DNA of 30,540 bases from a virus (lineage: Duplodnaviria; Caudoviricetes). Position numbers and translations under genes: made by a program. The stretch is taken from IMG/VR virus record IMGVR_UViG_3300028588_000068, positions 1 through 30,540 of that record; one strand, written 5' to 3'. Under the pieces are notes generated by a model. That model worked only from the letters and a program-made list of their open reading frames with translations. It was not told the origin of the DNA and did not search any database. Positions 1 through 30,540 of this stretch are shown here, in pieces (within the stretch, counting starts at the first letter, position 1; every line of letters begins with the position of its first letter).

Positions 1-471
1 TTCGAGAGACACATTCATGAGGCGTTCAGCGGCGGGTGCCAGCCGTTCCTTGTACGCCTGCATGTACCGGGGGAAGGCAGTCGATGTGCCGTGGGGGTCG
101 AGATAGAAGCGCCACCCCGTCTTACGCAGCGTCCCGATTCGGCCTTGAGTGAGTCGGACCCATACGCGCCGGGCCCGCTCGAGGTCATCGAGCCCATCGC
201 GATCGGACGCCCGTTCCATCTCGGACCGAGAGTGCGGCGTCAGCTGACACACGTGCACTAGCTCGTCGGTGCGGTCGCGGAGTACTTCCCAGAACGTCAT
301 CAGGTCGCGGGACAGGTCGTTGACGACTTCCATCCGTTCGACCGGCTTGGCGAGAAGCACCGCGAGGCTGCCACCGAACGGCTCGATGTAGCCGTCGTGG
401 TCCGGGAACAGGGAGATGATCTCGTCTGCCGTGTTGACCTTGGCGCCGTAGTAGGCGAGAGGGGGCATCAT
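1..471 (-). CDS. DNA adenine methyltransferase (Dam/D12 class), 3'-truncated by window edge
   Basis: Not in ORF track. My translation reads MMPPLAYYGAKVNTADEIISLFPDHDGYIEPFGGSLAVLLAKPVERMEVVNDL, with the YxGxK, EPFxG (SAM-binding) and VVND motifs. ATGA overlap with the upstream stop. Confidence 0.9.
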   Translation of the reverse strand, partial: MMPPLAYYGAKVNTADEIISLFPDHDGYIEPFGGSLAVLLAKPVERMEVVNDLSRDLMTFWEVLRDRTDELVHVCQLTPHSRSEMERASDRDGLDDLERARRVWVRLTQGRIGTLRKTGWRFYLDPHGTSTAFPRYMQAYKERLAPAAERLMNVSLE

Positions 472-860
472 CGGGTACTCCGGGGATAGGTGTTCACGGG
501 CTCGTCGACGCGCACTGTGTGCGCACGCTGCTCGGGACCCTGGGCGATGACGAGCGTCCGCGTCGCCGGCATGCCCTGCTGGCCGGGAGCGCCGGGGCGG
601 ATGCCGGTCAAGACGCCGCCGATCGCGAGCTGCGACGGCTCGGCGTGCTGCTCGCGAGTCGACGGGCGACCCGGGATCTCGATCCACTGGCCGTAGTGAC
701 GGAGCGTGAGCAGTCGACACACGGTCTGGTTCACCTGCGGAGCCGCGGCCTCGACCATGGGTGCCGGGCGCAGCGCCTCCGCGATCTGCTCGAGCGCGTT
801 CACCACCCCGTCGAGCAGGGGCCCGCCGGCCTGCGGCGAGCGCTGTCTGTTCCGGCTCAT
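468..860 (-). CDS. Hypothetical protein
   Basis: C-terminal part of ORF 468..1502. ATG at 860 overlaps the stop of 857..1444 (ATGA coupling). Confidence 0.7.
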   Translation of the reverse strand: MSRNRQRSPQAGGPLLDGVVNALEQIAEALRPAPMVEAAAPQVNQTVCRLLTLRHYGQWIEIPGRPSTREQHAEPSQLAIGGVLTGIRPGAPGQQGMPATRTLVIAQGPEQRAHTVRVDEPVNTYPRSTR

Positions 861-1444
861 GCTTCGGGGGTCAGCAGATCGAGGGCGGTCTGGATGGCTT
901 CGCGTTGGTCGTCGGCGGACCACGGGTAGGCGGGATCGACGTTGGTGAGGGTGCGCTCGAGGTAGGTGCGTGCGTTGTCGATGCGCGCCTCGGCGGACTG
1001 TCGGGCTTGGTGCGGGGTCAGGCCGGATGCGAGCTGCAGGGTGAGGACGAAGGGCATCTCGCCCTCCTGCGAGCGCAGTTGCATCTCGACGTAGTTGGTC
1101 GCTTTGATGGCGTCGAAATACTGGGCCATGATCGCGCCGAGCATGGCGATGCGGTACTGCTGGTCCTCGATCGTCATGGTGATCTTGCCGTCGACGTAGT
1201 CCTGGTAGATGACGCGCATCTCGTCGTCGGTCGAGCGGGGTGGGCGCTTCCCTGTGGTGCGGCGGGGACCGAACCCGTCGGCGGGTGCGTTGATCTGCAT
1301 CGACTGGCCCTTGAACTCGAGCATCGTCTCGCCGGTGCCGTAGACGCGCTCGACGCAGTCCGTGATCATGGCCATCGCTGACGCTGGGATGGGGAGCGCG
1401 AATACGGCGACGCCCTGGCCGGGGTCGATCTCGGTCGCGCTCAT
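857..1444 (-). CDS. Hypothetical protein
   Basis: 195-aa ORF with natural composition, coupled by 4-bp overlaps on both sides. Confidence 0.8.
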   Translation of the reverse strand: MSATEIDPGQGVAVFALPIPASAMAMITDCVERVYGTGETMLEFKGQSMQINAPADGFGPRRTTGKRPPRSTDDEMRVIYQDYVDGKITMTIEDQQYRIAMLGAIMAQYFDAIKATNYVEMQLRSQEGEMPFVLTLQLASGLTPHQARQSAEARIDNARTYLERTLTNVDPAYPWSADDQREAIQTALDLLTPEA

Positions 1445-1959
1445 GCGGTCGCCTCACCCTCGGGCTCGATCGGCTCGGTGCAGTTCGCGCACTCAGACTC
1501 ACGCAGCGGGATTGTTGTCACGACGCCGTGGGTGCCATGCGAGTAGTGGTCGTGGCCGATCGGCTCGGGACCGCACGGGTACGGCTTGATGGCGTACGGG
1601 TCGACGCCGTAGTGCTCGGCACGCTCCCACGCCAGCTCACCGGACTCGTCTGTCGCCTGACCCGCAGCCCAACCCCACGCGGCGTCACCGGTCAGACCCT
1701 GCGCCATAGCGTCAGCCATGAAGGCGAGGCGGCGGGCATCGATGAGCCGCATGGTCCTGTCCGACGCCTCGCGGGCGGTCTCCTGGCTGTCGAGCAGCTT
1801 GAACCAGCCAGTGCCCTCCACCTCGAGCCCCATCGCCCGGGCGTAGAGCCGCGGCACCTCGACGTCGAGAGAGCGGACCTCCCATTCTCCGCCGGCGGGG
1901 TAGATCTCGTGGGCGTAGCGGCGCTTCGTGCGTCGGGCGGCGCTGATCGTCTCGGTCAT
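1441..1959 (-). CDS. Hypothetical protein with C-terminal Cys/His cluster
   Basis: 172-aa ORF with AAGGAG RBS; contains CGPEP..H..H and CxxC. Confidence 0.8.
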   Translation of the reverse strand: MTETISAARRTKRRYAHEIYPAGGEWEVRSLDVEVPRLYARAMGLEVEGTGWFKLLDSQETAREASDRTMRLIDARRLAFMADAMAQGLTGDAAWGWAAGQATDESGELAWERAEHYGVDPYAIKPYPCGPEPIGHDHYSHGTHGVVTTIPLRESECANCTEPIEPEGEATA

Positions 1960-2117
1960 GCTGTGGCTCCTTCTGCGAGGGCGGGCGTGGTTCGGGTGCT
2001 GGCGACGAGGCTGCGGACGGCGTTGACAGCCGCTCGCGCCTCTGCGCTGGTGAGGGCGGCGTGCACGGCTCGTGCGGCCTCGATGCCGGCCGTGACGGTG
2101 TGACTCGTGATCTTCAT
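1956..2117 (-). CDS. Small hypothetical protein (53 aa)
   Basis: Below ORF-track cutoff. MKITSHTVTAG...EGATA fills the gap with ATGA overlaps at both ends and a GAGG RBS. Confidence 0.65.
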   Translation of the reverse strand: MKITSHTVTAGIEAARAVHAALTSAEARAAVNAVRSLVASTRTTPALAEGATA

Positions 2118-2326
2118 GGGCGGGTACCTCTCGTGGATGCGATGCGGGCGCGCTCGGCGTTGTCGATCGCGCGGCGGTTGGTCAGGTCTGGCAGCGAGCC
2201 GGGGGCCTCTGTGCGGCGGAGGCGGGAGACGAGTTCGGCGTGCGACTCCCCCGAGTGCGACACGCGCTCGGCCTCGAGGCGGTCGAGCATGTCCGAAGTG
2301 ACGGCGTGCTCGAACAGGACGCCCAT
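2114..2326 (-). CDS. Hypothetical protein
   Basis: 70-aa ORF, translationally coupled in the operon. Confidence 0.7.
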   Translation of the reverse strand: MGVLFEHAVTSDMLDRLEAERVSHSGESHAELVSRLRRTEAPGSLPDLTNRRAIDNAERARIASTRGTRP

Positions 2327-2574
2327 CAGTCGGCGTCCTTGAACGCGTAGTCCTTGCCCTGCCCGTGGTGGCGGGCCTGCTCGACCGACGCCGCGTACGG
2401 GGTGTATGGCACGCCGGTTGCCGGGGTGAGCCCGGCCTGTGCGAGCTCGGCGGCGTAGGCGGCCTCGAACTCAGCGACCGCTGCGGGGTCGTTCGCCCGA
2501 CCGATGAGCAGGTCCATGACGGGCCGGGAAGGTGCGGGGTGCCACGGCTTCGAGCCGTACGGGTCGTAGGCCAT
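2326..2574 (-). CDS. Hypothetical protein
   Basis: Start moved to ATG 2574 (MAYDPYG), TGATG coupling, GGAGG RBS. Confidence 0.7.
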   Translation of the reverse strand: MAYDPYGSKPWHPAPSRPVMDLLIGRANDPAAVAEFEAAYAAELAQAGLTPATGVPYTPYAASVEQARHHGQGKDYAFKDAD

Positions 2575-3302
2575 CAGTTCGCCTCCGCATCGAGGAACTT
2601 CTGCCACTCGGCCCAGTCGTTCTTGATCGAGCTGATGACGAACCCAGTCGGCGAGTTCGGGGTGCCAGCGGCACGGCCGAGGATCGTCGAGACGACCCGG
2701 ACGACGTCAGTCGGCGGGAAGATGCGACCTGCGTGGCGGCCAAGGGCGGTCCTGACCTTGGTGAAGTCCACGCCAAGATTCGACAGCTGCCTCGAACACA
2801 GCTCCTCGACAGATTCCTCATCCGTCACGGCTCGCGCTTCAGTCTCTGGGACTGGAGGTATCTCGGTAACTGGTTCTACTGGGGATGGGACTGGGGATGG
2901 GGGAGGCGTTACTGACGCGTCGCTAACGCCGTTGTCACGCTGCGTGTTACGCGTTACGTCGCCGTTCTGTGATGCGGCACGGCTCTCGCGCCAGCGCTTC
3001 TGCCGGTCGGCGTTCGCCTGGCGGCGGCGCTTCTCCTCGGCCTCGTCGAGGTTGCCGGCCTGCTGCAGCCAGTCGTGGAACGCGTAACCAGTGGGGGTCT
3101 TCTCCCAGAGGCCGGCCTTCACGAGGGCGTTCGCCTGGCCGGTCGTGCCGAGCGATGCGACGACCTCGCGCGGCACGGCGCCGCCGGTGGCGTGGCTCTT
3201 GCACCAGGCGCCAGCACGCGTCCAGAGGCCGATGGCGGCGTTGCCAGCGAGGAGGGCTTTGGGATGGAAGGAGAACTGATCGTCTACGGGGAAGTAAGGC
3301 AT
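2574..3302 (-). CDS. RepA-like / lambda O-like replication initiator
   Basis: N-terminus PYFPVDDQF..HPK..AIGLW..AGAWC and LVKAGLWE..GY.FHDW, then RR.ANADRQKRWRE and a low-complexity linker. This architecture is typical of actinophage replication initiators. Confidence 0.75.
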   Translation of the reverse strand: MPYFPVDDQFSFHPKALLAGNAAIGLWTRAGAWCKSHATGGAVPREVVASLGTTGQANALVKAGLWEKTPTGYAFHDWLQQAGNLDEAEEKRRRQANADRQKRWRESRAASQNGDVTRNTQRDNGVSDASVTPPPSPVPSPVEPVTEIPPVPETEARAVTDEESVEELCSRQLSNLGVDFTKVRTALGRHAGRIFPPTDVVRVVSTILGRAAGTPNSPTGFVISSIKNDWAEWQKFLDAEAN

Positions 3303-3320
3303 GAGGCGTCCTTGCTCGGG

Positions 3321-3665
3321 TCAGGCTGGATCTGTGGTGGTGTCGCGGCCCCAGCGTTTCTGGGCTGCTTGGGGGGACTTGCCTGTCGCCGCCGCGATGG
3401 CGGGCCAGGTCTTGCCCATGGCTCGCTGTCCGTCGACGGCGTGCTGGATGGCTTCTGCGAGTACGTCGGTCATGTGGAGGAGACCGGCGAGTTCGATCTC
3501 GTCTCCGTCTGCGACGCGACGTCCGGCGGCGCGGATGAAGCGCTCGGCGGCGGCGAGGTACTTGGTCGTCTCGACCTCGTAGCGGGCTCTCTTCGATCGT
3601 CGCCTCGGGGGCTGGGCAGTTCGCTGTCCGGCCTCAACCTGAGGCTGCGGTGATTCTGCGGACAT
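3321..3665 (-). CDS. HTH DNA-binding protein
   Basis: Start at ATG 3665 (MSAESP). C-terminal GKTWPAIAAATGKSPQAAQKRW is a helix-turn-helix. Confidence 0.75.
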   Translation of the reverse strand: MSAESPQPQVEAGQRTAQPPRRRSKRARYEVETTKYLAAAERFIRAAGRRVADGDEIELAGLLHMTDVLAEAIQHAVDGQRAMGKTWPAIAAATGKSPQAAQKRWGRDTTTDPA

Positions 3666-4123
3666 CAGGCACCCGCCGCAGCCATGAGTCGAGCGGCCTC
3701 GGTGTCGCTGATGCGCCACCGGAGGCACGAGCCTGATTCGAGGAGGTACCAGCCGTCCCAGTAGCGGACGGGCACGGTCGCGGCGACGACGTCGACACGG
3801 TTCCGGGGCAGCTTCCAGCCGTTGTCGAGGCACACTGCGGCGAAGTCGGCGGAGGACGTCTCGAGGGTGTTGTGGTGCTGGCACATGGCTATCAGGTAGG
3901 CGGGGCCGTCGAAGAGGGCGGACCCGCCGGCGCCGCGGCCGACGCGGTGCTGCATCGTCAGGCCGGAGGTGCAGGGGTTCGTCTTGCCCCACTCGGTCAT
4001 CGAGACGACGCAGCGGTAGTCGTCGCGCAGCTCGACCATGGGCCGGATGCTCGACACCTGCGCCCGCGACTGCTCCCCCAGCGTCCGCCGCTTCGTGGAC
4101 GGCTTGGGGTAGGCCGGGCTCAC
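3665..4123 (-). CDS. HNH endonuclease family protein
   Basis: RDDYRCV..C..QHR.GRG.GG..LIAMCQHHN pattern. GTG 4123 overlaps the upstream stop. Confidence 0.75.
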   Translation of the reverse strand: MSPAYPKPSTKRRTLGEQSRAQVSSIRPMVELRDDYRCVVSMTEWGKTNPCTSGLTMQHRVGRGAGGSALFDGPAYLIAMCQHHNTLETSSADFAAVCLDNGWKLPRNRVDVVAATVPVRYWDGWYLLESGSCLRWRISDTEAARLMAAAGA

Positions 4124-4551
4124 GAGCGCCGCTCGGCACGCTCGGCGTGGATCTCGTCCTCGAGGCGGCGGTCGATGGCCTGCACCCACTGCTGCGCCAC
4201 GGCCGCGACCTGGATCAACTCCGCGCGCAGCTTGATCGGATCCTTCTCGGCGACCGCCTCGGTGAACTCCTCGAAGAGGATGTCAGTCCACGTGACGTTC
4301 CCGTGTGCGGCGGCGACGTCAGTGACCTCGGTCGCAGCAGAGGCAAGGGTGGAAGCCTTGATCGTCGTGAGAGAGCCGGTGTGAGCATCTCGGTAGGCCT
4401 CGCGGAAGACGATGTCTCCGAGCGGCTGAGTGTCGGGCCCGGTGCCGTCGGGGTGGTTCTGCTCGCCCCACTTGGCGTCTTGGCGTGCTCGCTCGGCGAG
4501 GACTTCCTGGGCGATGACGTGTGCTGCTGCTGCGGTGTGAAGGTCAGCCAC
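4120..4551 (-). CDS. MazG-like nucleotide pyrophosphohydrolase
   Basis: ERARQDAKWGEQNH ... ILFEEFTEAV ... LRAELIQVAAVA, an all-alpha NTP-PPase-type EExxE motif. Confidence 0.7.
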   Translation of the reverse strand: MADLHTAAAAHVIAQEVLAERARQDAKWGEQNHPDGTGPDTQPLGDIVFREAYRDAHTGSLTTIKASTLASAATEVTDVAAAHGNVTWTDILFEEFTEAVAEKDPIKLRAELIQVAAVAQQWVQAIDRRLEDEIHAERAERRS

Positions 4552-4648
4552 GGGGTGTCCTTTCGCGGGATGCGTGCTTGTAGATGACGAGGGCGGCGAC
4601 GAACACGACGAGGAGTCCGACGTCGGGGTGGGTGAGGAACGCGATCAC
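4544..4648 (-). CDS. Small membrane protein (34 aa)
   Basis: GTG 4648 overlaps the upstream stop; hydrophobic stretch VGLLVVFVAALVIY. Confidence 0.55.
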   Translation of the reverse strand: MIAFLTHPDVGLLVVFVAALVIYKHASRERTPRG

Positions 4649-4932
4649 AGGCGGTGTCCGATCGAGGCGAAGCGGTAGAGGCTGCGGAACCGGGTGCGGT
4701 GTCCGCACTTGGCGCAGCGGACGTAGTTGTCGCTGGCCTGGAAGTCGTCGGCGTGGGCGTCGCAGATCTCGATCTGCTGTCCGCAGCAGGCCTTCGTGCC
4801 GACCTGCATGGCGGGTGCTGTGCACTCGATGCCGGTGGCGATGACCTTGCAGATCTGGACGGGCTTCGTGAAGAAGTCCAGCTCCTTGAGGTCGGCGAGC
4901 TGCTCGGGCGTGAATGGGGTGTCGGCGCTCAT
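4645..4932 (-). CDS. Cys-rich, putative zinc-binding protein
   Basis: 95 aa with CC, CDAH and CAKC motifs; coupled in the operon. Confidence 0.7.
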   Translation of the reverse strand: MSADTPFTPEQLADLKELDFFTKPVQICKVIATGIECTAPAMQVGTKACCGQQIEICDAHADDFQASDNYVRCAKCGHRTRFRSLYRFASIGHRL

Positions 4933-5729
4933 GCGTTCACGACCTGCTTGGAGCTGTTCACGGCGGGAGGGGTGCGCGAGTCGCGGCGGTATCGGTTGAC
5001 GCTGTCCTTGTGGAGGCCGAGGACTTCGGAGATCTCGGCGTCGGACAGGTGGTGGTCGCGGTTGAGGATCAGGACCGCGCTCATGCGCTCGAGGCGGTTC
5101 AGGGTGGGCTTCTCGCCCAGCACGGCGAGCTCGATCGCGATCTCGTCGAGGAACACGGGTGCGGTGTCCTGCGCGGGCTCGTCGGCGTCGATGTCGTCCC
5201 AGGCAAGGGGCGGCAGCCAGCCGAGGGCACGGGCGTAGCCACGGCAGCGCTCAGAGGCGGCACGGTCGTGCTCGGTATCGAGCGGGGGCAGTGTGTTCCA
5301 GAGCTGCTCGTACAGGCCGCAGATCGTCGCGTGCGTCGTCGCACGGATGCTGTCCTGCCGGAGTACTCGACCGAACTGGCGCTGGCTCAGGCCGAGCCGG
5401 TCGGCGAGCTTGTTCTGTGACCAGCCGTTGCAGATGAGGGCCTGAACGCGGCGCCGTGCACCGGTCGCGGGGACGATGGCGAGGGAGTCGACGCTGGCGG
5501 GGACGGAGAGGATCCCCCGGGCGGTCTGCCAGCGCACGCGGGCCGGCATCTGTCCGCGCCGGGTCGCGCCTCGGCGCCCGGCGACGATGACGCGGACGCT
5601 ATCGACGGTGAGACCTGCGAGCTCGGCGACGCGGCGGTAGCCGATGCCCTGGGCGGCGAGGAGGGCGAGGTGTGCGCGGACGACGTCGGCGTCGACGAAG
5701 GCGGGCGCTGCCGTGACGGGGCGCAGCAT
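4929..5729 (-). CDS. Multi-HTH DNA-binding protein
   Basis: Start at ATG 5729 (MLRPVT). Three HTH-like segments: GIGYRRVAELAGLT, GWSQNKLADRLGLS, LSDAEISEVLGLHKDSVNRYR. Confidence 0.8.
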   Translation of the reverse strand: MLRPVTAAPAFVDADVVRAHLALLAAQGIGYRRVAELAGLTVDSVRVIVAGRRGATRRGQMPARVRWQTARGILSVPASVDSLAIVPATGARRRVQALICNGWSQNKLADRLGLSQRQFGRVLRQDSIRATTHATICGLYEQLWNTLPPLDTEHDRAASERCRGYARALGWLPPLAWDDIDADEPAQDTAPVFLDEIAIELAVLGEKPTLNRLERMSAVLILNRDHHLSDAEISEVLGLHKDSVNRYRRDSRTPPAVNSSKQVVNA

Positions 5730-6004
5730 CAGCGGATCCCGACGCTCTGCGCTGTGGCGACGATCTTGTGCACGCTGAGGATGCGCGCGATCGCCTCGAG
5801 GCGGGTGGCGACATGCCCGATGGCGTACCCGCCGACGACACGGTCGTTGACGACGACGGAGGCGTGCACCTTGACCTGGCCGAGGCCGTCGCCCTGGAAC
5901 GTGCCGAGCTGGTAGGCACCATCCTCGAGCTGTGACCCCGTCATCTGCGGAGGGAACGCGAAGACCGTCTGGCCCGTAACGCGGACCCACTTCTCTTCGC
6001 CCAT
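5729..6004 (-). CDS. Hypothetical protein
   Basis: 91-aa ORF with TGATG coupling at both ends. Confidence 0.7.
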   Translation of the reverse strand: MGEEKWVRVTGQTVFAFPPQMTGSQLEDGAYQLGTFQGDGLGQVKVHASVVVNDRVVGGYAIGHVATRLEAIARILSVHKIVATAQSVGIR

Positions 6005-6180
6005 CAGCCGTGAGCCCTACGCGACACCACGACGAGCACGCCCACGAGCACAACGACGAGACACAGAGCAGCCCACAGCGTCTGGGCGGCGTACTCGAGC
6101 ACGAGCAGCACGAAGACGACCGCGAGAGTGGCGGCCAGGGCACGAACGGCGCGGCGAACGCGCAGTGCGGCCGTACTCAT
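6004..6180 (-). CDS. Small two-TM membrane protein (58 aa)
   Basis: Below ORF-track cutoff. Reads MSTAALRVRRAVRALAATLAVVFVLLVLEYAAQTLWAALCLVVVLVGVLVVVSRRAHG; coupled to the downstream gene. Confidence 0.7.
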   Translation of the reverse strand: MSTAALRVRRAVRALAATLAVVFVLLVLEYAAQTLWAALCLVVVLVGVLVVVSRRAHG

Positions 6181-6198
6181 CGGTGTGCACCGAGGGTC

Positions 6199-6230
6199 GG
6201 CGCGGAGGGGGTGGAAGACCCCTCCGCGCC
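6199..6230. other. Strong hairpin in early leader region
   Basis: Perfect 12-bp inverted repeat GGCGCGGAGGGG / CCCCTCCGCGCC with 8-nt loop; no U-tract. Confidence 0.55.
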
Positions 6231-6347
6231 TCCGTCGACCGTGCCGAGGGAAGGAATGACCCCGGTCATGTCGGCGGCTGCTCCTACAGTTGCGTCATCG
6301 GCAACCGGTGTTCCTAGCACCAGAGCCACAACAGAAGGAGAAGTCTC

Positions 6348-6596
6348 ATGAAGTACAGCGCCTACGTCGTGAACGACGAGTTCGCACCCATCACTTCGGC
6401 ACTCAACGCACGCCGCGAAATGCTCTTCCACGAGCTCCACGACATGGCCCCGGGCCCCGAGAAGATCGACAACGCGATCAACGGATTGCTCAGCCTCATG
6501 GCAGACGTCATCGTGGCGGTCCACACCCTCGAGACCGGGATCTCCCCCAGCCTGGGTATGGAAGTCGAAGGCTTCGACGGCCCCGACGGCAAATGA
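6348..6596 (+). CDS. Hypothetical protein, counter-oriented within the early operon
   Basis: 82 aa, strong AGAAGGAG RBS, GC3-rich codons, candidate -10 TACAGT at 6285-6290. Confidence 0.75.
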   Translation: MKYSAYVVNDEFAPITSALNARREMLFHELHDMAPGPEKIDNAINGLLSLMADVIVAVHTLETGISPSLGMEVEGFDGPDGK

Positions 6597-6622
6597 CATC
6601 GGCGGGAACTCTCGGAGGAGAC

Positions 6623-6835
6623 TCAAGCGACACCGTCCTCTGAGCCTGCTGCGGGAGAAGCGAGCGCTTCGACCTCGGCGATGAGGTAGCGACGGTGCCC
6701 GGAAGGAAGCTTCACGGGGTGCAGCTTTCCCAGCGATTCAAGGCTCAACAGTGTCGAACGGCTGACGCTTAAACGAGCCTGCGCCCAGCTCGAAGTCGCC
6801 AACGCATCTTGGGTCGCAATAGTTGGTTTCTGCAT
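6623..6835 (-). CDS. Excisionase / Cro-like MerR-type HTH protein
   Basis: Start at ATG 6835. LSVSRSTL..LE..GKLHPVKLPSGHRRY..EVEAL is a winged-HTH Xis-like motif. First gene divergent from the repressor. Confidence 0.8.
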   Translation of the reverse strand: MQKPTIATQDALATSSWAQARLSVSRSTLLSLESLGKLHPVKLPSGHRRYLIAEVEALASPAAGSEDGVA

Positions 6836-6841
6836 ACGAGG

Positions 6842-6870
6842 ACCATACGACCCGGTCCAGTCGATTGCAA
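6842..6870 (-). promoter_or_regulatory. Early lytic promoter (leaderless)
   Basis: Minus strand TTGCAA-17 nt-TATGGT, then 6 nt, then the ATG of the Xis/Cro-like gene. Confidence 0.7.
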
Positions 6871-6905
6871 GCAGATTCTGCCTAATTAACCGCACAAAAC
6901 GATTC

Positions 6906-6935
6906 TGGACAAAACAACTAGTTCTGCCCTACGCT
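6906..6935 (+). promoter_or_regulatory. Repressor promoter (leaderless)
   Basis: TGGACA-18 nt-TACGCT, then 6 nt, then ATG 6942; no Shine-Dalgarno. Confidence 0.65.
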
Positions 6936-6941
6936 GCCAGC

Positions 6942-7310
6942 ATGTCGATCAACACTGCGCTGCCTGGCGAAATGGACGGACTGACCGCCGATGCGGAAGT
7001 CGGCCTGAGAGTTCACACCCTTATGTGGGAGCGACGCATGACCCAGGCGCAACTCGGAGAGAAGCTGGGGCTGTCGCAGACCGGCGTTGGCAGACGACTC
7101 CGAGGGACGAACGGCTGGTCGGTCGCAGATTTGCGGGCCACTGCCCGCGTCCTTGGCGTGACAGTTGCCTACCTCGTTGGAGAGGAAGGGGTAAATCCGA
7201 CGCCCGGCAGCGTGAAGAGTCAGCCTTCAGATTACTCAGCCGACCATCGGGCCCCCGTTGTGTCGCTCTTCAGCCGTCGCGAGCTGGCCCGCGTCGCTGC
7301 CGCGCACTGA
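6942..7310 (+). CDS. Immunity repressor (XRE HTH) with C-terminal tail ending VAAAH
   Basis: MTQAQLGEKLGLSQTGVGRRLRG..WSVADL..A.VLGVTVAYLVG is an HTH_XRE pattern. Lies upstream of and co-oriented with the integrase. Confidence 0.9.
   Translation: MSINTALPGEMDGLTADAEVGLRVHTLMWERRMTQAQLGEKLGLSQTGVGRRLRGTNGWSVADLRATARVLGVTVAYLVGEEGVNPTPGSVKSQPSDYSADHRAPVVSLFSRRELARVAAAH
7221..7242. other. Putative attP core inside the repressor gene
   Basis: CAGCCTTC-AGATTA-CTCAGCCG. CAGATTA (7228-7234) is the reverse complement of TAATCTG in the tRNA-Arg anticodon arm, and the 8-bp arm is shared with the tRNA. Confidence 0.7.
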
Positions 7311-7425
7311 CTGTTCTGCCTGTCCTCCGCGCGGTAACGATATGAGTACGCCTCACGCCAACACGCGTTGGCTATCCGTAGTTTCGACTGACCCCCACAC
7401 ACCCGATACCGGTGAGGATCAGAAC

Positions 7426-8361
7426 ATGGATGACGACGCGATACTCAGCTTCTGGGCGGCATACCAAGCCGCCGAGAGCTGCACCCCTGGCACGATAAAG
7501 GAACGCATGATCGTCGTGCGAGCCCTGCTGCGCCGCTCAGAGAAGACGCTGCTTACAGTCACGCGACACGACCTCATAGCGGACCTCGCACGCGATTTAA
7601 GCCCTAAGACAAGGCAGAACTACAAGAGCCTGTTCCACACACTGTTCGCCTGGATGCAGGACGAGAGCTTCCGCCAAGACAATCCGGCCGCCCGGCTCCC
7701 CCGCACTCGGGTGCCGAAGTCCGAACCGAACCCCGTGACGACCGAAGACATCGAGTTCTTGCTCAACAGCGGCATCTATGCCAAGACACGGATGTACGTC
7801 CTCCTCTACGCCTACCAGGGATTCAGGGCCGTGGAGATCGCAGCAGTCTCCGGAGAGACGATCGACTGGGACCGGCGCCGCATCCTCTCGAAGGACGGCA
7901 AAGGCGGCAAGGAAGTGTGGCGCCCGATCCACGACATTGTTTGGTCCGAGCTGCAGCGCTACCCCCGCGAAGGTCCGCTGTTCCCCTCCCCCGCCGGCGG
8001 GCACATCAGCCGGAAGACGGTCTCCAATGTCCTGTCGAAGGCGTTCACGCGCGCAGGCATTGATCACCGACCTCACCAACTGCGCGCCTGGCACGCAACT
8101 GAGCTGATCGAAGCCGGAGTCTCCACCCTCGTCGCGCAGCACTCGATGCGGCACTCTGACCTGCAGTCCCTGAACAGGTACGTGACCGTGTCGGAGAAGC
8201 GGCTGCGCGAGGCAATGGACATGCTGCCAGGGGTGCTCGTTCCCCTCCGCTCCGGTAGAGTCTCGGGGTCCGCCCCCGTAGCTCAGTGGATAGAGCAGCA
8301 GCCTTCTAATCTGTCGGTCGCGAGTTCGAGTCTCGCCGGGGGCACCTCCGCTGCAGCTTGA
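7426..8361 (+). CDS. int: Tyrosine integrase (small, no evident N-terminal arm-binding domain)
   Basis: Catalytic residues: R (GFRAVE), K (GKGGK), HxxR (HQLR), H (MRHSD), Y (RYV). ATG 7426 has a GAGGA RBS (alternative start 7342). Ends GGTSAAA. Confidence 0.92.
   Translation: MDDDAILSFWAAYQAAESCTPGTIKERMIVVRALLRRSEKTLLTVTRHDLIADLARDLSPKTRQNYKSLFHTLFAWMQDESFRQDNPAARLPRTRVPKSEPNPVTTEDIEFLLNSGIYAKTRMYVLLYAYQGFRAVEIAAVSGETIDWDRRRILSKDGKGGKEVWRPIHDIVWSELQRYPREGPLFPSPAGGHISRKTVSNVLSKAFTRAGIDHRPHQLRAWHATELIEAGVSTLVAQHSMRHSDLQSLNRYVTVSEKRLREAMDMLPGVLVPLRSGRVSGSAPVAQWIEQQPSNLSVASSSLAGGTSAAA
8272..8344 (+). tRNA. tRNA-Arg(TCT), complete, nested in the integrase ORF
   Basis: Cloverleaf: acceptor GCCCCCG/CGGGGGC, D-arm GCTC-AGTGGATA-GAGC, anticodon loop CT-TCT-AA (anticodon 8305-8307), T-arm GCGAG-TTCGAGT-CTCGC, discriminator A. 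CCA is not encoded. Confidence 0.95.
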
Positions 8362-8367
8362 GCAACT

Positions 8368-8386
8368 GCCCCAGCTGGGGGCTTCT
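8368..8386 (+). terminator. Possible terminator after int/tRNA
   Basis: Short GCCCC/GGGGC stem followed by TTCT. Confidence 0.35.
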
Positions 8387-8417
8387 CCTGCCTGCGGGCG
8401 GCTCCTAGGCTGGCAGC

Positions 8418-8696
8418 ATGTCGGATCGCCCTCAGAACCCATCCCTCGCCCGCGTCTTCGACAAGGCCATCCGCTCCGGCCACGAGATCCGCCACGCCGA
8501 TGAGACGCAGGTCGTCACCTTCCACAAGCCCCGCATGGGCTGCCTCGGGTTCTTCTTCGTGCTCACCCTCGTCATCATCAGCCTCGGGCTGGTGCTCGTG
8601 CTCGGCATCCTCAGCCTCGGCCGCAACTCGGGCGTCATCACCACCTACACGCTGAAGCCGAACGGCAAGATCAAGCGCCGCGAGAAGCGCGTCTGA
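8418..8696 (+). CDS. Accessory membrane protein
   Basis: 92 aa with a long hydrophobic segment (GCLGFFFVLTLVIISLGLVLVLGILSL). Candidate -10 TAGGCT 6 nt before the ATG. Confidence 0.8.
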   Translation: MSDRPQNPSLARVFDKAIRSGHEIRHADETQVVTFHKPRMGCLGFFFVLTLVIISLGLVLVLGILSLGRNSGVITTYTLKPNGKIKRREKRV

Positions 8697-8705
8697 GACG
8701 ACAGA

Positions 8706-8741
8706 AAGCCCACGGATGACCGCCTGGTCATCCGGGGGCTT
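8706..8741. terminator. Intrinsic terminator-like hairpin
   Basis: AAGCCC-A-CGGATGACC-GCCT-GGTCATCCG-G-GGGCTT, directly after the stop at 8696. Confidence 0.75.
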
Positions 8742-8833
8742 CGTCATGCCGCGGCGCGGCGCCAGCCCCTCGTTGGGGAGGTCGCGGGCTGAGCGGCGCT
8801 CATCTACGATCATCACGACCCAGGGGGACGACC

Positions 8834-9394
8834 ATGAAGACCACACACACGCTCGCCGCGGCCGCCGCCGTGCTGCTGCTCAGCCTCACGGGCTGCTCGA
8901 GCGCCGCAGACACGACGGCAGAAGCGGACAGCACCGTGGTCGACGTCGCCTCGCCGACACCCACGCCCACACCGACACCCGTGCCGATGACGATGGAAGA
9001 AGCAGGGGCGTACTACCTCGAGACAAGCTGCGTCAGCAACGTCGTCAACGACGAGCTGGATGCTGTGCTCACCAACCCCGATGCGACCCTCGAGCAGATT
9101 CAGGCCGTCGGGAAGAAGGGTGTGGAGCTCACCCGCGAGGGCGCCGAGCGCATGGCAGCCGACACCGTCCTGTGGCCCGAAGAAGTACGAGCCGATGCCG
9201 AACTGGTCTTCGACGGATACCTGGTGAACGCGAGCGGCTACAGCTCGATCGCCAACGCCCAGTCAGTCGAGGAAGCGGTCACCTACGTGTGGCCCTCCTG
9301 GTCCGAGGAAGCGCTGACCGCACCGCAGCGAATCCGCTTCGCCCTTGATCTGCCGTCCGACACCTCCGAGGGCTGCGACGCCTTCACCAAGTAG
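8834..9394 (+). CDS. Lipoprotein (possible superinfection exclusion)
   Basis: Signal peptide with lipobox LTGC, Pro-Thr linker PTPTPTPTP, acidic helical domain, C-terminal Cys. Function is inferred from position. Confidence 0.85.
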   Translation: MKTTHTLAAAAAVLLLSLTGCSSAADTTAEADSTVVDVASPTPTPTPTPVPMTMEEAGAYYLETSCVSNVVNDELDAVLTNPDATLEQIQAVGKKGVELTREGAERMAADTVLWPEEVRADAELVFDGYLVNASGYSSIANAQSVEEAVTYVWPSWSEEALTAPQRIRFALDLPSDTSEGCDAFTK

Positions 9395-9426
9395 CACTGT
9401 CGGAGGCCGCGGGTAGCCTGCCCGCC

Positions 9427-9711
9427 ATGGCCGTCCAACCCGACAAGAGATCCCGCGAGGCGCAGCGGATCGAGGCAGGAACAAATCTCGTCGAGCGGTT
9501 CAGGGTCGGCGAGTACACGCTGCGGGCCCTCGCCCTGTCAGCGAACCCTCGCCACTTCACCATCGCGCGTGATCGGCCTGGCCTCGAGCGCGGCCTCTCC
9601 GTCTACTACGATCTGCACGACGGCTGGACCGTCTGGGACGAGGGCGAACGGTTCGTGACCCGCGAGGGCCCGCTCCCGTGCCTCGAGTGGTTCGTAGCGA
9701 GACAGCCCTGA
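9427..9711 (+). CDS. Hypothetical accessory protein
   Basis: 94 aa; candidate -10 TAGCCT 7 nt before the ATG; followed by a terminator. Confidence 0.7.
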   Translation: MAVQPDKRSREAQRIEAGTNLVERFRVGEYTLRALALSANPRHFTIARDRPGLERGLSVYYDLHDGWTVWDEGERFVTREGPLPCLEWFVARQP

Positions 9712-9722
9712 AACGACGAAAG

Positions 9723-9760
9723 GACCCCCGCACCACTCCACGAGGGAGGGTGCGGGGGTC
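9723..9760. terminator. Bidirectional terminator between convergent operons
   Basis: GACCCCCGCACC ... GGTGCGGGGGTC 12-bp stem, flanked by ACGAAA and TTCGT. Confidence 0.8.
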
Positions 9761-9775
9761 TTCGTGTGTCGTGCG

Positions 9776-10078
9776 TCAGTGGCGCTCGAGCTCGTTGCGC
9801 GGGACGGAACCGAGGCCGACGTGGGTCAGCCAGCGGTTGACGGCAGGGATGGCCATCACGCGGGTGATCGCGCCGGCGACCGCCGTGACGATCGCCGCGG
9901 CGCCGATGAGCCAGCCGTAGAGAGCCGACGTCACGGGCAGGCCGAGGGCGTCGATGATGAGCGGCAGCACGAGCGCGAACGACAAAAACGCGGGGATGCC
10001 GACCGCGACGAGGGTGCGCAGGACGCGCTGAGTCTTGAACCAGATCTCCTGGACGTTGCTGGTGTCGATGTGGGACAT
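9776..10078 (-). CDS. Holin
   Basis: 100 aa, two TM segments, RVLRT..TRVMAIPAVN.WL pattern typical of actinophage holins; end of the lysis cassette. Confidence 0.75.
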   Translation of the reverse strand: MSHIDTSNVQEIWFKTQRVLRTLVAVGIPAFLSFALVLPLIIDALGLPVTSALYGWLIGAAAIVTAVAGAITRVMAIPAVNRWLTHVGLGSVPRNELERH

Positions 10079-10086
10079 GGTGCCTC

Positions 10087-10728
10087 CTAGGCGTTGGACT
10101 GCTCGGGCTCCTCGTCGGGAACGAGGTGCATGGATGCGCGGGCCCGGGCGATCGCCACGGACTCGGGGGGCAGCGTCAGCTCGAGCACCTGCTGCTGCGC
10201 GTCGCTGAGCTTTCGTTCGAGGTCCTGTCGCACGCGCAACAGGTCGTGCTCGCGCTGCTCGGCCGCGCGAAGACGACCGAGGGTGACCTCGTGGTCACGG
10301 CTGCCGCGCTCGAGGCTGTCGCGGTAGTCGCTGATGATCTGACGCTGATCTCGGATCTGCTCGTCACGAGACGACAGCGCCTCACGGAGGGCCTGCACCG
10401 TCTCGGTGTTCGCGGCCTTCATGATCTCGATGGCTGCGGATGCCTGGGTGCGTGATTCAGCAGCTGCCTGGAAGGCGAGAGTCGCGGCTTCCTTGAGCTC
10501 GCTGTTCTCGACCTCGGTGTCGCCGCGCACGTCGGCCGAGGTGCGCACTGTCTTGGATCGCAGCGTGAAGTAGGCGGTGACGAAGACGCCGACGAGCGAG
10601 AGCACGGCGACGCCGAGCGCGGTGCGATCGAGTGGCGCGGCGGCTACGGTCGCGGCGCCGGCGACGACGGACTCAGGCAGGTGCGGGATGCGCTGCCACG
10701 GGAGGGTGTTGAGCCACACGTCAGGCAC
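10087..10728 (-). CDS. Lysis-cassette membrane protein with coiled coil
   Basis: One TM segment (ALGVAVLSLVGVFVTAYF) followed by a long charged helical region. Start is uncertain (GTG 10728 overlaps the upstream stop). Confidence 0.65.
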   Translation of the reverse strand: MPDVWLNTLPWQRIPHLPESVVAGAATVAAAPLDRTALGVAVLSLVGVFVTAYFTLRSKTVRTSADVRGDTEVENSELKEAATLAFQAAAESRTQASAAIEIMKAANTETVQALREALSSRDEQIRDQRQIISDYRDSLERGSRDHEVTLGRLRAAEQREHDLLRVRQDLERKLSDAQQQVLELTLPPESVAIARARASMHLVPDEEPEQSNA

Positions 10729-11188
10729 CTGCTTTCCGGCGGCCCCGCGCCTGCGCCTTCTCGACCGCTGGACGTGAGGCCCGCACCCGAGCGATGAACT
10801 TCGGCACGAGAAACACGAACCGCTCCACGTACGGTGAGGCCGCGATGACGGCCAGAACGACGAGTGCAAGCCGGTCCGTCGTTCCTGTGCTGATGGACAC
10901 GATCGTCTGCGTCAGCACGTAGTAGGCGAAGCCGAGCACCATGCCGAGCAGCGGCGGGAACTCGATCGTGAGATGCCGGTTCTTGACCACCCCGACCAGC
11001 CCGGCGAGCCCGGCGACTGCGACGATGCCCCAGACGATCAGGACAGGGGCTGGCGACAGGAACGGTGTCAGCGACGCAGGCGTGAAGCGGACGAACAGGA
11101 TGGCCCAGACGACGGCGAGGGCGTACCGGTAGCTGAGCCACCGGCCGCCCTCGTCCAGGTGATGCCAGGCCGTGCGGAGATCGTGCAT
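10721..11188 (-). CDS. Four-TM membrane protein (holin-like)
   Basis: Start at ATG 11188 with GGAGG RBS; four hydrophobic segments and a basic C-terminus; directly after the endolysin. Confidence 0.75.
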   Translation of the reverse strand: MHDLRTAWHHLDEGGRWLSYRYALAVVWAILFVRFTPASLTPFLSPAPVLIVWGIVAVAGLAGLVGVVKNRHLTIEFPPLLGMVLGFAYYVLTQTIVSISTGTTDRLALVVLAVIAASPYVERFVFLVPKFIARVRASRPAVEKAQARGRRKAGA

Positions 11189-11214
11189 GGTCCCTCCCGG
11201 GGGTGTGGAGAGGG

Positions 11215-12012
11215 TCAGGACTTGATCTTGAAGTGACTCAAGAGCGCACGCATCCACGCCTCGACGCGGCCCTGCGACTGCTTGATCGTGTCGACGTCGT
11301 CCGGGGTCGTCGCCCAGAGCTGCTGCCGGAACTCGTCGACCGTGACGTCGACCTCCGTGATCTTGATGTCGCCCTTCTCGTGGAGGCGGTAGAGCGGCGC
11401 CATGACGCGGTTGCGCTCGTCGAGGTTCTTGAACCCCTGGTTGTAGCCGCTGCCGACGATGCCTCGGCCACCGTTCGCGGCCTTCAGGAACAGGATGTGG
11501 ATCATGTCGTCCTCCTCGGACGGTGCGATGGGTGTCGGTGTGGTGCCGGCGGGCGAGATGCCCGGGGTGCCTTGCTGGTGCCAGGGCTCGCCGAAGTTCC
11601 GGCCGGTGTTGTCGAAGCCGTGCTTCTTGGCGACGCGGACCCAGATCAGGTGATTGGGCGAGAAGAACGACGTGTCGATGCCTGCCCAGAGGTCGAGCGC
11701 CTCGCCCTTCCGGTGCTTCGCGGCGTCGCTGCCGGGGACCGCGGCGACGGCATTGCCGTAGCGCTTGACCCAGTAGCTGCCGTCGTAGCGGATGCTCGTC
11801 GGGTAGCTGACGCGGTAGTAGCGATCGAGGAAGTACTCGCGCTGCTTCTCGTCGGAGCGGTACGCCTCGGCCACGTAGACCGGGACGCCGGCCTCGGCGT
11901 GGAACTCGGCGGCCGCGGCGAGGAACGGGGCCAGGAGGCTCCGCGCGATCCACTGCTCGCCGTTGGTGATGACGTCGCCGTTGTTGGGGATGAGAACGAG
12001 ATCGGGTGACAT
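11215..12012 (-). CDS. Endolysin, peptidase M15 family
   Basis: EAYRS..Q, A.PG...H..G.A.D and EPWH zinc-peptidase motifs; Pro/Thr linker; C-terminal putative binding domain. Confidence 0.9.
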   Translation of the reverse strand: MSPDLVLIPNNGDVITNGEQWIARSLLAPFLAAAAEFHAEAGVPVYVAEAYRSDEKQREYFLDRYYRVSYPTSIRYDGSYWVKRYGNAVAAVPGSDAAKHRKGEALDLWAGIDTSFFSPNHLIWVRVAKKHGFDNTGRNFGEPWHQQGTPGISPAGTTPTPIAPSEEDDMIHILFLKAANGGRGIVGSGYNQGFKNLDERNRVMAPLYRLHEKGDIKITEVDVTVDEFRQQLWATTPDDVDTIKQSQGRVEAWMRALLSHFKIKS

Positions 12013-12032
12013 GCGGCCTCCTGGGGCACGAC

Positions 12033-12058
12033 GACGGCCCCGCCGGAGCGGGGCCGTC
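12033..12058 (-). terminator. Hairpin between tail and lysis genes
   Basis: 11-bp stem GACGGCCCCGC/GCGGGGCCGTC with 4-nt loop; weak U-tract. Confidence 0.6.
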
Positions 12059-12069
12059 TAGGTGGTGGG

Positions 12070-12993
12070 TCAGTACGCGCCGGGCTGCGTGTAGGTGTCG
12101 TTCAGGTAGCGGCCCCCCGCCGTGAGGACCTCCTTCACGAAGAGGTCCGAGTCGAGCTTGTCGACCTGCGCGTACGTGCGGCCCGACACCGTCAGGTCTT
12201 CCATGTAGTAGCGGTAGAAGATCCCCGACGCCTGCTGCGCGGCCGCCGAGCTGCCCGGGAACGGGGCGTTCGCGGCGCCGTGCGCGCCGACGGCGAAGAG
12301 CTTGCTCGCGCGCGTGGTGCCGATCGTGCCCGTGTAGTTCGCCATGGCGCCGTTGGCGATGAAGCGCTGCGGCGTCAGGTTCGGGTTCCCCGACGGGCGC
12401 CAAGTCTTGGGCGGGTCGCGCCGCTCGCCCATCTTCGGGGGTGCCGCGGTCGGGAAGAGGTTGCCGTCGTTGCCGATCGCGTAGAGCAGCTCGGTCGCCG
12501 ACGGTGACGCGTTGAAGGACACCGCCGACCACACCGATGCCGCCTCACCGAGACGCGACAGGAACCCCCACAGCGAGAAGTAGATGTCGTGCGTCGGGTT
12601 GCTCGCGAGGTAGTTCAGGATCGCCAGCGGGTGACGGATGCGGAAGCCGTCGCCCTCCGTCGGTGCCGTCTTCTGCGGCATGATCACGTGCATGCCGCCC
12701 CGGCCGGTCCGCTCGAGCAGACCCCGGGATGAGCCGGCAGCGGAGACGCCCTGGTAGTCGAGCAGCGGCTGGACCGCGGCGGGCGACACGTTCAGCAGGC
12801 GGCTCGCCGTCGCACCGGCCAGGTTCGGGACTGCCGACCCCGACTGCGGGACACCCGGGTTCCACGCCTTGTAGGGCGAGGCGGGCTCGACGAGCAGCAG
12901 CGCGCCGAGGGCCGGGGCCATGGGGTCCGCCCGGTCGACGAGCGGGCGACTGTCCGGTGGGGCGACACCGTCGAGTCGAATGAATCCAGCCAT
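12070..12993 (-). CDS. Tail-associated protein (putative receptor-binding partner)
   Basis: Start at ATG 12993 (MAGFIRLDG), coupled to the SGNH gene; last gene of the tail module. Confidence 0.7.
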   Translation of the reverse strand: MAGFIRLDGVAPPDSRPLVDRADPMAPALGALLLVEPASPYKAWNPGVPQSGSAVPNLAGATASRLLNVSPAAVQPLLDYQGVSAAGSSRGLLERTGRGGMHVIMPQKTAPTEGDGFRIRHPLAILNYLASNPTHDIYFSLWGFLSRLGEAASVWSAVSFNASPSATELLYAIGNDGNLFPTAAPPKMGERRDPPKTWRPSGNPNLTPQRFIANGAMANYTGTIGTTRASKLFAVGAHGAANAPFPGSSAAAQQASGIFYRYYMEDLTVSGRTYAQVDKLDSDLFVKEVLTAGGRYLNDTYTQPGAY

Positions 12994-14315
12994 CAGCGCA
13001 TCCAGCCTTTCGTGACGAGCCACAGCTTCAGCCGGGCCGCGACGCGCGCCGCGGTGGCCGGGGTGTAGTGGATCGAATCGGTCATGATCGAGGGCGGCAG
13101 CGTGTCGTTCGCGATCGCCGTCAGGTCGGCCGCGGTCGGTGTGATGCCCTGGTCGTAGATGCACTCGCGGACGAGGTAGCCGCGCAGGTCGAAGTAGTTC
13201 TGCGGGAACAGGCGCGCCAGCGTGTTGTTGATCGCCAGGACCTCGGCGTACTTCGCGCTTCCGCGAGGCTCGTCGGTGGCCGTCGTCGTGCCGACCGTGA
13301 CGAACCGGCGCCGGTCGGGGCCGGCGCGGCGGGCCATGGCGATGTGCGCCAGGACGACCCGGTCGACCGTCGGACCGGCGACCGACGTGTACCCGATGTC
13401 GTTGCGGCCAGCGAAGAGGACCTGGATGGCGCCCTTCTGCTGCTCGCCCGGCGTCGAGACGAACGGGGTGTTCGCCGGCACCGGCATCGCGCTGCCCGCA
13501 GTCGTCCTAGTGAAGACGAGCTGCAGGCTTCCGGCCGCGCGCGACAGGGTGCCCGGGATGCCCGCGAGGGTGCCTTCGCACGCCCACGCGCGGGACACGT
13601 ACCAGCCGAAGACCTGCCCGGCCTCGACCTGCACCGCACCGGACGGTGGGATCGAGCCGCCGGCGACCGTCAGCAGTGCGACGTAGCCGCCTTGCCGCAG
13701 CGCGATCTCGTCGGCCGTCTGTCCCTCGACGCCGCCGTTGTAGACGGCTCCGCCCCAGCCGGCCTGGAAGACACCAGGCCAGCTGTCGGACTTGTCGGCC
13801 GTGAAGGGCGGCTGCGGCCACCCGCCCGTGAGCGAGTCACCCCACCCCGCCAGGGCGCTGTTCGACGACGACAGCGGCACCACACCGGTCGATGAGTTGA
13901 CGAAGAGGTTGCGGCCGTTGATCGACAGAGCGTCGATCTGAGCGTCGCTGAGGCCCAGCAGGCGGGGCGACCAGCGCGCGAGCACCGTGTCGGGCACGTT
14001 GCCGTCCTTGTCGACGACGAGGTCCGTCTCGCGGCCGTTGTCGCCGACGAGACCAGCGACCGCCGTCGACGGGTCAACCCCGGTCCCCTTGCTGTCACCA
14101 GTGACGACACCCGTCTGCGCCAGGACACCCTCGACCGCACCCGTGGCGGCATTCGCTGCGGCAGTGACCACGGTCGGGTTACCTGCCACGACCTCGACCG
14201 CGACTTCGCCAAAGACCTTGTCGAGGACAGCGCGCGTCTCGGAGTTGTAGCGGAGAAGCGCCGCAGTCGAGACGTCGGCCGCAGCCTGCAGCTGCGTTTT
14301 CGGCACCCAAACCAT
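12993..14315 (-). CDS. Tail protein with SGNH/GDSL hydrolase domain
   Basis: Blocks GWGDSLT (I), GGVEGQT (II), AGRND (III), DSIHY (V). Start at ATG 14315 by TGATG coupling. Confidence 0.85.
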   Translation of the reverse strand: MVWVPKTQLQAAADVSTAALLRYNSETRAVLDKVFGEVAVEVVAGNPTVVTAAANAATGAVEGVLAQTGVVTGDSKGTGVDPSTAVAGLVGDNGRETDLVVDKDGNVPDTVLARWSPRLLGLSDAQIDALSINGRNLFVNSSTGVVPLSSSNSALAGWGDSLTGGWPQPPFTADKSDSWPGVFQAGWGGAVYNGGVEGQTADEIALRQGGYVALLTVAGGSIPPSGAVQVEAGQVFGWYVSRAWACEGTLAGIPGTLSRAAGSLQLVFTRTTAGSAMPVPANTPFVSTPGEQQKGAIQVLFAGRNDIGYTSVAGPTVDRVVLAHIAMARRAGPDRRRFVTVGTTTATDEPRGSAKYAEVLAINNTLARLFPQNYFDLRGYLVRECIYDQGITPTAADLTAIANDTLPPSIMTDSIHYTPATAARVAARLKLWLVTKGWMR

Positions 14316-14755
14316 CAGACGCTCCATTCGTAGAGAACAGGCGGATTCGACGACGTGTCGATCCACCAGAGGTAGCGGGCGAGAGTGCCCGTCGGCGGGT
14401 TCGGCCCGACCCACGTCATGCGGTCCGTGGGCTCCGCCTCGGCCAGCTCTGCGAGGTTGCCTCCCTCCTCGGGCACCCGGATCTTCCACTCTGGGAAGTC
14501 GGTCGTGGTGTACCCGCCCTGAGGGTCAAGCCAGCGGATCGCGAGCGTGTACCAGGTATCAGGCCGCAGCAGCGTGGTCGCTGCGAGCTCGACCGTGAAC
14601 GCGCCGAGGTTCGTTGGCGACACCACGACCGGCTTCGTGACGAACACCCGTGGGCGGAATACGGCGGCGCCCGATGCGGTGAAGACGAGCTCGGGCCGGA
14701 AGCCGGCGAGGGGTTGGAGGTTGAAATCTTGCAGGGTGCCGGTAACGGTCGGCAT
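14315..14755 (-). CDS. Minor tail protein
   Basis: 146 aa, AAGGAGG RBS, position in the tail module. Confidence 0.7.
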   Translation of the reverse strand: MPTVTGTLQDFNLQPLAGFRPELVFTASGAAVFRPRVFVTKPVVVSPTNLGAFTVELAATTLLRPDTWYTLAIRWLDPQGGYTTTDFPEWKIRVPEEGGNLAELAEAEPTDRMTWVGPNPPTGTLARYLWWIDTSSNPPVLYEWSV

Positions 14756-14824
14756 GGGGCCTCCTTGGCAGCGCGGACGTGTCGCCCGCGGAAAGGTGAG
14801 AGTGGAACGACGCGCAGCAGGCGC

Positions 14825-15553
14825 CTAGGTGTCGACGGGGCCCTCGCCGTCGCCCGGCGTCGTGGTCGACCGCGGCACTCGGTAGAGGCGTCCGTCGGCC
14901 GTCGCGACCACCGAGTAGAGAGCAGCTCCTGCGGGTGGGGCGCTGAGTCCGGCAATCCAGTTGCCGTCGCTGCCTGCACGGAAGCCATCGCCGTTGTAGG
15001 ACAGTTGCGCGCCGTTGTTCTCAGCCCCGACGAGAGCGCCGCCGGCACGGAGCGCTGCACGGGTGCCGTCGGAGTAGAGGACGGCGTTGCCAAAGTTGAT
15101 ACCGGCCTGCCCGTTGTTGAGCAGGCCGATGGTCATGTCCGTCGGGCCCTTGACCGTGACCTTGCCGCCGTCGCTGACGTTCATGTCGCCGAGGAGGTTG
15201 AAGTCGCCCTCGTGGTCGGTCTTGCCGGTGATGACCTGATCGCCTTCGCGCGTGCTGTCCCCGATGTACTGCTGCGGGCCCTCGACGCGCATCGGGCCTG
15301 TGACCGTGAAAGGGCCGGAAACGGTACCGACCCCGTCCAGGGCGAAGTCTCCGTCGATGACGATGCGGCCGTCGACGTAGAGCACTCCGATGACTCGGCC
15401 GGTGCCGTCCAGGATGAACGCGTCTTGACCGACGAACCGGGTCCGCCCGTCTGTGACCGAGGCGTTCGCGAGGGGGTTCCCGGTCTCGAGCGCCTCGATC
15501 CGGCGGAGCAGCTCGGCGTACGGGTCGTCCCCTGTGTTGTCGATGCGGCCCAT
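14825..15553 (-). CDS. Minor tail protein
   Basis: Start at ATG 15553 (MGRIDN). N-terminal LLRRIEALET coiled coil, then Gly-rich beta repeats. Confidence 0.75.
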   Translation of the reverse strand: MGRIDNTGDDPYAELLRRIEALETGNPLANASVTDGRTRFVGQDAFILDGTGRVIGVLYVDGRIVIDGDFALDGVGTVSGPFTVTGPMRVEGPQQYIGDSTREGDQVITGKTDHEGDFNLLGDMNVSDGGKVTVKGPTDMTIGLLNNGQAGINFGNAVLYSDGTRAALRAGGALVGAENNGAQLSYNGDGFRAGSDGNWIAGLSAPPAGAALYSVVATADGRLYRVPRSTTTPGDGEGPVDT

Positions 15554-16665
15554 CACGTCCCCTGTCTCGGCTGCACCTGCAGCGCGATGTTCTCGGTGAG
15601 GTCGCCGGAGTACCCGATGAGCCGGTAGTCGCGGGGGCCGTCGTCGAACCAGCCGTGGTTCTTGAAGTTGAGACGCAGCGGCTGCCCGAGGACGAGGTCG
15701 TTCACTCCGGCGTCTTTGTCCCCTGCGCGGATCGAGAAGCTGACCTGCTCGGTCGGCAGACGGAACGTTGCGAGGTCGGCGTCGGCGTGGCCCTGCAGCC
15801 AGCCCTTGTCGGTGAGGTTGCCGTACATCTCGACGCGCTCGAGGGCAGGCTGGTCGGTGTCCGCGAGGGCCTTCCGGACGAGCTTGTCGCGCTCCTGGCC
15901 GTTCCCGACGGCGTAGATCATGTTGCCGGTCTTCGAGCCGTCCTCCGTGACCTTCAGCTTCGTGATCTTCGGCCGCTCCGCAGCGTTCGGGTACCACTCG
16001 AGAAGGCGCCCCGTGAGGTCACCGACCCGGGACTGCCAGACCAGGCTCGGCTCGAAGGGGTCCTCGGTCCACTGCTGCTGAAAGTCGATGTCGGGGCCGC
16101 CGTACGCGTTCTGCAGCGCCGTCATCTCGGCCTCGACGACGGGCATGTTGTAGTCGTGCCAGATCCGCGTGTGCGGGCCGGTGACGTTCCGCGGCGGCGG
16201 GATGATCGGCAGCGACCAGTTCGGGGCCAGCCCCTGCATGCCCTGCCAGATCAGCCACCCGACCAGCGACTCGATCGTGTTCTTCTCCACGATGAGCTTG
16301 CCGCCGCCCTCGCCCTGGTAGCCGTTCTCCCCGAACGTGCGACGCCGCTTGAATATCTCCCGGATCTCCGAGTGGGTGACCGTGATGCGGTCGGCGTCCT
16401 CGTCCCAGTCCTGGGTGGTGATGACGCCGGCGTACCGGGGCACCCCGTCCCAGGACTGCACGAGGGTCCGCGACCAAGGCGCGGTCAGCACCCTGCGCGA
16501 GTAGTTGCCGCTCGCGTTCGGGCTCGTGCCGAGCGTCGACGCCACGAACGCATGCATGCCGCTCCCGATGCCGTTCAGCACCCGCGAGAACGAGCCCGAG
16601 ACCGGCTCGACTCGGGACAGCTTCTGCCCGTGCACGGTGTCGCAGATGTCGTAGGTCCACGTCAT
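15553..16665 (-). CDS. Minor tail protein (baseplate hub / Tal-like)
   Basis: Start at ATG 16665; about 370 aa; second gene after the tape measure. Confidence 0.75.
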   Translation of the reverse strand: MTWTYDICDTVHGQKLSRVEPVSGSFSRVLNGIGSGMHAFVASTLGTSPNASGNYSRRVLTAPWSRTLVQSWDGVPRYAGVITTQDWDEDADRITVTHSEIREIFKRRRTFGENGYQGEGGGKLIVEKNTIESLVGWLIWQGMQGLAPNWSLPIIPPPRNVTGPHTRIWHDYNMPVVEAEMTALQNAYGGPDIDFQQQWTEDPFEPSLVWQSRVGDLTGRLLEWYPNAAERPKITKLKVTEDGSKTGNMIYAVGNGQERDKLVRKALADTDQPALERVEMYGNLTDKGWLQGHADADLATFRLPTEQVSFSIRAGDKDAGVNDLVLGQPLRLNFKNHGWFDDGPRDYRLIGYSGDLTENIALQVQPRQGT

Positions 16666-17447
16666 ACGTAGGTGTCCTTCACTGTCTGGACGACCGTCAC
16701 CGTCCCGCTGTCGGGGACGATGCGTTGTGCGACGTCGATGCCGGGCGGGATCACCCACGTGTCGGCCTTCGATGTGATGCCGAAGCGCACGGCGCCGCCG
16801 ACGCTGATCTGTCCGCTGCCGAGGTCGATGTCGTGCGCGATGCCCGGGACCAGGGGTGCGCGGACCTTGTAGACCGTGCTGCCGGGCCCGCCGATGGTGT
16901 AGCCCGTCGGATCGTTCCCGGTCACGCGGATCACCGGCGACGCATCGAAGTTGCCCCGGTGGTGTGCGAACCAGCGACCGTCAGCACCAGACGTGAACGG
17001 CCGCGACTCGCCGTACTTCCTCGGGTTCGGGAACCAGAACTGCAGCTGCCAGTCGGCCAACCACGGCGTCCGACCCCGAGGCTCGAACGACGCCTCCGCG
17101 AGACGCCCGAACGCGTACTGCAGGCCCGTCACGCTCTGCACCTGGATGAGGCCCTGGTCGCCGTTGGCGAGCAGCCCCATGAGGCGATCGCCGTGCACCT
17201 CGGTGTCAGCCGCCGACGAGGTCACGCACAGCCCGTCGAGGACGAGCACGCGCGCCCCGCGAGTGCCGCGGGCGTCGTGCGAGCCGTGGGCGTTGGGCCG
17301 TGCGACGTCTTCACGCCGCACGGCCAGCCCGCCACGCCACCCCTTGAACCCGTCCGGCAGCAGGTAGTAGCCCCGAGGGGCGTTGGGGCCCGCTGGCCTG
17401 CCGAAGATGGGGAGCCCTGCCGCGTCGATACGCAGAACGTCGTGCAT
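16662..17447 (-). CDS. Minor tail protein (distal tail, Dit-like)
   Basis: Start at ATG 17447; directly after the tape measure; F..P.P.KY and G...A.P.I.V.G patterns. Confidence 0.75.
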   Translation of the reverse strand: MHDVLRIDAAGLPIFGRPAGPNAPRGYYLLPDGFKGWRGGLAVRREDVARPNAHGSHDARGTRGARVLVLDGLCVTSSAADTEVHGDRLMGLLANGDQGLIQVQSVTGLQYAFGRLAEASFEPRGRTPWLADWQLQFWFPNPRKYGESRPFTSGADGRWFAHHRGNFDASPVIRVTGNDPTGYTIGGPGSTVYKVRAPLVPGIAHDIDLGSGQISVGGAVRFGITSKADTWVIPPGIDVAQRIVPDSGTVTVVQTVKDTYV

Positions 17448-17449
17448 GG

Positions 17450-20400
17450 CTACCCCATCCTCATTCGTCGGGCGAGCTTCTCGGCCGCGATCGTGCCGAT
17501 CGTCTCCTCGTCCATGCCCGGTGCCGGGTGGACGTGGAGCTGCGGGGCGTTCCCGGCAGCGGCAGCAGAGCCGCCACCGGTAGCGGCCGCGGCGCCTCCT
17601 GCGAGGGCCCCGGCCGTGTTGACCTGCAGCGACTTGGTGAGGTCGATCGCATTCGGCGGGAAGCCCCCGGCGAACTCGTCGACGATCGCCCGCGACGACG
17701 CCGCGATCTGGCGCCACCCAGCACCCGACAGCGGGCCCTTCTTCGCCGGCGAATGCGGGAAGAAGTCGGTGACCGTCGAGATGATGTCGCCCGCGACCTT
17801 GCCGACCGAGCCGATCATGTCCTTCAGGCCGTCGATGAAGCTGCCGACCAGATCCTTGCCGGACTCGAACAGCGAGTCGCCGGCGCCCTTGAAGATGTCG
17901 ATGATCGTCCCGGGGATGGCCCCGATGATGTCGACGATCCCCGTCACGGCGCCGGTGATGGTGTCCCAGATCCCCGTGAAGATCTGCTTGATGCCCTCGA
18001 ACGCCATCGACCAGTTGCCGGTGAAGACGCCCGTCAGGAACGTGATCACCCCCGTGAGGATGGTGATCAGCCCCTGGATGACAGGCATCAGCGCACCGAT
18101 GATCGTCCCCGCCAGGCCCAGGATCGGGCCGAGGATGGACACGAACAGCCCGATGAGCGGCGGGAGGATCGCGCCGACCAGCTGCAGCAGCGGAGCGATG
18201 AGGCCGAGCAGCGGCTGGATCAGCCCGAGCACCGCGGTGATGATCGGCATGATGACGGGCACGAGCTGTGCGATCAGCCCCAGGAACAGGGTGAACACCG
18301 GCCCGAGGGCCGTCAGCACGGTGCCGAGCACGGTCCCGAGAGTCGTCGCGATCTGCACGATGACCGGGATGAGCGACATGATCAGCGGCGTTAGGGTCTG
18401 CAGCGCAGTCCCCAGCACCCCGGCGATCATGGTCGCGAGCTGCACCAGGATCGGCATCACGACGACGAGCGCCCCGGCGAGCGCGTCCGCGAGTGCAGCA
18501 GCCACCTGAGCGACGAGCTGCACGATTGGAAGGAGCACCGGGATGAGCGCCCCGATGATGCCGAGAAGCGGCCCCAGCAGCGGCAGGACCGCGAGCAGGG
18601 CGGTCGCCAGCGCGCTCCCGATTGACGCCAGGGCAGGCGCGAGCGCGGACACGATCTGGGTGATGACAGGCGCCAGCGTCGACGCGAGCTGCGCCAGGAT
18701 CGGCGCAATCGTCGAGAACGCCTGACCGAGCGCATCCCGCAGCTCCGGCGACTGCGTCAGCAGCGCCGCGATGATCCCCAAGATGAGCCCGAGCGGACCA
18801 CTGATGGCAGGCAGCAGACCGCCGATGAGCGGCAGCCGCCCGAGCAGTCCGCTGATGCCGGCGACTACGAGGCCGATGACCGGGGCCAGGACCGCGAAGA
18901 TCTGGCCGAGTCCGTCGAAGCTCGACAGGTCGATCTGCAGCGAGAACGATTCCTTGACCCTCGCGAAGAAGCCCTGCAGCTTCTCGAGGACCGGCAGCAC
19001 CCGCGACGCGATCGCCGTCGAGACGACCTCGACGAACGGGGCCACCGCCTTCGACGCCGCGTCGAACCCGGCCGTGATCGTCTTGAACAGCGGCCCGAGG
19101 ATCGGGAAAAGGCCCTGCAGGAGCGCGGCGCCGAACCGGTTCATGGACGCCTGCATGTTGGCGAACGTGCCGGTGGTCGTCTTACCCATCTCGCCCGCGA
19201 CCGCACCGGACATGTCCTGCAGCACGCTGACGAACGTCTTCGCGTCGACCTCGCCGGCCGACACCATCTCGCGCAGCTTCTCCTGCGAGACGCCGTACCG
19301 CTCAGCGAGCTTCGTGAAGATCGGCAGGCCGCGGTCGGCGATCTGCTGGATCTCCGCCGTGTAGGCGCGACCACCGGTCTGCACCTTGTTGACGATCGAG
19401 CCCATCTCCGACAGGCCCACGCCCGCCGCAGCTGCCGACGACACGATCGCCTGCAGATAGGTGTCGAGCTCCTCGCCCGGCTTCACACCAGCAGCGACCG
19501 CCGTAGCGGAAATCGTCGCAGCGTCCGCCAGCGAGAACATCGTCCCCGTGACGGACTTGCTCGCCGAGTCCATGATCTTCAGGACGTCGTCAGCGGTGTT
19601 ACCGAGACCGCGGAGCTTCGCCTGCGCGTTCTCGATCGCGGTCAGGCGGTTGAAGCCGCCCACGAGCGAGACCCCGACGGTGGCCGCGATGACTGTCGCG
19701 GCGCCCTTGAAGGTCGAGGTGACAGCGGCGGCCGCGTCGGACGCGATCGAGCGGACGCCCGCCATGGCGGACGAGAAGCCGCGGGAGATGGCCCCACCAG
19801 CGGCAGAGCCCGCCGAGGCAGCGAGGCCAGGCAGCGCCCCGAAGGCGGACGCGGCCGACGACCGGACCGTGCTGAACGTGCTCGACACGACGCGGCCCAG
19901 GGGCGCCAGCGTACGAGTGACCGGGCTCAGTGCCGAGCTGACCGACGAGCCGACTCGCTTCGAGAACGAGGACGCCTCGGTCGCCGCCGTGCGGATCGAC
20001 GTCGACACCGACCGGAAGGTCGTGCCTGCGACTCCGCCGATCGTGCCGAGCACCCCCGAGAACGAGGAGGCCGCGGCACGGGAGTCGCGGAAGCCGGATA
20101 CGAACGAGCCGGTGGCGCGCTCCGCCGGGCGGAAGGCTGCGCGGATCGACCCGCCGAGCGTGCCGGCGACACCGGAGAACCGGGAGGCCGCGAAGGCGGA
20201 GTCCGTGAACCCGGTGACAAGGGACGCGAGCGCCCGCCTGGCCGGCGCGGTGATGCGGGCCATGAGCCCGCCCACGGTTCCCGCGACACCCGTGAACGCA
20301 GACGCAGCTGCGCGGGAGTCTGCGAACCCCGACCGGAAGTCGGAGAACATCATCCCGAAGCCGGCGCGCGCCTTCTTCGTCGCCGTCGACTCGGCCTCAG

Positions 20401-20881
20401 TGACAGCGCTCAGACGCGCCTTGGCTGCCGACAGTGCGTCAGACGAAGACGTCGTGCGCTCCTGCGCCACAGCGAGGTTGCGCTGCGCCGAAGCCAGTCG
20501 CTCCTCGGCAGCAACGGCACGCGACGACTCGGCGCCGCCCTTCGCCCGAGCCTCGGCCAGGGCGATCTCTGCGACCCGGACGCGGCCCGCAGCGTCCTGC
20601 TCGCGCAGACGGGCCGTGGACAGCGCCCGGGAGGACTTCGCGACATCCGAGTTGATCCGCTTCAGCACGTCGTCAGACGCGCCAGCGGACGACTGCGCGA
20701 ACGCCTTCTTGAAGCCGCGCCCGGCAGCCGTGCCGGTCGCGTCACCGGCGCCGCTGAAGGCCTTCTTGAAGCGACGGCTGGACTCGTTCGTGCTGCCGTC
20801 CACCTCGCGGCTGACAGCCTTGCGGAAGCCACGGAACGTGGGGAAGATCGCTACCTGGCCGGAGCCGACTTCGCTGGACAC
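17450..20881 (-). CDS. Tape measure protein
   Basis: 1143 aa, Ala/Gly-rich, with tape-measure core (GGFNRL.AIENAQAKL.GLG, QIADRGLPI, MVSAGEV) and amphipathic repeats. Confidence 0.95.
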   Translation of the reverse strand: MSSEVGSGQVAIFPTFRGFRKAVSREVDGSTNESSRRFKKAFSGAGDATGTAAGRGFKKAFAQSSAGASDDVLKRINSDVAKSSRALSTARLREQDAAGRVRVAEIALAEARAKGGAESSRAVAAEERLASAQRNLAVAQERTTSSSDALSAAKARLSAVTEAESTATKKARAGFGMMFSDFRSGFADSRAAASAFTGVAGTVGGLMARITAPARRALASLVTGFTDSAFAASRFSGVAGTLGGSIRAAFRPAERATGSFVSGFRDSRAAASSFSGVLGTIGGVAGTTFRSVSTSIRTAATEASSFSKRVGSSVSSALSPVTRTLAPLGRVVSSTFSTVRSSAASAFGALPGLAASAGSAAGGAISRGFSSAMAGVRSIASDAAAAVTSTFKGAATVIAATVGVSLVGGFNRLTAIENAQAKLRGLGNTADDVLKIMDSASKSVTGTMFSLADAATISATAVAAGVKPGEELDTYLQAIVSSAAAAGVGLSEMGSIVNKVQTGGRAYTAEIQQIADRGLPIFTKLAERYGVSQEKLREMVSAGEVDAKTFVSVLQDMSGAVAGEMGKTTTGTFANMQASMNRFGAALLQGLFPILGPLFKTITAGFDAASKAVAPFVEVVSTAIASRVLPVLEKLQGFFARVKESFSLQIDLSSFDGLGQIFAVLAPVIGLVVAGISGLLGRLPLIGGLLPAISGPLGLILGIIAALLTQSPELRDALGQAFSTIAPILAQLASTLAPVITQIVSALAPALASIGSALATALLAVLPLLGPLLGIIGALIPVLLPIVQLVAQVAAALADALAGALVVVMPILVQLATMIAGVLGTALQTLTPLIMSLIPVIVQIATTLGTVLGTVLTALGPVFTLFLGLIAQLVPVIMPIITAVLGLIQPLLGLIAPLLQLVGAILPPLIGLFVSILGPILGLAGTIIGALMPVIQGLITILTGVITFLTGVFTGNWSMAFEGIKQIFTGIWDTITGAVTGIVDIIGAIPGTIIDIFKGAGDSLFESGKDLVGSFIDGLKDMIGSVGKVAGDIISTVTDFFPHSPAKKGPLSGAGWRQIAASSRAIVDEFAGGFPPNAIDLTKSLQVNTAGALAGGAAAATGGGSAAAAGNAPQLHVHPAPGMDEETIGTIAAEKLARRMRMG

Positions 20882-20901
20882 AGGGCGACCTCCTCAGATG
20901 A

Positions 20902-21285
20902 TCAGTCGAAAGCGGACCGGGCGGCCAGCTCCTTCTTCAGCCGTGCACGGTCCTCGTCGCTGACGGGCTCCTCGTGCTGCACCTCATCCCAGGGCTTCGG
21001 GAACACGATGGGCTTGTCGGACTTGCCCTTGAAGCCGTTCAGGATCGCCTCGGCCAGGGCGACGTCGGCGACCTCGCCCCAGGACGTCGGCCACAGCCAC
21101 TCGCGCAGCGACGCCTGCAGGTGTGACCCGGGCTGCCGGCTCAGCCCATACACGAGGTCGGCGGCCTCGTCGTAGGAGACGAGACCGCCGATGTCGTCGA
21201 GCGACAGGTGGAACTGGCTGCGGAAGTCGAACCGCAGAGCGCGCTCGTGCGCCTCGACTACTTGGACGAGCGCGCGGATTCCCCC
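20902..21285 (-). CDS. Tail assembly chaperone, frameshift extension (G-T type)
   Basis: Open -1 frame (GIRALVQVVEAHERALRFDFRSQF...) entered at the GGGGGAA slippery site; no separate strong start. Confidence 0.75.
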   Translation of the reverse strand, partial: GGIRALVQVVEAHERALRFDFRSQFHLSLDDIGGLVSYDEAADLVYGLSRQPGSHLQASLREWLWPTSWGEVADVALAEAILNGFKGKSDKPIVFPKPWDEVQHEEPVSDEDRARLKKELAARSAFD

Positions 21286-21755
21286 ATGGATGCCTTCGCC
21301 TTCTTCTCGAACTCCTCGAAGAAGCGGACGACGACGCCCATGGTCTCGAGGATGCCGAGGTTCTCGAGCTTCTCCGACGCCGTGCTGTCGCCGAGGGCCT
21401 CGAGGATCGAGAAGAGCTGGTCGAGCTCCTCCTGGTCGCCGCCGATCTTGCGGAAGACCTTCGTGGGGATGTCGAGCGGAAGCACGAGCTCGCCCTGGCT
21501 CGACGTCTGCACGTGCAGCTTGGCCTCGATGACGAGGAACCGAGGGCGTCCGTTCATCACCGCCGGGTACATCGGCTCGACGTCGGCCTCGTCCTCGGGG
21601 TCGAAGACGGCGTCGGTCACGGGCGGGACAGACAGGACGCGGGCCAGGAGGTCGCTCTTCGTCGACGCTCCGGCGGTCGAGATGTCGTTCTCGGTGGCGT
21701 AGGTCTTGAGCTGCGCCACGGTCCAGCTCTTGGAGGGGGTGTCTGTGGTGGTCAT
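21258..21755 (-). CDS. Tail assembly chaperone (G) with N-terminal HeH/LEM-like motif
   Basis: Start at ATG 21755 with GAAGGA RBS; lies between major tail and tape measure genes; ends MGESARSSK. Confidence 0.8.
   Translation of the reverse strand: MTTTDTPSKSWTVAQLKTYATENDISTAGASTKSDLLARVLSVPPVTDAVFDPEDEADVEPMYPAVMNGRPRFLVIEAKLHVQTSSQGELVLPLDIPTKVFRKIGGDQEELDQLFSILEALGDSTASEKLENLGILETMGVVVRFFEEFEKKAKASMGESARSSK
21279..21285 (-). promoter_or_regulatory. Programmed -1 frameshift site GGGGGAA
   Basis: ATG GGG GAA near the end of the chaperone gene; the -1 frame stays open to 20902. Confidence 0.75.
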
Positions 21756-21843
21756 GCGGATGTCCTTCGTTCGCGGATGTGGGTGCGGATGAGGGGTGGA
21801 ACCGGGGCCGCGGCATCCGCTCCGCAGCCCCGGGGTCAGTGGG

Positions 21844-22431
21844 TCAGGCCGCCGGCGCGGCGACGGCGGGCGGCAGGAGCCACTCACCGAGGTGCTCGTT
21901 GGCGAGGAGCGGCGAGCGCTCGATCTTGAACGTGACCGTGACGCCGTTGACCTCGCCGCGGGTCGACTGGTCGAGGGCGATCGCGGAGACGCTCGCGACA
22001 GCCGCGACGCGCCTCCGGATGACGCCGTTCTTGAAGATCTCCTCGGTGAAGATCACGAACTGGGTGGCGTGACCACCAGCGTCGATCGTGATGTAGCCGT
22101 TCGCGTCGGGGACCTTGCCGAACGTGAGCTCGCGCACGATGTTGTCGTACTGGGCCAGACCGACCTCGAGGGTCGCGTTCGCGAGGCCCGACGGGATCGA
22201 GTAGCCCTCCTGGAAGAAGACGATCGGGTCGCCGTCGGCCTCGAGTGTCCAGTTGAAGCCACCGTCCTCCTTGAAGAGACCGGCCTTGCGGAACGCGGCG
22301 GGCAGCTTGAAGTCGGCCGCGCCGCCCGCGGCGGGGGTGGGGATGGCGGTCCCGATGGGGGCGAACCCGAGGGACCCCGTTACCGGGAGTCCGACGGCGG
22401 CAACGTCGTTGCCGAGGGTGTCTGCAGACAT
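21844..22431 (-). CDS. Major tail protein
   Basis: 195 aa, GAAGGAG RBS, AP.GT..P and G.F.EDGG patterns, expected synteny. Confidence 0.85.
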   Translation of the reverse strand: MSADTLGNDVAAVGLPVTGSLGFAPIGTAIPTPAAGGAADFKLPAAFRKAGLFKEDGGFNWTLEADGDPIVFFQEGYSIPSGLANATLEVGLAQYDNIVRELTFGKVPDANGYITIDAGGHATQFVIFTEEIFKNGVIRRRVAAVASVSAIALDQSTRGEVNGVTVTFKIERSPLLANEHLGEWLLPPAVAAPAA

Positions 22432-22501
22432 GTGTGCTCCTTCAATGCAGAAACCCCCGGCCAGATGGCCGAGGGCGGTGGATGTGTGGTGTGCGGATGG
22501 G

Positions 22502-22927
22502 TCAGAAGGGGGTGCCAGCGACGACGTAAGTGATCGTCATGTACCGCCGGAACCGGGGCTGCTCCTCGGCAACCCAGAACGGGCCGTTCACGCTGCCGTC
22601 GATCACGGCCGCGACGGGGTTGCCCGACTCAAGCCCGGGGATGGTGCGCGCGATCGCGGCGCCGACCAGCGAGAGCGTCATGCAGTCGGTCTCGGTCTCA
22701 GCAAGGAACGAGATCCCGACGCTGCGCTCGGCGGACACGACCGACGTGTCGGGGCCGGAATCGTCACGGATGACCACGAGACGGGTAGGGAAGGACTGAC
22801 CGGGTTCCGGCTCGCGGCGGTCGACGTCGACGCCCTGACAGGCACCCTCGGGACGCTCGTCGAGCTCGGTGCGGAACCGCTGCGTGAGGTAGCGCTCGAG
22901 GTCTGCGTGGATCACGGTGCTAGCCAC
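22502..22927 (-). CDS. Tail terminator
   Basis: 141 aa, VVIRDDSGP pattern, immediately upstream of the major tail gene. Confidence 0.7.
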   Translation of the reverse strand: MASTVIHADLERYLTQRFRTELDERPEGACQGVDVDRREPEPGQSFPTRLVVIRDDSGPDTSVVSAERSVGISFLAETETDCMTLSLVGAAIARTIPGLESGNPVAAVIDGSVNGPFWVAEEQPRFRRYMTITYVVAGTPF

Positions 22928-23189
22928 GGCCCGCCTTCCTCAGCGCACGGACCAGATTCCCGGTCTTGGACTCGACGAGCATCGTCTTCCAGTCGGTGCC
23001 CTTCACAAGGAACACGGTCCGATTCTTCGACTCGCGCTTCACGACTTCGATGCCAGCGACGTAGTCCCCGCTGTCGACCGGCGCGCCCGCACGGGCCTCG
23101 TTCGCCACCTTGTCGGCCGCGGCTTTCGTCAGGCGCTCAACGCCGGCGGAGCGGCCCATCTCCTCAAAGAACGCGTCACGGAACTGCAT
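22920..23189 (-). CDS. HK97 gp10-like neck/tail-completion protein
   Basis: Start at ATG 23189; APVDSGDY motif; VESKTGNL.RAL. Confidence 0.75.
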   Translation of the reverse strand: MQFRDAFFEEMGRSAGVERLTKAAADKVANEARAGAPVDSGDYVAGIEVVKRESKNRTVFLVKGTDWKTMLVESKTGNLVRALRKAGRG

Positions 23190-23530
23190 CAGCCCTCCAC
23201 GAGCGTCAGAGCGCACTCCATGACCGGCTGCCACCCCGTGAACGGGTTCACGTCAGCGGAAGGCTTCTCGGTCACCTGATACGTGTCGGGGCCCACCACA
23301 ATGCGGTCACCCACAGCGACGTCAGAGTCAGGCGGGCAGTACAGGCTCTTCGAGGTGATGACCTGCTGGCGGATGGCGTCGGCCGTCGCGGTGCTCGATG
23401 ACGACGCGACCCAGGCGCCCTCGATGCGGAGGTCTGTCGCGTTCGCCCAGTCCTCCCGGCGGGTCGTCGTTCCATAGGACTTCGTCACACCTGCGCGACG
23501 GCGGGTGACCGTCTGTCCGTTGGCGAACAT
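23189..23530 (-). CDS. Head-to-tail stopper
   Basis: 113 aa, D....DRI.V....Y.V...P pattern, synteny. Confidence 0.75.
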   Translation of the reverse strand: MFANGQTVTRRRAGVTKSYGTTTRREDWANATDLRIEGAWVASSSSTATADAIRQQVITSKSLYCPPDSDVAVGDRIVVGPDTYQVTEKPSADVNPFTGWQPVMECALTLVEG

Positions 23531-23931
23531 CAGAACTCCTCTGTGACGTCCGGCGAAAGGTTTCCGAAGCGCTGTCCGTAGGGAGCGGCCATGCGGTGCG
23601 TGCGGGCACCGGAGCTGCCGCCTCGGGCCACTTCGTCGAGCTGAGCGAGTTCCTCAGGAAGGAACCATGCGCCGAGGGCCGAGCGCGAGTTCCAGCGGAC
23701 TGCGGCGGGGCCGACGGACTGCTGGTCGACCATGGCACTGCCCTTGTCAACGCGGCGACCGATTGCGTCGGCCGCCGCGTTGACGAAGATGGGCCTGACC
23801 TTGTCGGTGATGCGATCGCCGTAGCGCGCGCCGAGCAGCGGACCGAGCGCGGTGAGCCAGCTTGAGACTCTTGCGTCGGCCTGTTGCTTCGCGGTGAGGA
23901 ACGGTTTCACGTCGTCGACCGTCAGGTCCAT
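23530..23931 (-). CDS. Head-to-tail adaptor
   Basis: 133 aa, QQSVGP and FLPEEL..L patterns, synteny. Confidence 0.7.
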   Translation of the reverse strand: MDLTVDDVKPFLTAKQQADARVSSWLTALGPLLGARYGDRITDKVRPIFVNAAADAIGRRVDKGSAMVDQQSVGPAAVRWNSRSALGAWFLPEELAQLDEVARGGSSGARTHRMAAPYGQRFGNLSPDVTEEF

Positions 23932-23940
23932 GGGCTTCTC

Positions 23941-24264
23941 CTACTCGGAGTCGGCGCCCGTGGGCGCGGCGGGGGTGACGGGGTTGCCGTCGTCGTCGAG
24001 CTGCGGGGCGGGCTCGATGGGCTTGCCGACCGCGATCGCGGCGAGCAGGTCGTCCTTCTTCGTCGCGCCGTCGAGGTCGATCGAGTGCTCGGCCGCGTAG
24101 GTCACGAGGTCCTCGTTCTTCCAGGACTTGTCCGGCCCGACGGACTCGGGCGTGGGCTCGACGGGCTTCGTACCCGCACGGGTCCAGCCCTTGTCGAGGT
24201 AGTACGCCTCGGTCTCGGCCGGAACGGTCACCGTCTGCCCCTTGGGGTGGATGAGGGCGCCCAT
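23941..24264 (-). CDS. Hypothetical capsid-adjacent protein with HeH/LEM-like motif
   Basis: Start at ATG 24264 coupled to the capsid stop; SWKNEDLVTYAAEHSIDLDGATKKDDLLAAI. Confidence 0.75.
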   Translation of the reverse strand: MGALIHPKGQTVTVPAETEAYYLDKGWTRAGTKPVEPTPESVGPDKSWKNEDLVTYAAEHSIDLDGATKKDDLLAAIAVGKPIEPAPQLDDDGNPVTPAAPTGADSE

Positions 24265-25220
24265 CAGGCACCCGCTCCAGCAGCAGCGGGGATCACGGCA
24301 CCGACGGGCTCGGACAGCTGACCCGAGGGGTTCCGGGTGTTGCCGAGGACGTAGGCGTAGCGGGCCTTGAACCGGAGGGCGACCATGTCGCGCTCGGCGA
24401 GGTTGATCTGGTTCTCGCCGGTGCCGATGGTGGCCTGGTCGAGGAACTTGACGGTGATGTCCTGACGGACGCCCATCAGGACTCGGCTGCGGTCGGCGAC
24501 GAGGGCGGTGGCGCGGGTGTTGTCCCACGAACCGTTCTTCGCGAACGCGGCGTCGAGGCCGGCGATGTTGTCCTGGACCTGGCCGGCCTCGCCGAGGGCA
24601 CGCTGGTAGATCGCCTGCCCGTCGGCGCCGCGCAGGTTCGCGAGGCGGAACCGGAGACCCGACGCGGAGATGATCGTGGTCGGGTCGGCGCCCGAGTCGG
24701 CCACGGCGCCGGCGGCCTGCAGGATGGAGCCCGCGAGGTCGTTGACGCCGGGTGTGGTCGACGTCTGGAACACGTTGCCGGCGGCGGTCGCCGCGGCGAG
24801 CAGGTCGAGGCTCGACCACGTGGCGGGCTTGTTCTGTCCGAAGAAGACGGCCTGGTCGAGCTTCTTACCGATGGCCGTGCCGCCGAGGACGGTGATGTTG
24901 GCGAGGATGTCTTCCGTCGCGTCGTCGATCGTGTTCTCGTGCACGGGCACGATGACGGCGATCTCTTCGACGACGAACTGCTTGTTGCCCCACGTGACCT
25001 TGGACGTCGGCTTGACGCCGCTGTCGTCCGTGGCGCTCTCGGAGACCCAGTAGGCCTCGGGAAGCGTCGCGAGGACGGGCGCGTTCGTGATGCGCGTGCC
25101 CAGGGGCACGTTGGTGAACGCGGAGAGGGACGCGGACTCGGCCGCCGCCGTGCTGAGGAGGAGATTCGAGTACTCCTCCTGGATGAGGGTCGCGACGTCG
25201 TCGCGGGTGATGTCTGCCAT
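24264..25220 (-). CDS. Major capsid protein (HK97 fold)
   Basis: 318 aa, A.WVSE..KP, IAVIVPV, INLAERDMVALRF; GAAGGAG RBS. Confidence 0.93.
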   Translation of the reverse strand: MADITRDDVATLIQEEYSNLLLSTAAAESASLSAFTNVPLGTRITNAPVLATLPEAYWVSESATDDSGVKPTSKVTWGNKQFVVEEIAVIVPVHENTIDDATEDILANITVLGGTAIGKKLDQAVFFGQNKPATWSSLDLLAAATAAGNVFQTSTTPGVNDLAGSILQAAGAVADSGADPTTIISASGLRFRLANLRGADGQAIYQRALGEAGQVQDNIAGLDAAFAKNGSWDNTRATALVADRSRVLMGVRQDITVKFLDQATIGTGENQINLAERDMVALRFKARYAYVLGNTRNPSGQLSEPVGAVIPAAAGAGA

Positions 25221-25277
25221 GGCAGAGCGCTCCTTCAGGGTTAGCCGCCGGCGGCGGCACGAGGGGTGAGGGTCGAG

Positions 25278-25904
25278 CTAGGAACTTCTGCGGGCGGCGC
25301 CGAGCTGGCGCAGGGCGGCCGCGGCGCGGCCCTTGCCCTTGCCGTCGTCGACGACCGGTTCGCCCTTGCGCACCTGCTGGCGCTCGGCAGGACGCCGGGG
25401 CGTCTTGCTGACGAGGTAGGGCTTGTCGGTCGCGAGCTTCTCGACGAGCTTCTTGATCGCGTCGGCGTCGGGCTCTTCGTTTTTGACGGGGAGCTCGTCG
25501 CCGAGTACCTGCAGGGCGTCGGCCGGGTCGTTGAACCCGAGCGACGTGGCGATCGACTTCGTCTCGGTGGTGACGAGGCGCTTGAGGAAGCGCTGCGTGA
25601 CCTCCGTGCCGGTCTCGGCCTTGGCGGCGTCGAGGGCCTTCTGCTGCTCGGTCTTCTGGGACTCGAGGTGCTTGTCGTACTCGGTCTTGGCGGCTTTGAG
25701 CTCGTCGTAGTCCTTGTACTTCTCGCGGTCTCGGGCCAGACGCGACTCGATGATGCGGTCGAGGTCAGCCTGTGACGCCGGGGGCGTGTAGGCGGGCGGG
25801 TCGGCCGGTTTCGGGTCGCTGCCGCCAGAGGTGCCCGGGTCTTCGATGAATCGAAGTCTCGGGTGGTTCTGGGCGAAGCTGAGCCAGGGGTGGCGATCGT
25901 GCAT
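25278..25904 (-). CDS. Scaffolding protein
   Basis: SQADLDRII..RLAR.R.KY.DYDELK pattern; charged helical protein upstream of the capsid gene. Confidence 0.85.
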   Translation of the reverse strand: MHDRHPWLSFAQNHPRLRFIEDPGTSGGSDPKPADPPAYTPPASQADLDRIIESRLARDREKYKDYDELKAAKTEYDKHLESQKTEQQKALDAAKAETGTEVTQRFLKRLVTTETKSIATSLGFNDPADALQVLGDELPVKNEEPDADAIKKLVEKLATDKPYLVSKTPRRPAERQQVRKGEPVVDDGKGKGRAAAALRQLGAARRSS

Positions 25905-25967
25905 GGTGTTCCTCCGTAGATCCGTCGATGTGCCGGCAGATGAGCAGCTGCCGTGGCTGCGTCCCCG

Positions 25968-27323
25968 CTATGCGGGTGGGTCGGTGGGTGTGGGCTCGGG
26001 CGTGGGCACCGGGATTGCGAGCCGTCGCCGACGCACTTCGTCGGCGGCCTCAAGGGCGTCGGCCTTCGACCACGAGGGGACGAGGGCGAACAGCATCTCG
26101 AGGGGCGCGTCGACCGTGTGGAGCTTCACGATTGCGTCGGCGACCTGGTTGAGCGACCGGGTCGACATGTCAGCCCAGTTGACTTCCGAGTCGAGGTCGT
26201 CAGCCGCCTCGAGGCCGAGCAGATCCGCTGCGGTCCGTAGTGCGAGCTCGTAGCCCTCGCCGATGGCGTACTGGCGGTCGTTGATGTTCCGCCAGTAGCC
26301 GGACTCCGCGGCCGCGATGCCTTCGGCGGACATGTTGATGATCGCGCCGAGCAGGTAGTGCGGGGGCACCTGCACGAGGGCCGAGAAGTGCTTGATGTGC
26401 GCGTCGAGGGCCTGCACGACCTGGTCGAGGCTCGCGGCCTGGAAGCTGCCGAACCGGGCAGTCTCACCCGATGTGCCTGAGGCATGCAGCAGCCCGTCGA
26501 CCGACGAGCGGATCAGCGGGTTGCCCTGATCATCCGTGGCGATCTCGCCGCCGGCCATCCACTTCTGCGGGAACGCGCCGTAGCGCTGGACCATCTGCAG
26601 GGTGAAGGTGGCGTCGACGATGCGCTGGTAGACGGTCACTGCCGCTTCGACGCTGGACTCCGGACGACCGCCGAGCGGCAGGGTGTTCCCGATCCTGTTG
26701 ACCGGGCAGTAGTCCAGCCCGTGCTCCGTGCGCTCCACCTGCAGAGGCGTCCGAGCGTCACCAACGAATCGGTAGATCGCCTCGCCGTCGATGAACATCC
26801 ACTTCAGCGACTTGGGGCGGTTCAGGTTGCCCTCGACGAGGTGGAGGACGTGCTTCGGACGGTCGTCCCAGGGGTCGTCGTAGACGGCGTAGGTCTGCAG
26901 CGCCGACATGGGCCGCATGACGACCCGGTTCTCGTCGGCGTGAGGCAGGGAAGCGAGGTAGCCGTAGCCGAGCCCGACGATCTCCCGGTTGAGCTGCCCC
27001 TGACGTCCGTCCATGCCGGATGCCTGCCAGGCGTCACGCCAGACGGTCTGGTCGGAGTAGCCGTCGATGAGGAGGCCCTGGGCGATGGAGTCGCGAGCGA
27101 ACATGAGCCACGGGGACGACGCTTTGCGGAACAGGTCCTTGTACTCGAGGTCGGCGTTGTCGGGCATCCACGTGCGGAGCAGCTTGCCCTCGATGCGCCT
27201 CTGCAGGGTCGCGAGCCGGGTCCACTCGTTGCGTGCGGACGACCAGAACTCGCCGATCATCGTGCCGATTTCCGTCGGCGTCAGCCCCACGGGCTGCGGG
27301 TCGATGGGGATGAGATCGGTCAT
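25968..27323 (-). CDS. Portal protein
   Basis: Start at ATG 27323 (ATGA overlap with terminase); 451 aa; AFPQKW..G, PPHYLLG...N.SAE patterns. Confidence 0.9.
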   Translation of the reverse strand: MTDLIPIDPQPVGLTPTEIGTMIGEFWSSARNEWTRLATLQRRIEGKLLRTWMPDNADLEYKDLFRKASSPWLMFARDSIAQGLLIDGYSDQTVWRDAWQASGMDGRQGQLNREIVGLGYGYLASLPHADENRVVMRPMSALQTYAVYDDPWDDRPKHVLHLVEGNLNRPKSLKWMFIDGEAIYRFVGDARTPLQVERTEHGLDYCPVNRIGNTLPLGGRPESSVEAAVTVYQRIVDATFTLQMVQRYGAFPQKWMAGGEIATDDQGNPLIRSSVDGLLHASGTSGETARFGSFQAASLDQVVQALDAHIKHFSALVQVPPHYLLGAIINMSAEGIAAAESGYWRNINDRQYAIGEGYELALRTAADLLGLEAADDLDSEVNWADMSTRSLNQVADAIVKLHTVDAPLEMLFALVPSWSKADALEAADEVRRRRLAIPVPTPEPTPTDPPA

Positions 27324-28831
27324 GAGTACCCCCTGACTCGTGCTGGCTTCTTCGGCGGTGACGCCTGCGACTTCTTCACGCCCCACATGGCCCATGTGAC
27401 GGACTGGGCTTGCGTGATGGGCTTGGTCGGGTCTGACGGCTCCCACGTGACACCGGCCTGACCGAGCGGGCGGGTGGTGGCGTTCTGAAGCGAAGCTGTG
27501 ACCTCGGCCTGACCGCGGTGAGTGACCAGGCCGGCGTTCGAGTACTCGACGAACATCGAGTGGGCGCCTGCGATCTCGGTCATGTTCATCGGCAGGTACT
27601 TCACGCCCGCCTGGTCGAGGCTGGTGAGGATCGCGGCGGCGTTCTTGGGGTCGAGGACGACGAGCGCGTTGCCGTGGTCTTGCTTGAGGCCCTTGACGTA
27701 CTCGGCCACCCAGCGGGTCTGTCGGTCGGTCTTCATGTGCTCGACGAACACGCTCTCGTCGTCGTAGGGCGACGCGGCCGACACGGACGCGAACCCTCCG
27801 CTGCGCGCGACGGCGATCGCGATGACCGCCCCGTCGCCGAGCTTGACGCCCTCGGTCTTGTTCGCCGTCCAGCGGGCGATGTCGAGCTCCGAGAGCTTCT
27901 TGACCTCTTGGGGCCGGGGGTTGGGCCAGACCGAGAGCCGCTCCCGGAGGAAGGAGTCGCGGGTCATGCGCGATAGCTCGTCTTCGATGGCTTCGGGCTT
28001 CATGCGGATGCCGAGGGCCGGGTTCGACTGCTCCCAGAAGCGCCGATCCGTGACGTCCATCCCGTCGGCGATGTCAGGGTCGTGGGAGCCGTCGGGAGAG
28101 AACTCGATCCATCCCGTGCGGCGGTCGCTGCCACTGCGGCCACGGTCACGGACACCCTCGAAGTACTCGGAGTCGTCGAGCTCGTCGGGGACCGTGCCGG
28201 TGAAGAGGATCTGGTGGTTCGGGACAGACGACATGGTCGGCAGAAGGGCGTCCATGGCGGCCATGGGGGTCTGCTGGGCCTCGTCAACGATCAGGACGTC
28301 ACAGGTGAAGCCGACGCCGGAGTTCTTTGACCTGGCGAGGAACCGGAGGCGGGTGCCGTCCTTCAGCTCGAAGCCCTCTTCGCCGTGGGCGGTCGAGATC
28401 CCGCCGCGGACGCCGCCCTTCAGTTCCGCGATCAGGAGCGGCGAGCTGCGGATGACGCGCTCGATGCGCCGGAACGCTTCTCGTGCGGTCTTGAACTCGT
28501 GGGCGGTGTGGACGATGAGCTTCGGCTCACCGTCCTCGCGGGGCCAGAGGAAGAGGTGGCCGAGCTCGAACGGCATGATGATGTTGCCCTTGCCGTTCTG
28601 GCGGGCTACGAGCTCACCGAACTCGGTGCAGGTCCACTGGTCGGCGACGTCGACCGACAGGAGCGCATCGAGCGAGGTCTGCTGCCACGGGTCAACGCCG
28701 ACGTTGACCACGTAGAGCAGATCGAGGAGCTCTTCGAGCTTGCTGGCGGCCCTGGCCGGGAGCGTGAGGTGGCTAGGAGCCTGTCTGCCGTGCAGCTCGC
28801 GCGGCGGCGAGCTGAGAAGCGAGGGATTCAC
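27320..28831 (-). CDS. terL: Terminase large subunit
   Basis: Walker A ARQNGKG, HTAH, Walker B LIVDEAQ, NPALG, RERL. GTG 28831 with GGAGG RBS (alternative 28840). Confidence 0.95.
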   Translation of the reverse strand: MNPSLLSSPPRELHGRQAPSHLTLPARAASKLEELLDLLYVVNVGVDPWQQTSLDALLSVDVADQWTCTEFGELVARQNGKGNIIMPFELGHLFLWPREDGEPKLIVHTAHEFKTAREAFRRIERVIRSSPLLIAELKGGVRGGISTAHGEEGFELKDGTRLRFLARSKNSGVGFTCDVLIVDEAQQTPMAAMDALLPTMSSVPNHQILFTGTVPDELDDSEYFEGVRDRGRSGSDRRTGWIEFSPDGSHDPDIADGMDVTDRRFWEQSNPALGIRMKPEAIEDELSRMTRDSFLRERLSVWPNPRPQEVKKLSELDIARWTANKTEGVKLGDGAVIAIAVARSGGFASVSAASPYDDESVFVEHMKTDRQTRWVAEYVKGLKQDHGNALVVLDPKNAAAILTSLDQAGVKYLPMNMTEIAGAHSMFVEYSNAGLVTHRGQAEVTASLQNATTRPLGQAGVTWEPSDPTKPITQAQSVTWAMWGVKKSQASPPKKPARVRGYS

Positions 28832-29189
28832 TCTTGGCACCCTCCGAGGCGTCGATTTCGGCCAGTTCGCGCGCGATTTCGCGCTGTTCCTTCAGCAGCG
28901 GCGCCAGGCGGGCCGGTTCTGACTGTGAAACGACTCGAATCGCCGCCCGAACGGTCGTCAGCCCCTCTCGGAGCACTTCGGCGCGCTCGAGGCGTTCCGG
29001 ATCGGGCTCGACCGGGTCCGGAACGATGCTCAGGACTCGGGGGGCGCGCTTGGCCGCTCGACGGTCGTCGGCGACTTGCTTGGTGCGGTCGTCTCGGGCT
29101 GCTGCGCAGGCTGCGTCGACGGTTGATCCGTCGCGGAGGTGCCGTTTGTAGGCCGAGTAGGTGCCGCAGGGGGCCTTTGGGCGAGGCAC
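28773..29189 (-). CDS. Terminase small subunit (putative)
   Basis: GTG 29189 with GGAGG RBS; directly upstream of terL; helical LAPL.K..R.I..EL..I C-terminal half. Confidence 0.7.
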   Translation of the reverse strand: MPRPKAPCGTYSAYKRHLRDGSTVDAACAAARDDRTKQVADDRRAAKRAPRVLSIVPDPVEPDPERLERAEVLREGLTTVRAAIRVVSQSEPARLAPLLKEQREIARELAEIDASEGAKSESLASQLAAARAARQTGS

Positions 29190-29197
29190 GTGTCGGC

Positions 29198-29226
29198 CTC
29201 CAATTGGTGTGAACTCCAATTGGTGT
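29198..29226. repeat. 13-bp direct repeat CTCCAATTGGTGT x2
   Basis: Copies at 29198-29210 and 29214-29226, each containing the palindrome CCAATTGG. Confidence 0.8.
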
Positions 29227-29337
29227 CGCTTGCACGTTTTGGAGTGGGGAGAGAAGCGCCAAGCCAGGCGGGAAGCTGGCAGCGCGAGGGTCGAGGGGGT
29301 CACCCCCCACCCCTCGGGCCTCGTCGGGGCCTTGACG

Positions 29338-29619
29338 TCAGCTCGCGGGCCAGATCTCGGGGTCGACGTGGTTCGACTTGCGGGCGTTGCAGGCTCGATG
29401 CATGGGCGCGAGCTGCTGGCCGGCCAGTCGTCCGCCGTTCGCCAGGGCGTCAGGGTGGTCAGCGGTGAAGGCGCGAGGGTCGGTGTCGGGTAGGCCAGTG
29501 TCGATCAGCTCACCGCACCAGGAACAGGGCAGCGACTCGTCACGAGTCCGACGCTTGAGCGCTGCTTGCGCTCGACGGTAGGCACGGTGGCCGTGCCCGT
29601 TGCGAAGGGTCGACGACAT
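29338..29619 (-). CDS. HNH endonuclease (packaging-associated)
   Basis: Start at ATG 29619 with GGAGG RBS; CxxC, TADH, GG and H..CN..K motifs; upstream of the terminase genes. Confidence 0.85.
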   Translation of the reverse strand: MSSTLRNGHGHRAYRRAQAALKRRTRDESLPCSWCGELIDTGLPDTDPRAFTADHPDALANGGRLAGQQLAPMHRACNARKSNHVDPEIWPAS

Positions 29620-29921
29620 GCTGACCTCCGGCGCAGATGAGGCGTGACCGAGCAACACCCGAAGCTGCTCGGTCACGCGGTTGGTTCGACGCACGGCGCA
29701 TCACCGCAGATCCAAGGTGTGCTGGTCCCTCGTCCGCGTGGCCCGGGTGTGAGCCGAGTTGGCAGGTAGGGCAGCCGGTGACGGTGTGTGTCGGCGTGCG
29801 GTGCGTCGAAGCGTGTGTGGGCGGGAGCTCAGCCTCATGCGATCTTGCGCCCGCCCGAACCCGTGCTGTGTCGTCCGGAGGGTGAGTACCGGAGGCGAGC
29901 GGCCGTCGCCGCCGCGGCCTT

Positions 29922-29958
29922 AAACGACGAAACCGCCTGGCATGTAACGCAGGCGGTT
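29922..29958 (-). terminator. Intrinsic terminator
   Basis: AACCGCCTG/CAGGCGGTT stem followed on the minus strand by TCGTCGTTT. Confidence 0.7.
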
Positions 29959-30019
29959 GATTCGCAGTAGAGACACTTCTAGTGCGTGAGTGGAACCTAG
30001 CACAGTTTGAACAGACGAT

Positions 30020-30472
30020 CTACATCTGGGGCCACGGCCATGGCAGAGGAGAAAGTGCCTTCACGGCGGCAGCAGCAGATAGCCCGATTATGAGTACAGT
30101 GACAACCCCCGTGAGCAGCAGATCAGCGAGCAAAACGACCCGATAGAAGCGACGACTGTCTTCGATCAGCTTCCGCACCTTGGGCTCACTGTTCTTCCCG
30201 GCGTACCGGCGCTGAGCCACATTTACGAAGTAGTCGAAGAAGATGCGACGGCGCAAGAGACTCTGAAGAGTGCCAAATCCGGGCTCACTCGACGGAGACA
30301 TGAAGTCATCCTCTGGAGTGGATTCGAGCGACTTCGCACCCGACCGCACTTCCGCCAGCGCATCCTGCTTAGTAGTTGCCGTCTTCGGATCGGAGCCAAG
30401 CGGGTCGCTGTCTTCTGGTGGCACACCGGGGAGGTTTTCTTCGTCCCCCACGACGGGCCTGCGGGGCGTCAC
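30020..30472 (-). CDS. Accessory membrane protein (lower GC)
   Basis: 150 aa with a C-terminal hydrophobic segment; GTG start overlaps the upstream stop (GTGA). Confidence 0.7.
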   Translation of the reverse strand: MTPRRPVVGDEENLPGVPPEDSDPLGSDPKTATTKQDALAEVRSGAKSLESTPEDDFMSPSSEPGFGTLQSLLRRRIFFDYFVNVAQRRYAGKNSEPKVRKLIEDSRRFYRVVLLADLLLTGVVTVLIIGLSAAAAVKALSPLPWPWPQM

Positions 30473-30540
30473 AGGCTAAGTACCTGACGCCGGTACCTGA
30501 GCGCCGGTAGCGAAACGCCGAAGTACGTGGCCATCTCCAG
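30469..30540 (-). CDS. C-terminal fragment of a probable ImmA/IrrE-family (M78) metallopeptidase
   Basis: My translation LEMATYFGVSLPALRYRRQVLSL* matches the typical C-terminal A..FGVS..A..YR...L helix. Only 23 codons are visible. Confidence 0.5.
   Translation of the reverse strand: MEMATYFGVSLPALRYRRQVLSL

Follow-up and report, generated by a model that had tools for sequence, protein, structure and literature searches.

The 30.5-kb stretch of phage DNA analysed here (the window) carries a cassette that, with a probability of about 85% in our estimate, fuses the attP of an integration-dependent immunity system with tRNA-dependent lysogeny at tRNA-Arg(TCT). Judged by its anatomy, the integrase (Int) would recombine a 6-bp site in the repressor gene with an identical hexamer at the anticodon arm of the only tRNA-Arg(TCT) gene that the host has. 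Through this crossover the repressor would be cut down to 97 aa, likely a stable form, and the host tRNA-Arg(TCT) would be split, with one half supplying a TAG stop; the phage tRNA-Arg(TCT) nested in int would likely keep the lysogen alive. Integration would also part int from the repressor promoter, and the tRNA may then be transcribed from its own promoter inside int. Relatives display two junctions, a host-derived TAG, the 6-bp core and a phage copy that is the only intact gene; the window displays the same cassette anatomy in the free-phage state. Its own Int presumably acts like those of the relatives, and the phage tRNA is probably essential for lysogens.

A compact cassette in a siphovirus-like contig

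Family searches of the window identified terminase, portal, capsid and tape measure genes typical of a siphovirus-like phage contig. No terminal repeats were detected in the window, which may thus represent a partial phage genome. The closest named Int homologs come from Microbacteriaceae, so the host is probably a member of this family; no lysogen or host of exactly this phage was found among the relatives and genomes searched. Downstream of int, two forward genes (8418-9394) encode a small membrane protein and one resembling a lipoprotein, without any family match, and their position suggests prophage-expressed cargo. The cassette features are collected in Table 1.

Table 1. Features of the integration cassette, in window coordinates
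Feature	Position	Strand	Remarks
Cro/excise-like small HTH gene, 70 aa	6623..6835	-	Divergent from repressor; translated from ATG 6835
Immunity repressor, phage form, 122 aa	6942..7310	+	Pfam HTH_3 above cut-off; PHROG repressor families, E=9e-13
Predicted attP	7220..7243	+	Core AGATTA (6 bp) 7229-7234 between left arm 7220-7228 and right arm 7235-7243
Repressor-side site CAGCCTTC-AGATTA	7221-7234		Inside HTH repressor ORF 6942-7310
Repressor 3' tail, predicted to be lost on integration	7233..7310	+	25 codons, end RVAAAH; putative degradation tag
Armless tyrosine integrase, 311 aa, ends SAAA	7426..8361	+	PF00589, E=1.3e-19; possible earlier start 7342
Predicted -10 box TAGAGT for tRNA	8256..8261	+	Inside int ORF; by TANNNT motif in relatives
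Complete tRNA-Arg(TCT) in int 3' end	8272..8346	+	ARAGORN; Rfam RF00005, 67.2 bits; cloverleaf fold
tRNA-side site CAGCCTTC-TAATCT	8299-8312		Inside tRNA-Arg(TCT) 8272-8346, within int ORF ending 8361

The int reading frame runs through the nested tRNA to its SAAA end, and the catalytic residues R134, K159, H217, R220, H243 and Y252 are invariant across 36 aligned homologs. Among the 120 Int matches listed out of 194, 117 are Ala-terminal; ten of the 120 continue across a tRNA, using two different frames, and every one of these still has a terminal Ala. Int and repressor tails may be protease tags. Repressor tails of relatives are Ala-terminal in just 27/48 cases and the window's terminal residue is His (AAAH), which makes a repressor degradation tag uncertain. 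The repressor's prophage form is predicted to have 97 aa ending in ...QPSD, as computed for the window; the truncation itself is observed at related prophage junctions. The divergent small gene, whose longer ORF (6623-6895) matches a Pfam MerR-type HTH at E=2.6e-5, under the curated cut-off, could act as Cro, judging from its position.

The initial annotation had singled out a pair of matching sites, and both their coordinates and the genes that harbour them, the repressor and the nested tRNA, were borne out (Table 1). The hexamer AGATTA/TAATCT is confined to these two positions in the whole window. A joint pattern spanning both sites gave two matches against 0.08 expected, a number reached by 1/100 shuffles; its significance is overstated because the pattern was built from the observation itself. 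The spacers are exact inverted matches, as had been described. The 7-bp core proposed with them was rejected, because relatives fix the crossover core at 6 bp and their prophage junctions do not require the seventh common base. An in silico flip at the core reproduced the products claimed for an inversion: a TAG at repressor codon 98 yields a 97-aa product, Int becomes 364 aa with a new tail, and the tRNA is lost. We attribute the likeness of the two sites to the functional copy of the target gene that the phage itself carries.

The repressor site is most likely the attP core, lying at 7229-7234 inside the repressor ORF. On a weight matrix built from 36 real half-sites, the arms of the window's attP score 8.6 and 1.3, with real arms spanning -3.1 to 9.8. 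In the tRNA, bases 8307-8312 (TAATCT) match this core in inverted orientation.

The phage tRNA is predicted to have its own promoter. A TANNNT motif lies 5-14 nt 5' of the phage tRNA in 28/33 loci (those parsed out of 50 tried), against a background of 2.9%. A strict sigma-70 scan of the window returned no promoter at the predicted -10 box. Host tRNA-Arg genes carry a similar -10-like motif, so gene and promoter were probably captured together. A distinct type of phage tRNA-Arg(TCT), marked by a C at loop position 38 and by a fully paired anticodon stem, occurs behind Ints of several clades (L025, L083, L089, L091, L100, L108, L110-L112) and cannot match the att core. In L106, a tRNA-Arg(TCT)-like sequence on the minus strand, whose D arm is shrunken and whose variable arm is long, lies ~70-150 nt past int and is not called by ARAGORN.

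Prophage junctions and tRNA copy number in relatives

Int searches provided 21 and 30 IMG/VR loci, one Leucobacter locus, Min1 and cluster FF phages. The search of metagenomes covered 54 loci, with the window itself (L088) dropped. Among 401 genomes of the family there were 16 Int matches, seven with the tRNA cassette; the other nine, which have more distant Ints or other contexts and no tRNA behind int, were left out. Genus-level searches added two new prophages from 129 genome slots. Same-family Ints with neither att-in-repressor nor tRNA lie directly before replication-type genes in L037-L039, L117-L119 and L135.

Prophages of these relatives share one architecture. On the int side, the host tRNA-Arg 3' half (reversed) is followed by RGATTA, the repressor tail, int and the complete phage tRNA. 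On the far side, the repressor runs through RGATTA into the host tRNA 5' half (reversed) and closes at D-TAG. Paired ends rebuilt for nine prophages identified host tRNA-Arg(TCT) every time; the core and its D-Y reading frame were the same at the two ends, and attP and attB had 6, 6, 8, 15, 7, 6, 6, 6 and 6 bp in common. This recurrence supports the view that the repressor site is an Int substrate. Repressors ending in D-stop were found at the far junctions of G001, G002, G003, G068, G055, G171, G386, G259, G494 and G445, as well as at 9/10 half-tRNA sites in IMG/VR. Locus L142 contains a repressor-side junction, and its repressor closely resembles that of the window. In L090, the closest prophage, whose Int is 88% identical to the window's, the int-side junction is composed of the host 3' half, core, repressor tail, int and an intact nested tRNA. 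The CCTTC-core-GAAGG junction with its codon-98 stop, foreseen in the initial annotation, is thus formed in related prophages, but with the host tRNA-Arg(TCT) and not with the phage tRNA.

Tandem host tRNA-Arg 3' halves lie just outside the prophage junction in L031 (1100-1300) and L090 (1060-1170). Each precedes the same short non-tRNA stretch, and they are possibly scars of earlier insertions.

In most prophages the 6-bp core is too short to rebuild the host tRNA, and in silico integration at the attP of the window, Min1 and Cole likewise rebuilt no tRNA. Copy number was assessed with one exact pattern for the tRNA 5' half in genomes that may be incomplete, and the lysogens are relatives of the window's phage rather than its host. 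By this measure, the only intact Arg(TCT) copy is phage-borne in 9/9 related lysogen genomes, and 3/3 genomes without this int have one copy. The pattern matches in lysogens are the split host half and the phage copy; in G055 the half appears twice, at a contig end. The prophage in G445 has decayed to ~6 kb and its int is cut by an IS. Its last int codons and tRNA now lie 1.15 Mb from there, next to an IS, and this tRNA is the one intact copy left in the chromosome, seemingly adopted by the host (C1:243700 in L245 and L253; C1:1395400-1401400 in L254).

Described integration-dependent immunity phages have cores of 35-40 bp. Long-core relatives occur: G404 and G405 are complete 15-kb phages (Int 64-67%) that carry the whole tRNA 3' half in the repressor, and their attP rebuilds the tRNA in silico. 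With as many as 2 mismatches allowed, the tRNA 5' half finds no match in either. L094 has a long imperfect core, yet also a phage tRNA, and is either an exception to the pattern of long cores without a tRNA or an intermediate. To call its core broken would be too strong, as ARAGORN still rebuilds a tRNA.

We conclude that the phage tRNA-Arg(TCT) is likely a spare for the host gene split by integration. The initial annotation had described the phage as the carrier of an attB mimic, and the tRNA does resemble attB; we read this resemblance as a consequence of its replacing the split gene and not as one half of a switch.

The nested tRNA as a possible recombination partner

Even with attP placed in the repressor, the tRNA might be cargo for lytic translation or anti-defence, dispensable for lysogen survival. 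Such roles have been proposed for phage tRNAs generally (PMC10865867), AGA codons are present in rep and int, and L094 combines a long core with a tRNA. We consider this very improbable, because across the relatives' cassettes the isotype of the phage tRNA is always that of the split host gene and its position is always beside int, because it supplies the only intact copy in all nine lysogens and was kept after the G445 prophage decayed, and because complete long-core relatives do without it. A further proposal, made in the initial annotation, assigns the matching sites a selected role as a programmed switch, in which Int flips the 1.08-kb segment between them and turns immunity on without integration. 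The exact 6-bp core match in inverted orientation is what such a switch would use, and according to PMC3694055 armless Ints such as these can do without a directionality factor. The arms of the window's tRNA score 10.1 and 6.0, where real attB arms score 7.2-8.8 and 6.0-9.1, and each occurs in the real host attB of a relative. A full match with an unchanged arm was found in 12/36 inverted-orientation against 0/8 direct-orientation cassettes, a small and lineage-bound sample. Nevertheless, across cassettes made non-redundant at 95% Int identity and with both att core and tRNA visible, the core of the phage tRNA equals the attP core in 16/38 cassettes of the window's orientation, where shuffling gives a mean of 14.7. 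Before G494 and G445 were added, the count was 14/36 with a shuffled mean of 14.2. Cassettes with a reversed tRNA (direct orientation) matched in 2/8 against 4.3 shuffled (P=0.17), both with a changed arm. A mismatch between tRNA and attP might be expected if self-recombination were costly, and these counts gave no statistical sign that the phage tRNA avoids self-match (Fisher P=0.70), a point against the fused cassette. Matches at chance level mean that the core is neither enriched, as a selected switch needs, nor provably avoided. Close relatives also lack the pairing: the phage tRNA of L089 (Int 90%) and L091 (87%) differs in its anticodon arm and its core is unable to pair with attP, and in L092 (79%) phage tRNA and attP differ by one base in the core. 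Moreover, a flip in the free phage destroys the tRNA, and the resulting immune genome would have no known means of being inherited.

Related assembled genomes yielded no flipped form in the search for an inverted junction, with 16 matching-core cassettes as a small sample. The matching-core prophages G002, G068 and G494 are all in normal orientation, as are all prophages with both ends on one contig. An 18-letter motif for the flipped junction had 0 matches in IMG/VR assemblies, a weak result in that no positive control matched. A scan for tRNA halves, whose positive control passed, covered 90 IMG/VR loci (80 whole, 10 halves); none of the halves has a family int upstream on the same strand, and nine of the ten are repressor junctions. 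No Int tail running from the tRNA into the repressor was seen among the 120 matches listed, and no flipped cassette was seen among the cassette loci, where downstream tRNAs are whole wherever present. With cores matched at chance level and no flipped assembly, a self-contained invertible immunity switch no longer stays plausible as a selected function, and we regard it as very unlikely. Compatible with the fused cassette that we favour, and tentatively entertained, is that Int occasionally takes a matching tRNA for an additional attB, with rare flips or tandem insertions as by-products. The scores of the tRNA arms in the window are like those of real attB, core matches neither enriched nor depleted are as expected for a nearly neutral event, and PMC10865867 speculates that a second plasmid may integrate into a plasmid-borne tRNA. 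No such event was observed in the assemblies, which is weak evidence because assemblies hide minority forms. Occasional flipping of the window's segment by Int therefore stays plausible. Were the flip put to use, a free genome would gain a stable repressor without integration, a self-made dormancy, and a prophage would acquire a hybrid tRNA and an int turned around. The spare tRNA would then also be a recombination switch, a second attB 1 kb from attP; we hold such use to be most doubtful.

Two loci met in these searches have other explanations. L165 (1400-1900) has a tRNA-Arg(TCT) 5' half by an unrelated longer integrase on the opposite strand, and reflects another element using the same gene. 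A tandem insertion into the phage tRNA of G494, where 88 nt of the host and phage tRNA regions agree to 91%, was rejected, as host genes lie at both ends and there is no second int upstream.

Relation to known phage systems

Two separately described actinophage devices would form one 1.6-kb unit across a broad family. One crossover at 6 bp would at once establish immunity and destroy a host gene that is essential, leaving the lysogen dependent on the prophage tRNA. The cassette would extend tRNA-dependent lysogeny to armless integrases and to tRNA-Arg(TCT). It also provides a natural series bearing on the evolution of tRNA-dependent lysogeny, an open question in the discussion of PMC10865867. 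The series may start with a long core without a tRNA (L060, L062) and proceed through an imperfect long core with a tRNA (L094) and a 15-bp remnant (G386) to the 6-bp core, then to a tRNA nested in int, where the tail has again come to end in Ala, and finally to a phage tRNA kept after the prophage decayed (G445). What, if anything, keeps a directionless Int off the phage's own tRNA is a question that this arrangement raises.

Integration-dependent immunity and tRNA-dependent lysogeny are each experimentally established (PMC10865867 and PMC3694055), and PMC10865867 defines the latter for lambda-like Ints and keeps integration-dependent immunity as a separate system. The mycobacteriophages BPs, Brujita and Charlie (PMC3694055) resemble the window in the cro/rep/int layout, attP inside rep, the host-supplied stop and a small, armless tyrosine Int with a terminal Ala. 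The Int studied here shares 30-35% identity with those of Charlie, Island3 and cluster P and N phages. The window differs from BPs, Brujita and Charlie in its 6-bp core without tRNA rebuilding, the full tRNA in int and the His-ending repressor tail, and its relatives likewise differ in having a full tRNA gene nested in or behind int.

With tRNA-dependent lysogeny (Fionnbharth, clusters K4, L, X, CQ2 and DL; PMC10865867), the window shares a short core, a tRNA that is not rebuilt, and a phage tRNA of the same isotype that has its own promoter (here predicted) and overlaps the 3' end of a protein gene. The cases in PMC10865867 have lambda-like Ints with arm domains and attP outside the repressor, and the window is unlike them in both respects. 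They involve tRNA-Lys, -Ile2 or -Leu with cores of 8-17 bp, there is no tRNA-Arg in Table 2 of that study, and the window's tRNA differs from theirs in lying on the same strand as int and inside it.

The nearest published precedent for pairing both devices is the Mycobacterium abscessus prophage prophiT36-2b (PMC9934374), which is an integration-dependent immunity prophage with its own tRNA, speculated there to complement an impaired tRNA-Thr at attL. It is one tandem prophage with tRNA-Thr and a 40-bp core, and not a fixed short-core cassette as here; the acceptor-stem mismatches were made by the other prophage of the tandem, and its tRNA lies 2 kb from the end.

The same cassette as in the window occurs in the Microbacterium phage Min1 and the Arthrobacter cluster FF phages Cole, Nandita, Popper and Elesar, whose Ints are ~60% and ~44% identical to the window's, respectively. 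These phages have the core GGATTA in an HTH gene and a tRNA-Arg(TCT) that is nested in int in Min1 and lies just behind int on the opposite strand in cluster FF. Unlike the window's, their tRNA cores mismatch attP. The cassette predicts attP, attB and the true repressor of these cultured phages, and is thus testable at once. In Min1 (L022, NC_009603.1, 1-1413), the tRNA-Arg(TCT) at 42-117 inside the int CDS is unannotated, and int matches as two separate segments, which points to a frameshift or an error in the sequence close to its 5' end. In Popper and Elesar (L235, L236), the gene with the predicted attP bears the annotation Cro or generic HTH, and is likely the immunity repressor. The FF tRNA-Arg has been noted without a role or a named attP in PMC13097055 and in the accessible portion of PMC12766476. 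Min1 is reported to integrate into a plasmid in PMC9030533 and PMC7302621, an observation that speaks against, and is unexplained by, a host-tRNA attB. The openly readable literature yielded no account of an integration-dependent cassette that combines a short core with a tRNA, nor of inversion between attP and a tRNA. The cassette is likely a new combination of known kinds, and a widespread one.

Follow-up and report, generated by a model that had tools for sequence, protein, structure and literature searches.

A phage cassette with an attachment site in its repressor gene and a tRNA-Arg(TCT) in its integrase gene: a probable immunity switch that replaces the host tRNA it splits

Layout of the repressor-integrase region

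The DNA analysed here, hereafter the window, is a virus record of 30,540 bases that represents a free phage form and carries portal and tape-measure genes. The nearest named relatives of its integrase come from Leucobacter, Microterricola, Herbiconiux, Microbacterium and phage Min1, and because of these origins the host probably belongs to the Microbacteriaceae. A cassette of about 1.4 kb combines an insertion site in the phage's own repressor gene with a spare arginine tRNA in its integrase gene. The features of the region are as follows.

6623..6895, minus strand: divergent small HTH gene, cro/excisionase-like, start uncertain; Pfam MerR (E=2.6e-5) and HTH_17 (E=0.003), both under the cut-off
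6942..7310, plus strand: repressor, viral form of 122 aa ending RVAAAH; Pfam HTH_3 (E=1e-6)
7195..7228, minus strand: P' arm of attP, which would join the host tRNA 5' half and is unable to complete a tRNA
7229..7234, plus strand: attP common core AGATTA, read as TAATCT on the tRNA strand, where it starts at the last anticodon base
7426..8361, plus strand: tyrosine integrase, 311 aa, ending SAAA; Pfam PF00589 (E=1e-19)
8256..8261, plus strand: predicted -10 box TAGAGT of the tRNA promoter, in the integrase codons G-R-V
8272..8346, plus strand: intact tRNA-Arg(TCT) (ARAGORN; Rfam 67.2 bits; stems 4/5, 5/5 and 7/7)

The attP core lies inside the repressor ORF, upstream of the co-oriented integrase gene, and the divergent HTH gene occupies a place that corresponds to that of the cro gene in the BPs-type switch as described in PMC3694055. 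The repressor matches the immunity repressor of Gordonia phage Dogfish at 42.5%. Its predicted prophage form has 97 aa and ends in QPSD, the truncation point being computed for the window and seen in relatives. The catalytic residues of the integrase are intact at the conserved columns (R134, K159, H217, R220, H243 and Y252). Its frame passes in frame through the whole tRNA gene with its last codons. This tRNA is the sole one of the window and lies on the same strand as the integrase, inside its 3' end. A copy of the core is present in the phage tRNA at 8307-8312, inverted relative to attP; the 6-mer AGATTA occurs at these two places and nowhere else in the window.

Two further elements were observed nearby. 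A 20-nt direct repeat (90%) at 6928-6947 and 8404-8423 spans the starts of the repressor gene and of the gene after the integrase, and a 13-nt inverted copy of it lies within the integrase gene at 8218-8230; the copies could possibly be operators or shared start regions. An 82-aa ORF without a Pfam match (6348-6596, plus strand) lies between the cro-like gene and the leftward early genes.

The attachment site and natural lysogens

The original prediction described an attP on the minus strand at 7197-7234, and the letters that it quoted and its coordinates were both right. An integrated relative (L060), whose integrase is 88% identical to that of the window, bears out the assignment: its sequence changes from host tRNA 3' half to phage exactly at AGATTA, and past the crossover it reads the same six letters as the window. 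Nine attL junctions of relatives change over at the same core, and the crossover was seen at junctions in L060, L018, L020, L022, L023, L027 and L067. The 7-bp match in that prediction is to the phage's own tRNA; against host loci the match is most often 6 bp. The run shared by attP and 20 host tRNA-Arg(TCT) loci was 5-8 bp in 18 of them and 2 or 4 bp in the other two; left of the core, attP shares nothing with these loci.

Beyond the core, the arm had been read as a decayed tRNA 3' half that keeps the T-loop TTC in register and a GCCGGG stretch, having lost the pairing of the T-stem and acceptor stem. The TTC does sit in T-loop register, and GCCGGG proved to be out of register. The loss of pairing was confirmed in the predicted attL formed with two host 5' halves, which retained 1/5 T-stem and 2/7 acceptor pairs, as compared with 5/5 and 7/7 in eight intact host tRNAs. 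The further claim that attP cannot rebuild the target tRNA also stood, since ARAGORN called 0 of 19 predicted hybrids at the default or the relaxed threshold, and in a control it called all 20 host tRNA-Arg(TCT) genes.

The decayed 3' half itself is not significant in the window alone, and the relic is real at the level of the family. When 4000 random window stretches served as the null, the window arm beyond its first 8 nt gave p=0.38 (gapped) and p=0.80 (ungapped) against tRNA 3' halves. Those first 8 nt (7221-7228) repeat the tRNA arm before the core in inverted orientation without a mismatch (8/8) and match the 3' side of the tRNA at only 4/8; the inverted copy is likely to be an integrase-binding half-site. 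A repeat finder gave no convincing arm-type sites around attP. In the family, TTC was found in T-loop register in 11 of 17 arms, which are not independent of each other and also encode repressor, against a background of 1.2%. This excess supports the descent of the family arms from a tRNA 3' half.

To our survey of natural lysogens belonged 401 genomes in the family of G001 (L001, Leucobacter chromiisoli), searched at an integrase cut-off of E<=1e-50; the window's own contig (L059) was left out of all counts, and L051, L052 and L055 duplicate L018, L019 and L002. The integrase was present in 11 of the genomes and had a tRNA-Arg(TCT) right behind it in seven. The same seven genomes carry a host tRNA 3' half upstream of the integrase, joined to phage sequence at GATTA. 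The corresponding tRNA 5' half was found 16-39 kb from the integrase locus in 7/7 (on another contig in G001), and in each case it runs into a repressor-like frame that closes with D-stop. The same attL arrangement was present in two proviruses among the five virus records searched, which brings the attL total to nine. In all seven genomes and in the two proviruses, the split in the host tRNA-Arg(TCT) falls at the core, and at 9/9 attL junctions a new TAG, formed with host letters, truncates the repressor-like frame, these frames being judged HTH-like by eye.

The split leaves little of the host tRNA at attL. ARAGORN called no tRNA at the nine natural attL sites, and at the relaxed threshold it called two of the seven genome attL sites. 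Only that of G001 passed Rfam (33.1 bits against a threshold of 29, and 67.2 for the window tRNA). Over the nine sites, 1-3 of 5 T-stem pairs and 1-4 of 7 acceptor pairs were present. When the 5' part from attL and the 3' part from attR were joined in silico, a tRNA-Arg(TCT) was obtained in 7/7 genomes; the rebuilt host tRNA was identical to the prophage copy at 57-65 of 73 nt (8-16 differences). The outer flanks were chromosomal in the five genomes examined, with genes that include msrA, ssb and those for an RNase_T-family exonuclease, an M1 peptidase and alanine racemase, and an antirepressor lies inside the junctions of G249.

The attL arm of G053 closely resembles that of the window and encodes the same QPSD end. 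The host contig of G053 breaks off precisely at the final base of the core, which would be expected were excised and integrated forms to coexist there. The window phage itself was seen in the free form only, in contigs of seven runs, with no lysogen, junction or host of its own: one contig (X1) runs without a break across attP (6400 to 8144), and at the core the matches listed show neither a joint nor a loose end of host origin. Runs with a small share of the phage are uninformative on its habitat and expression. Genus-level searches and searches with relatives gave no new lysogens, and scans of viral contigs with single proteins (the window integrase and P0053) gave no match.

The remaining four integrase genomes have neither an att site nor a tRNA near the integrase, which lacks the alanine tail. 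Three of them keep one intact host gene, and G282 had no pattern match. L024, L025, L026 and L028 are close integrase homologs (45-55%) that also have no alanine tail and no att site or tRNA nearby; they lie apparently within small operons and are apparently another kind of element. In L018 (1100-1300, from G384) and L060 (925-1165), tandem extra host tRNA 3' halves lie beside attR, each with one letter of the core changed; they are perhaps scars of repeated integration.

The phage tRNA, the host tRNA and AGA codons

The original prediction had called for a check of the copy number of the host tRNA-Arg(TCT). A 5'-half pattern matched 334 of the 401 family genomes, of which, by our own tally, 320 had one match and 14 had more, and the gene is thus single in 320/334. 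Seven of the 14 are the lysogens. The other seven have two matches, which are two intact or contig-end copies, and no integrase was found in seven loci tested. With a second pattern, running from the anticodon loop to the T-loop, the prophage tRNA was the sole exact match in 5/5 lysogens, three of which are single-contig genomes.

By the wobble rules, AGA is read by the UCU anticodon alone; tRNA-Arg(CCT), which is present in some of these lysogen hosts, cannot read it. AGA is very rare, with 35 occurrences in 73,501 codons and in 27 of 219 genes in a 400-kb sample of G249. The rpoB, rpoC, elongation-factor and ribosomal-protein genes of G249 (rpoB to secY, named by eye) have no AGA past codon 40. 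We also surveyed AGA in fetched division-cluster and origin regions, where 46 of 126 frames contained the codon and 33 were scanned. In 5/5 lysogens examined, AGA lies inside family-matched stretches of ftsW, murE, murC, murG, murF, mraY or dnaA, namely ftsW (G249, G384 and G257), murE (G384 and G257), mraY (G257 and G169), murF (G257 and G066), and murC, murG and dnaA (G066). Genes of this type are essential in bacteria generally. A literature search on the essentiality of tRNA-Arg(TCT) yielded nothing. Given the single copy number, the wobble rules and the presence of AGA in essential genes, the phage tRNA is likely to be required in the lysogen.

Because integration separates the integrase gene from the repressor promoter, the phage tRNA would need a promoter of its own. 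A TANNNT motif starts 15-17 nt before the tRNA in 23/23 phage tRNAs; it is found within 14-18 nt of 15/17 host tRNAs, and the window background is 0.25% per 5-nt span. In most of the phage cases, the window among them, the motif is within the integrase tail, and in same-strand cases it overlaps the last codons or the stop of the integrase gene. A strict TTGACA/TATAAT sigma-70 scan found no promoter at the window tRNA. In two RNA runs no contig covered the tRNA (8272..8346), which speaks neither for nor against its expression.

Read-through of the tRNA by the integrase frame occurs in 10 of 120 homologs and in Min1, and all 10 still end in Ala. In most relatives the integrase stops before the tRNA, and in some the tRNA lies on the opposite strand. 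An alanine end is general in the family, as 117/120 homologs end in Ala and 114/120 in AA or VA; the SAAA end of the window integrase fits this pattern and could be an ssrA-like C-terminal tag. The repressor tails of relatives end in AA, SA, GA, AG, KA or VS. Since the window repressor ends in AAAH and not in AA, its tag would be atypical. The idea that phage tRNAs avoid their own core was not supported, because 7 of 20 carry it against a mean of 8.4 in shuffled sets, so the core is neither favoured nor avoided. Some phage tRNA-Arg(TCT) genes (L020:2371-2445, L061:867-941 and L062:3348-3421) have the anticodon loop TCTAC, without the core, and for this reason could not be targets of the integrase; the loop of some hosts (L093) is of this form as well.

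Proposed switch, rival explanations and related systems

We think it likely that the cassette is an integration-dependent immunity switch in which integration destroys the single tRNA-Arg(TCT) of the host and the phage tRNA replaces it. By analogy with BPs, the viral repressor and the integrase would be unstable owing to alanine-rich C-terminal tags. The integrase would then carry out recombination between the 6-bp core, within the repressor gene, and the host tRNA-Arg(TCT) at its anticodon loop, as seen at the junctions of relatives. The host letters would supply a TAG, as they do in relatives, and the repressor would lose its tail (from 122 to 97 aa in the window), which might stabilise it. 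The host tRNA would be left as two halves, again as in relatives, the phage arm rebuilding neither the T-arm nor the acceptor stem. The phage tRNA, with a promoter of its own within the integrase tail, would go on being transcribed after integration and would read AGA, a codon beyond the reach of every other tRNA. A single recombination would thus turn immunity on and also leave the cell dependent on the prophage tRNA for as long as the host gene has not been restored by excision. A broader version, in which a widespread 1.4-kb hostage cassette decides between lysis and lysogeny in that one recombination and has a nested tRNA that also sets the integrase dose through processing of the message, or that is the internal target of an inversion truncating the repressor, seems to us rather doubtful.

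One could envision that the host tRNA is split but is dispensable, or is partly replaced, and that the phage tRNA merely improves lysogen fitness or lytic growth. Streptomyces bldA is an example of such a tRNA. The near absence of AGA from highly expressed core genes, its presence in only 27 of 219 sampled genes and the weak tRNA score retained by the G001 attL would all fit such a scenario, as would the text of PMC13072593, which describes the AGA codon as rare and possibly regulatory. We consider this explanation unlikely, because AGA lies within essential cell-wall, division and replication genes in every lysogen examined for it, the tRNA-Arg(CCT) of some hosts cannot read the codon, and none of the nine attL cases was a split-tRNA lysogen without a spare. 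A lytic need is also poorly indicated by the window phage genes, which use AGA sparingly (12 in 6,708 codons). A further scenario is that the nested tRNA is chiefly a regulator, either because its processing cuts the repressor-integrase message, leaving it without a stop and the integrase destroyed, or because inversion of the 1.08 kb between attP and the tRNA truncates the repressor. The read-through with a conserved terminal Ala in the 10 homologs, together with that in Min1, is in keeping with this scenario, and so is the restriction of the 6-bp core to attP and, inverted, the phage tRNA. However, nesting is evidently not needed, because most relatives end the integrase before the tRNA and some carry the tRNA on the opposite strand. 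No inversion joint was present among the contig matches listed, although contigs drop rare forms, and phage tRNAs show no preference for or against their own core. A regulatory role of this kind is highly improbable as the main function and would add to complementation rather than replace it.

Finally, the window phage might integrate elsewhere, or no longer integrate, its attP resemblance and its tRNA being leftovers. This would account for the observation of the free form alone and for a relic that is not significant in the window by itself, and Min1 has been reported in a plasmid (PMC7302621, as described there). Against it stand the intact catalytic residues, the intact tRNA and -10 box, the relative with an 88% identical integrase (L060) that is integrated at the same core, and the attL arm of G053, which is closely like that of the window and has the same QPSD end. 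We regard the leftover scenario as barely conceivable and return to a switch in which the phage tRNA replaces that of the host.

Both mechanisms joined in this switch are already known. Integration-dependent immunity, as described for BPs, Brujita and Charlie and for clusters G, I, N and P (PMC3694055, PMC4557955), shares with the window family the cro/repressor/integrase order, an attP in the repressor gene, truncation of the repressor on integration and an integrase ending in alanine. The window integrase is 35% identical to that of the cluster P phage BigNuz. Unlike the window, BigNuz retains a tRNA 3' half inside its repressor gene and carries no tRNA next to its integrase gene. The window differs from the BPs-type systems in its 6-bp core, in that the host tRNA is not rebuilt, in its added phage tRNA and in a repressor that ends in AAAH.

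tRNA-dependent lysogeny is known, from the account in PMC10865867, in Fionnbharth (K4), in clusters L, K6 and X, and in the Gordonia clusters CQ2/DL. These systems have in common with the window family a short core in the anticodon loop, a host tRNA that is not rebuilt, a phage tRNA of the same isotype with its own promoter, and sister phages that have a full core and lack a tRNA. Their targets in Table 2 of that paper are Lys-TTT, Ile2-CAT and Leu-CAA, with no Arg-TCT. Their integrases are described as lambda-like with arm-type domains, whereas that of the window is of the 311-aa BPs type with PF00589 as its sole match, and only the window has its attP in the repressor gene and its tRNA and -10 box in the integrase tail on the same strand. 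Those systems have a proven dependence on the tRNA, which in the window family we infer.

The text of PMC10865867 treats integration-dependent immunity as a separate system, and a 2025 review (PMC12582341) gives the two as separate examples. A partial precedent for combining them is the tandem prophage prophiT36-2a/2b of Mycobacterium abscessus (PMC9934374), in which an integration-dependent immunity prophage impairs the host tRNA at attL; its authors speculate that the tRNA-Thr of the tandem partner, a prophage with the same kind of immunity, complements it in trans. As reported there, the core is 40 bp, the acceptor has two mismatches, and the tRNA-Thr is absent from other cluster members. 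The window family differs in having an in-cis, fixed cassette across many prophages and a fully split tRNA. We found no description of such an in-cis cassette in the literature (main texts, mostly open-access), and the joining of the two mechanisms in one cassette appears to be new. The original prediction of tRNA replacement combined with integration-dependent immunity in less than 1.5 kb is supported, in that both halves hold in natural lysogens of the same integrase family. Two mechanisms that PMC10865867 and PMC12582341 present as separate would here form one cassette, and its integrase family, tRNA isotype and host family are absent from the 2024 table (PMC10865867).

Several relatives lack the phage tRNA or the decayed arm. 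In four phage-form loci (L049, L050, L063 and L185) the repressor gene still contains a complete tRNA 3' half, and their arms rebuild the tRNA with 17/19 hosts. In the fetched flanks of L049, L050 and L185 there is no tRNA behind the integrase; the sequence of L063 ends too early. In an integrase tree of 38 rows, L048, L049, L050 and L063 form one clade, and L185 is on a long, unsure branch. Because three of the four loci belong to one clade, the tRNA-less contrast amounts to about two lineages. The tree also splits tRNA loci with a known broken arm from those whose arm is unknown, and its change counts are no test of co-evolution. L065 has a tRNA together with a nearly intact 3' half, 7 of its 19 hybrids being called by ARAGORN. 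L048, L056, L069 and L071 lack both a tRNA and a readable att site, and L068 ends inside its tRNA. When the tRNA 3'-half pattern was run on viral contigs (120 loci, about a tenth of the collection), two integrase loci were found, L185 and L136, the latter being the same contig as L050. As judged from these arms, the family presents a graded series: a full half without a tRNA, a nearly intact half with a tRNA, a T-loop relic and a fully decayed arm. The text of PMC10865867 leaves open whether the phage tRNA preceded the short core or followed it. The series bears on this question, and L065 would fit a tRNA-first order, in an unrooted series in which no order of events was tested.

At a more distant locus, in G792 (L239:1190-2435), an integrase (36%) that ends in RRAA has a tRNA-Val(TAC) right behind it and an apparent tRNA-Val 3' half 311 nt upstream. 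The locus is probably the same design with another isotype; an attL was looked for in G792 and not found.

Cultured relatives carry the cassette as well. Min1 has the same layout as the window, with a related integrase (59%) and an unannotated tRNA; it was entered with 0 tRNAs in Table 1 of PMC7302621, and its integration has been reported into a plasmid (PMC7302621, PMC9030533). In the Min1 record (L002:3000-3150), the homology to the integrase is divided between two frames near codon 50 and a shorter protein is annotated, which may reflect a frameshift or a sequencing error. Five Arthrobacter cluster FF phages were examined (QuinnAvery, Nandita, Elesar, Popper and Gusanita; integrase 43-44%). 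In these phages the core is translated as Asp-Tyr within the frame of a repressor-like gene, the arm is decayed, and the related integrase is followed by a tRNA-Arg(TCT). Unlike the window, they carry the tRNA on the opposite strand and have extra genes between the repressor and integrase genes. The repressor-like genes of Min1 and the FF phages end in alanine or AG. Elesar is reported to have a single integrase (PMC13097055), and this is the one related to that of the window. QuinnAvery lysogens exist in Arthrobacter globiformis B-2979, and the FF reports, in the text of PMC13097055 and PMC12821334, leave the integration site and the working integrase open. In the literature covered, the cassette design does not appear to have been described as such for Min1 or the FF phages. 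The switch makes a concrete prediction for these cultured FF phages, in which the requirement for the tRNA could be tested, and integration vectors derived from them should need the tRNA.

The FF annotations of the gene that contains the core disagree. In Popper (L300:616-1059, 3241-3486), the gene with the core and the alanine tail is annotated as Cro, and another gene is annotated as the immunity repressor; its counterpart in QuinnAvery is annotated as the immunity repressor.

Follow-up and report, generated by a model that had tools for sequence, protein, structure and literature searches.

A whole tRNA-Arg(TCT) gene lies in frame within the integrase gene of a probable Microbacteriaceae phage and is likely a rescue tRNA in a lysogeny switch with a predicted attP in the repressor gene

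Two lysogeny systems that resemble the locus examined here have both been published. In tRNA-dependent lysogeny, described for Fionnbharth (cluster K4) and for phages of clusters L, X (Gaia), CQ2 and DL, integration by way of a short core requires a cognate tRNA of the phage (PMC10865867). In switches of the BPs type, tags on Rep and Int direct proteolysis (PMC3694055, PMC4557955). One case that combines the two systems is known, the tandem prophage prophiT36-2b of Mycobacterium abscessus, for which integration-dependent immunity is reported and for which the prophage's own tRNA-Thr is proposed to rescue the impaired tRNA at attL (PMC9934374). In the available part of that report this is a single tandem-prophage case with cores of 40 bp, and its tRNA lies outside int, at a distance of about 2 kb from attR. 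In the literature covered, which included few subscription papers, we found neither this combination of immunity and rescue tRNA in Microbacteriaceae nor a report of a whole tRNA gene on the same strand inside an integrase gene.

Overlap between integrase genes and att or tRNA sequences has precedents of other kinds. In Mx8 and SSV1 the integrase gene overlaps its own att site, and in E. coli DLP12 intD reportedly overlaps argU, a tRNA-Arg(UCU) gene. The overlapped tRNA of DLP12 is the host target and lies in antisense, with attP in or beside int. By contrast, the tRNA described below appears to be phage cargo, and attP is predicted in rep.

The stretch of DNA that was analysed (the window) is a whole virus record of 30,540 bases with about 68% GC. 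Genes for portal, capsid and tape-measure proteins lie on the minus strand in its right side, and a central cassette holds a divergent small HTH gene, a repressor gene (rep) and a tyrosine integrase gene (int). Since phage genes flank this cassette on both sides, the window was read as the unintegrated layout. The named homologues of Int are from Microterricola, Herbiconiux, Leucobacter and Microbacterium, and its top phage match is Microbacterium phage Min1 (57.5% identity); the phage likely infects a host in the Microbacteriaceae. The small HTH gene (6623..6895, minus strand), taken from the list of open reading frames, is called cro-like from its position and from a weak match to a MerR HTH model (E 2.6e-5, under the cutoff); it had no PHROG match. 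Divergent from it lies rep (6942..7310, plus strand), which matches HTH_3/BetR and PHROG repressor families and encodes 122 residues in its viral form, followed by int (7426..8361, plus strand; PF00589, E 1.6e-19), which encodes 311 residues. An in-frame ATG at 7342 would give an Int of 339 residues, and the frame is open also from 7258; because the leader from 7342 to 7425 before MDDD (WLSVVS) is kept in Min1 and in one further locus (L023), the true start of Int may be 7342. Elsewhere in the window, 4929-6143 encodes a 404-residue protein with several HTH repeats that belongs to PHROG 1590, of unknown function.

The cassette shares with tRNA-dependent lysogeny a tyrosine integrase, a short core in the anticodon arm of the tRNA that serves as attB, a host tRNA that would be left unrepaired and a phage tRNA of the same isotype (PMC10865867). 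With BPs, Brujita and Charlie it shares a cro / rep-int cassette of about 2 kb, an attP core inside the repressor open reading frame, a stop added by the host upon integration that would truncate Rep, and an Int tag of the AA type (PMC3694055, PMC4557955). On sequence grounds the cassette is an integration-dependent immunity switch that also incorporates tRNA-dependent lysogeny. It differs from each parent. Unlike the phages treated in the available part of PMC10865867, it has its predicted attP in the repressor gene, and no arm-binding domain such as their integrases have is evident in Int. In Fionnbharth the tRNA also overlaps a gene end (gene 37), on the opposite strand, and in Gaia it lies downstream of int, whereas here it is inside int on the same strand; Table 2 of that paper contains neither Arg-TCT nor Microbacteriaceae hosts. 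Unlike the BPs-type phages as described in the parts consulted of PMC3694055 and PMC4557955, the window has a core of 6 bp and not a tRNA 3' half, so that a rescue tRNA would be needed; its Int tag stands behind a whole tRNA gene, and its Rep ends in AAAH and not in AA, which makes the Rep tag atypical.

The attP core was predicted by comparison with prophages. Of 401 genomes of the family that were searched, 26 contained Int with an E value no higher than 1e-30, and in 11 of them E was <1e-60; a second family search led to the same genomes, and a search at genus level covered two genomes. A tRNA-Arg(TCT) gene was found directly behind int in seven of the 11 genomes and was absent there in four. 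In those seven, and in provirus G003, the host tRNA-Arg(TCT) gene was found to be split, that is, in all eight prophages with both ends visible (G002 and G251 hold one prophage, which enters the count a single time; the ends in G001 lie on different contigs). In these eight, the 5' half of the host tRNA adjoins, in antisense, the end of a repressor gene of the HTH type whose last codons are Asp-TAG, the TAG being from the host anticodon, and the 3' half lies upstream of int, behind which follow the phage tRNA and then prophage-internal DNA. The shared cores measured 6 bp in five prophages and 7, 8 and 15 bp in the others. The corresponding core of the window, mapped by way of prophage-state relative L194 and of the window's own short-core rep, is predicted to be TAATCT (AGATTA on the plus strand) at 7229..7234 on the minus strand, inside rep at codons S96-D97-Y98; AGATTA occurs only there in the window, the eight prophages share this core, and the Asp-Tyr frame at the core is that of the prophages. 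L194 has an Int core 87.6% identical to that of the window, reads through the tRNA and is in the prophage state with attR upstream of int, where the 3' half of the host tRNA is joined at this core; its identity with the window is 39/60 inward of the core vs 14/60 outward, its rep remnant ends in GTAA, and its Int tail is intact (GGTSVAA). Both att ends were in view in none of the read-through members, L194 showing one; L147 likewise showed only one end. In the modelled host junction Rep ends in QPSD after 97 residues (GQPSD in the comparison prophage G055), in place of the RVAAAH of the viral form; many relatives end their viral Rep in AA or VA and several do not. Neither a lysogen nor an att joint of the window phage was detected in the assembled contigs of four runs.

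Further observations were made around the core. It forms (as 7228-7234) a 7-bp inverted match with the anticodon arm of the nested tRNA (8307-8313), so that inversion by Int of the 1.08-kb segment between them is conceivable, which would truncate Rep without integration; joints of such self-inversion were absent from the assembled contigs of the four runs, and several relatives differ within the core. About 20 nt ahead of the core, CCCGGCAG (7198-7228) resembles the tRNA 3' half in the rep of relatives L149 and L151, and may be what is left of a long core that has decayed. Just outside attR, on its host side, L194 and a second locus (L121) carry the tRNA-Arg 3' half and a fixed spacer in tandem, in at least three copies.

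The tRNA gene itself was identified by two programs. ARAGORN called tRNA-Arg(tct) at 8272-8346, and Rfam RF00005 covered 8272-8344 over its whole model at 67.2 bits; the gene (8272..8344, plus strand, CCA not encoded) folds as a cloverleaf core. The int frame is open across all of it on the same strand, where 24 Int residues are read from the tRNA; it encodes APVAQWIEQQPSNLSVASSSLAGG and ends in GGTSAAA, with the stop starting at the 15th nucleotide past 8344. An earlier note on this DNA had placed a whole tRNA-Arg(TCT) in frame within int, the int stop just past it, and a TAGAGT hexamer inside int 10 nt ahead of it, and these placements were borne out. Its view that one piece of DNA serves three ends stands for the protein tail, the tRNA gene and the likely promoter, but falls for an att-like site: the tRNA shares 7 bp with the core, but attP is predicted 1.07 kb upstream, in rep. 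Among 16 phage tRNA copies (15 distinct), 94.3% of stem cells were paired, and seven of 21 pairs were changed on both sides in a compensatory manner; none of 500 shuffles reached the observed pairing, a figure inflated by the relatedness of the copies. The sole systematic stem mismatch, C31-U39, is present in host copies too. Changes in the T-stem among read-through members alter the encoded peptide (SSSLAGG vs RSNRAGG), which suggests that selection acts on the tRNA rather than on Int residues. The window tRNA was also found to be 99% identical to that of prophage G002/G251 (L001, 1843-1917) while the Ints are 63% identical, which suggests a recent exchange of the tRNA between phages.

The predicted -10 hexamer of a tRNA promoter, TAGAGT (8256..8261, plus strand), occupies int codons G277-R278-V279 and ends 10 nt ahead of the tRNA. 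Homologous loci have a TAnnnT hexamer 8-11 nt ahead of the tRNA, and the modal spacing between the -10 element and the tRNA was 9-10 nt in 101 control tRNA genes. A promoter scan detected no full sigma-70 site, the -10 element being assigned by positional conservation. Behind the tRNA a terminator scan found none, and the folding of the 76 nt downstream was no stronger than that of shuffled sequences (z -0.73). Codon 278, within the predicted -10 box, is the one AGA in int, and AGA is rare in the window (9/555 Arg codons in 11 unrefined open reading frames); this codon may be a sensor or may simply arise because the codon of an invariant Arg overlaps the box. In two runs, contigs assembled from RNA, which bear on neither transcript ends nor transcript level, reached rep (6881-7116) and the gene that follows the tRNA.

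The catalytic residues of Int (R134, K159, H217, R220, H243 and Y252) are invariant in the homologue alignment. AlphaFold modelled residues 1-280 with confidence and residues 281-311 as a low-confidence coil (pLDDT <50), at the end of which stands Ala-Ala-Ala-stop (8350..8361, plus strand). This SAAA end, which across the family takes the form [AVI]A, is a predicted ssrA-like degradation tag.

Homologues of Int were surveyed for read-through of the tRNA in the best 120 of 194 clusters. Ten clusters, the window's own included, read through it at 73-100% identity; nine were flagged by script, and the tenth (P0009) was added by eye and then confirmed. The tail of P0009 derives from a different tRNA-Arg allele entered in another frame, yet exits to LVA. 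With L196 and Min1 as two further cases, 12 read-through integrases were found in total, and all 12 end in AA, VA or IA; most belong to one related group and so are not independent events. The tag follows the tRNA-coded GG by 3-7 residues in the main group and by 13 in Min1, with unrelated spacers. The homologue comparison proposed in the earlier note thus gave a divided answer, in that the closest relatives do read through, but 110 of the best 120 lack the tRNA-coded tail. Of these 110, 105 still end in [AVI]A and five do not. In non-read-through forms the stop lies about 15 nt ahead of the tRNA and adjoins the TAnnnT hexamer, whereas in read-through forms the hexamer falls within Gly-Arg-Val codons. 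Relatives that carry the tRNA and lack an AA end include L156, L158 and L130, the last an intermediate whose stop lies 10 nt inside the tRNA. A search of metagenomes for the junction pattern returned nine loci, namely the window's own contig, two more read-through integrases and six tRNA genes without int, five of them called Arg(CCT).

Openness of the frame was evaluated against a null set, drawn from a genome scan in which queries with tRNA-coded peptides matched host tRNAs at 79 of 80 loci; its members come from different phyla and differ in GC content. Of 101 other tRNA-Arg(TCT) genes, 94 leave this frame open, and openness alone is therefore unremarkable. By contrast, only one of these 94 ends in [AVI]A, and none does so within 45 nt (Fisher p = 7e-4 counting only two origins). 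Because 12/12 read-through Ints end in AA, VA or IA compared to 1/94 controls, translation of Int likely continues across the tRNA as far as a relocated, predicted degron. A quick tree of 72 Int cores, with tails removed and non-read-through members thinned to 60 of the 110, placed Min1 apart from the main group, and its starred branches force at least two changes. Judged by these comparisons, read-through is a derived lineage trait with at least two origins and not an error.

Evidence for a rescue function was found in lysogen genomes. In all seven the phage copy was the only intact match to tRNA-Arg(TCT), by exact pattern in genomes whose completeness was not given. In three of the four tRNA-less cases (G328, G353 and G075), each with an Int homologue, the only intact match was the host copy, and in the fourth the host tRNA was intact as well. 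Among free forms, L149 and L151 have the entire 3' half of the tRNA within rep and lack a tRNA gene in the examined loci, while the short-core forms (the window, L155, Min1 and L163) carry the tRNA; the contig of L164 ends at int. The phage tRNA is thus likely a replacement for a host copy broken at integration, a purpose that the earlier note does not mention, and, since related prophages do break the host copy, this spare likely keeps the infected cell alive.

Taken together, we place at roughly 80% the probability that a rescue tRNA is nested in int, that attP lies in rep, and that Int is translated through to the predicted Ala-Ala tag. Under this arrangement, rep and int would be read from one strand, and Int would recombine two sites, TAATCT in rep and the host tRNA's anticodon arm, as has been shown in relatives. 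The antisense anticodon of the host would supply a TAG, so that Rep would end at Asp97 and lose its tail, again as shown in relatives and as modelled here. Since a core of 6 bp cannot rebuild the host tRNA, the phage copy would supply AGA decoding. It would presumably be transcribed from the predicted promoter within int, even in a prophage, in which integration separates int from the promoter of rep. Ancestrally, Int would have stopped at this promoter, with AA- or VA-stop codons that abut or overlap the -10 box; in the window lineage this stop would have been lost, leaving the tRNA sequence as an unstructured linker with an AA tag behind it. The tag, by analogy to BPs, would keep Int short-lived.

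The nested layout might be regulatory in addition to its rescue role. As the earlier note proposed, RNase P would cut the rep-int message at the 5' end of the tRNA, and the int mRNA, left without a stop codon, would be tagged by way of tmRNA and degraded. Ribosomes crossing the tRNA would block its processing, and the AGA codon 10-13 nt upstream could make the device sensitive to the supply of tRNA-Arg(UCU). The geometry fits, the lone and rare AGA of Int in the -10 box could be read in this way, and read-through arose at least twice. We nonetheless consider this unlikely, as every read-through Int retains its AA tag after the tRNA-coded part, which argues that uncut int messages are translated and that full-length translation matters. 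A tmRNA tag would moreover be the same kind of signal and add little to protein turnover, most of the best 120 homologues manage without nesting, the tRNA has its own predicted promoter, and the AGA follows from the invariant Arg that overlaps the -10 box, with Min1 lacking AGA there. That nesting couples tRNA supply to Int output, by competition of RNase P with the ribosome and with the AGA codon, decoded solely by the tRNA that integration destroys and the phage replaces, as sensor, is quite improbable; if true, it would add a new post-transcriptional layer to the lysis-lysogeny switch, evolved at least twice.

Read-through could also be a recent stop loss or an assembly error without function, given that one stop loss is enough where the frame is so commonly open and that most homologues do not read through. 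This is very hard to reconcile with its occurrence in ten clusters, L196 and Min1 on independent contigs, with the [AVI]A end of all read-through Ints and with a frame kept through the swap of tRNA allele in P0009. A further proposal of the earlier note, that the tRNA itself is attP and that integration swaps the C-terminus of Int in the manner of Mx8 or SSV1, draws on a host-like tRNA that contains the 6-7 bp core sequence. It is contradicted by L194, a prophage whose Int still has the read-through tail and whose attR lies upstream of int, and by the eight prophages, whose junctions all lie in rep and in which the DNA after the tRNA is prophage-internal; we find it scarcely credible.

The rescue-tRNA reading probably extends to cultured phages. 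Min1 (EF579802; L021, 1-117) was found to carry an unannotated tRNA-Arg(TCT) at 42-117 inside its annotated int coding sequence, which ends in GDRAA and matches the window Int in two pieces; the rep of this phage contains a short GATTAC core. Table 1 of PMC7302621 gives 0 tRNAs for Min1, which, in the available part of that paper, is reported to integrate into a plasmid. Arthrobacter phages of cluster FF have an Int of about 44% identity with a tRNA-Arg(TCT) nearby; these tRNAs lie outside int, and their role is unexplained in the accessible part of PMC13097055. In cluster FF-like loci (L118-L120 and L159-L165) the Int homologue is accompanied by a tRNA-Arg(TCT) gene that runs in the other direction, and a second integrase, with an AA end, is often present too; L163 and L164 have a GATTAC core in the upstream repressor; such phages likely share the rescue system. 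In L138, an Int of 34% identity occurs in the same layout, with tRNA-Thr(CGT) 13 nt behind the AA-stop and a tRNA 3' half upstream, and by this comparison the design recurs with another isotype.

The window cassette is thus a real, conserved new variation on known lysogeny systems, in which two separately described switches are joined in one cassette that recurs in prophages of Microbacteriaceae. It offers an account, open to test, of the overlooked tRNA inside the Min1 integrase gene and of the tRNA-Arg(TCT) that cultured phages of cluster FF carry next to int. Annotation pipelines that discard overlapping features lose either the tRNA or the tag in such loci. A tRNA gene translated on its own strand is a natural system for competition among RNase P, the ribosome and tmRNA. 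For the lysogen, a single recombination would yield a more stable repressor and at once leave the cell reliant on the prophage tRNA.
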